A stretch of 64,000 nucleotides of DNA from Sphingorhabdus sp. (lineage in GTDB: Bacteria > Pseudomonadota > Alphaproteobacteria > Sphingomonadales > Sphingomonadaceae). This document shows positions 1 through 64,000 of this stretch, one piece after another (positions within the stretch are counted from its first letter, which is position 1; each line of letters opens with the position of its first letter). A program made the position numbers and the translations under genes. Location: positions 29,863 to 93,862 of the forward strand of contig NZ_JBIKPH010000001.1 in the NCBI RefSeq assembly GCF_044357595.1, read 5' to 3'. Below the pieces are notes generated by a model. The model had not been told where the DNA came from and ran no database searches. It saw only the letters and a program-made list of their open reading frames with translations.

Positions 1-507
1 GGCATCAATGCTCATTTCGGTCGGAGCCGGCCAGTTGTCATCGAAGGCTGTAGGACTTGGCGCGCATGCGTCCCAAGGTCCTTCGCCGCGTGCAGCAAAA
101 TCGTCATCCCCTAAAGGACCACCACCCTCCCAAGGTCGCTGCGAAGATCCCTTGCGCCCTGAATGGGCTATCTGGATTGCCGACGCTGCACCTAAATCAC
201 GGATAAGAGTGGTCAGCTTTTTTAGGCCGGCGACATGTTCGTCTTTCCAAATGCCAAGGCAGCCATAAGTAATGCGTCCCTGCATGTTGACGGAGCTTTG
301 TTCGACAAAAACAAGCCCAGCGCCGCCCGCTGCTAATTTACCGACATGCTGCACGTGCCAGTCAGTAACAAAACCATCGACTGCTGAATATGTCGCCATT
401 GGAGAGACTACAATCCGGTTCCGTAACACTAAATCGCGCAGCGTATATGGCTGGAACAATATGTCCAGATTGACAGATGTCGCCGCTTCAGTTGAATCAC
501 CGAACAT
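1..507 (-). CDS. NADH:flavin oxidoreductase / Old Yellow Enzyme (YqjM/NamA-like), 3' end runs off the window
   Basis: Not in the ORF track. Manual minus-strand translation from ATG 507 gives MFGDS...LFQPYTLRDLVLRNRIVVSPMATYSAVDG...DWHVQH...GGAGLVFVEQ...IQIAHSGRKGS, the OYE N-terminus. The ATG overlaps the stop of the upstream AKR gene. Confidence 0.9.
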   Translation of the reverse strand, partial: MFGDSTEAATSVNLDILFQPYTLRDLVLRNRIVVSPMATYSAVDGFVTDWHVQHVGKLAAGGAGLVFVEQSSVNMQGRITYGCLGIWKDEHVAGLKKLTTLIRDLGAASAIQIAHSGRKGSSQRPWEGGGPLGDDDFAARGEGPWDACAPSPTAFDDNWPAPTEMSIDA

Positions 508-1532
508 TAAGTCGCATCCTTCAACGTCAACTTGCCACCCAGCGGCATTGGGCCTGCAAGTCCGACGACCTGATGCGGCGCATAGGGACTTTCCAGACGG
601 GCAATTTCTTCCGCTGATAGAGTGACCTCTAAGGCTGCAATTGCGTCTTGCAAATGTGAAGGCTTGGTTGCCCCAATGATAGGGGCCGTGATGCCCGGCT
701 TACCGAGCAGCCATGCCATTGCAATCTGCGCGCGTGGCAGGCCTCGTTCATTTGCTACCGCGGCAACTGCCTCTACAATCTGGCGATCATTCTCTACAGT
801 TGCCCGATATAGATAAGTGCTAAACATATCGGTTTCCGAACGAGCCGTTTTTTCATTCCAGTCACGCGTTAACATGCCGCGCGCCAATGGGCTCCACGGC
901 AGGACGCCGACTCCCTGATCAATGCAAAGCGGGATCATTTCACGCTCCTCTTCACGATAGACGAGATTCACCTGCGGTTGCATAGAGATGAACTGCGTCC
1001 AGCCATTGCGTTCTGCGGCATATTGCGCTTTGGCAAACTGCCATGCGTACATGGATGAGGCGCCGATATATCGTGCCTTTCCAGCCCTAACAATGTCGTT
1101 GAGTGCCTCCATCGTCTCTTCAATAGGTACATTAAAATCCCAGCGATGAATCTGGAACAGGTCTACATAATCGGTCCCAAGTCGCTTCAGGCTATCATTA
1201 ACTGCCTGAAACAATGCCTTGCGCGAAAGGCCGCCAGTGTTGGGGGCACTGCGCCATGGCGCAAAAGCCTTTGTGGCGAGAACTATTTCGTCACGATACG
1301 CAAAATCGGCAATGGCGCGGCCAACGATGCTCTCAGAATCGCCAGCAGAATATTCGTTGGCAGTGTCCAGGAAATTGATCCCCGACTCAAGACCCTGCCG
1401 GATGATGACCCGGCTGGCGTCTTCATCGACGGTCCATTCATGACGGCCTGCGTCGGGCCGACCAAAGCTCATGCAGCCTAGCGAAAGCCTGGATACAACA
1501 AGGCCTGACTTGCCTAAATTACTATATTGCAT
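507..1532 (-). CDS. aldo/keto reductase (YajO-like)
   Basis: LGKSGLVVSRLSLGCMSFG, DTANEYS, LATK, SLKRLGTDYVDLFQIHRWD, PWSPLARG. Confidence 0.95.
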   Translation of the reverse strand: MQYSNLGKSGLVVSRLSLGCMSFGRPDAGRHEWTVDEDASRVIIRQGLESGINFLDTANEYSAGDSESIVGRAIADFAYRDEIVLATKAFAPWRSAPNTGGLSRKALFQAVNDSLKRLGTDYVDLFQIHRWDFNVPIEETMEALNDIVRAGKARYIGASSMYAWQFAKAQYAAERNGWTQFISMQPQVNLVYREEEREMIPLCIDQGVGVLPWSPLARGMLTRDWNEKTARSETDMFSTYLYRATVENDRQIVEAVAAVANERGLPRAQIAMAWLLGKPGITAPIIGATKPSHLQDAIAALEVTLSAEEIARLESPYAPHQVVGLAGPMPLGGKLTLKDAT

Positions 1533-1541
1533 AAATTTTCC

Positions 1542-2015
1542 TTATTTCCGTTCGAGCGGGATCACGGCGACCGTAAATCGCGAAATGCAAACCAGTTTAC
1601 CATTTTGGTTGTTGATACGTATTGACCAGATCTGGGTTGTTCTGCCGATTGACTCTGGGCGTGCGGTACCGGTCACCCAGCCAGTGTGGGCGGGGCGGAT
1701 GTGATTTGCGTTTATTTCCATCCCGACGGCTATAAAACGTTCAAGGTCAATCGTATGCGCTGCGCCGAGCGAACCGAGCGTTTCGGCAAGTGTAAGCGAT
1801 GCGCCACCATGCAGGCGGCCCCAGGGTTGATGCGTGCGGTTATCCACAGGCATGCGCCCCGCCAGCCAGTCGTCCCCAACATCCGTTACTTCGATTCCCA
1901 GAATGGATTGCATCGAACTGGCACCCAGCAGATTGAGCGCTTCAGGCCGAGGCCGAATGGCCTGCCACCAGATAGGATTGATTGGCGTGCGGCTTTCCAA
2001 TTCTGACAGACTCAC
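1542..2015 (-). CDS. PaaI/MenI-family hotdog-fold thioesterase
   Basis: THQPWGRLHGGASLTLAETLGS, GMEINANHIRP. Confidence 0.92.
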   Translation of the reverse strand: MSLSELESRTPINPIWWQAIRPRPEALNLLGASSMQSILGIEVTDVGDDWLAGRMPVDNRTHQPWGRLHGGASLTLAETLGSLGAAHTIDLERFIAVGMEINANHIRPAHTGWVTGTARPESIGRTTQIWSIRINNQNGKLVCISRFTVAVIPLERK

Positions 2016-2884
2016 TTTGCCTCGCTGCTTATTTCTGCGACCACCGCGGCAATCACGCTGTTAACCTCATAACGGTCCTCGTTCCGTTCCCAAGGTGCCT
2101 GCTTTGCAAAAGCCGCTTTCATTTCTTCCAGTCGCTTTTCGGCGGCCTTAATGGTGTGAGAATGGGTCACGATATAGAAATCGCGGCGCAATGCGCCATC
2201 AACAGCGTCGCGTGCGGCCTCTTCGACCGACATGCCGCGTGCTTGAATGCGAGCACTCATATCAAGATTGCGTTCCTGCACTGGGAGCCCATCAGGCCGC
2301 GGACCGCCGCCCAGCGCCGTTCCCACCAGGCCAGGACAGAAAATGCTGACGGAGATTTTCTCAGGCGCTTCGGCGCGCAATACTTCAGCTAAACCCAACA
2401 CGGCGTGCTTTGATGCCGTATACACGGCGGCATTGGCATGTTGGAAACCCAGCGAGTGCTCTGATCCAGTGAAGCAGATGCGTCCACCTTCTGTTTGCTG
2501 CTCCATCATTCGTGCAAAAGTTGCGGTGGTATCCCAAACGCCGCGCACATTGACCCCCAATATCCAGTCAGCTTCAGCGACTGTCATTTTGGTGAAGCGA
2601 CCGGCGGCAATGACACCCGCGTTCGCAAATAGCATGTCGCATCCGCCGAGCGTTTCTGAAGTATACGCCGCTAAAGCTTCAACCTGTTCATGCTTGGAAA
2701 CGTCGCAGACGAAGCTGCTGCAGCCGGAGTTCAAACTGGCGAGCGTTTCTGTAAGCCCGGCTTCATTTACGTCTGCCACGATAACTCTTGCACCGCATGC
2801 TGAAAGTTCCTGCGCAATAGCCCGGCCAATACCGGACGCTCCGCCAGTAACGACGGCTCGGGTGTTCTCTAGCTTTAATGACAT
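2012..2884 (-). CDS. short-chain dehydrogenase/reductase
   Basis: TGGASGIG, ANAG, YTASK; AGGAGG RBS upstream. Confidence 0.93.
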   Translation of the reverse strand: MSLKLENTRAVVTGGASGIGRAIAQELSACGARVIVADVNEAGLTETLASLNSGCSSFVCDVSKHEQVEALAAYTSETLGGCDMLFANAGVIAAGRFTKMTVAEADWILGVNVRGVWDTTATFARMMEQQTEGGRICFTGSEHSLGFQHANAAVYTASKHAVLGLAEVLRAEAPEKISVSIFCPGLVGTALGGGPRPDGLPVQERNLDMSARIQARGMSVEEAARDAVDGALRRDFYIVTHSHTIKAAEKRLEEMKAAFAKQAPWERNEDRYEVNSVIAAVVAEISSEAK

Positions 2885-2908
2885 ATGCGCCTCCTGTGTC
2901 TGTCGGAA

Positions 2909-3796
2909 TCAATGGTGTTGATGATGGGGAAGGGTTGATCTTAGCGGAGAAGCAATAGCCTCCACCAGATCTGCCTGATCGGTCTTTGCAGCCAGACCCT
3001 CGATGATAATTGGAAGAGCTAGTTTTACCTCATGCGTGGGACCTGGAAGTGCAAAAACGGTTGACCAACCAAGCCTTGCGATAGCGATGCGAACCGAGTC
3101 CTTAACGTGCCGGCCATGGCCTCGTTTGTAATGGGCCAGAACTGCAGTTGAAAGTTTAGGGTCAAGGCGCTCTAATGCCTCGACTGTGTGGTCCTTATCT
3201 TCTGCTCCGACACCGCCGGTCGTGATAATGATGCCGAAACCTTCACCCGAAAGCCGCGCAACGATGCCCGCGATTTCCGCTTCACTGTCGCCCGCAATGC
3301 CGCCGAACTCAACTTCGAAATCAGCTGCTTCCATGGCGTTACGGATAGCTTGATAATTTGTATCTTCGATCTCGCCTGCCAGAAGTTCGCTGCCGGTGCT
3401 CACAACTGCGACGCGGCCCGATGCGTAGTTTGCGATCTGGGTTTCCAGCTTGCGGGCATCGGCGAGATAGCGTTCGATTTGCGCGCGCGGTGTCCCGATA
3501 ACGCCCAAAATTCCCTCGGAATGAATTGTCGCATCCTTAGCCACGGTGACGCCTATTAAATCGCCGATTGCGCCAAGAATTTCATCCTGTTTGCCTGTCA
3601 CATTCTCAAGCTCAACTCGTGGTACCAAAATATCGAGCACCACAAGATTTTCGCGAACATCGGTAACAAAGACTTTCTCGCGAGGTAGCATCAGTACATC
3701 GGCCACCACGTTGGCCAGATTGGGGAGATTGGCGCTATCCAAGCTAATGCCGTGTAGCCAGATTTCGGTCTTCTCAAGCAGTTGAACTGATGTCAT
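2909..3796 (-). CDS. MoeA/MogA/CinA-fold (MoCF_biosynth) domain protein with uncharacterised N-terminal domain and His-rich tail, paralog A
   Basis: STGSELLAGEIEDTN, TTGGVGAEDKDHT, ALPGP motifs; C-terminal PHHQHH. Start taken at ATG 3796, which overlaps the upstream TGA. Confidence 0.8.
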   Translation of the reverse strand: MTSVQLLEKTEIWLHGISLDSANLPNLANVVADVLMLPREKVFVTDVRENLVVLDILVPRVELENVTGKQDEILGAIGDLIGVTVAKDATIHSEGILGVIGTPRAQIERYLADARKLETQIANYASGRVAVVSTGSELLAGEIEDTNYQAIRNAMEAADFEVEFGGIAGDSEAEIAGIVARLSGEGFGIIITTGGVGAEDKDHTVEALERLDPKLSTAVLAHYKRGHGRHVKDSVRIAIARLGWSTVFALPGPTHEVKLALPIIIEGLAAKTDQADLVEAIASPLRSTLPHHQHH

Positions 3797-5223
3797 CAGG
3801 TCAGTCCGCGTTGCCGCAACCATTTAGGCAGAAATTCATTTTCGACCTTGTCGCGAACCTGGGGCGCACGTGACATTAGATGCTCACCTAATTTTCGGCT
3901 GACACGGAATGCCCCGGGAGTACGGTCAAACACAATGATGTTTTCTGTGCCGCCATCGCGGCAAGCTGCTGCTACCGCTTCGTTTAAAGTCGACCAGACG
4001 GGCGCTTTGGCACGATCGAAATGATAGTTCGACGGATCATTCAGCATCCAACGATTGACTGTGTCACCGACGACATGGATCGGATAGTTATCCCACAGCC
4101 ATGGCTGAGGTACACCGCCTGCCATATAGTTGATAACAATAGCTTTTATTGCGTTATTCTTACCCATTGTTAGCCCCGGCTCCGAACTTTCGTGCCGATC
4201 TGCTGCCAACAGAGAAAGATTATCTAGATCCATGAAATCGATGTCGGCGCATAACATGTTGTCAAACGCTATGCCGCCGGCGTAGCAATAAACGCCGCAG
4301 CCATGGTCGTCGAAAACCACTACGCAATCTTCAATTTCGCCCAGTATTTTCATCGCCATTGCATAATTGCGCATGATTCCGGCGGCGAGACGACGATCAA
4401 GCGCTTTTAGATCATTATCGGCCTCAACACTGACGACCCCTTCTGATGTGGTGTCTAGTACCATCGTGCCGACATATCGTTGCTGGATAAAGTCGCTTTC
4501 AAAAATGCAGCGCGACACAATCTGGCCGGTCCGTGGACCAAATCCGAAATGATAGGCCGAGCGAGATTCCAAACGGGCATATGCCATGCCGAAAGGCTTC
4601 ATTAGTCTGTCCATCATGCGATGTAGATAACCTTCGCGCATTTCGGTCACATGGGTGTGTATAAAATATGGGGCGTCAAAAAGCTTTTTGGTAACATACA
4701 TATCGCCAAGCTTGGTGCCTACCTTGGTCCCAGCACCAATTTGCGGGCACTCCTCTACGTCGCCGAAGCGTTCTTCTAACCGATAGATTTTAACCCAGTC
4801 GGGATTTTCGATGTGGCCCATGGATTCCGCGATCCTTAGCCTGACTTTGGCGCCACAAGTTTTTTTAACATGTTCGGCAATTACTTCGAGCATAGTTACA
4901 TATGCTTCGCCGCAAAGTTGTAATCCATGCGGATTCGCGAGAAGATTGACCATGCGGCCAGGCTCAATTTTTGACCAATCCATGGTGTCCGCCTTTGCCT
5001 GTGCTTGGCGGCGCACTTCATCAAGGTTAGTCGGACCAAGTAATGCATCTTCGGACCAGATTGTTTGGGGCAGGTCCGGCATCAGGGCGCGGATGGGAAG
5101 TGCGGTCATACCTGGAAGATCGGCAGCGCGCATCGCGACTACCTTTGCAGGTTCACGCTTATTCCATGTGCGGTGAAAAGCGGGCGGACGCAGAGCATCC
5201 ATGAAGGGAGAGAGCATCGCCAT
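3796..5223 (-). CDS. putative divergent LarA-superfamily (NPN-binding) enzyme, paralog A
   Basis: 475 aa. The segments IEPGRMVNLLANPHG, GDMYVTKKLFDAPYFIHTHV and LMKPFGMAYARLESRSAYH follow the LarA-like N-terminal pattern, with K209-x15-H225. Located in the larBCE cluster. Confidence 0.6.
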   Translation of the reverse strand: MAMLSPFMDALRPPAFHRTWNKREPAKVVAMRAADLPGMTALPIRALMPDLPQTIWSEDALLGPTNLDEVRRQAQAKADTMDWSKIEPGRMVNLLANPHGLQLCGEAYVTMLEVIAEHVKKTCGAKVRLRIAESMGHIENPDWVKIYRLEERFGDVEECPQIGAGTKVGTKLGDMYVTKKLFDAPYFIHTHVTEMREGYLHRMMDRLMKPFGMAYARLESRSAYHFGFGPRTGQIVSRCIFESDFIQQRYVGTMVLDTTSEGVVSVEADNDLKALDRRLAAGIMRNYAMAMKILGEIEDCVVVFDDHGCGVYCYAGGIAFDNMLCADIDFMDLDNLSLLAADRHESSEPGLTMGKNNAIKAIVINYMAGGVPQPWLWDNYPIHVVGDTVNRWMLNDPSNYHFDRAKAPVWSTLNEAVAAACRDGGTENIIVFDRTPGAFRVSRKLGEHLMSRAPQVRDKVENEFLPKWLRQRGLT

Positions 5224-5225
5224 GA

Positions 5226-5876
5226 TTATCGCCTTTTCAACTTAGCCATATCACCAAATTCCTTATCAAGCGGATATTCTGGGAAGGCATTGCGGATTGC
5301 GTCAGGCAGCGTTCCATCGGGCTGCACATGCTGCCATAACGTTGCGGATTCACCGTACCATTGGAACCCGTTTTTGGGATTGCGCGGGGCATCCCCATGT
5401 CCCGCGCAAGCCAATAGATGCAGTATCGGCTGCAAACACATCTCAACACATCCCGTGCGGGCCCCAGTGGCCAAAGACACGGCTTCCGGCGAATGCGCCC
5501 CCGCAATGATGGCGGTCGCTATTTCTCCCGCCTTGGTGTCGGTGCAAACACACAACTGCATGTTACGACCAAATCCTGCCTTGCGGCAAAGCGCCTTTAC
5601 TGCCTCAGTATCGACTGAGGGCAAGTCAAAGCCAACTTCAAACGGTTCTGGCAGTTCTATCATTTCAATGGCGTCATCTGGGCAGATTTCAACACAAGCC
5701 TGTGCGTTGTAGCAGGCTTCTGGTTCCAAAATAGCAATGTTGCGGCTTGTTCCGGGTTCGTCTTCTCGACGGGGCCGCATACCAATCGCTACCGTTGGAC
5801 ACACCTGTTCACACAGTCGGCAGCCTGTGCATTTATCGACAATGATTTGTGCTACCATGCGAACGCGTTTGGGCAA
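5226..5876 (-). CDS. ferredoxin with two 4Fe-4S-type motifs plus C-terminal BFD-like [2Fe-2S] domain, paralog A
   Basis: CTGCRLCEQVCP, CYNAQACVEICP (one Cys replaced by Ala), CVCT...GARTGCVEMC; TTG start preceded by AGGAG. Confidence 0.88.
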   Translation of the reverse strand: MPKRVRMVAQIIVDKCTGCRLCEQVCPTVAIGMRPRREDEPGTSRNIAILEPEACYNAQACVEICPDDAIEMIELPEPFEVGFDLPSVDTEAVKALCRKAGFGRNMQLCVCTDTKAGEIATAIIAGAHSPEAVSLATGARTGCVEMCLQPILHLLACAGHGDAPRNPKNGFQWYGESATLWQHVQPDGTLPDAIRNAFPEYPLDKEFGDMAKLKRR

Positions 5877-5941
5877 GCGCTACTCCTGTCAAAGTCCTAA
5901 ATTTGGCTGATGCAGCCAAAAAAGGAATCAATCAATTTTAT

Positions 5942-5958
5942 TTACTGTCTGACAGTAA
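5942..5958. promoter_or_regulatory. candidate TetR operator in the divergent promoter region
   Basis: Perfect inverted repeat TTACTGTC-T-GACAGTAA between the divergent ferredoxin A and TetR genes. Confidence 0.7.
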
Positions 5959-5995
5959 GTTTGTAGGTTGATGAGAGCAAGAGGATTCGGGTCAG

Positions 5996-6667
5996 GTGAA
6001 TATGGTTAGTGTTGCCGTTATCTCTCGTACGCAAGAAGAGCGCACAGAAGCTGCAAAGGAGCGGATTCGCGACACTGCATTGTTGTTATTTGGTGAAAAC
6101 GGATATGATGCGACAACATTAGCGGCCATCAGTCTAAAAGCAGGATTTAGCCGGACGCTTGCACAATATCATTATCCTGAGAAATCCGACCTAGCTCTAG
6201 AACTTCTCGATGAACGCATTCGGCGTGACAATCATTTGGAGCTCTTGAATTGCGCCGATGGTTTAAGCGCGCAAGGAGCTTGGGATTGCCTCATACGCCA
6301 TCTGGATTCTGTCAGTGAATATTATGGCAAGCTCCATGGGGCATGCGATCACAGTATTGTTGTACGCGGCGAAATGGCCTTGCATGCAGCGGCGCTTATG
6401 CATGCTGATGCCGTTTTGTCTGCCCGCGTGCATAATCTGACCGTTGATTTAATCGCGCGGATAGAACGCTTGTTTGAAATTTGCCGCAAAGCAAATTTTA
6501 TTCCGGTTAACTCCGATCCTCATGCGTTGGCAATCCTGCATGTTCACTCCATATGGGGACTGGCACAGGCTTTGTTTGCAAATCCGAAAGGTAGCAAGCC
6601 TATAGCTGCCGCCTTCGAACAAATTCATGTTTTGCTAGAGGCGCTTCGAACGCCCGAGAAATTGTAA
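5996..6667 (+). CDS. TetR/AcrR family transcriptional regulator
   Basis: N-terminal HTH: LFGENGYDATTLAAISLKAGFSRTLAQYHYPEK. Confidence 0.92.
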   Translation: MNMVSVAVISRTQEERTEAAKERIRDTALLLFGENGYDATTLAAISLKAGFSRTLAQYHYPEKSDLALELLDERIRRDNHLELLNCADGLSAQGAWDCLIRHLDSVSEYYGKLHGACDHSIVVRGEMALHAAALMHADAVLSARVHNLTVDLIARIERLFEICRKANFIPVNSDPHALAILHVHSIWGLAQALFANPKGSKPIAAAFEQIHVLLEALRTPEKL

Positions 6668-6679
6668 GGGAGAGCGAAA

Positions 6680-7291
6680 GTGGCCACGATTAAGCTTGTC
6701 GCAGATTATGACGCGGATCCATGTACTGGTTGCAAATTATGTGACATCGTCTGCCCAAGCGGCGCCATTAAAATGGAAGCGCGCAAGCCTGTTATTGACG
6801 AGGCTTTGTGTATTGGCTGTGGACGCTGCGTTGATCGCTGCCCCGAAGATATCATGTGGATGAAACTGCGTGCCGAACCACTGGTGACAACCGTTCATCC
6901 TGACGAAGTGGATCAGGAAGCTGTGACCGCTCTACTCAAGAAAGCGGGTATTGAAGCCGCCATGTCAGTATGTGTGTGCACATTGACGCCGGGATCGGAA
7001 ATCGCAGCTTCTATTATCAAAGGTGCGAAAAACCTTGAAGAGGTCTGTGCAGCCACGGGCATGCGTTCTGGATGTGGCATCTATTGCGTTGCTCCTGCAC
7101 TCCGCCTGCTGGAAGCGGCAGGATGCGATATGACGCCGCCGGGTCAGTACCGATGGTATCCCTCGACGCTTTCGCTTTATGATCTAAGCGATGAAGTGTG
7201 TGCGAAATACCCTGACGCCTATATTGCAGAAGACAGGGCGGTATTTGATCCTGAACATAAATATGGCCCACTTTCAAAGGAGACATTGTAA
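6680..7291 (+). CDS. ferredoxin 2x[4Fe-4S] plus BFD-like [2Fe-2S] domain, paralog B
   Basis: CTGCKLCDIVCP, CIGCGRCVDRCP, CVCT...GMRSGCGIYC. Confidence 0.9.
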   Translation: MATIKLVADYDADPCTGCKLCDIVCPSGAIKMEARKPVIDEALCIGCGRCVDRCPEDIMWMKLRAEPLVTTVHPDEVDQEAVTALLKKAGIEAAMSVCVCTLTPGSEIAASIIKGAKNLEEVCAATGMRSGCGIYCVAPALRLLEAAGCDMTPPGQYRWYPSTLSLYDLSDEVCAKYPDAYIAEDRAVFDPEHKYGPLSKETL

Positions 7292-8703
7292 TGAACGCTC
7301 ATACCGCGATCAAACCTCCTGCATTCATGCACTCGGATTACGGGCCGGCGCTTCAGCCGCATGTTTCCGAGACGATTGATTCCATGATTTCGGTGCCGTT
7401 GACTGATTTTTTCCCTGATTTTGCGCCTGCTATCACTTCGGGATATCCAGAAACACTTGAAGCCGATCTCGAGCGTGTGCGCGCGGAAACCCGCAAATCG
7501 TTGGCGCTTGTTGATATGTCGAACATTGCAGTCACTGACAGTGTTAACATTCTTGCGTCCGAACACGGCTTCGGACTGATGGGCGGTTGGCCCTATGCCG
7601 AGATGATCAAGACAATCCGCGAAGTGGTCATGGAGCGCACCGGATGCAGCAAAATCCATCTGCGCTTAGCCATTTACCGTGGATTTAAAGAAGCGGACGA
7701 GGTCGCGGAGCATTTCGGTTTCAACGAAGTATTTGAAGGCCGGGTCAAAGGTCTAGGCCCATTCGACCAAGGCGTTGAAGTCGAAACCGCAGTTGGCCCA
7801 ATGTATCTTATAAAGCGCGCATTTGATTCCCAGAAATTCATCCACGCATATTATGATGATCCGCGCGAAATGTATTTTAATCGGCTGCTCTACAAGTCAT
7901 TTAAATCGTTCTGCATGTCTTATGCGCGCTATGAAACACGTTCGGTTTATCACAGCCTTTTCGGCAATCGTAGCGGCAGCGTGATCCCCCGGGCTTTATT
8001 CGATTCAGACTTCATCCAGCAGCGTTACACATTCAGCTCTGTTCTGTGCACGACTCCGATGGGAGTAATCGGTGTTGATGCGACAACAGATTTATATGCG
8101 ATCGATCGGCGGATAACCAAAAGCCATTTGGAAACCTATGGCAGGATGCAGCGGCTGTTTGCCGAAATCAAGGATTGCGTCGCGATCTGGGATGGCGGCC
8201 GGTGGGGCTATTATCTGCATGGCGGAGGTTTGATTTTTGGCACGCTGCTGACCAATCATTCAGATGCGTTTGATCTTGATCAGCCAGTTGTTGCTGGTTT
8301 CTTGCAATCTCCCTCCGCTCCGGTGAACTTTTCAAAGAATAGGAATTTGCGTGGGATTGTTGTCAATCAGGCTTGGGTAGGGGCAGGGATCCCGTATGTG
8401 ACGATGCCTTTTACCACGCCAATGTATATTGTTGGTGAGGAGCAGGCCCAAATGTGGCGCGAAGATCCAACCAACCCTTTATTGATGGATCGCGCCAAAG
8501 TTGTTGATAGTCTTCAGCAGGGCGTCGCAATGGCATGCGAAAAGGGGCAGACGGACAAGCTGATCGTGTTTGATGGAAGCTACGGCCATTTGACCTGCAA
8601 TCAGGCACTGGCCGACCTGCTAAAGGAACGTGCGCCTGCAGTGGATAAAATGGTCGGTGATGAACTGCTGCCGAAATGGCTGGCCCAACGTGGGCTTTCC
8701 TGA
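7291..8703 (+). CDS. putative divergent LarA-superfamily (NPN-binding) enzyme, paralog B
   Basis: 470 aa. Clear paralog of 3796..5223 (PPAF, VNxLAxxHG, FIH, YARxExRSxYH, SDFIQQRY, LPKWLxQRGL), with K205-x15-H221. Confidence 0.6.
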   Translation: MNAHTAIKPPAFMHSDYGPALQPHVSETIDSMISVPLTDFFPDFAPAITSGYPETLEADLERVRAETRKSLALVDMSNIAVTDSVNILASEHGFGLMGGWPYAEMIKTIREVVMERTGCSKIHLRLAIYRGFKEADEVAEHFGFNEVFEGRVKGLGPFDQGVEVETAVGPMYLIKRAFDSQKFIHAYYDDPREMYFNRLLYKSFKSFCMSYARYETRSVYHSLFGNRSGSVIPRALFDSDFIQQRYTFSSVLCTTPMGVIGVDATTDLYAIDRRITKSHLETYGRMQRLFAEIKDCVAIWDGGRWGYYLHGGGLIFGTLLTNHSDAFDLDQPVVAGFLQSPSAPVNFSKNRNLRGIVVNQAWVGAGIPYVTMPFTTPMYIVGEEQAQMWREDPTNPLLMDRAKVVDSLQQGVAMACEKGQTDKLIVFDGSYGHLTCNQALADLLKERAPAVDKMVGDELLPKWLAQRGLS

Positions 8704-8706
8704 CCG

Positions 8707-9609
8707 GTGGCAACAGACCTCGACCTTCTTTCCAAGACCGAACTCTGGGTTGAGGACATACTGCTCGATGATGTAGACCTTACCCAGCTTGCAATTTGTG
8801 CGGGGGGCGTTCTGGGCCTAGGGACGGAGGATATTTTTGTCACCGATGTCCGCGAACGGCGGGTGGTATTTGATGTTGTTTCCCAGAGCGTTAGTCTAGA
8901 AGCGATCGCCGGTAAGGAAGCTGCATTGCTCAGCAAATTGGCGGCATTTTCTGGTGTCACCTTGGGCGCCCGTGCGTCAGTGCATAGCTTCGGAGTGCTA
9001 GGAGTGATCGGGGCGCCAGCGGAACAAGCGGCAGACATTTTGGCGAATGCCGCCAAGCTGGAGGCGGGCTTGCAAGCCTATGTTGCGCGATCGGTTGTTG
9101 TCTTATCGACGGGCGGCGAAGTGGCGCGCGGCGAGATTGAAGATACAAATTACGCGGCGGTTAAATCCATATTGAGCGGCCATGGGTATCTGGTCGAGCA
9201 TGCGGGTGTGGTCGAAGACGACGAAGCTTTAATCGCGGCACGGATCGGCCATTTACTTGAAGAAGGCTACGGTATGATCATTACCACAGGCGGCGTTGGC
9301 GCCGAAGATAAAGACAAAACCATCGAAGCCATGCAACGCCTTGTCCCGGATCTTACAACTGCGATTCTGGCAGAATATAAAGTTGGGCACGGGCGGCATG
9401 TGAAACCGCATGTCCGCGTTGCGTGCGGACGCATTGGTGATATTTTGCTTGTTGCCCTGCCTGGCCCGACCCGCGAAGTGCTGGCCGCGTTGCCTGTTTT
9501 GATCGACGCCATATCCAAAGGGCTGCCGCCGGCAGTGCTGGCTGAGGAAATAGCCACGCCCATCCGCGCGCTTTGGAAAGCCCATAAGATGGGGCATGCT
9601 CACACATGA
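8707..9609 (+). CDS. MoeA/MogA/CinA-fold domain protein with His-rich tail, paralog B
   Basis: STGGEVARGEIEDTN, TTGGVGAEDKDKT, GHGRHVK, ALPGP; tail HKMGHAHT; paralog of 2909..3796. Confidence 0.8.
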   Translation: MATDLDLLSKTELWVEDILLDDVDLTQLAICAGGVLGLGTEDIFVTDVRERRVVFDVVSQSVSLEAIAGKEAALLSKLAAFSGVTLGARASVHSFGVLGVIGAPAEQAADILANAAKLEAGLQAYVARSVVVLSTGGEVARGEIEDTNYAAVKSILSGHGYLVEHAGVVEDDEALIAARIGHLLEEGYGMIITTGGVGAEDKDKTIEAMQRLVPDLTTAILAEYKVGHGRHVKPHVRVACGRIGDILLVALPGPTREVLAALPVLIDAISKGLPPAVLAEEIATPIRALWKAHKMGHAHT

Positions 9610-10217
9610 TGTCATTCGGATTTTTGTCGGTTTTGGTTGCTGGTTTAGGTATGGGCATTTTGCACGCCTTTGATCCAGATCACGTGATGACCATGTCGTC
9701 GCTCGGCGCTCGGCCTGACTCGCGCGGAGCAACAAAGCGTTATGCTTTTTCATGGGGCATCGGCCACGGAGGCATCTTGGTAATTGCCGCGCTTGCGTTG
9801 CTGGTTTTTGAAGCGCCCATGCCAGAGACCTTACCAAAGGGCGCTGAACGGATAGTTGGGGTAATTCTGATCGCGGCAGGAGGCAGTCTGGCACTGGCAC
9901 TCTGGCGTGGCTCAACGCCGGAGCCATCAGCGACTAGAACAAGGGCGCCGTTCTTGATCGGCATGGTCCACGGAACAGCAGGAAGTGCCGCGGTCTTTGC
10001 CCTGCTTCCAATCGGAATGCTATCGCCGATCCAAGGTGTGTTTTACATACTCGTGTTCTCCTTTGGCGTGCTTGTGGGAATGATGGGCTTTGGTCATGGT
10101 TTTGACCGGATCCAGACATTGATCTCAAAGCGCGGACAGGCTTTTGTGAGGCCACTGCGCGGCGGTGTGGCAGTGCTCGCCATCGGTATGGGAAGCTATT
10201 GGCTCGTAGGCGCCTGA
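9606..10217 (+). CDS. nickel permease (UreH/NiCoT-like)
   Basis: Hydrophobic, about 6 TM segments; HAFDPDH signature, WGIGHG and GMVHGTAGS motifs. Confidence 0.8.
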   Translation: MMSFGFLSVLVAGLGMGILHAFDPDHVMTMSSLGARPDSRGATKRYAFSWGIGHGGILVIAALALLVFEAPMPETLPKGAERIVGVILIAAGGSLALALWRGSTPEPSATRTRAPFLIGMVHGTAGSAAVFALLPIGMLSPIQGVFYILVFSFGVLVGMMGFGHGFDRIQTLISKRGQAFVRPLRGGVAVLAIGMGSYWLVGA

Positions 10218-10219
10218 TT

Positions 10220-10822
10220 GTGCGTATAGGTCTTTATGGGGGGTGTTTTAACCCCGTGCACGAAGGCCATATCGCCGTGGCGCGCGGCGCTCAAAAGGCT
10301 CTCCAGCTGGATCAAGTGATCTTCATTCCTTCCGGGCATCCACCGCTTAAGGGTAACTATGGCCTTGCCGATGGATTTCACCGTGCTGCTATGCTCGAGC
10401 GAGCAATCTCGAACCAACCTGGCATGAGTGTCTCAAATATCGAGCTTGATCGGGATGGCCCTAGTTTCACTGTCGATACAGTCCGTACATTAAGAAAGAC
10501 ATTTCAAGCAGATACAGAGGTTTTTTTTCTGCTGGGCGATGATTGTATCAAGCGCCTGCCGCACTGGAAAGGCATCGAAGAACTCCACCAATTGCTGCGC
10601 TTCGCCATACTGCCGAGATTAGAAATCATGTTAGATATTCATGATAAAAACATGATCTTTATCAATATTCCTCGTGTAGCGGTGTCTTCAACCCAAATCA
10701 GGGAAACGCTTGCATCAGGCAAAAGGCCTCCAGCAGCCTTGCTCCATCCGGATGTCGCGGAGTATATTGATCGCCATCATCTTTTTACAAAACACCCGGA
10801 GCGCGCCCGTGTCCAAAATTAA
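10220..10822 (+). CDS. nadD: nicotinate-nucleotide adenylyltransferase
   Basis: GGCFNPVHEGH (HxGH), PSFTVDT, LLGDD, VSSTQIR; start taken at GTG 10220. Confidence 0.9.
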   Translation: MRIGLYGGCFNPVHEGHIAVARGAQKALQLDQVIFIPSGHPPLKGNYGLADGFHRAAMLERAISNQPGMSVSNIELDRDGPSFTVDTVRTLRKTFQADTEVFFLLGDDCIKRLPHWKGIEELHQLLRFAILPRLEIMLDIHDKNMIFINIPRVAVSSTQIRETLASGKRPPAALLHPDVAEYIDRHHLFTKHPERARVQN

Positions 10823-11615
10823 CCAGAAGATCCATGATAAGTTGGATAGCATCGGTCATGCAATCATTGCATGTAGCGGCGGGATCGACTCTACCTTGCT
10901 AGCGCTCGTCGCGCATCGCCGAGCCCCGGGCAAAGTGACCGTTGCGCATGCAGTGAGCCCTGCAGTGCCGCCTGAGGCTACCGATCGGGTACGAATGCTG
11001 GCGGGACAGGAGGGTTGGGCGCTTTCCATTGTGCAGTCGGGTGAGTTTCAGGACGAGAACTACCTCTCTAACCCCGTCAATCGCTGCTACTTCTGTAAGT
11101 CCAATCTTTATGAAAGCCTGACACAGATTGTTCTGGCGCATGACAGTGGTACAGTTCTAAGTGGCGCTAATTTGGATGACTTGGGCGAATATCGCCCTGG
11201 ACTCGACGCCGCGGCAGAACGTGGTGTCAGGCATCCATGGATAGAAGCCAGCTTTACGAAGACAGATATTCGGACACTTGCACGGGAACTTGGCGTGCCC
11301 TTTGCCGAGCTTCCTTCGTCGCCTTGCCTTGCCAGTCGCTTGTATACAGGCACAAGGGTGACCGCAGAACGCCTGCGTGCCGTGCACGCTTGCGAAAAGC
11401 GGGTGAAAGAAGTGACAGGTATCAGTGTCGTAAGGTGCCGCGTGAAAGATGATCAGCTTATCGTTGAAGTGACCGATGATGATCAGAGTTTGATAACGGC
11501 GCTATTGCTTCGCGAATTGGGCGAACTTGCGGCAACGTTCGAACCAAGCATTCAATTGGCGAACTTGGATGCGCAGTCGTATAAGCCTGGCCGGGCTTTT
11601 GTGGGGGCAAAATGA
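10809..11615 (+). CDS. larE: ATP-dependent sulfur insertase of NPN biosynthesis
   Basis: PP-loop SGGIDS, NPVNRCYFCK, GANLDDLGEYRPG, SPCLASR; start taken at GTG 10809. Confidence 0.9.
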   Translation: MSKINQKIHDKLDSIGHAIIACSGGIDSTLLALVAHRRAPGKVTVAHAVSPAVPPEATDRVRMLAGQEGWALSIVQSGEFQDENYLSNPVNRCYFCKSNLYESLTQIVLAHDSGTVLSGANLDDLGEYRPGLDAAAERGVRHPWIEASFTKTDIRTLARELGVPFAELPSSPCLASRLYTGTRVTAERLRAVHACEKRVKEVTGISVVRCRVKDDQLIVEVTDDDQSLITALLLRELGELAATFEPSIQLANLDAQSYKPGRAFVGAK

Positions 11616-12280
11616 ATAGCGGATTTGTGCATGATGAAGACCGCCTAACAAGATTGGGAATGCCAGAAGCAATTTTTTGCGAGGGTAAAGACCCAATTGC
11701 GTTAAAGGCCATCTATCAGGAGCTTTCGAAGAACAGCAGCGCGCCAGTTCTGTTTACAAGGCTGTTGCCTGATCAATATTCAGATCTCTCTATCAATAGC
11801 GCGGCATCTTTGGATTATGATGTGCAATCGCATACAGCCTATTTGCATGGCACTCTTCCAAAGCGGCCATTTTCAGTTGCTGTTGTAACAGCAGGAACAT
11901 CGGACCTGCGCGTGGCGGGTGAGGCGCTGCGCACATTGCAGTTTTCGGGTATCCATGCGGAACGTATTGCCGATGTTGGCGTCGCGGGTATCCACCGTTT
12001 GTTGGCGCGGATAGACCATATTAAAACATTCGATCTTGTGATCGTTGTGGCTGGATGGGATGCTGCTCTTGCCTCTGTGATGGGCGGATTAACTGGGCAA
12101 CCAATTATCGCGGTTCCGTCTTCGACTGGATATGGTGTGGCAGCAGGCGGAACGAGCGCATTGCATTCCATGTTATCAAGCTGCGGGCAGGGCGTTTTGG
12201 TGACCAACATCGACAACGGCTTTGGTGCGGCGTGCGGCGCGATCCGGATACTCAATATGATTTCAAGGAACACGACATGA
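11612..12280 (+). CDS. larB: NaAD carboxylase/hydrolase of NPN biosynthesis (PurE-like)
   Basis: RLGMPEAIFCEGK, AGTSDLRVAGEA, DVGVAGIHRL, VPSSTGYG, MLSSCGQG, NIDNGFGAA. Confidence 0.93.
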   Translation: MNSGFVHDEDRLTRLGMPEAIFCEGKDPIALKAIYQELSKNSSAPVLFTRLLPDQYSDLSINSAASLDYDVQSHTAYLHGTLPKRPFSVAVVTAGTSDLRVAGEALRTLQFSGIHAERIADVGVAGIHRLLARIDHIKTFDLVIVVAGWDAALASVMGGLTGQPIIAVPSSTGYGVAAGGTSALHSMLSSCGQGVLVTNIDNGFGAACGAIRILNMISRNTT

Positions 12281-13008
12281 AGCGCCAATCGATCGTTTTG
12301 CGCACACCTTCGGGGATTAGCGGCGATATGTTGCTGACCGGCCTCGCGCGTCTGGCGGGGATCAGCAACGCAGAACTTTCAGCTATGGTGGATAGCATCG
12401 GCGTCGAGGCGCTGCACGATTGTGTAACAATTGAGCCACATCATGTGAATTGGATCACCGGATTTCAGGCGCGGATCACTCTTCCGCATGAGCACCATCA
12501 CCGCACGCCAAAAACGATTTATGACATCATAGAACGCAGCGGGTTAACCGATGCGGCAAAGTCACTCGCGACAAAAGCGTTTGCGATATTGGCCGAAGCA
12601 GAAGCTACAGTGCATGGGTGTTCAGTGGACGAAGTCCATTTCCATGAAGTTGGCGCGCTCGATTCTATTTTAGATACTTGCGTTGCGGCTGCGTTGTTCA
12701 CCCAAATTGATCCGGCTGAGTTCCATTGCAGCCCTCTGCCGATGTGTGATGGCATAATCCGTTGTGAACATGGGCTACTTTCCAGTCCGCCACCAGCGGT
12801 TCAGGAGATGCTCAACGGCGTTCCTGTATACGGAGCGGACGCTAGCGGCGAAACGGTCACGCCCACGGCATTGGCATTTTTGAAAGCGGCTGGTGCGCGC
12901 TTTGGCAAGTGGCCGCAATGTGAAGTGGTCACCTCTGCGCGTGCTTATGGCGGCAAGGTGTTTGAAAACCTCCCCAATGGGGCGAATTTCTTTTTGGTGA
13001 CAATGTGA
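12277..13008 (+). CDS. larC: nickel insertase LarC, N-terminal domain only (243 aa)
   Basis: SGISGDM, HEHHHR, AEAEATVHG, VHFHEVGALDSILD, HGLLSSPPPA, ETVTPT; ATG 12277 overlaps the larB stop. Confidence 0.9.
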   Translation: MKRQSIVLRTPSGISGDMLLTGLARLAGISNAELSAMVDSIGVEALHDCVTIEPHHVNWITGFQARITLPHEHHHRTPKTIYDIIERSGLTDAAKSLATKAFAILAEAEATVHGCSVDEVHFHEVGALDSILDTCVAAALFTQIDPAEFHCSPLPMCDGIIRCEHGLLSSPPPAVQEMLNGVPVYGADASGETVTPTALAFLKAAGARFGKWPQCEVVTSARAYGGKVFENLPNGANFFLVTM

Positions 13009-13817
13009 ACCCAGCGCCTGCGGCAGCAGACATTGCCGGAAGCCTGCTTGGCGGCGCAACGGGCCTTTATCTTGCCATTGTCGAAGCCTGCGAGGATGGC
13101 ATCATTGCGGGCACTGGCTTTGTCGACCCATCGGGCTCGTTAGGACCGAACGGATCGTGGAGATTGCTGGTAGTGGAAGGAGATGCCATATCCGCAGGGC
13201 AACCACTTATCGAACTGATCGGTGAGGCAGCGCATTTGGGCGTTGCGGAAGACTATGTGCTTGGGCCTCTCGGTTTTGCGTCAGGAATTGCGACGCGCGC
13301 GAAGACCTTTCGGGAAGCCGCGCCTGCCGGCCTTTCCATTGCTTGCGGCGGGTGGAAGAAACTGCCGTTGGCGTTGAAGCCATTGCTGCGCGCCGGGCTT
13401 GCTGTTTCTGGTATCTTACCGCGGCTTGTTGCCGGCGATTTTGTCTATGTCGGCAAAAACGCTGTTATCATGCTGGGTGGTGTGGATGCCGCGATTAAAG
13501 CGGGCGTGGCCGTTGGTCATGGTCCGGTGGCCGTGCAGGTTAAATCAGTCGCCGAAGCCGTTTCGTCGGTGCGTACGGGCGCAGGGATCATCATGGTTGA
13601 TACCGCCGATTTAGCTGATTTAGCCGACGTGCACGCGGAACTCACGCGGCTTGGATTGCGGCGGGACGTGCAACTCGCATTTGGCGGCGGTGTCCGTCTG
13701 CAGGATCTGGTGCCAGCGGCAGAGGCAGGGGCCGATGCAGTCGATGTCGGCCGCGCGATATTGGATGCGCCCTTGCTCGACCTGCGCCTTCGCGTTGTTT
13801 CCAAGCACCCTGCCTGA
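13005..13817 (+). CDS. NadC/ModD-like phosphoribosyltransferase (degenerate)
   Basis: DGIIAG, EGDAISAGQPLIELIG, ASGIATRA, IIMVD, FGGGV, ADAVDVG pattern of the QPRTase fold; the TRKT motif is replaced by GWKK. Confidence 0.7.
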   Translation: MNPAPAAADIAGSLLGGATGLYLAIVEACEDGIIAGTGFVDPSGSLGPNGSWRLLVVEGDAISAGQPLIELIGEAAHLGVAEDYVLGPLGFASGIATRAKTFREAAPAGLSIACGGWKKLPLALKPLLRAGLAVSGILPRLVAGDFVYVGKNAVIMLGGVDAAIKAGVAVGHGPVAVQVKSVAEAVSSVRTGAGIIMVDTADLADLADVHAELTRLGLRRDVQLAFGGGVRLQDLVPAAEAGADAVDVGRAILDAPLLDLRLRVVSKHPA

Positions 13818-13831
13818 CAAAGGATCTAGCC

Positions 13832-14662
13832 ATGAACCACCCCGCCATTGCCCCCCACAACATAGCCGTCATTACCGGAGCCGCCGATGGCATTGGCCTT
13901 GCCGCTGCGCACCGGCTCGCCGGTCTGGGCATGGTTGTCGTGCTTGTAGACCGCGATGCTGACAAGCTCTCGGCAGCGCGGGATGCGGTAGGCGGTAACG
14001 CGGTTGCCATAGCCACCGATGTGTCGGACCGTGATGCGGTCAATGCCTTGGCGACGCACGTGTCGCAGAATGTGGGGCCTGTATCTGTGCTGATGAACAA
14101 TGCTGGAACCGGGCGGGGCGGAAACGCTTACTCCAATCCTGAAGGTTGGGATCGGGTGATCGGCACCAATCTGATGGGTGTTGTATATGGCGTGCAAGCG
14201 TTTGTCCCTGCGATGGTCGCAGGGCATGCCCCCGGCTTAGTCATCAATACCGGATCGAAGCAGGGTATCACTCAACCACCCGGTGACACCGCCTATAATG
14301 TGAGCAAATCAGGCGTTAAAGCTCTGACTGAAGGGCTGGCACACAGCTTGCGCGAAGAAACGCAGGGACGAGTGAGTGCACATCTGCTGGTCCCCGGATT
14401 TACCTATACGGGCATGATGAAGGCCCATTTTACTACGAAGCCTGATGGAGCGTGGGCGCCGGAGGAAGTCGTCGATGTCATGATGGCGGGTCTTTCGCGC
14501 AGCGATTTTTATTTGTGGTGCCTCGACAACGAAACAACCCGCGAGGTTGATAACGCACGCGTTCTGTGGAACGCTGGCGATATAACCGAGAACCGTCCCG
14601 CACTCTCACGCTGGCATCCGGATTATAAGCAGGCCTTTTCCGATTTCATACCAAAAGGTTGA
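13832..14662 (+). CDS. short-chain dehydrogenase/reductase
   Basis: TGAADGIG, NNAG, YNVSK. Confidence 0.93.
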   Translation: MNHPAIAPHNIAVITGAADGIGLAAAHRLAGLGMVVVLVDRDADKLSAARDAVGGNAVAIATDVSDRDAVNALATHVSQNVGPVSVLMNNAGTGRGGNAYSNPEGWDRVIGTNLMGVVYGVQAFVPAMVAGHAPGLVINTGSKQGITQPPGDTAYNVSKSGVKALTEGLAHSLREETQGRVSAHLLVPGFTYTGMMKAHFTTKPDGAWAPEEVVDVMMAGLSRSDFYLWCLDNETTREVDNARVLWNAGDITENRPALSRWHPDYKQAFSDFIPKG

Positions 14663-14671
14663 AGCAGGTAT

Positions 14672-15373
14672 TTACTCGTCGAAGCCGATAAATGTAACAG
14701 CTTCTTCCAAGGATTTGCGTTCTGATTTAACCGCATTCGCCGGAAAACTATCGTCTGGCCAGCCCATGGCAACGCACATCATGATCAGTTGGTCGTCTGG
14801 AATGCGCGCATGTTCGCGCACGACGGGTGATTGCATGATGCCTTGGCTGTTGATGACGCAGCCTAGTCCGCGTGACCATGCTGCGTTGACCAGAGCATTA
14901 ATCACCGCGCCGCAGTCAAAGGGCGCGATGTCATTGCCTTTTAGCACCTTGTCATAGGTTACGATGATTGAAACCGGGGCGTCGAACTGACGGAAACCCC
15001 GCAACACCCATTCCTTGCGTTTAACTTTGTCATCGCGGGCAATGTCCATTGCCGCGAATAATTGCTTGGCTACGCCAATTTGTCGTTCGCGGTGCGCGCC
15101 TTCATAGCCTTCGCTGGCGGTAAATTCCCGCGACGATGGCACGCCAGCAAGATTGCGTTCGGTGTTGCCTTTGCGGATGGCATCAAGAGCTGCACCACTG
15201 ACGACGGTAAAGTTCCAGGGCTGGGTGTTGAGTGAGGAGGGTGATCGGATCGCCATTGCCAGCACTTCAAGTATTAACTTTTGGGGAACACGATCAGGCT
15301 TGTAGCCGCGAATGCTTCGGCGGCCCATCACCACGCTCTGATAAGCTAAAGCGATTTCCGATTGAGAGCTCAA
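14672..15373 (-). CDS. nitroreductase family protein
   Basis: RRSIRGY, SPSSLNTQPW, AWSRGLGC. Confidence 0.93.
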   Translation of the reverse strand: MSSQSEIALAYQSVVMGRRSIRGYKPDRVPQKLILEVLAMAIRSPSSLNTQPWNFTVVSGAALDAIRKGNTERNLAGVPSSREFTASEGYEGAHRERQIGVAKQLFAAMDIARDDKVKRKEWVLRGFRQFDAPVSIIVTYDKVLKGNDIAPFDCGAVINALVNAAWSRGLGCVINSQGIMQSPVVREHARIPDDQLIMMCVAMGWPDDSFPANAVKSERKSLEEAVTFIGFDE

Positions 15374-15500
15374 TGTTATTCTCCTTTAATCTGATGCACG
15401 CGCTCCATGCATTTCATATTCACTTGCCATAGTGATGTGTAATTATCTATATAATTAAGCCGAATAAATCAGATTAGTAATTGGAAGGAATGTCGAGCAT

Positions 15501-16505
15501 ATGGCCATTGAACAGTCAATGCGGAACCGTCTGACACTCCCTGCCGTGTGCGCGCCGATGTTTCGGGTCTCAAGTCCGGCGTTGGTGCGCGAAGCGTGCA
15601 AGGGGGGGCTTGTCGGCGCGCTGCCCAGGCAGAATGCTAAGGACTTCGCAACTTTTGAGGCATGGCTGGGGCAGATTAGTGAAGCGCTGAAAATCCATCA
15701 AGGGGAACATCCGGATGCGCGTATTGGGCCAGTCGCGGTAAACCTTTCGCGCCTTCCAGATGACGAGATGGTGAGGCATCTTGAGGTATGCGCGAAGCAT
15801 GGGGTGGAAGTTATCATTAGCGCGATGGGCGATCCCACTGAACTGATCCGCCAGGTGCATGACTGGGGCGGGAAGGTATTTCACGATGTCACCAACATCC
15901 GCTTTGCTGAAAAGGCGATCGCAGCGAAGGCGGACGGGCTGACTTGTATCGGCTCGGGCGGTGGCGGCCATTCGGGACAGATAAACCATTTGGCCTTCAT
16001 TCCCAAGGTGCGCGCAATGTTTGATGGTACGATCATTATGGCTGGCTGCATTGGCAACGGGGCGGCAATCCGCGCAGCGGAGGTTCTTGGCGCTGACCTT
16101 GCCTATCTTGGTACCCGTTTCATTGCGACACAGGAATCGAACGCACCTGACGATTATAAGGCTATGTTGGTTTCAAGTGCGTCCAATGACGTGATCTTTA
16201 CGCCGCAAGTTGCCGGCGGTGCAGCAAACTGGCTTAAGAAATCGTTGGTGAAGGTCGGCATCGATCCCGACAACCTTCCCGAGATACCACCGGGAGCAAT
16301 ACGCCCCGTCCTCCCCGAAGGTGCGCTGCCATGGGTAACGATCTGGAGCGCGGGGCAGGGGGTTGAACTAATTGACGACATTCCAACTGTGGCTGAGTTG
16401 ATCAGACGCTTGCGCCGCGAATATGTCGCAGCTTGCGAAGGACCAAGTTATGCTGATGTCGCCCGTCTGGTTGATGAGGTCCTTGACGCTAAGCCTGTTG
16501 ATTGA
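15501..16505 (+). CDS. nitronate monooxygenase / 2-nitropropane dioxygenase family flavoprotein
   Basis: APMFRVS, GGGGHSG, GADLAYLGTRFIATQES, IWSAGQG. Confidence 0.9.
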   Translation: MAIEQSMRNRLTLPAVCAPMFRVSSPALVREACKGGLVGALPRQNAKDFATFEAWLGQISEALKIHQGEHPDARIGPVAVNLSRLPDDEMVRHLEVCAKHGVEVIISAMGDPTELIRQVHDWGGKVFHDVTNIRFAEKAIAAKADGLTCIGSGGGGHSGQINHLAFIPKVRAMFDGTIIMAGCIGNGAAIRAAEVLGADLAYLGTRFIATQESNAPDDYKAMLVSSASNDVIFTPQVAGGAANWLKKSLVKVGIDPDNLPEIPPGAIRPVLPEGALPWVTIWSAGQGVELIDDIPTVAELIRRLRREYVAACEGPSYADVARLVDEVLDAKPVD

Positions 16506-16569
16506 AAATGCCGTTAGCCTAATAAAATACTAAATGCCGGCAAGATAAAACTAATGAAGGATTGAAGCT

Positions 16570-17394
16570 TTGGAAAACGCAGCAGTTGAAACAATCGACT
16601 ACCCCTTTGTCAGACTGGAGTTTGATGGCCCATTGGCGGTCATGACACTAAATGACCCGGAACGATTGAATGCGATGGGGCCGGATATGGGGGAATCCAT
16701 CGCTACTGTGCTGAATGAAATAGCCAAGCCGCGCCGCAACTGTCGGGCTTTGCTCATTACAGGAGAAGGCCGCGCTTTCTGCGCTGGCGTAAATCTGATG
16801 GGTAATCGTAAGGCTTTGGCCGAAGGTAACAACAAACTTCCCGTGATGGGAGGGGTGGAGACTTTCTTCCATCCCTTGCTTCGCCGATTACACGCCGTGT
16901 CCATTCCAGTGATTGCGGCACCGAATGGACTCGCCGTTGGAATTGGTCTCGGAATGTGTCTTGCAGCTGATTATGTAATCGCTTCGGATAAAGCCTGGTT
17001 CCAGGCCCCATTCAAGAATCTTGCATCGGCTACCGATTCAGGCCTTGGTTGGCTTCTGTCCCGCAATATCGGCATTCTGCGGACAAAACGGGTTTTGATG
17101 CGTGCCGAACGCATCGATGCAGCCACTGCTCTCGATTGGGGCATGGTGAGTGAGGTTGCGTCAACGGATGCGTTCGCGGCCCGCGCTCGTGAAGTCGCGT
17201 TGGAAATTGCCAATGATGCGACGATTGCACTTTCTGAAATTAAGCAGATAGTTGGCCTTGCGCAGCGGATTGACTTGCATTCTGCCTTTGAAACCGAAGC
17301 GCAGGCCGTTGGGCGGACATCGCGGACCAAAGATAACGTTGCTGCCATCCGCGTATTTGGATCAAAAGAAAAGCCAACATTTACGGGCGAATGA
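16570..17394 (+). CDS. crotonase superfamily enoyl-CoA hydratase/isomerase
   Basis: LNDPERLNAM, TGEGRAFCAG, VIAAPNGLAVG. Confidence 0.9.
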   Translation: MENAAVETIDYPFVRLEFDGPLAVMTLNDPERLNAMGPDMGESIATVLNEIAKPRRNCRALLITGEGRAFCAGVNLMGNRKALAEGNNKLPVMGGVETFFHPLLRRLHAVSIPVIAAPNGLAVGIGLGMCLAADYVIASDKAWFQAPFKNLASATDSGLGWLLSRNIGILRTKRVLMRAERIDAATALDWGMVSEVASTDAFAARAREVALEIANDATIALSEIKQIVGLAQRIDLHSAFETEAQAVGRTSRTKDNVAAIRVFGSKEKPTFTGE

Positions 17395-17476
17395 TTGCAC
17401 TCTGCCTTCCCGGTTTTGCAGATGAATGGCAACGTGGCCGTGCACCCGTTTTTTGGTGCACGGTCTGTTGTACGTT

Positions 17477-18075
17477 TCAGCTATTCAAATAAACGTGCAG
17501 CACGCTGTGCATGTTCGATATGGCAACTTCTTGCACAGGGCTCGTCTGGCTTCCCGGGAAGCCAGCCTGCTTAATACCGCGCAGCACCTGCTCCATATTG
17601 AAAAGTCCTGCTCAAGGATTTCGCTAACCCCGCCAATCGCTCTCCAGCCACCCACGCTGTAGATTAGATTGTGGCTGATTAGTAGTTCGGCGACAGGCGT
17701 ATATTGCTCCAACGACCAGGCGTTAAACATGCACCAGTCGGGGTCCGTCCCATCGCCTCATGGGCGAGAGCGATAGGCCATCGTACCCGTGCCGCTTGGT
17801 AAGAAGATTAGGTTGGGGAATACATGCCAGCCAGCTCCCGCAACGGCGTGCTGCTCCAGAACCATTGGCGACCAAAAGGCGGCTGCGGCTCTGGCTGCTT
17901 CTTCTTGATACCACAACAACTTGACACCGAGATCCATAGGGCAATCGGATGCGGGAGCTTCTGTCATAAGGCGGATTGCAGCAGCGGCATCCTTTTCAGT
18001 TACGATAGCGTTCATGTAGTTACATATATTTGATCATGCTTGGCCGAGGATCATCTACCGCCGGAAGACTTCTGC
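17477..18075 (-). pseudogene. remnant of a Rieske ring-hydroxylating oxygenase alpha subunit (C-terminal catalytic part)
   Basis: WHVFPNLIFLP...AYRSRP*GDGTDPDWCMFNAWSL...ILEQDFS then a frameshift to NMEQVLRGIK...QEVAISNMHSVL. In-frame TGA at 17758-17760. No Rieske domain upstream; the 5' limit is approximate. Confidence 0.8.
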
Positions 18076-18171
18076 GCACTGAAACGACAATTGACGTTTT
18101 GACAAAATTAGTCTTGTTGTATTCTGGAGTCCAAGCCTGCCTGCGCTAGGCAACAAAATTTCGGATGCACG

Positions 18172-18723
18172 ATGTCAGACCAGAAACTAAAGCGGACAGT
18201 AATTGCAGCGGGTGAAGTTTTTCTCCGTTATGGATATGCTCGCACAACTATGGGCGACATAGCCAAGGCGGCAGGCATATCGCGACCGTCTTTGTATCTT
18301 CTGTTTCCTGGAAAGGAACAGGTTTTTGCTGCTGCAACATTGTTTCTGGCAAAGCAACGATTGGAAGAGATAAAAGCGGCAGTCTCGTCTTGTGAAGGAG
18401 TGGAAAAGAAGCTGACATTGGCGTGCGAGATGCTACTCGTAAATGTGTACGAGCTTCAAAGGGCTGCTCCTGATGCACGAGATATGGATGATCTTGCCTT
18501 TCCGGTAGTCCGAGAAATCTACGCCATGTTTGTCGATTTTTTTTCAATAATACTCGTTGAGGGAGGAGTGATAGGCACAGCCCCTGCGGTCGAAATTGCG
18601 CGGGTTATGCTTTACGGAGCGCGCGGATTGCGGAATGTAGCTCAAAGTTCGGGCGAGTTTGGCCGCATGATCCGGTTACACACGGCATTATTGTGCGGCA
18701 GTTTGATTAAAGTTGAACCCTAA
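18172..18723 (+). CDS. TetR/AcrR family regulator
   Basis: YGYARTTMGDIAKAAGISRPSLYLLFPGKE. Confidence 0.93.
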   Translation: MSDQKLKRTVIAAGEVFLRYGYARTTMGDIAKAAGISRPSLYLLFPGKEQVFAAATLFLAKQRLEEIKAAVSSCEGVEKKLTLACEMLLVNVYELQRAAPDARDMDDLAFPVVREIYAMFVDFFSIILVEGGVIGTAPAVEIARVMLYGARGLRNVAQSSGEFGRMIRLHTALLCGSLIKVEP

Positions 18724-19217
18724 TCCCACGGAGCCGATGATGCGACCTTGGATGACAGCGCGTCGGCCAAGGGGCGATAAGTTAGTTCGATAAAGTAGCC
18801 CAGCAAGTTTACCGTATCGAGATGAATGATAGCGGGGCTTCCATCCGGCTGGGTCTGGCTCTTGACTTCGAAAACAACCTCAAAATCTTCGGGCCGAATA
18901 CGGACATCGTCTACAGCAACACCGATATGAAACATTCCGGTGCCCTTTGTCCTTAGCCATTCCATCGCATTGGTTTCGCCGACGCACGGTTCGATCATCT
19001 CTAGATGAATTGCCCCCCATTGCGCGAAAGCATTATGGTTGGCGATGCGGCCCTCCCAGTCACGGTATCGTCCGATGTAATCGGTATCGAGCCGTTTCCA
19101 GTTCTTCAGGCCGAGTAAGCGGCTATAGTTATCTATGCCTTTTTCAAGATCTGGAACGACCACGCCAATCTGGTAGATTGATCCGTCAACGGGCAATGAG
19201 CCTGTGTTGATTAGCAT
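18720..19217 (-). CDS. VOC (glyoxalase / methylmalonyl-CoA epimerase-like) protein
   Basis: YQIGVVVPDL, HLEMIEP, GMFHIGVAVDD, GYFIEL. Confidence 0.85.
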   Translation of the reverse strand: MLINTGSLPVDGSIYQIGVVVPDLEKGIDNYSRLLGLKNWKRLDTDYIGRYRDWEGRIANHNAFAQWGAIHLEMIEPCVGETNAMEWLRTKGTGMFHIGVAVDDVRIRPEDFEVVFEVKSQTQPDGSPAIIHLDTVNLLGYFIELTYRPLADALSSKVASSAPWD

Positions 19218-19999
19218 TATGCCCTCTCAATCTTGTTGCCTGCTAAATAGTTTAGGACAAGACGGCCGCCATCCGCAAAGATGGTCTGTCCTGTGATATA
19301 AGCTGAATCTGGACCTGCGAGGAAAGCCGCGACGCCGGCGATATCCGAAGGTTCAGCGAGTCGACCGAGCGGTGTGCGGGATAGGATCATGCTCATCGTA
19401 TCGTCGGTAAAACCATCGGTCATCGGTGTGCGTGTAGGGCCCGGGCCGATCGCGTTCACACGAATCCCCTTGTCGGCCAGCGCCAAAGCTTGTGTTTTTG
19501 TGAGCATCGAAAGGGCGGCCTTGCTTACCATATAACCATAGGTTTCCGGCACAGCCAGGACAGCGCCGACTGACGAAATGTTGATGATGGAACCACCCCG
19601 ACCCGCCGCAAGCATCCGATTAGTGACAGCCTTGCCGACCAAGAAGGGGCCTATAAGGTTGACATCCAGTACCTTACGCAACGTATCTGCGCTTGATTCA
19701 TGGAACATTTCTGGCTTGTGACCCCGTCCCGCCGAACAGACTGCAATGTCGATTGGACCAAGTGACTGTTCGGTCTCTGAAACTGTCGACTCGACTTGCT
19801 CTTCGTTGGTCGTATCGCATTCGACGAAGATTACCTTGCCAGACCCTTTGGTAGTAATCTGCTTAGCCAATTGCGCGCCCTTTGAACGGGCGAGATCTGC
19901 AATAGCAACAGACGCCCCATCGGCGGCGAAGCGTTCAGCAATGGCCAAGCCAATCCCGCTGGCGCCTCCAGTAACATAAGCCACTTTTCCAAATAGCAT
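19217..19999 (-). CDS. short-chain dehydrogenase/reductase
   Basis: TGGASGIG, YMVSK, GIRVNAIGPG, ITGQTIFADGG. Confidence 0.93.
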   Translation of the reverse strand: MLFGKVAYVTGGASGIGLAIAERFAADGASVAIADLARSKGAQLAKQITTKGSGKVIFVECDTTNEEQVESTVSETEQSLGPIDIAVCSAGRGHKPEMFHESSADTLRKVLDVNLIGPFLVGKAVTNRMLAAGRGGSIINISSVGAVLAVPETYGYMVSKAALSMLTKTQALALADKGIRVNAIGPGPTRTPMTDGFTDDTMSMILSRTPLGRLAEPSDIAGVAAFLAGPDSAYITGQTIFADGGRLVLNYLAGNKIERA

Positions 20000-20110
20000 T
20001 GCTGCGCTCTCCTACTTTTGCAAACTCGTGAAATAGCCGACTGTTCATCCGACGAATATACCAAACCAGAATAGCAGACTACCCTTGTTTGAAGGCAAAT
20101 TTGTCAACCC

Positions 20111-20944
20111 TCAAGAGGGCGGTCGAACCCTTAATGCCATCGACTGGCTTGCGACCGCCAACAAGCTTCCGCTCTCGGAGTAGATGTGCGTGTTGATGTG
20201 CGTAATCCCCCGATAAACCGAGGCTACCTGCGTGCAGGACAGCACCCATTCTCCGTCTGGTTCTGCGATGAATCGTATCATATTGTCCAGGCTGTTGCCG
20301 CTAGCAGGTTTGCCAAGTGCGCTTGGTAGCGCCATCGCTGCCAAATCCGCAATCACGGACAAATCCAACTTCGACAAGGTCAAGGCTGATCGCTTTCGTA
20401 TCCAGAAAGCGGTGTCCAGACCAACCTCTCCTTTCCAGTCCCGCCGGTCGGGCATTTGCCCTTTGGCCATACGGAATTCAAAAAGATCATTTAGGTTGCT
20501 CGAAATCTGCCGAGCTACGGATCGTTCCACACAGTGATCGACAGGCGGCACAATTGGCGCATGACTACCTTGATGCACCGTCGGATCCGAACGATCACCT
20601 GCTGCGCCCATGAGTGTGGCAAAGGGCTTGCCGCCAATGCTAGCCGACAATCTGCATTGTTTGATACTGTTCCCACCGGAAACATTTTCAAGAGTAAAAC
20701 GGATTGTTTCACCGCTCCTTCCCATGCTGACAAACTGGATCGTTGCGTAGATCGCGGGTAGCCCTGTCAGGCGCTCCATGGCTGCAATGCAGGCGGCAAA
20801 ACCACTTCCGCCATATAGGAACGGATCAGTTGTTCCACCGACGCAGAGATGTTCTGGAATTACGGCTTGAAGATCTTCTTTGCCATCATCCTGTTCAAGT
20901 TGCGGAAAGGTTATTGTTTTGGTCATCGGGTCCGCTTTGTTCAA
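20111..20944 (-). CDS. TesB-like double-hotdog acyl-CoA thioesterase
   Basis: FLYGGSG, ATIQFVS, NSLDNMIRF, GSLLAVASQS; start may be ATG 20926. Confidence 0.85.
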   Translation of the reverse strand: MNKADPMTKTITFPQLEQDDGKEDLQAVIPEHLCVGGTTDPFLYGGSGFAACIAAMERLTGLPAIYATIQFVSMGRSGETIRFTLENVSGGNSIKQCRLSASIGGKPFATLMGAAGDRSDPTVHQGSHAPIVPPVDHCVERSVARQISSNLNDLFEFRMAKGQMPDRRDWKGEVGLDTAFWIRKRSALTLSKLDLSVIADLAAMALPSALGKPASGNSLDNMIRFIAEPDGEWVLSCTQVASVYRGITHINTHIYSESGSLLAVASQSMALRVRPPS

Positions 20945-21777
20945 CCTTGCGCCGAGGCTTCCTGTGTAACGCTTTCATATGCGGCCAGTGGTCCAACAAT
21001 TGTTACGCCGCCATCAACGGGCAAAGTTATGCCGGTGATAAAACGGCTTTCTGGTCCCGCGAGGAAAAGCGCGGCTTGCGCGATATCCCATGCATCGCCT
21101 TCGACACCGATTGGAGCAATGGCACTACGAACTCGTCGGCCCTCGCCCTTGACATAGGCTTCGACCATCGGCGTCAGAATGTGGCCTGGTGCAACACAGT
21201 TAGCGCGGATGCCATCGCGACCGTACATCACTGCCAGCTCAGCGGTCAGTTGGATGACTGCAGCTTTGCTTGGGCCATATGCTGAGTTGCCATGCGCCAA
21301 TATCCCGGCAACAGATGCAATGTTGATGATCGATCTGCCATTGCCTTTAAGAAGCGCAGGCATCGCCTCACGGCACATATTTATTACCGTGCCAAGGTTG
21401 ACGGACAGCACCTTGTCAATATCGGCAGAGGGCACCAAGTGCAACTGACCGGCCCCGGCGCCAATACCGATGTTATTGACGAGTGTATCTAGTCCGCCTA
21501 GCCATTGAAGCGCCTCTTTTGTCATTCGCTGCGCGTCTTGCGGATCAGCGACATTCCCGGTGAAAACACGGGCTTCGCCATTCATGCCGGTGATAAGGTC
21601 GAGAGTGGTTTGAGCGCGGGCTTCATCCAAATCGAACAGGGCAACCTTTGCACCCTCGGCGGCGAAGAGTGTGGCGATTGCTTTGCCAGTGCCTACGCCT
21701 TCACCAAGAGTTCCCGCGCCGGTGACGATTGCGCGCCAGCCGCGCATACGTCCGTGAAATGTCTGAGGCTGAGGCAT
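20941..21777 (-). CDS. short-chain dehydrogenase/reductase
   Basis: TGAGTLGEGVGTG, YGPSK, GIRANCVAPG, LPVDGG. Confidence 0.93.
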   Translation of the reverse strand: MPQPQTFHGRMRGWRAIVTGAGTLGEGVGTGKAIATLFAAEGAKVALFDLDEARAQTTLDLITGMNGEARVFTGNVADPQDAQRMTKEALQWLGGLDTLVNNIGIGAGAGQLHLVPSADIDKVLSVNLGTVINMCREAMPALLKGNGRSIINIASVAGILAHGNSAYGPSKAAVIQLTAELAVMYGRDGIRANCVAPGHILTPMVEAYVKGEGRRVRSAIAPIGVEGDAWDIAQAALFLAGPESRFITGITLPVDGGVTIVGPLAAYESVTQEASAQG

Positions 21778-21816
21778 TGTATTCTCCTACGCTGATTAAT
21801 TATTTGCTTCAAATCG

Positions 21817-23430
21817 TCAGTCTGAACCAACAATGATTTCGCGCAGTTTTGGTTTGATCACCTTGCCCATGGCGTTGCGGGGAAGGCTTTCCATAAAGCG
21901 CCATTCGTCAGGCATTTTATAGCGGACTAGCTTTTCTGAGCACAAAGCCCGCAGTTCGTTCTGAAGATCGTCGACATTAATGTTTCCTGTAGCGGGTTGA
22001 ATACAAGCCACGGTCAACATGCCCATCCGAATGTCGGGTTTGCCCACAATCGCGCAATCTGCGACACCATCGTGAGTGTGCAAAACGCGTTCAATCTCTG
22101 CCGGATAAACATTAGAACCTCCTCGCAAGATAAGTTCCGAGCTACGATCGGCAATGCTCAGCCATCCATTATCATCCAGCTTGCCATGGTCGCCGGAATG
22201 AACGACGCCTCCGCGTAAAAGAGCCGTGGTCTTCTCGGAATCACGCCAGTAGCCAAGCGGTGGCGTATAGACATTCGCCCATGGCCCGGTGGATACTGCA
22301 CCGAAACAGACTTCACCCACTTCACCTGTTGGCAGGATGTTTCCTTCTTCATTGCGAATGGAAATTTCTAGATGAGGTAACGCCCTTCCGCTTGCTCCTT
22401 CCGGCGCAACCTCGTCCATTGGGTGGGCTACAACTGTGGGAGCTTCAGTCAGTCCGTAACTCGTCATGATATGATAGCCATATCGCTTAAAAAACGCCTC
22501 GCGCAGGACATGAGGGAGGGGCGCGCCACCACAACCCAGCCTTAGGTTCTCGGGCAGATCCCGATCCGATTGTAACAAATCATAAACCATAGTTGGTACC
22601 AAAGCGATCTGCTCAATATTTTTAGCGAAGAACCAGTCGATTAAGGGATCAACTTTGGGCGACACACCAAACAGAAACGGCTTGTTTACAAGATATGCCG
22701 AAATAGGACCAAGGATCATCACATTAGTTATGGTTAATGGCAGGCAAGAACCTCGCCTCGCGTCAGGCTGCATAAGGCCATGTGCAAATGTGGCAGCTGG
22801 GTACGTGACCATGTTATGCTGGCTATGCACGACGCCTTTGGGAACCCCAGTAGTGCCACTCGTATACATGATAGCTGCGGGTGCGAACGGGTCTATCCCC
22901 GGTCTCAGAGCATTTTCGTTCGGATTACCTCTCGATACATCTGCCCAACCGCCGTTGCGATCATCTGTGTCCAGGTACCATATTGCTTCCAGCGACGGGA
23001 TTTGCGCTTTTATACTTTCGACTTGGTCTTGAAGCGATGTATCGGTGAGCAACAATTTGGTGCCGCTATGGTCGAGAATATAGCGCTTATCGTCGAGCGG
23101 CAGGATTTTGTTGATCCCGACCCAAACAGCCCCAAGACGCATGGTAGCGAAAAACGCTATAATCAAACCTGCTTCGTTGCCCAGTGAAGCGGCAACGCGG
23201 TCACCGCTTTGAATGCCTGCTGCACTCAAAAGTGACGTTGCGGACACTACAGCGTTATTAAGTTGTCTAAATGTATAGTTTAATTGTCCGTCATCGAGAG
23301 CTTCATCATCAGGGCACAATTTAGCAGCTCGCTCGATCAAGGACGCAACGTCCCGGGGCGCACCGGGAGGGTCGATTCGCGATAGCGGCGCCTGGAGACC
23401 AAGCGCGGCATACTCATTATCTGTCATCAC
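21817..23430 (-). CDS. acyl-CoA synthetase (AMP-binding)
   Basis: YTSGTTGVPKG, SYGLTE, SGD, RGGSNVYPAEIE, LPRNAMGKV. Confidence 0.93.
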   Translation of the reverse strand: MMTDNEYAALGLQAPLSRIDPPGAPRDVASLIERAAKLCPDDEALDDGQLNYTFRQLNNAVVSATSLLSAAGIQSGDRVAASLGNEAGLIIAFFATMRLGAVWVGINKILPLDDKRYILDHSGTKLLLTDTSLQDQVESIKAQIPSLEAIWYLDTDDRNGGWADVSRGNPNENALRPGIDPFAPAAIMYTSGTTGVPKGVVHSQHNMVTYPAATFAHGLMQPDARRGSCLPLTITNVMILGPISAYLVNKPFLFGVSPKVDPLIDWFFAKNIEQIALVPTMVYDLLQSDRDLPENLRLGCGGAPLPHVLREAFFKRYGYHIMTSYGLTEAPTVVAHPMDEVAPEGASGRALPHLEISIRNEEGNILPTGEVGEVCFGAVSTGPWANVYTPPLGYWRDSEKTTALLRGGVVHSGDHGKLDDNGWLSIADRSSELILRGGSNVYPAEIERVLHTHDGVADCAIVGKPDIRMGMLTVACIQPATGNINVDDLQNELRALCSEKLVRYKMPDEWRFMESLPRNAMGKVIKPKLREIIVGSD

Positions 23431-23553
23431 TCTCCCGGATCCTTGTCATCTTCGTTTGAATTTAAAGTGTATATGATTATGATGTATGTACGCAAGTGTT
23501 GCAAGCGCAGCTGCGCAAAAGGTAAAACTATGACGACTGTTGAAAGGAAGACA

Positions 23554-24267
23554 ATGACTGAACCAAAATTTGAGGACCAATTTGCTCCATTTGGTTCGAT
23601 TGAAAGCGTGGCTTTAACCAATTTCCAAAAAGTCGTGGCGCGCCGTTTGACGAAAAGCTGGACGGAGATACCCCACGTCACGCATAATGATGACGTAGAT
23701 GTCACGGCGTTAGAGGTATTTCGAAAGTCACTTGCGAAAGATGTCAAACTCTCGCCACTGATATTCCTTGCCAAAGCGTTGGCGATAGCGCTGGGTGAAT
23801 TCCCGTCCTTTAACTCTTCCTTAGCGGATGACGGCAAGACGCTGGTGCTCAAAAAATATTTTAATATCGGAATAGCTGTAGATGGGCCACTGGGTCTTTT
23901 GGTGCCAGTGTTGCGCGATGTGGACACGAAAGACTTGCAATCGTTAAGTGCTGAATTGGCTGAATTGAGCGCACTTGCGCGCGACAAGGGGTTGCCCATG
24001 AGCGCGATGACCGGCGGCTGTATGACTATCTCATCGCTGGGCGGGATTGGCGGAACCGGGTTCACGCCGATAGTTAATCAACCTGAAGTTGCAATTCTTG
24101 GAGTTACGAAATCGCGCATAATGCCTGTTTGGGATGGCGCTGCCTTCCAACCGCGGCTAATGATGCCGCTATCACTTAGTTATGATCATCGCGTGATTAA
24201 CGGCGCCGACGCTGCACGTTTCGTTCGTCGTCTCGAAGCGCTCCTAAATGATCCGGCTGCGTTGTAA
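23554..24267 (+). CDS. stand-alone catalytic domain of 2-oxoacid dehydrogenase E2 acyltransferase
   Basis: IPHVTH, NIGIAVD, TISSLGGIGG, FTPIVNQPEVAILG, LSLSYDHRVINGADAARF; no lipoyl domain. Start taken at ATG 23554 after AAGGAAG. Confidence 0.85.
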   Translation: MTEPKFEDQFAPFGSIESVALTNFQKVVARRLTKSWTEIPHVTHNDDVDVTALEVFRKSLAKDVKLSPLIFLAKALAIALGEFPSFNSSLADDGKTLVLKKYFNIGIAVDGPLGLLVPVLRDVDTKDLQSLSAELAELSALARDKGLPMSAMTGGCMTISSLGGIGGTGFTPIVNQPEVAILGVTKSRIMPVWDGAAFQPRLMMPLSLSYDHRVINGADAARFVRRLEALLNDPAAL

Positions 24268-24293
24268 ATACACACTTCAATCCGGAATTTAAA

Positions 24294-25094
24294 ATGTTTG
24301 AGTTAAACGCGACACATAACCCGCACCGTTGGTATATTCGGGTTGAGCGCAATTTGTGCACCGGCCCATCTGATAGGCAATTTTTGTTTGGCGGCGTTGG
24401 TATGGCCGCGTCGATCCAAGCTATGGAGCAAACATGCGAGCGCCCTGTTATTTGGGCAACTGCGCAATATTTGTCCTTCGCTCGTCCGGGCAAGATTGTT
24501 GATCTGGACGTAGTTGTTCCTGTCGCTGGTCGAATGACAACACAGGCCAATGTCCTGCTCCATATTGACGATCAGAAAATCATTACCGTTAATGCTGCAT
24601 TAGGCGCGAGAGATGCTCCGGAATTAGATCAATGGGTGCATATGCCGGTTGTTAATCAGCCGGATGATTGCCCAGAGGCCAATTATTGGCGTGGTGACGG
24701 CTCAGGCTTGAACGCACGTCTGGAAATCCGCGTTGCGAAAGGGCATTTTCATGGCGATAAAACGATCAACGAGCGAAGCGATGGGCGATTGGTTTTTTGG
24801 CTCCGTTCGCGCGAAGGGCATGAGGCTGATGCCCGTATGCTGGCTATTGCCGCTGATTACGTCGCTTCGGGGATTGCCAGCGCGACCGGACTTCACGCGG
24901 GTGGTAACAGTCTAGACAATACGATCCGTTACGGCCGCATCGTCCCGTGCGAATGGATATTATGCGACGTTCAGATCGAAGCACTCGTGCGGGGTATCGT
25001 GCATGGCCGCATGCGCCTCTACTCGCCCGATGGGGTCTTGATGGCCACCGCCAGCCAATCGATGATTATGCGGGTTCATCCCAAGCCTGAGTGA
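24294..25094 (+). CDS. TesB-like double-hotdog acyl-CoA thioesterase
   Basis: FLFGGVG, WATAQYLS, NSLDNTIRY, MATASQS; paralog of 20111..20944. Confidence 0.85.
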   Translation: MFELNATHNPHRWYIRVERNLCTGPSDRQFLFGGVGMAASIQAMEQTCERPVIWATAQYLSFARPGKIVDLDVVVPVAGRMTTQANVLLHIDDQKIITVNAALGARDAPELDQWVHMPVVNQPDDCPEANYWRGDGSGLNARLEIRVAKGHFHGDKTINERSDGRLVFWLRSREGHEADARMLAIAADYVASGIASATGLHAGGNSLDNTIRYGRIVPCEWILCDVQIEALVRGIVHGRMRLYSPDGVLMATASQSMIMRVHPKPE

Positions 25095-25112
25095 GTGCGC
25101 ATCTGATCACAT

Positions 25113-26402
25113 TCACCACTTTTTGCGGAATTGTGCTCCCCTGAAACGTTCTAGAAGCCGGTGCTTGCGTTCATCCTCGTCGATGACTTTCGTGTCGGCA
25201 GGCAGATGATCTTTCAAATCGCGCAGATTGATTCGCTTCACATTGGGTATCGGCGCTGATGAAGCTTCGAACCAGCGGCCCTGAATAACCCCCTTAAACC
25301 GTCCCGCCGTATCGAGCCAGTTAGGCACACCAGGGTCGGTATCACAGATGACTGCCCGGAATTTTCCGTCACTATCCAGAGTGGCCTGATGACCATTTAA
25401 GCTAGACTGACATTTTTCCCATTCGATGGTGTTGAACAACTGGTCTGCGAGCAGGATCGACCAGTACCGCACTTCATCGGGCACATCGGTCTCAATCAAC
25501 AGGCATTCTCCGTCGTGGAATTCAAACAAGCCTTCATAATAAGTTTGCTTGGCTAGTCCGCCAATGTTGGCCCAATCGTTAAGCGCTACGGTATTCACTG
25601 GATTCTGCTTTAAGCTTTTAACAAAATGGACGAATAACTTTGCATAACGCTCTGGAAAACCTGCTAATCTTTCCATACGATACGCGATTTCTTCCATCGG
25701 CCAACGACGATAGGTTGCAGGGCCGTCCAGACGTTCGATGGCAATAGTGCTATCCACTTCATTCAGCCAGTCATAGCTTGCCTCGCGAATACCGATTGTC
25801 CGGGCACGTGGGTCCAATTTGTAAAAATCCCCTTTGTACCCAGCTGGGCGTTCCGCCGACAGAATGATCGAGAATTCGCCTTTTGGATCAATTGTAAGGC
25901 TGTCCAGATCAATGTCACCGACGCTTGGGCCCGGTACATCGTCCACCCCGATGTAGCCCGACCCAACGCCGATATGGACAAAAAGCGTTGTGCCGCGTTT
26001 GCCCGACAATCGATAGGTGCCAGAGCCTTCGACAAAGGCGCTTCGGTACATATAGTCTGGATTGGGTGCGGCAGATTTGAATACTGGGTTCAGGAAAGAG
26101 TAGAACACCGGATGCTGAGGGTCCGAATGGAAGATTGCGGTATAGCCTTGTGCGAGGCTCATTGCCATTTGCTGAATGGCCTCTTGTTTCAGCCAAGCAT
26201 CATCGGGGTCGATGACGTGCTCCAGTGTTTTGTCGATACCACGGATCAGATCAATAAAATGTTCCCATTCCATGGGGACTGCGGGGCCGGTTGACATATT
26301 AGCTTCCTTTGCAATGGCATCGAACGGAAATAAAAGATGAGCTGCGGGCAGGGCAGCTGCCCCACGAATAAAGTAACGGCGATTGGCTTCTGTCCAATCC
26401 AT
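25113..26402 (-). CDS. DUF1214-type protein with possible Tat signal
   Basis: PNPDYMYRSA, GTYRLSGKRG, YWSILL, DSDGKFRAVI, DPGVPNWLDTAG; N-terminal RRYFIRG. Confidence 0.7.
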   Translation of the reverse strand: MDWTEANRRYFIRGAAALPAAHLLFPFDAIAKEANMSTGPAVPMEWEHFIDLIRGIDKTLEHVIDPDDAWLKQEAIQQMAMSLAQGYTAIFHSDPQHPVFYSFLNPVFKSAAPNPDYMYRSAFVEGSGTYRLSGKRGTTLFVHIGVGSGYIGVDDVPGPSVGDIDLDSLTIDPKGEFSIILSAERPAGYKGDFYKLDPRARTIGIREASYDWLNEVDSTIAIERLDGPATYRRWPMEEIAYRMERLAGFPERYAKLFVHFVKSLKQNPVNTVALNDWANIGGLAKQTYYEGLFEFHDGECLLIETDVPDEVRYWSILLADQLFNTIEWEKCQSSLNGHQATLDSDGKFRAVICDTDPGVPNWLDTAGRFKGVIQGRWFEASSAPIPNVKRINLRDLKDHLPADTKVIDEDERKHRLLERFRGAQFRKKW

Positions 26403-26409
26403 CGTTGCT

Positions 26410-26889
26410 CTAGTTGACCGGAATTCGATCGAAAAAGCTTTTGCCTTCCGCTTTTAGGTGGATAAGTTCGTAAAAATGGCCCATTTCAAGCGTTGTGTCA
26501 GCGTACGCAAAATCGAGCACATCTCCAAAGCTGCCTTCTGAAACAATGGGCTGACCGTTACCGATCAACTGCTGCTTATGCTCCGTCATTTGCGCATCGC
26601 TGTCGACGAGAAAACCCAAATGATGCAGTCGAAAAGTTGCGTTAGATTGCTTTTGCCAGCCGGTATAAATTGAGGTCACATTTTCATCGGGCTGCATTAA
26701 CTCAATCATCATGTCGCCCACCCACGCATTGGCAATAAACATTAACGGCTGGCCGGGCCCCACCAGCGCGACCATGTCCATGATGTCCCAATGCTTTATG
26801 CCATAATTTGCTGCCAAAACGGCTGCCGACTGCTTAACATCGTCAACCACATATGCAGTTTGAAAATGGCGTTTGAACAAAATCGTCAT
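26410..26889 (-). CDS. VOC family protein
   Basis: FQTAYVVDD, MIELMQP, LHHLGF, YADT...GHFYEL; start taken at ATG 26889. Confidence 0.85.
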   Translation of the reverse strand: MTILFKRHFQTAYVVDDVKQSAAVLAANYGIKHWDIMDMVALVGPGQPLMFIANAWVGDMMIELMQPDENVTSIYTGWQKQSNATFRLHHLGFLVDSDAQMTEHKQQLIGNGQPIVSEGSFGDVLDFAYADTTLEMGHFYELIHLKAEGKSFFDRIPVN

Positions 26890-26902
26890 AGACCTAATCT
26901 CC

Positions 26903-28045
26903 TCAAAGTCCGTAGCGCGCAATGTATGTCGCAAATGCCTCGTTGATCGGGCCTTTTTCATCAATGGCCGCATAGTTATGGCCACCGTTTGATTTTGTGG
27001 CATTTTTTGTTGACCAAGCGAGTATCGCGGTTTCGGCTTCGGCCGAGAGTAGCAGGCCGAATTGGTGGTATATTTTGCGGACCACGCCGATTGGATCGCG
27101 GCGTATATCGGGCTGCATGACATTAACAAAGCGGTCCGGAAAGCGATCCTGCACCTTCATAGTGCGATGCATTGCTTCCGCCCAGAATGCGGTTTCGCGC
27201 GCAAGGCGAGCAGAACGATCAATTTCTTCGCCGGTATAAAGCCGAATTATATTAGCCAGAATGTTAACTAATGATGCTAGCGACGCCGCAGGATGGCGAT
27301 GCGTTTGAACCACGCAGGCATCAGGAAAGACCGCCATCATTGCTTCCACACCAAAGACATGGCTGGGGTTCTTCAACAGCCAACGCCGATCATCATTCAG
27401 TCCCACCAATCGCAACACATCTTTGTACCGCTTGAACGCAGCGGTTTCGTCGGCCTTCAATAGCCATTGGTCATATTGCGGAACATCCAGCTGGGATGGG
27501 AACCAGTTGCTTGTGAAATCTTGTGCCATCGGCATGAGACATTCATCAACCTCATCCGCCATCACGCCATGGGCCTGCATGACTTCTGGAGCGAAGTTGA
27601 TCATTTGCTTAACCGCCTTGGCGCTGGCCTGATATTGCGGATGTGCCTCCCATTCAGTTCGCGGAGGGCGCACTATCGGGGCGGCGGTAAGCCATTTCTC
27701 CATGCCTTGAAATTGCGGGTCCTGACTGAGCAGGTTATGCAAAGCGGTGGTGCCAGTTCGCGGCACACCAATGACAATCAGGGGAGCTACAATCTCGCGC
27801 AATTGGAACTTGGGGTTTGCTTGCCATTGCGCTTGGGTGTGCAGCCGTGCAGCGAGCGCGGAGACGATCAGGGATTCCGCCGTCGCGATTTTGCCGGGAC
27901 CTGCTGGTGGGTTGGTATCAAGCGCCAACAAAAGCGCTCTAAGCCCGTCCTCATAGGCAGTGTCGCCAAAATCTGCTAAGCCTGTCTGCGATCTTGCTGA
28001 TCCATGCAAGGCGTCGAAGCGTAATGTCCATTGCGGGTCAGTCAT
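26903..28045 (-). CDS. sulfotransferase family protein (PAPS-dependent type)
   Basis: IIGVPRTGTTALHNLL, RWLLKNPSH, FPDACVVQTHRHP. Confidence 0.88.
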   Translation of the reverse strand: MTDPQWTLRFDALHGSARSQTGLADFGDTAYEDGLRALLLALDTNPPAGPGKIATAESLIVSALAARLHTQAQWQANPKFQLREIVAPLIVIGVPRTGTTALHNLLSQDPQFQGMEKWLTAAPIVRPPRTEWEAHPQYQASAKAVKQMINFAPEVMQAHGVMADEVDECLMPMAQDFTSNWFPSQLDVPQYDQWLLKADETAAFKRYKDVLRLVGLNDDRRWLLKNPSHVFGVEAMMAVFPDACVVQTHRHPAASLASLVNILANIIRLYTGEEIDRSARLARETAFWAEAMHRTMKVQDRFPDRFVNVMQPDIRRDPIGVVRKIYHQFGLLLSAEAETAILAWSTKNATKSNGGHNYAAIDEKGPINEAFATYIARYGL

Positions 28046-28047
28046 CG

Positions 28048-29058
28048 TCAACCCCATGGATCGATCAAGAGCTTGCCGCCACCACCTTTGCCGCCGCGGA
28101 AGTTTTCGAAAGCAATCGGCGCTGCATCAAGCCCAACAATATCGGTTACCATGGCGCTCGCGGCGTCGCCATCGCGGTCCAGAGCATCGGCGCATGCTTG
28201 GTAATCCTCGCGCGTGTAGGTAATAGACCAACGAATAGTGACGTCTTTCATCAATGCCATCGCCGGCACGATGGTATCCGGCTGCATGCAAAAGCCCAAC
28301 GCGATGATCGTCCCTTGCGGCTTAACCAGATCAATTGCGCGGGAAAAGACGCCGGGTGTTCCTGCCGCTTCAAACACGAGGTCGGGTGTGCCGCCAAGTA
28401 CCGCATTTATTTCTTCGGCCGCGGCATCGCTTTCAATAACGAACGATGTTCCGCCTACCCCTGCCGCCAGCTTTTGCCTGCGGTTGCTCGTCGCAAGCAA
28501 AACTATGTTTTCCACTCCCCTCTGACGCAGCCAGAAAAGTACCGAAAGACCAATGGGGCCGGGGCCGATGATGAGGACACGTGCGTGGCGCCCTGGATTG
28601 GTCAAACGAACGGCGCGTGCACCTACTGCCAGCGGTTCGATTAAGGCCCCATCTGCAAGGCTAACCGTTTTCGGTAATTGGATAGCGCCGCGTTCATGCA
28701 CACGAGCATATTGCGCCAGTCCAGCACCATAGCCTTTCCAATGGCTGCACAATACGTCGATTCCGGTTTTACATGCCTCGCACTGACCGCAACCTACGAC
28801 AGGAATTGCGGCAATATTATCGCCGACTTTAAGGCGCTCTACATCCTTGCCCAGAGCAACAATTTCTCCGGCATATTCATGCCCAAGCTGGCTGTCAGCC
28901 GGAAGCTGCATGCCATGCCCGCTGGTGGAATGCAGATCGGTCCCACATACACCGCAATGCGAAACGCGGATAATCACCTCGCCCGCTTCAGGCTCGGGAT
29001 CTGGAAGGTTTTCCACAACAAGCGGCTCTCCTGCCGCCTTGAACAACAAGGCTTTCAT
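28048..29058 (-). CDS. zinc-dependent alcohol dehydrogenase
   Basis: CGVCGTDLH, LGHE, CGQCEAC...C, GPGPIG. Confidence 0.93.
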   Translation of the reverse strand: MKALLFKAAGEPLVVENLPDPEPEAGEVIIRVSHCGVCGTDLHSTSGHGMQLPADSQLGHEYAGEIVALGKDVERLKVGDNIAAIPVVGCGQCEACKTGIDVLCSHWKGYGAGLAQYARVHERGAIQLPKTVSLADGALIEPLAVGARAVRLTNPGRHARVLIIGPGPIGLSVLFWLRQRGVENIVLLATSNRRQKLAAGVGGTSFVIESDAAAEEINAVLGGTPDLVFEAAGTPGVFSRAIDLVKPQGTIIALGFCMQPDTIVPAMALMKDVTIRWSITYTREDYQACADALDRDGDAASAMVTDIVGLDAAPIAFENFRGGKGGGGKLLIDPWG

Positions 29059-29166
29059 GCATCTCTCTCCATATCAGCGCGGATGTCTTTCCAGTATTGA
29101 TGGTTGACTTAATGCTGCACCCACTGCTTGGTCAACCAGACTAAGCATAATTGGCTGAGCTTTATA

Positions 29167-29180
29167 CCCTCATTTGAGGG
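29167..29180. promoter_or_regulatory. candidate operator between the divergent ADH operon and LuxR-type regulator
   Basis: Palindrome CCCTCA-TT-TGAGGG. Confidence 0.4.
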
Positions 29181-29195
29181 CAAACCGGAGAAGGA

Positions 29196-30305
29196 ATGGC
29201 AGAACTGCTTGCCCCGCATGACGCGCTCTACGCTGCAATGGTCGAAGGTATCACATCTCATCCACCATGGACGGCGTTTACAGAAAATTTGCGAGATATG
29301 TTCGCAGCTACGCATGCAAACCTGATCTTTCGGACGAATGGTTCCAGTCAGGTTTTTATGGCGCAGTCGTCTAGTGCAGAAATAAAACAACATGGCGATC
29401 TGACCAAGCTCTACGATGCTACAACAGATCCGATCCCGTATTTTGAAATGCAGCCCTTCCGGTGTTACGAGATTGAGGATTTTCTTCACGGACAGAAAGC
29501 TGAAGAACACCCGTTCGTTAAGAACTTTCTTCGTCCCATCGGGATGGAGCAACTCTCGATCTGTCGCGTCAAAACTCCGAGTGGAATGCAAGCATGGCTC
29601 TCTGTCACGCGCTCTGGTTCCCATGGATTCTCTGCAATGGAGCACAGCAGCTTAACCGGGATTTCCCGGCACTTTGCCCTGGCGCTTGATCTATTTGGGC
29701 GTCTCCGAGAAGCTGAGGACGACCGCGACGCATATGCCCGGGTTGTTCATGCTGGGGCTTCTGGGATGGCTAGGCTCGACAAAGACGGAGAAGTAATTCA
29801 CGTCGATTCCATAGCACAGAGGTGGCTGGATGAAGGGCGCATTATTCGGATTTTTGCCAACCGTCTTAGTGCCGTTGATCCTTCGGACGAAGCAACTCTT
29901 AAAGAAGCGGTTTCGAGGATTATGACGGGCGAAGTTGACGAGGAGTTTCTCGTTTTGAAGGCCGGAAGCGAAGAAAGCTTGGAGGTTCTGCTTTTTAAAG
30001 TGAGTGAGCCATTTGAACCTGCTTGGACACATGTACCACGCGCAATAGCCTATATGCGCATGAAAGGGCAGGAATTGCTTCCTTCTCCTCATCGCTTGCG
30101 GGTCAAGTTCGGGTTGACACGGCGTGAAGCGGCCCTCGCAATCCTGATTGCCCGAGGGTTGACGATCGGCCAAGCCGCCGTAGATCTTGGTATTTCGGAG
30201 CAAACAGGCCGAGCCTATCTAAAGCAGATATTCCAGAAGGCTGGCATCAGCAGGCAATCGGAACTCATTCTTCACGTCCATGGCAGCATAGGCGCAGTTT
30301 GTTGA
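29196..30305 (+). CDS. LuxR-type HTH regulator with N-terminal sensor domain
   Basis: C-terminal FGLTRREAALA...AAVDLGISEQTGRAYLKQIFQKAGISRQSEL. Confidence 0.9.
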   Translation: MAELLAPHDALYAAMVEGITSHPPWTAFTENLRDMFAATHANLIFRTNGSSQVFMAQSSSAEIKQHGDLTKLYDATTDPIPYFEMQPFRCYEIEDFLHGQKAEEHPFVKNFLRPIGMEQLSICRVKTPSGMQAWLSVTRSGSHGFSAMEHSSLTGISRHFALALDLFGRLREAEDDRDAYARVVHAGASGMARLDKDGEVIHVDSIAQRWLDEGRIIRIFANRLSAVDPSDEATLKEAVSRIMTGEVDEEFLVLKAGSEESLEVLLFKVSEPFEPAWTHVPRAIAYMRMKGQELLPSPHRLRVKFGLTRREAALAILIARGLTIGQAAVDLGISEQTGRAYLKQIFQKAGISRQSELILHVHGSIGAVC

Positions 30306-30557
30306 TGAGCGATGCCGGCACCTGAGGAAGATTTTTACCTAACGAGGCCCTCTAGGGAATTTTGCCAGTAAGATTTGCTAATAGTTAAATTAATCATCTT
30401 AATGTTTTAGATATATTGCTTTAAAGGGCATAGAAAGTCGGGGCGTGTTAGGTTGCCCCTTTTTGTGGATTTGGATTGACCGAAAGCCTTTTTTTTGCCC
30501 ACTTATTTTTATGCGTCTGGGCGGTATATACTCAATAAACATGGAAAGCGTTGGTTT

Positions 30558-31511
30558 ATGAATAAACGTATCATCTCTGCTTTTGGATGGAGCTCAACGG
30601 CTGCCGAAGTTGCTACTGGATATGACCTGTCCGGCAAACGGGCAATCGTGACGGGTGCTACTAGCGGGTTGGGCATTGAAACTGCGCGCGTCTTGGCGGG
30701 CTGCGGGGCGCAGGTCGTTTTGGCGGGGCGTAACATCAGTGAAGCGAAGCCGCTTGTCGAAGAAATTACGGCAGCAGGCGGCAAGGCCTATGCGGTTGCG
30801 CTGGATCTGGCCGATCTGCGCTCTGTAGAAGCATTTGCTGCTACAGAGGGCGGCTTGCCGCTGCATCTACTTATCAACAATGCGGGCATAATGGCATGTC
30901 CATTTGGACTTACTAAACAAGGCTTTGAATTGCAGATAGGGGTCAATCATCTGGGCCACTTTCATCTCACGAAGGCGCTGCTTCCCGCGCTCAAGGCGGC
31001 AAACGGTTCGCGCGTGGTGTCTGTGTCGTCTTCTGGTCACCATTGGGGGGCTTTTGATTTCGATGATCCAAATTTTGAAAATGTAACCTATGATCCGTTA
31101 GTTGCTTATGGTCGCTCAAAGAGCGCCAACGCCTTGTTCGCGGTTGAATTGGATAGGCGTTATAACGCGGATGGAATCCGTGCCTTTTCCCTTATGCCAG
31201 GCGGCATTATGACCAATCTCGGCCGATCAATGACCGATGACGTCAGGACGAAACTGGGTGTAGACCCGGTGAGTGCAAAAAATATCCGCTGGAAAACAAT
31301 TGAGCAGGGCAGCGCAACCACGATCTGGGCGGCGCTGGGCCGGGAGCTTGACGGAACCGGTGGCCTATATCTCGAAGATGTTGCCGAGGCGGCGCCGAAC
31401 GAGCTTGGTATGCATGACGGCGTGAAACCTTGGGCTATTGATCCTGAGCTTGCCGCGCGACTTTGGGATTGGAGCGAAGCGGTGATTGCTAACTCAGTGA
31501 ACCCCGCTTGA
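30558..31511 (+). CDS. SDR oxidoreductase (retinol dehydrogenase-like)
   Basis: TGATSGLG, NNAGIMA, NHLGHF, YGRSK. Confidence 0.93.
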   Translation: MNKRIISAFGWSSTAAEVATGYDLSGKRAIVTGATSGLGIETARVLAGCGAQVVLAGRNISEAKPLVEEITAAGGKAYAVALDLADLRSVEAFAATEGGLPLHLLINNAGIMACPFGLTKQGFELQIGVNHLGHFHLTKALLPALKAANGSRVVSVSSSGHHWGAFDFDDPNFENVTYDPLVAYGRSKSANALFAVELDRRYNADGIRAFSLMPGGIMTNLGRSMTDDVRTKLGVDPVSAKNIRWKTIEQGSATTIWAALGRELDGTGGLYLEDVAEAAPNELGMHDGVKPWAIDPELAARLWDWSEAVIANSVNPA

Positions 31512-31544
31512 ATACTGATATGAGCATCAGAGAGGTAACAATTT

Positions 31545-32528
31545 ATGTTGCGTAAGGACATTCGGATCAACGTTGAACCTGCCGAAGCCAAAGGTGAAAA
31601 ACTTTTCGCAATGGTTACAGTTGTTACGCCCGATCCTGTATTGTTGGCTAGTAGGCCTTTGGTTTGGTTCGGTTGGCCTGGCGGAGGCTATAACCGGCAC
31701 TATTTCGATCTCCAACTGCCGGGTCGCTCGGGATATAGCGAAGCCGAGTTTCATGTGGGCAAGGGCTCTATCTTTGTAGCTTGCGATCATATTGGCGTGG
31801 GCGATTCTTCCATACCCGAAGGGGCCTTTAATCATTCGGACATTGCGCGCATTAACGCTGCCGTCGCTCGTTCCGTTTTGACGGGTCTGCGGGATGGCAG
31901 CTTGATGACCGAGTTGCCTGCAATTGATAATCCTTTCCCCGTTGCGATGGGCCAGTCCTATGGCGGGTTGCTGCTGACGCATTTGCAGGCAGAGCACGGC
32001 TTGTTCAAAGGCGTCGCAATGCTTGGCTGGAGTGGCATCTGCACAATGGTCAAAGATGTCAGCGGGCAGGGTAATGTCGCCCCTCCTGCTGAACTCGAGG
32101 GCACAGAAGCTTTGCGAGACGGCCTGAACCATCCTTATCGTCGTTCCTTTCATTTTGATGATGTTCCGGAAGATATCGTGGCGGAGGACCTGCTTGGATA
32201 TCCTGCACGCATCGGAGTGCCCGTGCCGGTCTGGGGCGCCTCGTTCATGCCGGGTGGCCCCAACTTTGCCCCTGAGCGCGGTCCGTTGGGCCCCGGCGTG
32301 GTTACCGATGAAGCCGCTGCGATCGATGTCCCCGTGTTCATTGGTAATGGCGAGATTGATGTGGCACCCGACCCACGTACCGAACCAGAGGCTTATCCAA
32401 TGTCATCCGACATCACGACTATGGTGCTGCCGCGTTCGTCGCACATGCATAATTTTGCGGGAACAAGGGAAATTTTATGGAAGCGGCTAGAAAATTGGGC
32501 AGTCGGCATTCGTGATAGCTGGGGTTAG
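31545..32528 (+). CDS. alpha/beta hydrolase
   Basis: PGGGY, DHIGVGDS, GQSYGG nucleophile elbow, C-terminal SHMHNF. Confidence 0.82.
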   Translation: MLRKDIRINVEPAEAKGEKLFAMVTVVTPDPVLLASRPLVWFGWPGGGYNRHYFDLQLPGRSGYSEAEFHVGKGSIFVACDHIGVGDSSIPEGAFNHSDIARINAAVARSVLTGLRDGSLMTELPAIDNPFPVAMGQSYGGLLLTHLQAEHGLFKGVAMLGWSGICTMVKDVSGQGNVAPPAELEGTEALRDGLNHPYRRSFHFDDVPEDIVAEDLLGYPARIGVPVPVWGASFMPGGPNFAPERGPLGPGVVTDEAAAIDVPVFIGNGEIDVAPDPRTEPEAYPMSSDITTMVLPRSSHMHNFAGTREILWKRLENWAVGIRDSWG

Positions 32529-32571
32529 GGTCACGCCTTCCATAAACTGAAAGCGTCTTTAGGTAAAAAGC

Positions 32572-33516
32572 ATGTCTACACTGCACCTCGTTGATCCTGA
32601 GTTGGTTCCCTTACTAGGTCTGTTTCCCAATATAGATCTTTCGCATGCGACGTTGGAGAAGGCGCGTGCCGAAAGTAATGCACTATCGGAAATGCACCCT
32701 CCGCCACCGATCGAACCAGTCCGTCATTTGGCGGCAGGGCGCGATGGTGCACCTTCGGTTCCAGTGCTAGTATTCAAGCCAGAAGGCGAAAAGCAGCGTC
32801 CGGCTATCCTGCATATTCATGGCGGCGGCATGGTGATGGGCTCGGCTTATGGCCTGCGCTCTGGACCATCCAGTTTTGCAGCCAAGCACGATGTTGTTAT
32901 CGTGTCTGTTGATTATCGGCTGGCGCCTGAAGCTCCGTTTCCCGGGCCGCAGGAAGATTGTTACGCAGCTCTTGAATGGCTGATGGCGGAGGCGGGGTCG
33001 CTTGGGGTTGATCCTGCACGCATCGCTGTCATGGGCGAAAGCGCGGGCGGCGGCCTTGCTGCCGCACTGGCGCAGATGGTCAGGGACCGGGGCGCTCACA
33101 ATTTATGCGCGCAAATATTGGTCTATCCGATGATCGACTATCGAACCGGAGGCAGCGACGACCCCTACAAAAACCCCAGTGTTGGTGAATTTGTCTGGAC
33201 GCGAGAGAAAAATCAGTTCGGTTGGACTTGCTTAAAGGGTGATTATGGGGTGGATGATGAGCGCGTTGGTTGGTTTTCGCCGTCGCTGGCGTCGGATCTT
33301 GCAGACTTGCCGCCTGCATACATTGCTACAGGAACACTCGACCTCTTCTTCGATGAGAGCCTGGATTATGCTCAACGGCTATGTCAGTCTGGCGTAAAAA
33401 CCGAGTTGCATAGCTACGCTGGTGGATTTCATGGCTTTAACTTTTTCACTGAAGCAGCTGTTTCTAAGGTTTTTGCCGCCAACCTTGATTCAGCCTTGGT
33501 GCGGCTCTTGGTTTAA
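32572..33516 (+). CDS. HSL-family esterase/lipase
   Basis: HGGG, DYRLAPE, GESAGG, GGFHGF. Confidence 0.93.
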   Translation: MSTLHLVDPELVPLLGLFPNIDLSHATLEKARAESNALSEMHPPPPIEPVRHLAAGRDGAPSVPVLVFKPEGEKQRPAILHIHGGGMVMGSAYGLRSGPSSFAAKHDVVIVSVDYRLAPEAPFPGPQEDCYAALEWLMAEAGSLGVDPARIAVMGESAGGGLAAALAQMVRDRGAHNLCAQILVYPMIDYRTGGSDDPYKNPSVGEFVWTREKNQFGWTCLKGDYGVDDERVGWFSPSLASDLADLPPAYIATGTLDLFFDESLDYAQRLCQSGVKTELHSYAGGFHGFNFFTEAAVSKVFAANLDSALVRLLV

Positions 33517-33529
33517 ACCTAGTACCCAG

Positions 33530-33909
33530 TTCCCCGATCGGCCAAGCCTTTGCTAAGCTCGCTCGCTTCCATAAGGTGAAGCCTGCTAAGATCAAAACAG
33601 TTTTATCACGGCCTGGATAGTTGCGGCAACCGGCGGCGCGAAGGCTGGGCTAGGCCGAAAATAATCCTATAGGAGAACGGGCAAATACGCGGAACAAAGA
33701 ACTGCGAAAGCCAGGCCTCCCAGTGCGCGCGTAAGCGGAAACAAGGCGAGAATGCCGATGATGATTTGCAGCCCACCTGTGGTATAATTGACCAAGTTTG
33801 TTTGCAAGAAAGAAGGCACGAGTGCTGCAAAATCGGCAGGCTTTGCAAAATGGGCAGCGCTGCCAGCGATAATCACAAATGCGACCAATAATGATAGCGC
33901 TATATTCAT
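33530..33909 (-). pseudogene. DoxX-like small membrane protein, interrupted
   Basis: MNIALSLLV...AHFAKPADFAALVP...YLPVLL*DYFRPSP: in-frame TAG at 33667-33669, with coding-like sequence continuing past it. The 3' limit is approximate. Confidence 0.5.
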
Positions 33910-33978
33910 TTGAATGTATCCGATTTTGCATGATATGTCAGCCAGTTGATTGGCCAACATGATGTGTTTTACCTCGCC

Positions 33979-34389
33979 TTAGCGCGTAGGAAATTTATCG
34001 AAGCTAGCAACACCGTCGGGTACAACGTGATAAGGCTTTTTCTCACAACAATAGACAGCCATGCTCGGCATATCGTAGACATTCTGATCGTCGAGGCTAC
34101 CCACTTTGATGAGCACTGCACCGACCATGCGCGGGCTTTTTGTGAGGATGTGTGTCCCACATGTCCCGCAGAATTCACGTGTTACTGAGCCTTCAAAATC
34201 ATCACGAGTGAACGCGCTCGGTTGTCCTGCAATATAGGTAAAACCAGCCGCTGGCATGCCCAAAATAACGTTAGCTCCACCGCCCGATATGTGTCGGCAT
34301 TCCCGGCAGAAACACATGCCTTTGGCTAGAAATTCGCCCGTCGCCTCGTAACGCAGTGCGCCACAATAGCATCCTCCAGTGACAATCAT
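33979..34389 (-). CDS. GFA / CENP-V family zinc protein
   Basis: GGCYCGALRY, CFCRECR, FCGTCGT. Confidence 0.92.
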   Translation of the reverse strand: MIVTGGCYCGALRYEATGEFLAKGMCFCRECRHISGGGANVILGMPAAGFTYIAGQPSAFTRDDFEGSVTREFCGTCGTHILTKSPRMVGAVLIKVGSLDDQNVYDMPSMAVYCCEKKPYHVVPDGVASFDKFPTR

Positions 34390-34462
34390 ATCAATCCATT
34401 TCTTATCAAAACTTTATACACTTAAAACTTACATCACTGAACGTTTGTGTCAACGACGACTG

Positions 34463-35245
34463 CTATTGGCTTCGACCTCTCGCTTGTACTTCCGCCCTAC
34501 GCGCTTCGACTTGGTCGGGACGTACTGCCGCGTTTCGAGCAGACGAAATCTCATGTTCGGTTTGAAGCCCTTCGCGCAGATTCGATGCATATCCATCATT
34601 GATCAGCGCCTTGTAATCGATCAAAAATACGGGATCGATGGACGCAATGTCAGTAGCCATTTTGCGGGCCAATGGCATAAGTTCTTCGGGTGCAACGACA
34701 TGGTTGACCAACCCCCAACGTTCCGCAGTTGACGCATCGAGAAAATTGCCGGTGAATGATAATTCTTTCGCTCTGCTCATACCTACAATGCGGGACAGTT
34801 TTTGAGATAGTCCCCAACCGGGCATTATACCTACACGGGCATGGGTATCGGCGAAGCGGGCATGCGTTGAAGCTATGAGGATATCGCAGGCAAGGGCAAG
34901 TTCAAACCCGCCAGTAATGGCCACACCGTTAATTGCGCCGATAAGGGGCTTGCGGCAAAGTTCGATGGCTTTCACCGGATTTTCATCAGCCCCTTGCGCA
35001 TTTGCTGCGCCCAGCGCCCCTTCAGTTGACCCTAATTCTTTGAGGTCAAGCCCAGCCGTAAAGGCGCGGTCACCCGATCCCGTCAAAATCACGACGCGCA
35101 CCGCTTCGTCGGCATCGAGCGCTTTGATCGCGTGGTAAAGGCTTGCCCTTAATGCAACAGACAAAGCGTTCATTGCATGGGGGCGATTGAGCGTGACGAC
35201 GGCTACGGCACCATCATATTCGATTTCGACGATATTTTCTGCCAT
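34463..35245 (-). CDS. enoyl-CoA hydratase family protein
   Basis: LNRPHAMNAL, AFTAGLDL, NGVAITGGFELALACD, FADTHARVG. Confidence 0.93.
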   Translation of the reverse strand: MAENIVEIEYDGAVAVVTLNRPHAMNALSVALRASLYHAIKALDADEAVRVVILTGSGDRAFTAGLDLKELGSTEGALGAANAQGADENPVKAIELCRKPLIGAINGVAITGGFELALACDILIASTHARFADTHARVGIMPGWGLSQKLSRIVGMSRAKELSFTGNFLDASTAERWGLVNHVVAPEELMPLARKMATDIASIDPVFLIDYKALINDGYASNLREGLQTEHEISSARNAAVRPDQVEARRAEVQARGRSQ

Positions 35246-35394
35246 GAATAACCTCCAGACGCCCGGTGTGTTTGCAAAAACTGCGCATTAATCCTGTATC
35301 CTATTATGATGTTTTTACGCTACAGACTTTTTGGCAGGTTGCGGCAAAATCTTTTGCAAGCAATCAAAAGTCACGACCAAAGAGGCAGGAAATC

Positions 35395-36555
35395 ATGCGC
35401 ACTTTTACAGAAGATCAAATCATGTTCCGCGATGCCTATCGCAAGTTTCTGGCAACTGAAATCGCTCCGTATATGGAAGAGTGGCGGGAAGCAGGCATTG
35501 TTGACCGCGCGGCTTACAAAAAAGCCGGTGATCTCGGTTTTCTTATGGTGTGGCCCGACGAAAAATATGGCGGCATGGGGGACAATGATTTCCGCTATGA
35601 ACAGATTATCATCGAAGAAACCGCCCGCGTAGGCTGCCTTGAATTCTTCAACACATTGCACAGCCGTCTAGTTGGTCCCTATTTCGAGCGATTTGGAACG
35701 CCCGAGCAGCGCGAGCGCTTCCTGCCTAAATGCGTCAGCGGTGAAACAATCTTGGCCGTAGCTATGACCGAGCCGGGGGCAGGATCAGATCTTGCCGGAA
35801 TTCGGACTACTGCTGAAGATAAGGGTGACCATTTCCTCCTGAATGGTTCGAAGACGTATATTTCCAACGGCATCAATGCCGATGTTGTGATCGTCGCCGC
35901 AAAGCAAGTTGGAGCGGACAGCAAACATGCCATGGTGCTTTTAATCGTTGAGCGGGGAATGCCGGGCTTTGAGCGCGGCCGTAAACTTAAGAAAATGGGC
36001 CTTCCAGCGCAGGATACAGCGGAGCTGTTCTTTAACAACGTAAAGGTGCCAAAGGCAAATGTCTTGGGCGAGCCCGGCAAGGGCTTTTATTATTTAATGG
36101 AAGGACTGGCCGAGGAACGCCTGATTGGCGCAGTTGGTTATATTGCAAACGCGCGCCGTGCATTCGACATTACGCGTGATTTTGTCATGCAGCGCAATCT
36201 ATTTGGTAAGGCGCTGTCGGAACAGCAAAACACGCAGTTTAAAATGGCCGAAATGGATTCTGAGATTGATATGGCGCAAGTTTATGTCGATCACTGTGTT
36301 ACCGAACATAATGCTGGTCGGTTAACATCGACAATGGGAGCAAAGGCGAAAATGCTGTGCTCAGAGATCGAATGGAAGATGCTTGACCTTGGTGTGCAAT
36401 TGCATGGCGGTGCCGGCTATATGGACGAATATCCGATCAGCAGGATGTTTACCGATGCCCGTATCAACAGGATCTATGCCGGAACCAGCGAAGTGATGCG
36501 GTTGATTATCGGGCGTGACGTATTCTCGCAGAAATATCAAAGCATGCTTGCTTAA
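35395..36555 (+). CDS. acyl-CoA dehydrogenase
   Basis: AMTEPGAGSD, NGSKTYISNG, QLHGGAGYM, RIYAGTSE. Confidence 0.95.
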   Translation: MRTFTEDQIMFRDAYRKFLATEIAPYMEEWREAGIVDRAAYKKAGDLGFLMVWPDEKYGGMGDNDFRYEQIIIEETARVGCLEFFNTLHSRLVGPYFERFGTPEQRERFLPKCVSGETILAVAMTEPGAGSDLAGIRTTAEDKGDHFLLNGSKTYISNGINADVVIVAAKQVGADSKHAMVLLIVERGMPGFERGRKLKKMGLPAQDTAELFFNNVKVPKANVLGEPGKGFYYLMEGLAEERLIGAVGYIANARRAFDITRDFVMQRNLFGKALSEQQNTQFKMAEMDSEIDMAQVYVDHCVTEHNAGRLTSTMGAKAKMLCSEIEWKMLDLGVQLHGGAGYMDEYPISRMFTDARINRIYAGTSEVMRLIIGRDVFSQKYQSMLA

Positions 36556-36608
36556 CGAAACTGAATAACTGCGGTTGCATGCTTAACGCCGTTTGGTAAT
36601 TAGGTGGT

Positions 36609-37253
36609 ATGGCCGTCCTTCTTACCGAAGCGCAATTATTTGATGTGCGTGATCGCATCCGCAGCATTGCCGAGCGCCAAATCGTCTCGCATGGGGTTAA
36701 CGCTGTTTCGCTTCGTTCTATCGCGAGCGAAATGGGTTGGACTGCAGCGTCGCTGTACCGCTATTTTACAAGCAAGGCCGAGCTACTTGATTCTGTGCGC
36801 GCGGTTGCAAACGATCGTTTTTCATCGGCAATTGAAGCAGCATATAACAGCAGCAGCGACCTGTGGCAGCGGTCGCGCGCAATTGGCGACGCCTATGTCA
36901 ATTTTGCTGAAACTGAGCCTGCAGCGTACCAGTTGATTTTTGCTTATGAACAAGAGGATGCGCACAAATCAGCGCAGCTAAAAACAGCCGAGTATCGGTC
37001 GAAAAAAACGCTCACGACTTATGTGCGCGATATGGTTTGCGAAGGCCTTTTAGAAGGGGATCCCGAACTTATTGCCCATGCGTGGTGGGCAGCAATGCAC
37101 GGGTTGGTGGTCCTCCGGATGTCCGGAAAACTCGACGATTCTCCATCGTTCGATGTGCTGCGCGACGCCGCTGTACGAATGGTAATGCGGGGAGTGCGAG
37201 CGGGAGGGCGGGATGATAAAGTATCTGTTGTCGTTGCGATATCAGCCGATTAA
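36609..37253 (+). CDS. TetR family regulator (WHG-type C-terminal domain)
   Basis: SLRSIASEMGWTAASLYRYF, WAAMHG. Confidence 0.92.
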   Translation: MAVLLTEAQLFDVRDRIRSIAERQIVSHGVNAVSLRSIASEMGWTAASLYRYFTSKAELLDSVRAVANDRFSSAIEAAYNSSSDLWQRSRAIGDAYVNFAETEPAAYQLIFAYEQEDAHKSAQLKTAEYRSKKTLTTYVRDMVCEGLLEGDPELIAHAWWAAMHGLVVLRMSGKLDDSPSFDVLRDAAVRMVMRGVRAGGRDDKVSVVVAISAD

Positions 37254-38039
37254 CGCCCCGCCATCGACCAATATGTCAATTCCGGTCGTATAAGATGACG
37301 CATCCGACGCTAGATACAGCGCGGCCCCGGCAATATCTTCCGGGGCGCCGACCCGGCCTAGGGGAATCTGTTTTACTTCACGCTCAACCGATTCCGGTTT
37401 GCTCGTGAGCACTTCAGTGGCGGGTGTTTCAATCAAGCCTGGGCTGATTGAATTGACGCGTATGCCATAGCGCGACCAATCCCGGGCAAGCGCCTTGGTC
37501 ATAAACAGCAGAGCAGCTTTCGAGGTACCGTACGCTACCAAACCAGTGGTTGCGCGCAACCGACCAACGCGGTGGCCGCCAATCGATGCAATGTTGATAA
37601 TCGATCCGCCGCCATTATCCTTCATATGTCGAGCTTCGGCGCGACAGCACCAGAATGGTGCCGAGAGAAAGCCGTCGATCGAGCGTTTCCATCCATCAAC
37701 CGCACGATCATCGAAAATCCCTGAAGCCCCGGCAGGCTGCATGGCATTGTTAACAGCAATGTGAAGTCCGCCAAAATCTTGGACAACGCTGGCTATCATG
37801 GCATCGACGCGTTCGGGATCGCGGACATCACATTGGTAGAATTTGGCCTTAACCCCGAGGGCTTCGAGCTCAGCCGCGGTCTGCGCTCCCGCCTCGACAT
37901 TGCGGTTGCCGCACACTGCAACGGTGGCACCCGCGCGCGCAAACTGATGCGCTATACCCCGTCCAATTCCACTGGTTCCGCCGGTTACAAGTGCAACCCT
38001 ACCCGTGAGATCAAAATCCGTCATGGTCTGCGCCTCCAA
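37242..38039 (-). CDS. short-chain dehydrogenase/reductase
   Basis: TGGTSGIG, YGTSK, RVNSISPG; start may be ATG 38024. Confidence 0.93.
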   Translation of the reverse strand: MEAQTMTDFDLTGRVALVTGGTSGIGRGIAHQFARAGATVAVCGNRNVEAGAQTAAELEALGVKAKFYQCDVRDPERVDAMIASVVQDFGGLHIAVNNAMQPAGASGIFDDRAVDGWKRSIDGFLSAPFWCCRAEARHMKDNGGGSIINIASIGGHRVGRLRATTGLVAYGTSKAALLFMTKALARDWSRYGIRVNSISPGLIETPATEVLTSKPESVEREVKQIPLGRVGAPEDIAGAALYLASDASSYTTGIDILVDGGALIG

Positions 38040-38153
38040 AAACTAAAAAATGAGTTGTTTGCGCAAGTTGGTTGGTTCACCAAGCACAGAGATGTTGCTA
38101 TACTAAACACTGTTCGCTACGCAAGTTGAAACATGAGATAGGAGTGGAATTCC

Positions 38154-38960
38154 ATGTCCAGTGATTATCGCAACATCATCATTGAAAAACGAGGCGACGC
38201 CGACTGGCTGACTTTTAATCGGCCAGAAGCACTCAACGCGCTCTCACTTGAAATGGTCGATGAACTTAACGATTATTTCGGCAAGCTTTTTCATGACCGT
38301 TCTACCCGAGTGGTGGTCATGCGCGGGGCAGGGCGCGCTTTCTGTGCAGGGTTGGATATCAAAGACCGCAGCGAAGGCGATCCGTCAGAAGCGCCTTTCG
38401 GTGGTGGCTTTGGCTTTCAAGGCCATATTGCCGAGATATATGTGAAGATGCGCCGTTGTCCGCAGCCGATCATTGCCCTTGTACACGGAGCAGCATGCGG
38501 CGGCGGCTTTGCCTTTGCTCTGGCTTCGGACATTCGTATTGCGGGGGAAAGCGCGCGAATGAATGCGGCCTTTATCAAGATTGGCCTCTCGTCTTGCGAT
38601 ATGGGCACTAGCTATTTTCTGCCGCGGCTTGTCGGACTTTCGGTCGCGTCTGAATTAATGCTCACGGGCCGTTTCATCAATGCCCCGCGTGCTCTGGCGA
38701 CGGGCCTCGTTAGTGAGGTGGTGCCAGACGATCAATTAGAAGCGGCGGCCCAATCCTATGTTGATGATTTGATTGCTGCTTCGCCTATGGGGCTACGGAT
38801 GACGAAAGAGGGACTGAACCTCGCGGTCGATGCCGGTAATCTTGAAGCAGCGATGGCGATAGAAAACCGCAACCAGTTGATGACGGCCGCCAGCCCCAAT
38901 TTCAACGAAGGCATGAATGCATTTCTGGAAAAGCGCCGTCCGCAATACACGCCAGATTAA
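38154..38960 (+). CDS. enoyl-CoA hydratase/isomerase
   Basis: FNRPEALNAL, GRAFCAGLD, GAACGGG. Confidence 0.93.
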   Translation: MSSDYRNIIIEKRGDADWLTFNRPEALNALSLEMVDELNDYFGKLFHDRSTRVVVMRGAGRAFCAGLDIKDRSEGDPSEAPFGGGFGFQGHIAEIYVKMRRCPQPIIALVHGAACGGGFAFALASDIRIAGESARMNAAFIKIGLSSCDMGTSYFLPRLVGLSVASELMLTGRFINAPRALATGLVSEVVPDDQLEAAAQSYVDDLIAASPMGLRMTKEGLNLAVDAGNLEAAMAIENRNQLMTAASPNFNEGMNAFLEKRRPQYTPD

Positions 38961-38974
38961 CCTAGGATACCAAA

Positions 38975-41005
38975 TTGGCTCATTCGAAATATCCGCATAT
39001 TTTTGCACCGCTTCAGGTTGGGCATCACCTGCTCAAGAACCGCATCATCATGGGATCTATGCATTCCGGTCTTGAAGACGTGCCAAATGCTGCGGAACGG
39101 CTCTCCGCTTACTTTGTTGAACGCGTCCGCGGCGGCGTTGGCATGATCATTACAGGGGGCATTACGCCGCATGCGAGCGGCGGCAAGGGCGCAAAATTAA
39201 GCGAACTGTCCGAAGTCCCCATGCACCGCGCGGTTACGGACGCAGTGCATGCCGCTGACCCGCAGGTCAAAATTTGCATGCAAATACTGCATTCGGGTTC
39301 CATCGCCAATGTTGATGAACCTGTTGGCCCATCGCCGGTTCAGTCCCGCATAGCAAGGCAAGCGCCGGTTGAACTCGATGCGGATGGTATAGAAGAACAG
39401 ATTGCTGCCTTTGCCAATTGTGCCGCGTTGGCGAAAGAAGCAGGCTATGACGGCGTCGAAGTGATTGGTTCTGCCGGCTATCTCATTTCTACTTTCCTCG
39501 TCGAAAAAACGAACCAGCGTAATGATGAATGGGGCGGTAGCTGGGAAAACCGTATGCGTTTCGCTATCGAAGTGGTCCGCCGGGTACGCATTGCGATTGG
39601 CCCGGACATGATTTTAATCTTTCGCATTGCCGCAATGGACATGTTGCAAGGCGGCTTGGCTTGGGATGAGGTGGTGAGCCTTGCCAAAGCATTAGAGGCC
39701 GAGGGCGTAGATGCAATTAGCACCCATTTTTGCTGGCATGAAAGCCAGGTACCCACCATTGCTACTATGGTGCCGCGCGCTGCCTTTGCCGGGGTAACTG
39801 GACGGCTACGCAAGGAGGTTTCGGTACCACTGATTACCAGTAACCGCATCAACATGCCCGATATAGCAGAGGCTGTGCTTGCACGCGGAGACGCCGATCT
39901 GGTGTCTATGGCGCGGCCAATGCTGGCCGATCCTGAATTGGTCAATAAGGCGTTTGAGGACCGAGTTAACGAAATCAACACATGCATCGGTTGCAATCAA
40001 GCCTGCCTCGACCATACATTTACTGGTCAGACGGTCTCGTGCCTTGTCAATGCCCGTGCCTGCCGTGAGACTGAAATCGACATTCGTCCCACAAAAACCG
40101 CCAAACGGATTGCCGTTGTGGGTGCCGGTCCCGCTGGTTTGGCTTTTGCGACGATCGCTGCGGAACGGGGGCATCATGTAACCTTATTCGACGCCAGCAG
40201 TGCAATTGGCGGGCAGTTTAATCTGGCGCGAAAAATTCCCGGCAAGGAAGAGTTTGACGAAACGCTTCGTTACTTTGGACGGATGATCGAAGTACACAAT
40301 GTGGACCTGCGGTTGAATACCCGCGTCACGGCCGATGCCCTGATTGCCGCAGGCTATGACGAAGTTGTTGTTGCGACAGGCATCACTCCGCGCAGTCTAA
40401 AAATAGACGGTATCGATCATGCCAAGGCCGTCAGCTATTTTGATGTGATTACCGGCAAAGCCGTTGTTGGACAAAAGGTCGCTATCATAGGTGCTGGCGG
40501 CATAGGCTTTGATGTTGCGGAGTTGATTACCCATGCGGGCGTGTCTGCGGCGCTGGATATCAATATATTTGCAAAGGAATGGGGCATCGATTTTGAGAAC
40601 CATCCGCGGGGCGGGGTTACGGGCGTAGAGCCTGTGGTAGCCAGCAACGGACGAGAAGTTTTCTTGCTCCAGCGCAAAGCAAGTACGGTAGGCAAGGGCT
40701 TGGGCAAGACGACGGGATGGGCCCACCGGATCACCCTGCAGAGGCGTGGGGTGCATATGTTGGCTGGCGTTGAGTATGTTGCAATCGATGATGCCGGTTT
40801 GCATATCCGGCTGAACGGCACGCCACGCTTACTTGACGTCGATACGGTGATCATATGCGCCGGTCAGGAACCTGCGCGCCAACTATATGATGCGTTACTG
40901 GCCACGGGGCAAAGCACTCATTTGATTGGCGGCGCATATGAAGCTTCTGAACTTGATGCGAAGCGGGCGATTAAGCAGGCGACTGAACTGGCGGTCGTCG
41001 TTTAA
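38975..41005 (+). CDS. fadH: NADPH-dependent 2,4-dienoyl-CoA reductase
   Basis: NRIIMGSMHSGLE, WHESQVPTIA, NTCIGCNQACLDH, GGQFNLARKIPGKEEF, GKTTGW, ELDAKRAI. Confidence 0.92.
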   Translation: MAHSKYPHIFAPLQVGHHLLKNRIIMGSMHSGLEDVPNAAERLSAYFVERVRGGVGMIITGGITPHASGGKGAKLSELSEVPMHRAVTDAVHAADPQVKICMQILHSGSIANVDEPVGPSPVQSRIARQAPVELDADGIEEQIAAFANCAALAKEAGYDGVEVIGSAGYLISTFLVEKTNQRNDEWGGSWENRMRFAIEVVRRVRIAIGPDMILIFRIAAMDMLQGGLAWDEVVSLAKALEAEGVDAISTHFCWHESQVPTIATMVPRAAFAGVTGRLRKEVSVPLITSNRINMPDIAEAVLARGDADLVSMARPMLADPELVNKAFEDRVNEINTCIGCNQACLDHTFTGQTVSCLVNARACRETEIDIRPTKTAKRIAVVGAGPAGLAFATIAAERGHHVTLFDASSAIGGQFNLARKIPGKEEFDETLRYFGRMIEVHNVDLRLNTRVTADALIAAGYDEVVVATGITPRSLKIDGIDHAKAVSYFDVITGKAVVGQKVAIIGAGGIGFDVAELITHAGVSAALDINIFAKEWGIDFENHPRGGVTGVEPVVASNGREVFLLQRKASTVGKGLGKTTGWAHRITLQRRGVHMLAGVEYVAIDDAGLHIRLNGTPRLLDVDTVIICAGQEPARQLYDALLATGQSTHLIGGAYEASELDAKRAIKQATELAVVV

Positions 41006-41152
41006 CAGAGATCCCTCTATCAAGGTGGATTAGCAGAGGAAATGACGCCCTAGTCTTCAGAGCAAAGCGGCTGCAGGATCGGGGTCGAGTCTAGTTCGAC
41101 CTCAGAAGTCAAGGAAGGCTAGCTGTCATATCAGAGGAGTGTAACTATATAC

Positions 41153-42238
41153 TCACACATCCCAAAGAGAGAAAAAATCAAAATCTGCCGCTGCCATGCC
41201 GAGTCGAAATGTAAGCGCGCGGATTACATCTTCAGGCTGGTGCGAAACATGATTAGTTGGCCAGATAAAAAGTGGCATGGCGATGTACCTGCGATATTCA
41301 TCCCAGGCATCGGTAAACTTCGGCACTTGCCGACAGCCGTGCTTCTTCAGGCAATCGAGATAATGGATAAGCAGGTCTCTTTCTGCAATCCTGCGATCCG
41401 CAGGTTCAAGGGCTGTTACAACTGAATAACTGATATCATGTGCCCAAGGGCCGCGCGAAAGGGTCTGCCAGTCGTAAAGACCCGCAGCGCCATCTGCGGT
41501 CGTGTAGCAGTTCCCCGGATGCGGATCGGCGTGAAGGAGGCAATAGTCTGTGCCCGCCTCAACTTGTCTCACCATCTTCCAAAATGCGGCTTCGATCCGG
41601 CCACCGTCTCGAACACTTTGGGGCAAGCCTTCGGCACGTGGTCCCGCCATAATTTGACGGACCCGCTCGCCACCATTAGCTATTGCCCATTCACTGAGTG
41701 GTCCCGTAGAGCAGACTGGCAGAGAGACACGGTGGTCTTCCGCTAGCGTAGGGTCACGCCAGCGCAGGGCATGTAGAGAAGCAAGGCTGTCAATCAGGGA
41801 AGCAACGTCATCGACACTTCGTGTGACACGGCCGTCCCACATTGTACCGCCAGAATATGGGATATCCTCCATCAACACCAGGCCATCGCCATCACCCTGC
41901 CAGGCGGAAAAGTAGCTGGCCGGAGCTTTAATCGAAATCAAAGAGGCCCATTCTGAATAGAACTGGGCTTCTCTGGCATAGATGCCCATTGCTCGGGCAG
42001 AGGCACTATGTGGTTCCCAGCCCCCTTTTGCCCAGACCACGCTCGGAAGATCATGCGGATTACGAGTATAACTGAGCCGCAGTCTAACCTTCGTACCCGC
42101 CCCGGCAATCCTCAGTTCATGAAGGGCGCTGTCCACAATCGTGCCTGGGAACTTTAGGTTAAATGCAGCTGTTAGCCACGTTGCGGTCAACCCCTCTACC
42201 TCAGAAGGTATGTCAACTTTACGCACCGCATTTTCCAT
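41153..42238 (-). CDS. APH/choline-kinase-like phosphotransferase
   Basis: Brenner-type motifs LLHADPHPGN and LYDWQ; start taken at ATG 42238. Confidence 0.85.
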   Translation of the reverse strand: MENAVRKVDIPSEVEGLTATWLTAAFNLKFPGTIVDSALHELRIAGAGTKVRLRLSYTRNPHDLPSVVWAKGGWEPHSASARAMGIYAREAQFYSEWASLISIKAPASYFSAWQGDGDGLVLMEDIPYSGGTMWDGRVTRSVDDVASLIDSLASLHALRWRDPTLAEDHRVSLPVCSTGPLSEWAIANGGERVRQIMAGPRAEGLPQSVRDGGRIEAAFWKMVRQVEAGTDYCLLHADPHPGNCYTTADGAAGLYDWQTLSRGPWAHDISYSVVTALEPADRRIAERDLLIHYLDCLKKHGCRQVPKFTDAWDEYRRYIAMPLFIWPTNHVSHQPEDVIRALTFRLGMAAADFDFFSLWDV

Positions 42239-42418
42239 TTTTCCCTCATGTCTCCGGCATTTCAAGTTGCCAATTGTCTATTATTCAGAGATTGGACATC
42301 AGATCGAGACCCAGTCATGTGCTTCCATACGCCACTCGCGCGGTCAGGCAAGAGATTGAACTGTCTGTTTCCATTTAGCTGCTTACCATCCATCTAAGTA
42401 AAGGAGATAAATCGCAGC

Positions 42419-43513
42419 ATGAGCATTAAGACTAGAGCAGCCATCGCGCCAGGCAATGGCGAGCGGCTTATCATAGATGAAATTGAGGTGCGTGCACCGG
42501 GTCAAGGTGAAGTATTGGTAGAGATGAAGGCGTCTGGTCTTTGCCATACTGATCTTTCCGCAATGGAGGGTAAATTTCCGGTGAAGCTGCCGGCAGTGCT
42601 TGGCCATGAAGGAGCTGGAATTGTCGTGGAATGTGGTCCGGGCGTCACTTCTGTTAAGCTTGGCGATCCCGTTATCCTAAGCAACACTGCACATTGTGGA
42701 ACCTGCCCACCCTGTCTTTCAAAAAAGACCGGTTACTGCGATAGCATGGGGCAGGATGCCCGCGCGCCGTCGCCGTTTACGTGGCGTGGGGAGCCACTTG
42801 GCCGAATGGGACCGTCAGCCAGTTTCTCCGCGCATACAATCATCGATCCTGCGCGGCTAACGCACATTGATCCGGCCATGTCTTTCGAAACAGCATCGCT
42901 TGTCCCTTGCGGCGTGATGACGGGCTTTGGTGCCGTCAACAATGTTGCCAAGGTTGAGCTGGGCAGCAAAGTGCTGGTGTTCGGTATGGGGTCCATTGGT
43001 TTAAACGTCTTGCAAGCGTGCAAACTGGCGGGCGCGTCCGTCATTGTCGCGCTTGATACCAATCCTGCCAAAGAAGCGGTCGCGCGCGAATTTGGTGCCA
43101 CTGATTTTATCAATCCTGCAGATGATGTTGTACCGCTTGATAAGCGGATAAAAGCGTTGCTTGGCGGTTATGCTGACTATGCGTTCGATTGTGTGGGGCA
43201 TCCCGCAATCGTAAAACAAGCAGTTGGCTTGGTGAACCCCTATTGGGGCGTGATGGTCGCTGTCGGCATTGCACCGGTAACCGAACAAATCACTCTGCCA
43301 GCCGCGACCTTTTACTTTGGCCGTTCGATACGCGGCACATTTATTGGTGATTGCAATCCAGTGACCGATACGCCGAAAATTCTGGAGCATTACCACCAAG
43401 GTAGGTTGGCTATTGACCGCCTCATTACCCACCGGATTTCGCTTGAAGAGATTAACAGCGGCTTTGACCTGATGAAATCCGGGCAAGCAATCCGCACGGT
43501 AGTGATATTCTAA
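42419..43513 (+). CDS. zinc-dependent alcohol dehydrogenase (class III-like)
   Basis: GLCHTD, GHEGAG, CGTCPPC...C, PCGVMTG. Confidence 0.93.
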   Translation: MSIKTRAAIAPGNGERLIIDEIEVRAPGQGEVLVEMKASGLCHTDLSAMEGKFPVKLPAVLGHEGAGIVVECGPGVTSVKLGDPVILSNTAHCGTCPPCLSKKTGYCDSMGQDARAPSPFTWRGEPLGRMGPSASFSAHTIIDPARLTHIDPAMSFETASLVPCGVMTGFGAVNNVAKVELGSKVLVFGMGSIGLNVLQACKLAGASVIVALDTNPAKEAVAREFGATDFINPADDVVPLDKRIKALLGGYADYAFDCVGHPAIVKQAVGLVNPYWGVMVAVGIAPVTEQITLPAATFYFGRSIRGTFIGDCNPVTDTPKILEHYHQGRLAIDRLITHRISLEEINSGFDLMKSGQAIRTVVIF

Positions 43514-43518
43514 AATCA

Positions 43519-43555
43519 AAAGGCCGGAGAGACGATATGTGTATCTCCGGCCTTT
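43519..43555. terminator. bidirectional intrinsic terminator-like hairpin
   Basis: AAAGGCCGGAGA...TCTCCGGCCTTT between the convergent ADH and ALDH genes. Confidence 0.75.
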
Positions 43556-43577
43556 CTACTTTCGCTAAGTCGGAAGT

Positions 43578-45053
43578 TTATCCGATCAACACAGTCTTGG
43601 TGCTGACAAATTCCATGACGCCTTCGCGGCCGCCTTCGCGACCAAAGCCAGAAATACCAACTCCGCCGAACGGTGCGCCGACGTGCATATTACCCGTACC
43701 GTTAATCCCGACCGTTCCGGAATGAAGGTCACGGGCCAAACGGCGTGCGCGGCGCATATCTGCCGTTTGCACATAGTTGGTCAGACCATAAGCAGTACTG
43801 TTCGCGATTTCTACGGCCTGCTCTTCAGTATCGAAAGGAATGATCGAAAGCACTGGTCCGAATACTTCATTCTGTGCAAGGCTGCTTTGCGGATCGACAT
43901 CCGCAAAAATCGTTGTGTCGACAAAAAAGCCATCGGCAAGCTCGCCGCCTGGACGTCCGCCACCCAAGACAAGACGACCAGCCTTTTCGGATTTTGCCTT
44001 TTCGATGATGCCACTCACTCTTTGCAAGGCGGCGTCGTTCACGAGCGGTCCTGCAAAAGTAGTTAATTCAAGTGGATCACCCGTAATATACTGCGAGACC
44101 ACAGCAGTTACGCCCTCAACCACTTCGTCATAAACGCCACGCTGCACCAAAAGCCGAGTGGGTAAGGCGCAGCCTTGGCCTGTGTTGACAAGCGAGAATG
44201 TTGCGGAATATGGAATAGCCTCTGCCAAATTGGCGTCGTCAAACACTAAATTGGCTCCCTTACCTCCCAGCTCAAACAGGACAGGAACGAGGTTGTTTGC
44301 AGCCGACTGCATGATCTTCGTTGCTGTTGCGGGCCCTCCGGTGAAGCTGATTTTGTTAATGCCGGGGTGGGCCGAAATGGCCGCACCCGTTTCTGGGCCG
44401 CCGATCACAAGATTAAGCACGCCATCTGGCAGCCCTGCTTCTTTCGCCAGTTCAAGGAAGCGGATTGAAGTGAACGGCGTGAACTCTGCGGGCTTAAGGA
44501 CGATCGTGTTGCCCGCTGCGAGTGCCGGTGGAATTTTCATCGCTAACGATAGTAAAGGTGCGTTCCATGTGATGATTATTCCGACTACGCCGAATGGTTC
44601 AGGTATCGTGTAAACGAAAGCCTCATCGCGGGCAGTATCGACAACAAGACCATCAAGCTTGTCTGCCCATCCAGCATAATAGCGTGTCCAATCCGATGCC
44701 ATAGTGACAAACCGGTTTGCGCCAAAACCCATTGTGGCGCCGTTTTCGAGCGTTGAAATTGTAGCCAACTCTGAGCCATTTTCGATAAGTAATGCCGCGA
44801 GCTTTTCAAGAATTTCGCGACGACGCGGGCCGGGTGTGTTGCGCCAGCCCGGGGCTGCAGCGCGTGCCGCTGCGACAGCCGCATCGACCGAATCCGTTCC
44901 GGACAAAGGGATGCTGGCCTGCGCCTGTGCGGTGGCAGGATTGATATGGTCGAATGTTCCGACAGAGCCAACTGTGTAGCGTTCGCCGCCAATTACCGAG
45001 CTGACTACGGGCAGTATTTCTGCGGCCTTTTTGTGCCTGTCAATCAATGTCAT
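43578..45053 (-). CDS. aldehyde dehydrogenase
   Basis: WNAP, KPAE, FTGG, FELGGK, GQGC, EVFGP, PFGG. Confidence 0.95.
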   Translation of the reverse strand: MTLIDRHKKAAEILPVVSSVIGGERYTVGSVGTFDHINPATAQAQASIPLSGTDSVDAAVAAARAAAPGWRNTPGPRRREILEKLAALLIENGSELATISTLENGATMGFGANRFVTMASDWTRYYAGWADKLDGLVVDTARDEAFVYTIPEPFGVVGIIITWNAPLLSLAMKIPPALAAGNTIVLKPAEFTPFTSIRFLELAKEAGLPDGVLNLVIGGPETGAAISAHPGINKISFTGGPATATKIMQSAANNLVPVLFELGGKGANLVFDDANLAEAIPYSATFSLVNTGQGCALPTRLLVQRGVYDEVVEGVTAVVSQYITGDPLELTTFAGPLVNDAALQRVSGIIEKAKSEKAGRLVLGGGRPGGELADGFFVDTTIFADVDPQSSLAQNEVFGPVLSIIPFDTEEQAVEIANSTAYGLTNYVQTADMRRARRLARDLHSGTVGINGTGNMHVGAPFGGVGISGFGREGGREGVMEFVSTKTVLIG

Positions 45054-45112
45054 ATCTCTAATCCTTCATAATTTTGATCTTTAGAAAAAGAAAATCGCAC
45101 GCATGCAATGGA

Positions 45113-46738
45113 TTATCGTATTTCTTCTTGCATCAGTTCGGACAGCCGCCATGCCGCCGCCATTGTTGGAGCATTGGTGTTACCCGACGGCATTTCCCGA
45201 AAAATAGAGCAGTCGATCACCCTTAAGCCCTCGATGCCACGTACCCGGCAATGGCTATCTAGCACATCGGTTTCATCTGGACCCATTGCAGCAGTGCCGA
45301 CAGTATGCTGCCCGCAGTTGCCAGTGGTTTTGTAAAGTTCCAGAATATCTTTATCGCTTTTCGCCCAGCTGGTTTTTTCGGTTTCGCCAACAACATAGGG
45401 CTTCAGCGCGTCCTGCTCCATAATTCTGCGGATGGCCCGTGTGCCCTCAACGGCGGTTTCGCGGTCGATATCGGCCTGATAAAATGCAGGGTCGATATCG
45501 AGCGGCGCATTCGGATCAGCCGACGTGATCAACGCATGCCCTTCGCTTTTTGGCCGAAGAATATAGGAATAAGTTTGCATGCCCGGCTCATTCTCAAATG
45601 CGATACCTTTACTGGTATCGCCCATCGAATATGGGTTGAACATAATCTGCGTATCTGGGCGGGTGGTCGCGGGATGCGCCTTTACAAAGGCGATGGCTTC
45701 TGCTGCACCGCGTGCCATTGGCCCTTTGCCGCGCACCATATAGTTTAACACATTGCCGAACAGTCGCGCGCCGCTATATTCTCGGTTATCGCTGTATTTC
45801 CAGTCGCGTAGTCGATAGTGCAGAGCCATAACATTATGCTCGCGGAGGCGGCGCCCGACATTTGGACTGTGGTGGATGGTTTCAATGCCAAGGCTTTGTA
45901 ACAACGCACCATCGCCAATACCCGACAACTGTAGGATTTTTGGCGAAATCAGCGCGCCTGCCGACAATATGACTTCACGCCGCGCATACAAGGAAACCTC
46001 TTGGCCGTCAGTTACACCTACAACGCCCACTGCCTTGCCATTTTCGATCAACACGCGGTTGATGCGGGTACCGGTACGTATGGCTAGATTAGATCGCCCC
46101 TTTGCCTTGTCCAGTAACACCCGCGCCGAACTGATCCGGCGGCCGGATTTGTCGATGTTCCATTGTGCGTAACCAATGCCTTCCAGATCGGGACCGTTCT
46201 GGTCATCCTTGGTCCGCAGTTGCAGGCTGTTACCCGCCGCGATAGTTGCTGCCCAGAGAGCATTTTGGTTAGGGTTTGTGGTTATCGCAATCGGGCCGCC
46301 CGCGCCGCGATATTCGCTTTCACCCAAATTGTGATCCTCAAGCGCGCGCAGGCAGCGCAACATGTCTTTCCAGCCCCAACCTGGATTTCCTAAAGCCTCA
46401 AGGCCGTCATAGTCTTCGGCGACACCACGATTCCAAACCATGCCGTTTATCGCGCTTGACCCGCCCAGCATTTTGCCGCGAATCCATACTTGTGGGTTCA
46501 CCATGGCATCGGGCCGAGGATTGGTTTGGTAAAAGTGCGCACGGACTGGATCGGCAATCAATTTGCCAAAGCCCTTAGGCATCCGGCTTAGCCAGTTATC
46601 ACCGCCGCCCTCTTCAATCAGTATCACCGAATGGCGGCCATCTGCCGACAAGCGATCTGCAAGAACAGCGCCCGCCGAACCTGAACCGACGATGATATAA
46701 TCAGCAACCGGGGTTATTTCCTCGGACTTTTGTGACAT
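45113..46738 (-). CDS. GMC oxidoreductase
   Basis: GSGSAG, RGKMLGGSSAINGM, HTVGTAAMG, GNTNAPT. Confidence 0.95.
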   Translation of the reverse strand: MSQKSEEITPVADYIIVGSGSAGAVLADRLSADGRHSVILIEEGGGDNWLSRMPKGFGKLIADPVRAHFYQTNPRPDAMVNPQVWIRGKMLGGSSAINGMVWNRGVAEDYDGLEALGNPGWGWKDMLRCLRALEDHNLGESEYRGAGGPIAITTNPNQNALWAATIAAGNSLQLRTKDDQNGPDLEGIGYAQWNIDKSGRRISSARVLLDKAKGRSNLAIRTGTRINRVLIENGKAVGVVGVTDGQEVSLYARREVILSAGALISPKILQLSGIGDGALLQSLGIETIHHSPNVGRRLREHNVMALHYRLRDWKYSDNREYSGARLFGNVLNYMVRGKGPMARGAAEAIAFVKAHPATTRPDTQIMFNPYSMGDTSKGIAFENEPGMQTYSYILRPKSEGHALITSADPNAPLDIDPAFYQADIDRETAVEGTRAIRRIMEQDALKPYVVGETEKTSWAKSDKDILELYKTTGNCGQHTVGTAAMGPDETDVLDSHCRVRGIEGLRVIDCSIFREMPSGNTNAPTMAAAWRLSELMQEEIR

Positions 46739-46823
46739 CCTATTTCTCTCCCGTACCCATTATTTATTAGAAAAAACTGTCTAGTATGGCAAGGGAGATA
46801 ATTCCCATTTTTATCAAGTGAAG

Positions 46824-47450
46824 CTACTCGTCGATTGCTTCCTGCGATGCAAGATAAGCCTCTAAAACATATGGAATTTCTGTAATTATTGGACGTTGAC
46901 GTGTGTCACGAACGTCCAAAGCAAACGATAGTGTTCCCGTGGAAATTGCATAGAGAACCTTTGCTACCTTTTGGCCACGTAGCTCCCCCAATCGGAGCGT
47001 AATGACTGACTCCAAGAGCTCCAAGAAAGTGTCGACAGCCTGGCCCTCATGTATTTGATGCAGTTCTAGTGCAAAAGGATTGGCAGAATAGTAGCGGATC
47101 GGCTTTCCAAATAGAGATTCGATCACTTCGGAGGCTGACATTTTTTGCCATTCACCCGTGTTTATGGCCACCACATTTTCCATCATATCATTCATGCAGG
47201 TGCGATGTTTTTCGCGTAACGTCTCCAGCAACTCATCTTTGTCACTGAAAAAGTGATACATCGAACCTATCGAAGACTTGGCACGTCGGGCTGTCGCGTG
47301 AAGTGTTAAGCCAGCGATTCCGGCTTCTGAAATAATCGCTGCCGCCGCGTTCAAAATTGTTTCGCGGCGCCTGATTCCGTTAGCCCGTTGGGGGGCACGC
47401 ACTTTTGACGATAGAGGTTTGGTGATTGGCATAGTTAAAGCATATCGCAT
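46824..47450 (-). CDS. TetR family regulator
   Basis: RAPQRANG, ATARRAKSSIGSMYHFFSDK. Confidence 0.9.
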   Translation of the reverse strand: MRYALTMPITKPLSSKVRAPQRANGIRRRETILNAAAAIISEAGIAGLTLHATARRAKSSIGSMYHFFSDKDELLETLREKHRTCMNDMMENVVAINTGEWQKMSASEVIESLFGKPIRYYSANPFALELHQIHEGQAVDTFLELLESVITLRLGELRGQKVAKVLYAISTGTLSFALDVRDTRQRPIITEIPYVLEAYLASQEAIDE

Positions 47451-47544
47451 TTAGACGATTGGAAAGTCCAGTCTTGCATTGATGCATGTTCGTGGTTCAC
47501 ATATTCGAAACTATTATTGCCAGTTGAAATTGAGGGGCAGGGCA

Positions 47545-48450
47545 TTGAAGACAAATAATAGATCTGCAACACGGAGGCGCGGGATATTCAGGCGTATGAT
47601 TTTCTTGATACTCGCTATAACGGGTTTGGGAGTAGTCTCCTTAAGCAGCTTTCTTTATTGGCAGGGTGCCCAAACTCCGGATGTTTCGGGTGAATATGTT
47701 GCGCTTGGGAGTTCATTTTCAGCCGGCATAGGGCTTGGTCCCAGAATCGCCGGCAGCCCAGTTCATTGTTTTCGGACGGCGGGAGGTTATCCTGCGCTGG
47801 TCGCACAGAAAGCCGAGCTCCGGCTTGTTGATATGTCCTGTTCGGGTTCAACGACAAAGCATATTTTGTCTGGCGGGCAACTTCTGCTTGGTCCGCAATT
47901 GGCAGCAATTGGACCTGCAACGAAACTTGTTACTATTACATCGGGTGGCAATGACGTAGGCTATATCGGGGACCTGATGGCTGCGTCTGGTAATATGGGA
48001 TGGTTCGGCGCTTGGTGGCATGGTGATATCAAGTCCGCCGATGCACGACCTTATGATGTCGTAACCGCTAATCTGAACGCGATCATCACCTCGGTCCGTC
48101 AAACGGCTCCGAGTGCTAAGATTCTCATCGTCAATTATCCTGCGATTATTCCGCCAATTGGAAGTTGCGCTGCATTAGGTATCAGCAAAGCGCAAGCCGC
48201 CATCAGTCGCGACCTTGCGCAGCAATTGGCACTGGCAACGAAGCGTGCAGCGGATGAGACTGGTGCGCAGCTTGTTGATATCGCAAAGGCCAGTATTGGG
48301 CATGACGTGTGTTCCAAAATGCCATGGGTTAATGGTGCTTCGGTGCAAACTGGAACGGCCTTTCATCCCAATGCCGTCGGTGCCGCAGCAACTGCGGATT
48401 TAGTTATAAAAGCATATTCGATGCGTGCCACAAATGGATCAGCTTTGTGA
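47545..48450 (+). CDS. SGNH/GDSL hydrolase, N-terminally membrane-anchored
   Basis: YVALGSSFSAG, SCSG, GGND, FHPN; start uncertain. Confidence 0.88.
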   Translation: MKTNNRSATRRRGIFRRMIFLILAITGLGVVSLSSFLYWQGAQTPDVSGEYVALGSSFSAGIGLGPRIAGSPVHCFRTAGGYPALVAQKAELRLVDMSCSGSTTKHILSGGQLLLGPQLAAIGPATKLVTITSGGNDVGYIGDLMAASGNMGWFGAWWHGDIKSADARPYDVVTANLNAIITSVRQTAPSAKILIVNYPAIIPPIGSCAALGISKAQAAISRDLAQQLALATKRAADETGAQLVDIAKASIGHDVCSKMPWVNGASVQTGTAFHPNAVGAAATADLVIKAYSMRATNGSAL

Positions 48451-48475
48451 CTATACCAACAATGCATAAGGGTTT

Positions 48476-49384
48476 TTGACGATGCCAACAGCAAAATCGT
48501 TGAACGGCATGATGCACATTGATGGCGGTACATTCACCATCGGCTGCGCGGACTTTTATCCCGAGGAATCCCCTGTTCAGCAGGCCGTAGTAAAGCCGTT
48601 CCTTCTGAATACTACGCCGGTTACCAATACCCAGTTCGCCGCATTTGTCGACGATACCGGCTATGTTACGTTGGCCGAGACCGTTCCGAACCCTGCTGAC
48701 TATCCCGGTATTTTGCCCGAAATGATTGTTGCTGGATCGATTGTCTTTGCCGCGCCGCCAAAGGGACAGCCTTTTGGTCCGGAAAGCTGGTGGAACTATG
48801 TTCCGGGCGCAGACTGGCGCCACCCTTATGGACCGGAATATGGTTCCATTGCCCCTGACGATCATCCGGTGGTCCATATCGCTTACGGCGATGCGCTCGC
48901 ATATGCACTTTGGGCGGGAAAACGCCTGCCGACCGAGGTCGAGTTGGAGTTTGCAGCACGCGGTGGGCTCAAAGGGGCGGCCTTTGCTTGGGGGGACGAG
49001 CTGTTTCCCGGCGGCAAGATGATGGCCAATTTCTGGTCTGAAGGTTTCCCTTTCAAACATCCGCAGCGCTCCCGGCCGCCCTACACGAGCCCAGTCACCC
49101 ATTATCCCCCCAATTCATATGGCTTGTATGACTTGATCGCCAATGTCTGGGAATGGACATCGAGCGACGCGAGCGGGCCGGTTGGCAATAACAGTTGCTG
49201 CCATTCGGTTGACAGTCGTTTCGTACCCGCACCTGAAAGTCACAAAGTGCTGAAGGGCGGGTCTCATTTGTGTGCCCCCAATTACTGTCAGCGATATCGA
49301 CCGGCTGCTAAATGGTTCCAGCCGGTTGATACCTCGACATCACATGTTGGCTTTCGCTGTGCGCAATCGGTTGATGACGACTGA
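48476..49384 (+). CDS. formylglycine-generating enzyme (sulfatase maturase, FGE/SUMF1)
   Basis: RLPTEVELEFAARGG, NVWEW, KGGSHLCAPNYCQRYRPAA, HVGFRC. Confidence 0.93.
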   Translation: MTMPTAKSLNGMMHIDGGTFTIGCADFYPEESPVQQAVVKPFLLNTTPVTNTQFAAFVDDTGYVTLAETVPNPADYPGILPEMIVAGSIVFAAPPKGQPFGPESWWNYVPGADWRHPYGPEYGSIAPDDHPVVHIAYGDALAYALWAGKRLPTEVELEFAARGGLKGAAFAWGDELFPGGKMMANFWSEGFPFKHPQRSRPPYTSPVTHYPPNSYGLYDLIANVWEWTSSDASGPVGNNSCCHSVDSRFVPAPESHKVLKGGSHLCAPNYCQRYRPAAKWFQPVDTSTSHVGFRCAQSVDDD

Positions 49385-51664
49385 CTACCGCATCTGAAAC
49401 GTTACCTTGCCGAGCGTTCCTGAAAAGGGCTGATCGGCGGAATAGGCCGAACTGACCGCGCTGCCACGGTCGACGCCCAAATCAAACGTCTCGGCCACAC
49501 CGTAACCCTGAAGGGGCAGAGTGGTTGTCACTTGCTCCTGCAATAACACTTGATCGCCTGCTGAGATTGTCACAGTTACCAGTTCCGGTGTCATGGGCTT
49601 GAACGCTGGGCGATCGATCAGGACGGATAGCCGACTTGGTCCCACAGGCAATGTCGCTTTGGCTTTAACCGCCGTCTGCTGGCCTGAAAGATCGGTAAAG
49701 GTAACTGCGGGAATACCGTCGATCAAATAGGCCGCCATGCCGCCACTTGAACCGCCTGCCGCAAAAATCGGACCACTCTCATTGCCTGTCAACAGAGTGA
49801 TCTCAGCTTCCATCTTGAACGGCCTTGCTGTCAAAGGTGGCATCGCGCCAAAGCCTATATTGCTCACCGCACCATCATAGGCCCACAGGCCCTTGCGCCG
49901 TGCCATTTCAGCCATGAAATTCTTGGCGCCAAAAGCGCGTGAATCGCCAAAGTTAGATATCGGACCGACGCCATACAGATCAGCCTGCGCATCAAAAAGC
50001 GTACTGAGCGCTTTTACCTTATCGGGATATTTAGCTGCTAGATCATGGGTTTGCCCTGGGTCTTTATCAACATTATACAACTCCCACGGTTCGTTAATCG
50101 GTCCACTTTGATTCATCCGCCACGGGTCAAGCCGATGCGATGTGACAATCGTCCAGCCATCGGACCAGAGCCCCTTATTTCCATATAACTCATAATATTG
50201 CGCCTTTGTGCGGTTCGGAGCGTCCTTTGCGTCCAGCGCATAACGCAAGCTTATCCCCTCCATGGGGGACTGAGCTACATTGTTGACCATTGTGGCAAGC
50301 GGCACCCGCGCTAGATCAAGAATTGTAGGGGCAACGTCGGCGGCGCCTGCGAACTGATGACGCACTTCGCCGCGCGCGGCAACGCCCTTGGGCCATGAAA
50401 GCACAAGCGGCACGCGAATTCCGCCTTCATGCGTGGTCTGTTTGAAATAACGAAAAGGGGTGTTTCCCGCCACCGCCCACCCGAAGGAATAATGGGGTTG
50501 TGTCTCGGGACCACCCCATTTGTCGATGAACTGCATGTTTTCTTCAGCCGAAGGATAATGGCCATTCATGAACAGCGTTTCATTGTGAGTGCCGTGATAG
50601 GCGCCTTCGGCGCTCGCACCATTGTCGGACGTGATTGCAATGATAGTGTTGTCGAATTCTCCTCGGGTCTCCAACGCGTCAAGGATCCGGCCAAATTGTT
50701 CGTCCGCATGGCTCAGGGATGCGGCAAACACCTCCATTTGTTTTACATAGAGGCGTTTCTGATCGGCACTTAAGCTTTTCCATTCAGGCATGCCATCAGG
50801 CCGAGGAGCCAGCTTTGCACTTTTCGGCATCATACCCTTTGCGATTTGGTCTTTCAGGATTGTCTCACGGGCGACGTCCCAACCCATATCGAACTTGCCC
50901 TTATAACGGTCAATCCATGCCTTCGGCGCGTGGTGAGGGGCATGGGCGGTACCGGTCGCAAAGTAGATAAACACCGGAGGAGCAGTCTCCCTGACGCTTC
51001 GGGCTGATAAAAGCTTGATTGCTTGATTGGCCATATCATTATTCAGGTGATAATCGGTTGTGCGGGGCGTGCTAATGGGGCTTGTTCCATCGATTAGCAC
51101 AGGTGACCAATTATCAGCGTCGGCCGCAATAAAGCCATAAAATTTATCAAAGCCTTGGCCAGTTGGCCAACGCGTAAATGGTCCTGCCTGCGTCATTTCA
51201 CCGCTGGGCATATGATCCCATTTACCAAGAGCAAGCGTCAGATATCCCGCCGCTCTTAAGTTCGCGGCAATCGTGCCATCCTCGGCTGGAACTTTGGCGT
51301 CATAGCCTGGATGGGGCAAGGTCGCGCCTGCATGGCCACCCATATGCACGCTATGCGGATTACGACCTGTTAGCATGGCTGCCCGGCTCGCCGAACAGAT
51401 GGGTGGAGTGCGGTAATTGGCAAAACGAACGCCCTTTTGTGCAACGCGGTCGATATTAGGTGTCTGTACCAGTCCGCCATAAGAGGAAAGCTGCGCAAAG
51501 CCGACATCATCCATCATCCAAATAAGAACATTCGGTCGTGTTTCATTAGCCGGAGCTGGCTGTGTGTGACCTGAATCCTGCATCTGCACTTGCGCAAGCG
51601 CAGATGCATCTATCGATGCCAATATTGCCAATGTTATCATCGGCCGATATGCCCAACTTCTCAT
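49385..51664 (-). CDS. secreted arylsulfatase (Cys-type)
   Basis: Signal peptide, MDDVG, CSASRAAMLTGR, GKWD, SDNG, EGGIRVP. Confidence 0.93.
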   Translation of the reverse strand: MRSWAYRPMITLAILASIDASALAQVQMQDSGHTQPAPANETRPNVLIWMMDDVGFAQLSSYGGLVQTPNIDRVAQKGVRFANYRTPPICSASRAAMLTGRNPHSVHMGGHAGATLPHPGYDAKVPAEDGTIAANLRAAGYLTLALGKWDHMPSGEMTQAGPFTRWPTGQGFDKFYGFIAADADNWSPVLIDGTSPISTPRTTDYHLNNDMANQAIKLLSARSVRETAPPVFIYFATGTAHAPHHAPKAWIDRYKGKFDMGWDVARETILKDQIAKGMMPKSAKLAPRPDGMPEWKSLSADQKRLYVKQMEVFAASLSHADEQFGRILDALETRGEFDNTIIAITSDNGASAEGAYHGTHNETLFMNGHYPSAEENMQFIDKWGGPETQPHYSFGWAVAGNTPFRYFKQTTHEGGIRVPLVLSWPKGVAARGEVRHQFAGAADVAPTILDLARVPLATMVNNVAQSPMEGISLRYALDAKDAPNRTKAQYYELYGNKGLWSDGWTIVTSHRLDPWRMNQSGPINEPWELYNVDKDPGQTHDLAAKYPDKVKALSTLFDAQADLYGVGPISNFGDSRAFGAKNFMAEMARRKGLWAYDGAVSNIGFGAMPPLTARPFKMEAEITLLTGNESGPIFAAGGSSGGMAAYLIDGIPAVTFTDLSGQQTAVKAKATLPVGPSRLSVLIDRPAFKPMTPELVTVTISAGDQVLLQEQVTTTLPLQGYGVAETFDLGVDRGSAVSSAYSADQPFSGTLGKVTFQMR

Positions 51665-51686
51665 CTTGCTTCTCCTGATCTCGTGC

Positions 51687-52364
51687 TTACATCGTTGACG
51701 TTGCCCTGCGAGCCTCTTTTTTTGCTTCGATTACGGATGTCGCTGCAGCCAAAGCGTCCACAAACTGGCTTTCACCTTCATCATTTTCCAGGGCGAGTTT
51801 ATCGATCTGTTTGATCGCGGCGAAGATCAAAGCCGAAGAAAGGAAGATGCGGTGACCGAAGCTCTTGGTTCCATTGCCATTCGCTCCGTTTAGCATTTCG
51901 CGCAGAATTTGTGCTGTCACCGGATAGTCGCTGTCCAATGATGTGCGAATATCAATCAGGTTTGCACGCGACAATTCGTCGACAAAGGCTGCATAGCTGC
52001 GTCGACCCTCTGCATTGCGTTGTTCGAAAAATGGACGATATAAGGCTTCAACCAAATCTGAGACAGGAGGCGCGCGATGGCGGCCCCTTGCTTCGGCCAA
52101 AAGCTCTGTTCGCCGCTGCTCTATCCCAGGCAGGCGGTGGTTAATAACCGCCTGCAACAACGCGTCTTTACTCCCAAAATGATAGGCAACAACACTGCTG
52201 TTGGCCGAACGACTAGCTTTTACGATTTGCCGGACTGAAGCCCCATGCACGCCATATTCGGCAACCATATTTTCCGCACATTCGATCAATAGCGCCCGTG
52301 TACTGCGCCCGCGAGGATCATCAACTCTGCCTGCGAACCCAGTAACAGATCCAATTCTGCGCAC
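51687..52364 (-). CDS. TetR family regulator
   Basis: SVRQIVKASRSANSSVVAYHFGSKD. Confidence 0.9.
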   Translation of the reverse strand: MRRIGSVTGFAGRVDDPRGRSTRALLIECAENMVAEYGVHGASVRQIVKASRSANSSVVAYHFGSKDALLQAVINHRLPGIEQRRTELLAEARGRHRAPPVSDLVEALYRPFFEQRNAEGRRSYAAFVDELSRANLIDIRTSLDSDYPVTAQILREMLNGANGNGTKSFGHRIFLSSALIFAAIKQIDKLALENDEGESQFVDALAAATSVIEAKKEARRATSTM

Positions 52365-52395
52365 GTTTGACCTAATTCCTAAAATAGCATAATTA

Positions 52396-52412
52396 ATTTA
52401 ATAATATTAAAT
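52396..52412. promoter_or_regulatory. candidate TetR operator
   Basis: ATTTAATA-A-TATTAAAT upstream of the TetR-sulfatase unit; AT-only, so chance is possible. Confidence 0.35.
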
Positions 52413-52592
52413 ATATGCCAGTTCGCAAATTTGTCCACCAACTATTTTGAAAAGCCCGCACCAGATTGGAGACTGGGCTATGAAATGAGTGAGGCAACGA
52501 TGTTGAGGACACACAGATTTTAAGTTGCATTCCAAAAATTTGCAGGGAAGGGATGTCGGGATTATGGATTTGTCGAAGGAGGACGAATATTT

Positions 52593-53378
52593 ATGACGTA
52601 TGAAACAATTACCTTAGATGTGGCCGATAAGATCGCGACAATCACACTCAACCGTCCGGAGCGCATGAACGCTTGCTCGCTGGAAATGGCGGGTGAAATT
52701 AACGACGCGCTTGCCAGTGGTATAGAAGACGCACGTTGCCTCGTTATTACAGGCGCAGGCCGCGGTTTTTGTTCAGGTGCCGATCTATCAGCGCGCGGCG
52801 CGCGTTCAATTTCAGGCGGTGAGGGTAGTTATATTGCGCTTACCCGTCATTATAACCCGCTGATGATTAATCTGGCGCGTCTGCAAATCCCTATTATCAC
52901 TGCCATAAATGGTGCAGCTGCTGGGGTAGGCTGCTCAATCGGGCTGTGCGGTGATTTTGTCATAGCTGGTAAATCAGGCTATTTTCTTCAGGCTTTCGTC
53001 AACATCGGCCTTGTGCCAGACGGCGGCGCATCTTGGATGCTTCCACGCTTGGTTGGCAAAGCCCGTGCGACCGAAATGATGATGCTCGGTGAGAAGATTA
53101 GCGGAGAAAAGGCCGCGGATTGGGGTATGATCTACAAATGTGTTGAAGATGAAGCGCTTCAGGCCGAAGCCCGCGCTCTTGCAACCCGCCTCGCCAATGG
53201 TCCAACGGTGGCTTATGCGGTGACACGCAAAAATATCCTGACCGCGCTGGAAAACTCCTACGCCGAACAATTGCTTGCCGAAGCCGAAGGACAGCGCATC
53301 GCTGGCAGTTCACTAGACGCGGCAGAAGGCTCGAAAGCCTTTGTTGAAAAGCGCAAAGCCGCGTTTACGGGGCAGTGA
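52593..53378 (+). CDS. enoyl-CoA hydratase/isomerase (PaaG-like)
   Basis: LNRPERMNA, GRGFCSGADL, FLQAFVNIGLVPDGG. Confidence 0.92.
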   Translation: MTYETITLDVADKIATITLNRPERMNACSLEMAGEINDALASGIEDARCLVITGAGRGFCSGADLSARGARSISGGEGSYIALTRHYNPLMINLARLQIPIITAINGAAAGVGCSIGLCGDFVIAGKSGYFLQAFVNIGLVPDGGASWMLPRLVGKARATEMMMLGEKISGEKAADWGMIYKCVEDEALQAEARALATRLANGPTVAYAVTRKNILTALENSYAEQLLAEAEGQRIAGSSLDAAEGSKAFVEKRKAAFTGQ

Positions 53379-53625
53379 TCGGGGGACTGGCCGAGATTGG
53401 GCCATCGTTGTGGCGCACCATCATAACGATGGTGATCCCTGATGGGTTCCAACCAGCGACCTGATGATTAGCTGATGCAGGGTAGCCTCGAATGCAGAGA
53501 ACCCCAGCGCTGCGTGAAGAGCATACGTGGGCAGAGCGCATCATTCCCTTGCGCCTTTCGCTCGAGCAGGGATAGAAGCGTCCAAAGGCGCGGCGGCGTG
53601 GAACGATAGGGGAGCGAATTTGGGC

Positions 53626-54984
53626 ATGGTCGAACAAACTGCCGATGGCCAACTTCACGGTCACCCCAAGGGCCTGTACTATCTGTCCTTTACCGAAATG
53701 TGGGAGCGCTTTTCCTTTTACGGAATGTCTGCGCTGCTGACGCTTTACATGGTGAAAGAGCTACTGCTGCCGGAAAATGCGGTGCAGGTGATTGGTCTCG
53801 CCGCTCTCCGCAATATGTTCGAATTTCGCGGGCCGATGAGCGATGTGGCGTTTTCGGCAATCATTTATGGCTGGTATGCGGGCCTTGTCTATTTCACGCC
53901 TATGGTTGGGGGTTGGGTTGCCGACCGTATACTGGGTGCAAAGCGCACGGTGATGATTGGTGTACTCCTGATGAGTGCTGGGCATGTGGCCATGTCCTTT
54001 TATTCAACCTTTCTGTTCGCGCTGTTGCTGCTGATCCTCGGGTCTGGATTTCTCAAGGGGAATATCTCCGCGCAGGTCGGCGCGCTGTATCCTCGGTCTG
54101 ATGAGTCCATGCGCTCGCGGGGATTCACCATTTTCTCGACCGGGATTTGCATTGGTGCTGCAAGTGGGCCGCTGGTGACTGCGCTGGTTGCCGCTATCTA
54201 TGGTTGGCACGCAGGGTTTGCAGTTGCCGCAGCTTTGATGTTGATTGCTCTCGTCGCTTACATTTTGGGCCAGCGGCATTTGCCTGATGACCGCCCAGTG
54301 GCCCGCAAACGGGAGAAGGCGCCCGTCATGACCGCTGCCGAACGGAAACGTGTGGCGGTGCTTTTGCTCGTTATTGCGCTGACCATACCCGCTGAAATTG
54401 CCTATCCGATGGTATGGAGCATCGGCATATTGTGGGTCGATCAATATGTGAACTTGGCCACGTCGCTTGGCGCGGTGCCATCGAGTTGGTTTGCATCAAT
54501 GGACTCGATTGGCGCCATTCTTGCCGCGCCCGCGTTGATTGCATTCTGGGCATGGCAGGCCAAGCGTGGCCGCGAGCCAAGTAGCGTTACCAAAGTAGGT
54601 ATTGGAACATGCATTATTGCCATTGCCGCACTTCTTTTTGCTTATGGCAATTTAGGACTGAGTGAACCGGATAGTGTGGGCGCGGGGTGGGCTATCGCCG
54701 GCTGGCTGATCATGGGGTTGGCCTGGATGTATTATTGGCCAACGACGCTGGCCATTGTTAGCAGGGCCGCGCCTGCGGGGATGGGCTCTTTCCTGATGGG
54801 AGTTGCGTTCCTGTCTCCCTTTGTCGGACATGTGCTCGCGGGATGGGTTGGCAGCTATTTTGACCAAATGCACCCGTCCGTTTTCTGGGCGATGGATGCC
54901 GGCATCGCGTTTGTAGGCGGCATGCTCATTTTGCTGTTCCGCAAGCGCCTTCAAGCTGCGCTGGACCCTGATCTTGCGCCGTAA
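53626..54984 (+). CDS. POT/PTR family peptide:H+ symporter (MFS)
   Basis: HPKGLYYLSFTEMWERFSFYGM (ExxERFxxY), GGWVADRILG, GFLKGN. Confidence 0.93.
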   Translation: MVEQTADGQLHGHPKGLYYLSFTEMWERFSFYGMSALLTLYMVKELLLPENAVQVIGLAALRNMFEFRGPMSDVAFSAIIYGWYAGLVYFTPMVGGWVADRILGAKRTVMIGVLLMSAGHVAMSFYSTFLFALLLLILGSGFLKGNISAQVGALYPRSDESMRSRGFTIFSTGICIGAASGPLVTALVAAIYGWHAGFAVAAALMLIALVAYILGQRHLPDDRPVARKREKAPVMTAAERKRVAVLLLVIALTIPAEIAYPMVWSIGILWVDQYVNLATSLGAVPSSWFASMDSIGAILAAPALIAFWAWQAKRGREPSSVTKVGIGTCIIAIAALLFAYGNLGLSEPDSVGAGWAIAGWLIMGLAWMYYWPTTLAIVSRAAPAGMGSFLMGVAFLSPFVGHVLAGWVGSYFDQMHPSVFWAMDAGIAFVGGMLILLFRKRLQAALDPDLAP

Positions 54985-55164
54985 TAGTGCCGCGTAATTC
55001 CCTTATTCTAATTCTGTGCCGGAATGCGTGGCCGCTTTAAGAAATGCGCGCGCCCTGGCCATCATAAAGGCTTCATCAAAGTGACTTGCTGTAGACCCCG
55101 TTCCGACCCCTAGTAGCCTTTAACGTTCGTTAGTGGGCATGAACTTCTAACTAGGAGTTCTTTC

Positions 55165-57435
55165 ATGCGCCGTTTGTCATTACTTGCTATTTTATTGTCC
55201 TCAACCACAATACTGCCCGCCTTTGCCCAAGGTGTGCCGACAAATGAGGCTTCGAGAGAAGACGAAATTATCGTTACGGCCCAAAAGCGCGAAGAACGTC
55301 AGATTGATGTCCCATTAACGATTACCGCGGTTACGGGAACACGCTTGCGCGAAATTGGCGTTAATGACCTAGACGAGCTTTCAAACTATGTCCCTGGGCT
55401 CAACATCCAGGAGCAGAGTGCGAACAACCCTGGCATCGTTATTCGTGGTATTACATCTGACTCCGGCTCTGCCCAGCAAGGCGCGCGCGTTACGCTTTAT
55501 TATAACGGCGTTGATATCTCTCGTTCGCGCGGTTCTTATCAGGACATATTCGACATGGAGCGTATTGAGGTGGTCAAGGGACCACAAGCGACCCTCTTTG
55601 GCACCGCCTCTGCGGTCGGCGCGATCAGCTTGATCTCCGCGCGGCCAGAAGATGGCTTCAGCGGCGAATTGGGCGGCACATATGGTAACTTCAATCAACA
55701 TTCAGCCACTGGGTTTATCAACGCAGGCTCGGAAAAGGTCGCTGGACGCGTTGCCTTTGCCTACAAAAAGCGTGACGGTTATGTAAACAATTTGGCTGCC
55801 AGCCAAGACGACTTATACGCTCAAGACCAGTTTGGTACGCGCGGTTCGCTGCGGTTTAAACCCAGTGACGCGTTTACCGCCGACTTGATCCTTACCTATG
55901 ACCGTCAGCGGAATTCAGGCACACCCTTTATCTCCCTTACGTATCCAACCGCGTCGGGCGCGCCCAACGCTTTTGGCGATGCAGCCCTTGGCGGCACACC
56001 CAACGCACTCCGGGATCTCGGGCTGAGCAAACTTGGTCTCAAGCGCGATGTCTATGATGCCAATCTGACGGTCAACTGGGATATCGCAGATGATTGGGTG
56101 CTCACTATGGTCAACGGCTACCGCAAGTTTGACTCGCTAGAAGTGTTTGATGCGGATGGCACAGCTGCCGAATATCTTGAGTTCGCTGAGCTTGCCCAAG
56201 GTGACCAGTTTAATCAGGAAACCCGTTTCTCCTACAACAGCGACAAATTCCGCGGGTCGTTCGGATTTAACTACTTCCACGAAAACGGGGTGCAAAACGT
56301 ACCCTTCTCAACGAATGAAAACACGTTTTTTGCTTGCCTCACCGCAACCGCCGCAACGCGGGCGCAGTGCGTAGCTCCAGATGGTAGCGTTCCTGCCGCC
56401 GCCAAACCGCGCATCGACTATCGGTCATTCTTCGAAAATCAGGGCCGTAACACCAGCTATTCCATGTTTGCCGACGGCACGTGGATCCCGACGCCAAGTC
56501 TCGAGATTACAGCAGGTGTTCGCGTGCAGATAGAAAAACGACTCTCAGGGTTCCGGGCTGGCGTGCCGCGTTCGGGATTGACCGGGGGCGCGTCAGTTGT
56601 ACCCGGACAAGTCGATACGGCAGGGCAGACATTCAAGTCTGAGGATAGTTATGCCGACGTGCTTCCGCGCTTTAACCTGCTGTATAAATTCTCGGACAAT
56701 TTCAATGCCTACGCCACCGTATCAAAAGGACGCCGCTCGGCAATCGTCAATGTCTCTGCGCGCTCTACATCAGGTGGCCCCGTTGCCAATATATCGCCAG
56801 TTCTAGAGGAAGTTCTCTGGAACTATGAGCTCGGGGTAAAGGGCACTGTGGGTATCCTTTCAGGATCAATCGGTGTTTACTATCTGACATATGATAATTT
56901 TCAGGTGAGCATCATCATCCCACCAAGCATTGTCGGCGTAACGCAAAGCGCAGGCACGGCGACAAACAAAGGCGTTGAGGCAGAAGTTAATGTCCGCCCA
57001 ACATCATGGCTGACAATGTTCGCCAACGGCGCTTACATTGATGGTGGCATCGACAACCGAGCAGATATTGCGGCAAACTTCCGCGGTGCCAAATTCCGGT
57101 TGCAGCCTGACTATCAGGCATCGGCAGGTTTGATCATTGATGCTCCGCTCGGTAACGTTAATGTGTTCGCAACGCCTAGCATCACGTATCGCAGCAAGCT
57201 GTATTTCGAAACGCCTAACCTTGAAGCGCGGAGCCAAGGACCGGTTACGCTCGTCAATATCGTCGGTGGCGTTCGGTTCGCCGATAATCGCTACGAAATC
57301 TCTGCCTTTGCGCGCAACATTTTCAACAGTCGCTACTTGCTCGACGCCGGAAACACCGGGGGAGCCTTTGGCATCCCTAGCTTTATCCCCGGTGAACCAC
57401 GGTTCTATGGATTGAAAATGAGCGCAAAATTCTGA
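55165..57435 (+). CDS. TonB-dependent receptor
   Basis: Signal peptide, EIIVTAQKRE, ERIEVVKGPQATLFG, C-terminal PRFYGLKMSAKF. Confidence 0.95.
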   Translation: MRRLSLLAILLSSTTILPAFAQGVPTNEASREDEIIVTAQKREERQIDVPLTITAVTGTRLREIGVNDLDELSNYVPGLNIQEQSANNPGIVIRGITSDSGSAQQGARVTLYYNGVDISRSRGSYQDIFDMERIEVVKGPQATLFGTASAVGAISLISARPEDGFSGELGGTYGNFNQHSATGFINAGSEKVAGRVAFAYKKRDGYVNNLAASQDDLYAQDQFGTRGSLRFKPSDAFTADLILTYDRQRNSGTPFISLTYPTASGAPNAFGDAALGGTPNALRDLGLSKLGLKRDVYDANLTVNWDIADDWVLTMVNGYRKFDSLEVFDADGTAAEYLEFAELAQGDQFNQETRFSYNSDKFRGSFGFNYFHENGVQNVPFSTNENTFFACLTATAATRAQCVAPDGSVPAAAKPRIDYRSFFENQGRNTSYSMFADGTWIPTPSLEITAGVRVQIEKRLSGFRAGVPRSGLTGGASVVPGQVDTAGQTFKSEDSYADVLPRFNLLYKFSDNFNAYATVSKGRRSAIVNVSARSTSGGPVANISPVLEEVLWNYELGVKGTVGILSGSIGVYYLTYDNFQVSIIIPPSIVGVTQSAGTATNKGVEAEVNVRPTSWLTMFANGAYIDGGIDNRADIAANFRGAKFRLQPDYQASAGLIIDAPLGNVNVFATPSITYRSKLYFETPNLEARSQGPVTLVNIVGGVRFADNRYEISAFARNIFNSRYLLDAGNTGGAFGIPSFIPGEPRFYGLKMSAKF

Positions 57436-57482
57436 AGCGTGATAAAATAGGAACGATCACGCTTGTGCTGTAGATTTCGAAA

Positions 57483-57516
57483 AACGCTTGGCCAGTGCAG
57501 ACGCTGGCCAAGCGTT
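57483..57516. terminator. hairpin between convergent genes
   Basis: Perfect 13-bp stem AACGCTTGGCCAG / CTGGCCAAGCGTT. Confidence 0.65.
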
Positions 57517-57575
57517 GCATTTGCCGGAACACAGGAGGGGTGGGCCAAGGATTGGCTAATCACTCTCAAAGTGCT

Positions 57576-58940
57576 CTAACCAATTCTCGCGCCTTGGCGG
57601 ATCAGTTCCTGTTGCACAGCGCTGATATCAACGTCACAAAAATCCCGGTCCGACTTGACCGCCAACGCGGCTGCAACGCCGGCGCCTTGCCCTGAAACCG
57701 CGCAGCACATCATGTTTCGTACGGCCGCATGGCTGACCTTGTCGCCACCAATCACGCGGCCGGCGGTAATCAAATGCTTCACACTCTTGGGCAACATCGA
57801 CCGGTAGGGCAGATGGAAATAGCGGCCTGTAGTTGGTAAAATAAGATAGCCGTAGCCGTCGATAAATTCCGGGAAGATGCCAATGCTATCGTCAAACCGG
57901 CCTTGTTCCATCACGTCGTCTGCCGTCATATTGTACACCGCATCAATCTTGCGCGTATCGCGAATGCCGAGCGTCATACCGAAGTTTCGTAGCTTGGCCT
58001 CCTCACAGCCGGGCATGAACGCCTGCAACGCCGCAATGGCATGCATCGCCTGCTTACGCCCTGCCATCTCGCCATGCGTTAGCGCATCGGGGTTGGTACC
58101 GTCGAGATAGAGGTGGCACATGTTGAGATAGGTCAGGTCCCCCTGATCCGAGACTGTACCCCAAGTGCCCGCCATTGTTTTCACGCTGTCTGGGATCAGC
58201 CCTGCTTCCAATGCCTTTTGAAACGGCTTACGCAAAAAGGGCGAAAACATCTCATCCTCTTTGCCGCTGGTGATCACTTCCCACTCACCACCCACAGCCC
58301 AGTCACCATAGGTCTGCGGGTCGGCCTTTACGGCGTCAATAAACCGGGTCTTATTGACGCCGCACATCGAAAACATGACCGAGACGGACATCATCTCGTC
58401 GACCGGATGCATATGCGTCGGGGCCCCGGCCCGGTGGGCAATGTCGGCATCTCCCGTTGCGTCAATCACGCGTTTGGCGAGGATAGCTTCTCGTCCCGCC
58501 TTGCTCTCCACAATCACGCCGCGGATCGTGTTTCCGTCCATGATCGGCGCAACGCATAATCTGTGGAGCATCGGGATGACGCCTGCTTCTTCCACCAGCG
58601 TGTCTGCTACAAATTTGAAGGCTTCGGCATCCAGACTGTGGCTGATGGATTGGGGCTCAGGCATGGCTGCGCCCATCAACTTTGCGCGGTCTTCGAACTC
58701 ACGTCCGATGCCTTCACTGTCGATGGTTGCCGGATGCCGATACCAAGCAAAACCCTCGACCCCAACTTGGGTGATATTGCCGCCGAAGCAGCCATAACGT
58801 TCCAGCAACGTCGTTTCGACGCCCGCCCGCGCCGATGCCAACGCGGCGGCAAGGCCGCCAGGGCCGGAGCCAATGACAAGGACATCCGTCTGGCGGATTA
58901 CATCAATTTTGCGAGCGGGTTCGAGGATAGTATTCATCAT
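57576..58940 (-). CDS. FAD-dependent oxidoreductase
   Basis: DVLVIGSGPGG, IDATGDAD, LPYRSMLP, AVRNMMCC; start overlaps the betA stop. Confidence 0.88.
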   Translation of the reverse strand: MMNTILEPARKIDVIRQTDVLVIGSGPGGLAAALASARAGVETTLLERYGCFGGNITQVGVEGFAWYRHPATIDSEGIGREFEDRAKLMGAAMPEPQSISHSLDAEAFKFVADTLVEEAGVIPMLHRLCVAPIMDGNTIRGVIVESKAGREAILAKRVIDATGDADIAHRAGAPTHMHPVDEMMSVSVMFSMCGVNKTRFIDAVKADPQTYGDWAVGGEWEVITSGKEDEMFSPFLRKPFQKALEAGLIPDSVKTMAGTWGTVSDQGDLTYLNMCHLYLDGTNPDALTHGEMAGRKQAMHAIAALQAFMPGCEEAKLRNFGMTLGIRDTRKIDAVYNMTADDVMEQGRFDDSIGIFPEFIDGYGYLILPTTGRYFHLPYRSMLPKSVKHLITAGRVIGGDKVSHAAVRNMMCCAVSGQGAGVAAALAVKSDRDFCDVDISAVQQELIRQGARIG

Positions 58941-60604
58941 CTCTGGGCAACTTCCCAATTTGGCGCGACATAAAAAGGCGCGTTGGACGGGGCAAGCATT
59001 GGCTTTCCAAGGATGTGATCGGCGCCCTTTTCACCAATCATGATCGTCGGCGCATTAAGATTGCCTGTGGTGATGGTCGGCATAACGCCGCTATCGACAA
59101 CGCGAAGTCCTTGGACACCGATGACGCGCAATTCAGGGTCTACGACCGCCATTGGATCACGCGGGCTGCCCATCTTGCATGTGCAGCTGGGATGTAATGC
59201 GCTTTCAACATGTTCGGCAATGAAGGCATCAATCTGCGCATCGGTGACAGTGTCAGCGCCGGGCTGAATTTCACGTCCACGGAATGGCGCAAAGGCCGGT
59301 TGTTGAAAAATCTCGCGGGTCAGCCGCACACAGGCCCGCATCTCCGCCCAGTCGTCGGGATGGCTCATATAATTGAACAGGATTTTGGGCTTGTCGTGCG
59401 GGTCTGCGCTTTTGAGCGTCACTGTGCCTCGGCTTTTCGAGCGCATGGGGCCGACATGGGCTTGAAAGCCATGTTCGGTTGCCAGCGACGATCCGTCATA
59501 ATTGATTGCCATTGGAAAGAAATGATATTGGACATCAGGATATTTTATACCCGCACGGCTGCGGATAAAGCCGCAGCTTTCAAACTGGTTTGACGCCCCC
59601 AAGCCTGATCGACCAAATAGCCATTGCGCGCCGACCATCGCTTTACCGAGAAGATTTGCCTTGCCGTAAAGAGTGATGGGTTGGGTGCAGGCCATTTGAA
59701 AATAGAATTCCAGATGATCCTGTAAGTTTGCGCCGACACCGGGGCGGTCAGCGCGCACTTCTATGCCATTCGCTTGTAACTCGTCTGCGGGGCCAATGCC
59801 GGAAAGCTTGAGCAGCTGCACGGAATTGATAGGGCCGCCCGACAGGATGACTTCGCGCGTAGCGTGCAGCTGATGCATCTGCCCCGCTTGTTCATATTCC
59901 ACGCCAACCGCGCGCGTGCCTTCAAACAGGATGCGCGTGACAAGCGCCTGTTCAATAACTGTCATATTGGGCCGCTTACGGGCTTCGTAAAGATAGGCCT
60001 TGGCCGCCGAACAGCGCGTGCCGTCACGCACCGTCATATCCATTCGGCCAAAGCCTTCTTGGGCATAGCCATTATAGTCTTCGGTCAGGGCATAGCCCGC
60101 CTGTTGCGCGGCATCGAGCCACGCCTGATGCAGCGGGTTGTCGAGCGGGCCATAGCTGGTCGACAGTGGACCATCGCCGCCCCGATACTCGTTGCCTCCT
60201 TCGGCGCGGCCTTCGGCGCGTTTGAAATAGGGTAAAACGTCGGCATAGCCCCAACCGGTGGCGCCCTCATCCTCTTTCCAGCGTTCAAAATCGAGCGCGT
60301 TGCCGCGGACGTAGACAAGTCCGTTAATCGAAGAGGATCCGCCTAGACCCTTGCCGCGCGGGCAGTTCAGGCGTCGGTTATTCAAATGCGGCTCCGGCTC
60401 GCTTTCATAGCCCCAGTTCCAACGCTTGGTATTCATGGGATAGGCAAGCGCTGCTGGCATCTGAATGAAGATTGAGCGGTCACTGCCGCCATATTCAAGC
60501 AATACCACTTGATGCGTGCCATCGGCACTCAACCGGTCCGCCAGCACACAACCGGCAGACCCTGCACCGACGATGATATAATCGGCAGCCTCAATAAGGG
60601 GCAT
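58937..60604 (-). CDS. betA: choline dehydrogenase
   Basis: GAGSAG, FIQMPAAL, GKGLGGSSSINGLVYVRG, HGFQAHVGPMRSKSRG, HPSCTCKMG, GNLNAPT. Confidence 0.93.
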   Translation of the reverse strand: MPLIEAADYIIVGAGSAGCVLADRLSADGTHQVVLLEYGGSDRSIFIQMPAALAYPMNTKRWNWGYESEPEPHLNNRRLNCPRGKGLGGSSSINGLVYVRGNALDFERWKEDEGATGWGYADVLPYFKRAEGRAEGGNEYRGGDGPLSTSYGPLDNPLHQAWLDAAQQAGYALTEDYNGYAQEGFGRMDMTVRDGTRCSAAKAYLYEARKRPNMTVIEQALVTRILFEGTRAVGVEYEQAGQMHQLHATREVILSGGPINSVQLLKLSGIGPADELQANGIEVRADRPGVGANLQDHLEFYFQMACTQPITLYGKANLLGKAMVGAQWLFGRSGLGASNQFESCGFIRSRAGIKYPDVQYHFFPMAINYDGSSLATEHGFQAHVGPMRSKSRGTVTLKSADPHDKPKILFNYMSHPDDWAEMRACVRLTREIFQQPAFAPFRGREIQPGADTVTDAQIDAFIAEHVESALHPSCTCKMGSPRDPMAVVDPELRVIGVQGLRVVDSGVMPTITTGNLNAPTIMIGEKGADHILGKPMLAPSNAPFYVAPNWEVAQR

Positions 60605-62588
60605 CGATTGGCTCCATCGCAATATAGACGCTCTTTAACTGGGTATAATGTTCAATCGCCGCTTTGCCATTTTCGCGGCCAAGACCGGACTGCTTATTGC
60701 CGCCAAATGGCATTTCAATAGGCGTAATATTGTAGGTGTTGATCCAGCAGGTGCCTGCCTCCAGCGCCGCGATAACACGGTGCGCGCGGGGCAAGTTATT
60801 CGTAAAAATACCTGCAGCCAGACCAAAATCTGTATTGTTGGCCCGCGCAATAACCTCTGCTTCATCTTCAAAATCGAGCACTGCCATCACGGGGCCGAAA
60901 ATCTCTTCGCGGACGATGGCCATCTCGTCAGTACAGCCGGCGAAGATCGTTGGTTCGACAAAGGACCCCTGCGCAAGATTTCCATTTATCACCCGCTTGC
61001 CACCGGTCAGCAGGGTTGCGCCCTGCTGCTGACCAAGCGCAATATACCTCAGTACTTTTTCCATATGCGCCGGAGAAATCAGCGCGCCCATTTGGGTTGC
61101 GGGATGGAGCGGATCGCCAATCACTATCGCCTCAGTGCGCGCCTTCAGTTTTGCAAGAAACGCATCACGGACATTTCTATGAACAAATACCCGCGTGCCG
61201 TTGGTGCAAACCTCGCCCGCAGAATAGAAATTTGCGAGCAGAGCGCCGGAAACGGCTTCGTCGAGATCTGCGTCCTCGAAGACGATCAGCGCGGATTTTC
61301 CGCCAAGTTCAAAGGTCACATATTTTAGCGTGCCTGCCGCATCGACCATAACCTTTTTGCCAGTACCGACTTCGCCTGTCAGCGACACTTTGGCAATGCC
61401 GGGATGCAGGCTCAGCAAGCGGCCGGTGTCTGCCTTGCCTTGCACCACTTGGAATAGTCCATCCGGCAGGCCAGCATCGCGATAGGCCTTTTCCAGCTCA
61501 ATCGCGGTCAGCGGGGTAAGCTCGGCCGGTTTGAAGATCATAGCGTTTCCGCAAGCCAGCGCTGGTCCGGATTTCCAGCATGCGATCTGGATGGGGTAGT
61601 TCCAAGCGCCAATGCCAGCGACCACACCCAAGGGTTCGCGCCGGGAATAGCCGAATGCACCCGTGCCAAGATCATGATGTTCACCTGCTATCGTCCGTGC
61701 AAGGCCAGCATAATATTCGATGCAATCCGCGCCGGATAGAACATCCACAGCAATTGTTTCTTGAATGGGCTTGCCTGTATCTTGCGTCTCAAGTCGGGCG
61801 AGCGTTTCGTTGCGCTCAACAAGCAGCGCAGAAGCGCGGTGGAGGATACGCCCACGTTCCACACCTGGCGTTTTTGCCCACAGTTTTTGTGCTTCGGCCG
61901 CGCGACACACAGCATTGTCGACCTCTGCCTGTCCGTCTATCCGGATCGTCGCAAGCAGTTGCCCTGTCGCCGGGTTGATCGTGTCAAAATGCGATGCAAC
62001 CGGCAAAGGTCGAGGGGATTCTAAATTTCGCGCGATGAAATCAAAGATAAGATCCCGCGCTAAGCCGTTTTGTAATGCCCCGCCGCCATTCATCGCTGCG
62101 CGCAGCCAAACGCCATCAATCATCGCGGCTATGGTGTCCGCCATGGGCGATACATCACGCGCATCGACCAGCTGACGCAAATCAAATTTCAGGTTGGACA
62201 ACATGCGCTTTTGATGCGCGCGCTGCACGCGGGCAAGTTGCGGCACATGCAGGGCCTGCCCCCAAAAGGACAGCCAAATCCGGGCACTATCCTCCGCATA
62301 TACATTATGCCCCAGATGCGAATCCACCAGTGCCTCTATGCGCGCACGCGGCCCCGCAGCAAGCCCGATGCGCACTGTTGCCTGATTGTTCAGCTGACGC
62401 ACCACGGATCGGAAGGCAGCTTCGAGAAGGGCTTCTTTACTGCCAAAATAATGCACAATCAGCGCGGCCGAGACATGTGCTTGTCTCGCCACCTTATTGA
62501 ACGTGAATTCAACTATTCCATATTCAGCTATAACAACGATTGCCGAAGCAATAATATTTTGGTGACGCGCGTTAGAATGTCGGGGCAT
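60591..62588 (-). CDS. betB: fusion of BetI-type TetR repressor (about aa 1-190) and betaine aldehyde dehydrogenase
   Basis: BetI motifs WLSFWGQA, RMLSNL and AMIDGVWLR in frame with BetB motifs GIGAWNYPIQIACWKS, ELGGKS, GEVCTNGTRV, EEIFGP, SGLGRENG. Confidence 0.88.
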   Translation of the reverse strand: MPRHSNARHQNIIASAIVVIAEYGIVEFTFNKVARQAHVSAALIVHYFGSKEALLEAAFRSVVRQLNNQATVRIGLAAGPRARIEALVDSHLGHNVYAEDSARIWLSFWGQALHVPQLARVQRAHQKRMLSNLKFDLRQLVDARDVSPMADTIAAMIDGVWLRAAMNGGGALQNGLARDLIFDFIARNLESPRPLPVASHFDTINPATGQLLATIRIDGQAEVDNAVCRAAEAQKLWAKTPGVERGRILHRASALLVERNETLARLETQDTGKPIQETIAVDVLSGADCIEYYAGLARTIAGEHHDLGTGAFGYSRREPLGVVAGIGAWNYPIQIACWKSGPALACGNAMIFKPAELTPLTAIELEKAYRDAGLPDGLFQVVQGKADTGRLLSLHPGIAKVSLTGEVGTGKKVMVDAAGTLKYVTFELGGKSALIVFEDADLDEAVSGALLANFYSAGEVCTNGTRVFVHRNVRDAFLAKLKARTEAIVIGDPLHPATQMGALISPAHMEKVLRYIALGQQQGATLLTGGKRVINGNLAQGSFVEPTIFAGCTDEMAIVREEIFGPVMAVLDFEDEAEVIARANNTDFGLAAGIFTNNLPRAHRVIAALEAGTCWINTYNITPIEMPFGGNKQSGLGRENGKAAIEHYTQLKSVYIAMEPIDAPY

Positions 62589-62605
62589 AACATAGGTGTA
62601 TCAAA

Positions 62606-62625
62606 TATTGAACGTTGATTCAATA
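62606..62625. promoter_or_regulatory. BetI operator
   Basis: TATTGAA-CGTTGA-TTCAATA palindrome 18 bp upstream of the betI-betB start; resembles known ATTGA...TCAAT BetI boxes. Confidence 0.75.
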
Positions 62626-62666
62626 GCGACTGCAGATCCACGCCACCGTACTAGAAAAGGCTTTGG

Positions 62667-62717
62667 ACCGGAGCCATTCTCGGCACATTATACGTGGCGT
62701 GAGAGGAAGGCTCCGGT
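62667..62717. terminator. stem-loop downstream of the sulfatase gene
   Basis: ACCGGAGCC...GGCTCCGGT arms; no clean U-tract. Confidence 0.35.
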
Positions 62718-62753
62718 AATGGCTAACAACATGACCCCAACATCACTGCGCGC

Positions 62754-64000
62754 TTAGTTCGCCCAATAGACATATTCCTGATCCTTCTTCCATTGGGCGT
62801 TGAGCGGAACGTCGATCCGGATCGCGCCCTCGAGTAGGCCGGGCCATAATGGCGTGGGTAAACCTGCATTTTGTGCATCGATCAACTTACGCAGTTCCGC
62901 CACGCGTGCGGGTTCCTTGGCGGCCAAGTTGATTTGCTCGGTTGGGTCGGTGGCGAGGTTGAACAGCCATGCCTTTTCGGGACGTTTGGAAATTTGCAAT
63001 TTCCAGTCGCCCGCGCGGACAACGCGGTAATGCCCCGAACGCCAGAAGGTGATGTCGCGTTTTGGCCCCGTGCCAAATAGATTGAAGCTGTCCATCTTGC
63101 GATCACTGGGTAGGCTTGCACCAGTTGCCGCTGCAATCGTTGCAAACATATCGAGATGCTGGGCGACATCGTTGCGCACGGTACCCGGCGTGATTCTGCC
63201 GGGCCAGCGCATCAGCATCGGTACATGGATGCCTCCTTCGAAGAAGGTGCCTTTATACCCGCGATAGGGCGTGTTGTGGTCCTTTATGCCTGTGTACCAC
63301 GCGCCGCCATTGTCGCTGGTAAAGATAACCAGCGTATTGTTGTCGAGGCCTGTATCCTTCAGTTTTTGCAGGACATCGCCAATCCGCCGGTCAAGTTGGC
63401 GCATCATCGCGCCATAGACGCGCTGGGTATGATCCTTAATCTGCGGCAGAGCGTCATAATCCGATTTCAGCGCCTGCAATGGTGTGTGTGGTGCATTATA
63501 GGCGAGGTACATGAAGAAGGGCCGGTTCTTGTTTGCGTCAATCGCGGCCAGTGCATTGTCGGTGAAATAGTCAGTCAGATGGCCTTTGGGACGAAAGCGC
63601 TGACTGTCCCCCCAATAGATGGCATGCGGAAGATTTGCCCATAAAAAGCGATCGATGGGATCCCATGGCAACTTTGCATTGACGACTTGAGGGTCATCTT
63701 CAGCCATAAACAAATCTCCACCCGCACGCATGCCAAGACTTTCGTCAAAACCCTGTGACGTTGGCCGCAATGGTTTGGCTTCACCCAGATGCCATTTGCC
63801 GATGTGGATATTATGATACCCCTTGGCTTTCAGTATCTCGGGCAACATGATTTCCGCATTGGGCACCCCCATGTCGGCATAAGCGGGCAGGTCGTGGTTC
63901 AGTTCTTTATGATAGATGGTTGGATAAGGCGACGTGCCGTTGTTATGCGCCAGGCTTGAAACAAAAGCCGCTGGAACGGCGGTAAATTCAAAACCGAACC
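62754..64000 (-). CDS. sulfatase, 5' end outside the window
   Basis: Frame is open to the window edge (FGFEFT...); GKWHLG, NAPHTPLQA, FTSDNGG, FEGGIHVP. Confidence 0.92.
   Translation of the reverse strand, partial: FGFEFTAVPAAFVSSLAHNNGTSPYPTIYHKELNHDLPAYADMGVPNAEIMLPEILKAKGYHNIHIGKWHLGEAKPLRPTSQGFDESLGMRAGGDLFMAEDDPQVVNAKLPWDPIDRFLWANLPHAIYWGDSQRFRPKGHLTDYFTDNALAAIDANKNRPFFMYLAYNAPHTPLQALKSDYDALPQIKDHTQRVYGAMMRQLDRRIGDVLQKLKDTGLDNNTLVIFTSDNGGAWYTGIKDHNTPYRGYKGTFFEGGIHVPMLMRWPGRITPGTVRNDVAQHLDMFATIAAATGASLPSDRKMDSFNLFGTGPKRDITFWRSGHYRVVRAGDWKLQISKRPEKAWLFNLATDPTEQINLAAKEPARVAELRKLIDAQNAGLPTPLWPGLLEGAIRIDVPLNAQWKKDQEYVYWAN

What the first reader, a model, noticed from the sequence alone, without database searches (positions are those of the whole stretch)
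4549..7953. Both hypothetical proteins keep the LarA K-x15-H cofactor anchor but lack the racemase catalytic histidines
Seen: paralog A reads K209-PFGMAYARLESRSAY-H225 (codons 4599-4597 and 4551-4549). Paralog B reads K205-SFCMSYARYETRSVY-H221 (7903-7905 and 7951-7953). Known: L. plantarum LarA tethers NPN to Lys184 and ligates Ni with His200, also 16 residues apart, and uses His108 and His174 as acid/base. Seen: the position 10 residues before the Lys (His174-equivalent if ungapped) is Tyr in both (Y199, Y195). The likely His108 loop is AESMGHIE in A but AIYRGFKE in B. A different conserved His sits in NPHG/SEHG. Inference: cofactor binding is retained, the two-base racemase machinery is remodelled, and the two paralogs probably differ in substrate.
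Basis: partly seen in the sequence, partly recalled or inferred. Interest (0 to 1): 0.85.

Follow-up and report, generated by a model that had tools for sequence, protein, structure and literature searches.

The report
Ferredoxin-paired nickel-pincer enzymes lacking racemase histidines
Two unannotated proteins are predicted to fold like the nickel enzyme lactate racemase and keep its cofactor-anchoring lysine and histidine, but likely lack both racemase histidines; each is encoded behind its own iron-sulfur protein, so they are probably electron-exchanging nickel enzymes of an undescribed kind, and a sister branch likely opens the furan ring without oxygen.

Summary

larB is in 47 of 50 host genomes; this genome has larBCE but no larA. 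Best reading: ferredoxin-linked nickel-pincer oxidoreductases, not racemases (0.7).

Clade C sits with the furandicarboxylate decarboxylase HmfF and mhpDEF, in place of hmfABCDE. In one anaerobic class, 10 of 10 HmfF genomes carry it. It likely reduces 2-furoate to 2-hydroxypentadienoate. The substrates of A and B are unresolved. The scan noted this family before in other genomes; I found no paper describing it.

The parts
3796..5223 (-). Paralog A (clade A), 475 aa, LarA-fold protein
4597..4599 (-). A Lys209, predicted NPN thioamide anchor (LarA Lys184)
4549..4551 (-). A His225, predicted Ni ligand (LarA His200)
4627..4629 (-). A Tyr199, at the LarA His174 site (His in clade C)
   Evidence: confidence 3 of 9
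4813..4818 (-). A Gly136 (LarA His108 site) and the adjacent His137
4927..4929 (-). A His99 of NPHG, near-invariant, in the LarA D72-H73 loop
7291..8703 (+). Paralog B (clade B), 470 aa, LarA-fold protein
7903..7905 (+). B Lys205, predicted NPN anchor
7951..7953 (+). B His221, predicted Ni ligand
7873..7875 (+). B Tyr195, at the LarA His174 site
7681..7683 (+). B Gly131, at the LarA His108 site
5226..5876 (-). Ferredoxin A: N-terminal di-[4Fe-4S] motifs plus BFD-like [2Fe-2S] domain; stop codon two bases before the start of A
6680..7291 (+). Ferredoxin B: same architecture; stop overlaps the start of B (TAATG)
2909..3823 (-). MogA/CinA-like (MoCF_biosynth) protein behind A
8707..9609 (+). MogA/CinA-like (MoCF_biosynth) protein behind B
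5996..6667 (+). TetR-family regulator heading the B arm
5942..5958 (.). 8-bp inverted repeat between the divergent arms, likely TetR operator; the only exact copy in the genome, conserved at the same place in 7 sphingomonad loci
9606..10217 (+). Likely Ni transporter (weak NicO/HoxN match, below cut-off)
10199..10822 (+). NadD nicotinate-nucleotide adenylyltransferase (makes NaAD, the LarB substrate)
   Evidence: over cut-off
10710..11615 (+). LarE
   Evidence: TIGR00268 over cut-off
11612..12280 (+). LarB
   Evidence: NF033503 over cut-off
12277..13008 (+). LarC, N-terminal (LarC1) domain only
13005..13817 (+). Divergent NadC/QPRTase-like phosphoribosyltransferase

Best explanation
Paralogs A and B are predicted LarA-fold proteins that keep an invariant Lys/His pair and likely carry a covalently tethered nickel-pincer cofactor, and they likely work with their cognate iron-sulfur ferredoxins as one-way oxidoreductases rather than racemases. 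Shown by tools: the fold of the models, the invariant Lys209/His225, Tyr and Gly at the aligned catalytic-His sites, the strict ferredoxin pairing and the link to larBCE. Inferred: Lys209 forms the thioamide and His225 ligates Ni, as in LarA. A racemase returns the hydride to the same substrate and needs two opposed bases. Here one proton donor/acceptor remains (Tyr199 in A and B, His in clade C), so the pincer exchanges a hydride with the substrate in one direction. It is then reset by two single-electron steps through the ferredoxin's two [4Fe-4S] and one [2Fe-2S] clusters. The NadC-like and MogA/CinA-like proteins likely supply, salvage or modify the cofactor. For sister clade C the gene context points to a reaction: 2-furoate + 2[H] to 2-hydroxypenta-2,4-dienoate (hydride to C5, C5-O cleavage), then MhpD/E/F to pyruvate and acetyl-CoA (about 0.55). 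For A and B the most likely substrates are lipophilic cyclic or unsaturated carboxylates or their CoA esters from the surrounding acyl-CoA catabolic island (about 0.35). A and B differ at every substrate-facing loop, so they probably act on different compounds.
Against: No residue-level superposition: the fold tools return ranges only, so His-site assignments rest on a profile alignment with confidence 3-4 of 9, and one search gave a rival register (Arg196 on His174). Arg75, named as NPN-binding in PMC7583248, has no clear equivalent; Lys298 cannot be placed. Paralog A keeps His137, and the invariant H99, H189, R196, R202 and Y312 could rebuild a two-base site. This genome's LarC lacks the CTP-binding LarC2 domain (genome 87.8% complete), so cofactor maturation by the known route is incomplete. 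Binding of the ferredoxin is not shown. This genome has no hmfF, and A/B neighbours do not name a substrate. 13 of 22 clade C genomes have no HmfF-like gene. 3 of 9 HmfF-bearing Bacillales genomes showed neither the family nor hmfABCDE-type genes in the 20 kb fetched. PtHmfF also accepts pyrrole-2-carboxylate (PMC8252502). Co-occurrence counts are among related genomes and are not independent.
Confidence: 0.7

Rival explanations
1. A and B are NPN-dependent racemases or epimerases with a rebuilt acid/base pair (for example Tyr199 plus His137 or His99), or one-way epimerases as proposed for single-His LarA homologs. The ferredoxin only repairs or matures the cofactor.
For: LarA fold and anchor retained; His137 in 104 of 122 clade A proteins and invariant H99 and H189; single-His LarA homologs were proposed to be unidirectional epimerases (bioRxiv 10.1101/2025.08.19.671153).
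Against: A repair factor would not need to be clade-matched to each paralog (87 of 87) or be fused to an NAD(P)H flavoprotein (L048). Clade C context needs a net two-electron step between furoate and the MhpD substrate. Clade B has Phe, and 18 clade A proteins have Pro, at position 137.
Confidence: 0.13
2. The enzymes use a modified pincer (adenylated NPAD-like, or another pyridine nucleotide built by the NadC-like and MogA/CinA-like proteins), possibly non-covalently. The redox role could be the same, but the cofactor differs from LarA's.
For: NadC-like gene at 60 and MoCF-like gene at 63 of 79 loci; nadD at 11 of 44 A/B loci; LarC lacks LarC2 in this genome and in G002 and G007; Arg75 not retained; an NPAD cofactor exists (PMC13524815 passages).
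Against: The tethering Lys is invariant. Most other hosts have full-length LarC, including nadD-bearing G010 and G011.
Confidence: 0.12
3. The proteins are non-catalytic NPN carriers or part of cofactor maturation for another client such as the neighbouring aldo-keto reductase.
For: They lie in the larBCE operon; an AKR orthologue occurs at 14 loci, and some AKRs bind NPMN (PMC13524815).
Against: The AKR's PDB matches at E up to 1e-30 are ordinary NADPH AKRs and do not include NphT 9YEB. Clades differ in substrate-facing residues and catabolic neighbours. Many loci lie far from larBCE.
Confidence: 0.05

Closest known systems
LarA lactate racemase and LarA homologs (PDB 5HUQ, 6C1W, 9EIA, 2YJG, 6D6Z; Pfam Lar_N PF09861)
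   Same: Two-domain fold over 307-350 aligned residues; Lys/His cofactor anchor 16 residues apart; link to larBCE.
   Different: 9-16% identity, no Pfam match; His108 site is Gly (A, B) or Arg (C); His174 site is Tyr (A, B) or His (C); Arg75 not evident; dedicated three-cluster ferredoxin plus NadC-like and MogA-like genes.
Single-catalytic-His LarA homologs LarA_Sp and LarA_Bw (PDB 9Q3K, 9Q3J; bioRxiv 10.1101/2025.08.19.671153)
   Different: They keep the His108 equivalent and have Asn at His174; sugar-metabolism context; no ferredoxin in the sections read. A and B change both sites.
NphT (NPMN-dependent hydride transferase, AKR fold, PDB 9YEB; PMC13524815) and NPAD-dependent ornithine cyclodeaminase
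   Same: Precedent that the pincer does chemistry other than racemisation, including intermolecular hydride transfer.
   Different: Unrelated folds; hydride moves between organic substrates; no Fe-S electron partner.
HmfABCDE furoate pathway (Mo-dependent furoyl-CoA dehydrogenase; PMC3223595)
   Same: Clade C occupies the same genomic slot next to the HmfF/ALDH/ADH/transporter cassette.
   Different: Oxidative, CoA- and Mo-dependent, giving 2-oxoglutarate (product recalled); clade C is predicted reductive, Ni-dependent, feeding MhpD/E/F. Not applicable to A and B, whose genome lacks hmfF.

Membership tests
LarA superfamily (NPN-binding fold) | LarA two-domain alpha/beta fold | tested here: met
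LarA superfamily (NPN-binding fold) | Sequence match to Pfam Lar_N (PF09861) or an NCBIfam LarA model | tested here: not met
   0 Pfam families at E 0.1 for A and B; no LarA model in NCBIfam; HMM search of the PDB found no LarA. One clade C member carries an automatic UniRef name 'LarA-like N-terminal domain-containing protein'.
LarA superfamily (NPN-binding fold) | Lys184 (thioamide) and His200 (Ni ligand) | tested here: met
   K209/K205 and H225/H221 align with confidence 6 and 8 and are invariant; by profile alignment, not by 3D superposition
LarA superfamily (NPN-binding fold) | Arg75 (NPN phosphate and substrate carboxylate) | tested here: inconclusive
   Aligned to a gap or Gly with low confidence; invariant R196 and R202 could substitute
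LarA superfamily (NPN-binding fold) | Genetic link to larB, larC, larE | tested here: met
   Same operon here; larB in 47 of 50 host genomes
LarA superfamily (NPN-binding fold) | Bound Ni/NPN | not testable with these tools
   needs intact mass and metal analysis
LarA-type 2-hydroxyacid racemase/epimerase | His108 general acid/base | tested here: not met
   Gly136/Gly131 (Gly 241, Arg 125 of 381); HHalign confidence 4, 9 for clade C; His137 adjacent in A
LarA-type 2-hydroxyacid racemase/epimerase | His174 general acid/base | tested here: not met
   Tyr199/Tyr195; the rival register gives Arg196, also not His; His only in clade C and a few others
LarA-type 2-hydroxyacid racemase/epimerase | Asp72 and Lys298 | tested here: inconclusive
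   Asp72 site is Pro (A), Glu (B), His (C); the C-terminal Y294-Q295-K298 helix does not align reliably
NphT-type NPMN-dependent AKR | TIM-barrel AKR fold | tested here: not met
   models match the LarA fold

The most novel reading that the evidence does not exclude
This family is a new class of nickel enzyme: a nickel-pincer hydride/electron transducer wired to a dedicated three-cluster ferredoxin. Clade C is the missing oxygen-, CoA- and molybdenum-independent furoate ring-opening reductase of anaerobes (furoate to 2-hydroxypenta-2,4-dienoate), and clades A and B in this window do related reductive or oxidative chemistry on other heterocyclic or unsaturated carboxylates.
Probability: 0.4. 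Interest if true: 0.92.

Novelty: new variant of a known kind. Interest (0 to 1): 0.78.

Why it matters
Only about a dozen nickel enzymes are known, and many genomes make the pincer cofactor without a known user (PMC13524815). Known pincer enzymes move hydride within or between organic substrates; none of those in the papers I read is coupled to an Fe-S electron chain. This family is a concrete candidate client in larA-less genomes from sphingomonads, mycobacteria, sulfate reducers, acetogens and archaea. It also makes an old question testable: the 2011 review PMC3223595 knows anaerobic furfural degradation to acetate only from two Desulfovibrio isolates, and gives no genes in the passages read. 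Clade C plus mhpDEF predicts a route, with value for detoxifying lignocellulose hydrolysates without oxygen.

Tried and rejected
Sequence searches of Pfam, NCBIfam and the PDB with A, B or the family profile found no LarA link; the profile search of 1.8 billion representatives returned only family members and fragments among the 150 listed. The first HHalign runs (A2/A3, almost no clade C) were not significant (probability 1% or less) and placed Arg196 on His174. I dropped that register after adding clade C (4 of 6 runs and both runs give Tyr199/His199), but it is not excluded. A complex prediction of B with its ferredoxin could not be run because the queue was full; this says nothing for or against binding. 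The idea that nadD simply replaces LarC2 was weakened: nadD-bearing G010 and G011 have full-length LarC. The neighbouring AKR does not match NphT at E 1e-30. Neighbour clustering of A/B loci gave only generic acyl-CoA and redox genes, and the operator has no second exact site in the genome, so no regulon clue. Promoter/terminator scan of the divergent region found nothing. Literature: 10 searches found no paper on a ferredoxin-paired LarA-like family or on a furoate-to-2-oxopent-4-enoate step (0 papers). The Brune 1983 and Desguin 2025 NPAD papers were not held. Subscription papers are not covered. 12 of 17 supplementary files of PMC13524815 were searched; only the first places per term were shown, all from a metalloenzyme list; its figure-only supplement on co-occurring families and the tables of PMC7583248 were not seen and could mention this family.
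Full report
1. Observation. A is 475 aa (3796-5223, -), B is 470 aa (7291-8703, +), and they are 35% identical over 473 positions. The spacing K-x15-H occurs twice in A and four times in B, so it means little alone. I pooled 381 distinct sequences: the two window proteins, 120 listed hits from each of three searches, five extra cluster members and the full-length representatives. K209 is Lys in 379 and H225 is His in 380; in the other K-x15-H pairs neither residue exceeds 40%.

3. Register. The fold tools give ranges only, so I mapped residues by profile alignment to 30 LarA-family proteins fetched from host genomes, numbered through the L. plantarum chain printed. The family has three clades: A (ANPHGF / AESMGH / REGYLHR), B (SEHGF / xYRGF / RExYF[NH]R) and C (SHHGF / GVGLRFR / REVHFHR). 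With almost no clade C the alignment was not significant and put Arg196 on His174. With 59 diverse members of all clades it reached probability 56%, E 1.1e-4, score 43.5 (reversed control 19.0; 20 block-shuffled controls 14.7-29.0): K184-K209 (confidence 6), H200-H225 (8), H174-Y199 (3), H108-G136 (4), D72-P98 (5); for B, K205, H221, Y195, G131, E91. Two natural variants support the His registers. All 122 clade C proteins have His at position 199, and the divergent P0244 reads VATGFR where LarA reads VATGFH. So A and B have Tyr and Gly at the two catalytic sites, and clade C has His and Arg. Limits: A has His137 beside the His108 site (104 of 122 clade A proteins); Arg75 and Lys298 have no reliable equivalent; H99/H92 lies in the D72-H73 loop. 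The roles of these LarA residues come from PMC7583248 (passages), PMC11851776 (passages) and bioRxiv 2025.08.19.671153 (parts 1-3 of 4). PMC7583248 already suggests that LarA homologs missing H174 or K298 may catalyse another hydride-mediated reaction.

4. Context. The window has two divergent arms, ferredoxin-A-MoCF and TetR-ferredoxin-B-MoCF-Ni transporter-nadD-larE-larB-larC-nadC-like, separated by a conserved inverted repeat. The nearest named locus is a Sphingorhabdus MAG at 95% identity (L011); the cluster is patchy, in 1 of 60 relatives. Across 78 fetched loci plus the window (80 best of 252 confirmed matches), a di-[4Fe-4S]+BFD ferredoxin lies directly upstream of 95 of 96 family genes: 92 by automatic rule, three more by the map, and one gene at a contig edge. 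MoCF-like and NadC-like genes occur at 63 and 60 of 79 loci. Ferredoxins sort with their enzyme clade in 87 of 87 assignable pairs, even when two paralogs share a locus. In L048 the ferredoxin is fused to a GltD-like NAD(P)-binding protein. I tested 50 of the 78 host genomes: larB passes cut-off in 47 (6 of 14 controls) and Lar_N is missing from 23, including 19 of the 22 clade A genomes. It is also missing from this genome (87.8% complete). LarC here has only the LarC1 domain, which inserts Ni but does not CMPylate (PMC13510736 passages).

5. A substrate clue from clade C. Clade C neighbours include MhpD (20 of 34 loci versus 0 of 44 A/B loci), MhpE/F, UbiD/UbiX, aldehyde and alcohol dehydrogenases, AOR and BenE transporters. 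The UbiD matches PDB 6H6V at 561 bits versus 215 for the next family. 6H6V is PtHmfF, the furandicarboxylate decarboxylase (PMC8988006 and PMC8252502 passages). In G582 the UbiD is identical to 6H6V and lies about 19 kb from a ferredoxin-clade C-nadC-mhpDFE operon. HmfF-like genes are in 9 of 22 clade C and 0 of 28 A/B genomes. Among 162 genomes of one anaerobic class, 10 have HmfF and 16 have clade C; all 10 are among the 16 (kin are not independent). In 400 other genomes from the order of G045, 9 have HmfF at 57% identity or more and none has the family. In 6 of these 9, Mo-dehydrogenase, CoA-ligase or crotonase genes of the hmfABCDE pattern lie within the 20 kb fetched; in 3 they do not (names inferred from Pfam families and the pattern described in PMC3223595). 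The upper cassette is 61-81% identical between the two settings, and five clade C + HmfF genomes lack HmfB- and HmfE-type orthologues (best 28% and 39%). The module therefore appears to replace hmfABCDE. Formula balance (my inference): furoate C5H4O3 + 2H = C5H6O3, the 2-oxopent-4-enoate / 2-hydroxypentadienoate that MhpD hydrates. Hydride addition at C5 with C5-O cleavage needs only one proton donor. Pyrrole-2-carboxylate is the main rival substrate.

6. Mechanism for A and B. Shown: fold of the models, anchor conservation, changed catalytic sites, strict ferredoxin pairing, larBCE link. Inferred: covalent NPN; one-way hydride exchange with Tyr199/Tyr195 as proton shuttle; reset of the Ni-pincer by single-electron steps through the ferredoxin (0.7). 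This genome lacks hmfF and hmfB-type genes, and no A/B locus has mhpD, so furoate itself is not indicated. Neighbours are acyl-CoA dehydrogenases, crotonases, CoA ligases, SDRs, an AKR and an old yellow enzyme, which suggests lipophilic cyclic or unsaturated acids (about 0.35). A complex prediction could not be run, so binding is untested.

7. Novelty. By fold and anchor these belong to the LarA superfamily; they fail the racemase test at both catalytic histidines. Ten literature searches found no description of the family; one member has an automatic 'LarA-like' label, and the ESM Atlas lists the nearest clusters as hypothetical with Lar_N/DUF362 clusters at 0.89. Earlier scan notes describe the same four-gene module in other genomes, one apparently with the furan idea. 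I saw that note only, and it is not independent support. Verdict: real, new variant of a known kind with a likely new reaction class; interest 0.78.

Noticed in passing
window 12277-13008: LarC has only the LarC1 (Ni-insertion) domain; no LarC2 anywhere in this genome, G002 or G007. nadD lies in the same operon and might supply the nucleotidyl-transfer step, which would give an adenylated cofactor; nadD also occurs with full-length LarC in G010 and G011.
   Followed up: partly
window 5942-5958: Perfect 8-bp inverted repeat between the divergent operons, conserved in L001-L005, L008 and L011; single exact copy in the genome; likely TetR operator.
   Followed up: partly
L078:2389-3681 (also L034, L044, L045, L046, L050, L058): A second atypical LarA homolog (Pfam Lar_N positive) next to clade C loci; in the alignment to solved LarA chains it lacks His108, His174 and Lys184 but keeps His200.
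   Followed up: no
L048:7951-9999: Ferredoxin fused to a GltD-like NAD(P)-binding flavoprotein directly upstream of a clade C gene.
   Followed up: partly
L071:3723-5435 and L075:11630-13345: NadC-like and MoCF-like proteins are fused in one polypeptide, suggesting consecutive steps on one nucleotide.
   Followed up: no
L157:17718-18569, L149:8372-9217, L147:10677-11528: A ribonucleotide-reductase-R2-like (ferritin-fold) gene sits between FeADH and hmfF in Bacillales furan cassettes, 81% identical between settings.
   Followed up: no
L147 and L148 (G256, G309), L156 (G147): HmfF genes with neither hmfABCDE-type genes within the 20 kb fetched nor this family in the genome: a third lower furoate route, or genes elsewhere.
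   Followed up: no
L055:4312-5829: An HmfD-like CoA ligase (51% identity) beside a clade C cluster; furoyl-CoA may be the substrate in some hosts.
   Followed up: no
window 1-46738: A long catabolic island of SDRs, crotonases, acyl-CoA dehydrogenases, CoA ligase, thioesterases, a sulfotransferase-like ORF and GMC oxidoreductases surrounds the cluster (names beyond 17400 read from the translations, not from a family search).
   Followed up: no
P0452, P0453 and related hits: Clade C is present in many Moorella thermoacetica strains, the source of the LarC used for cryo-EM; a convenient cultured host for testing.
   Followed up: no
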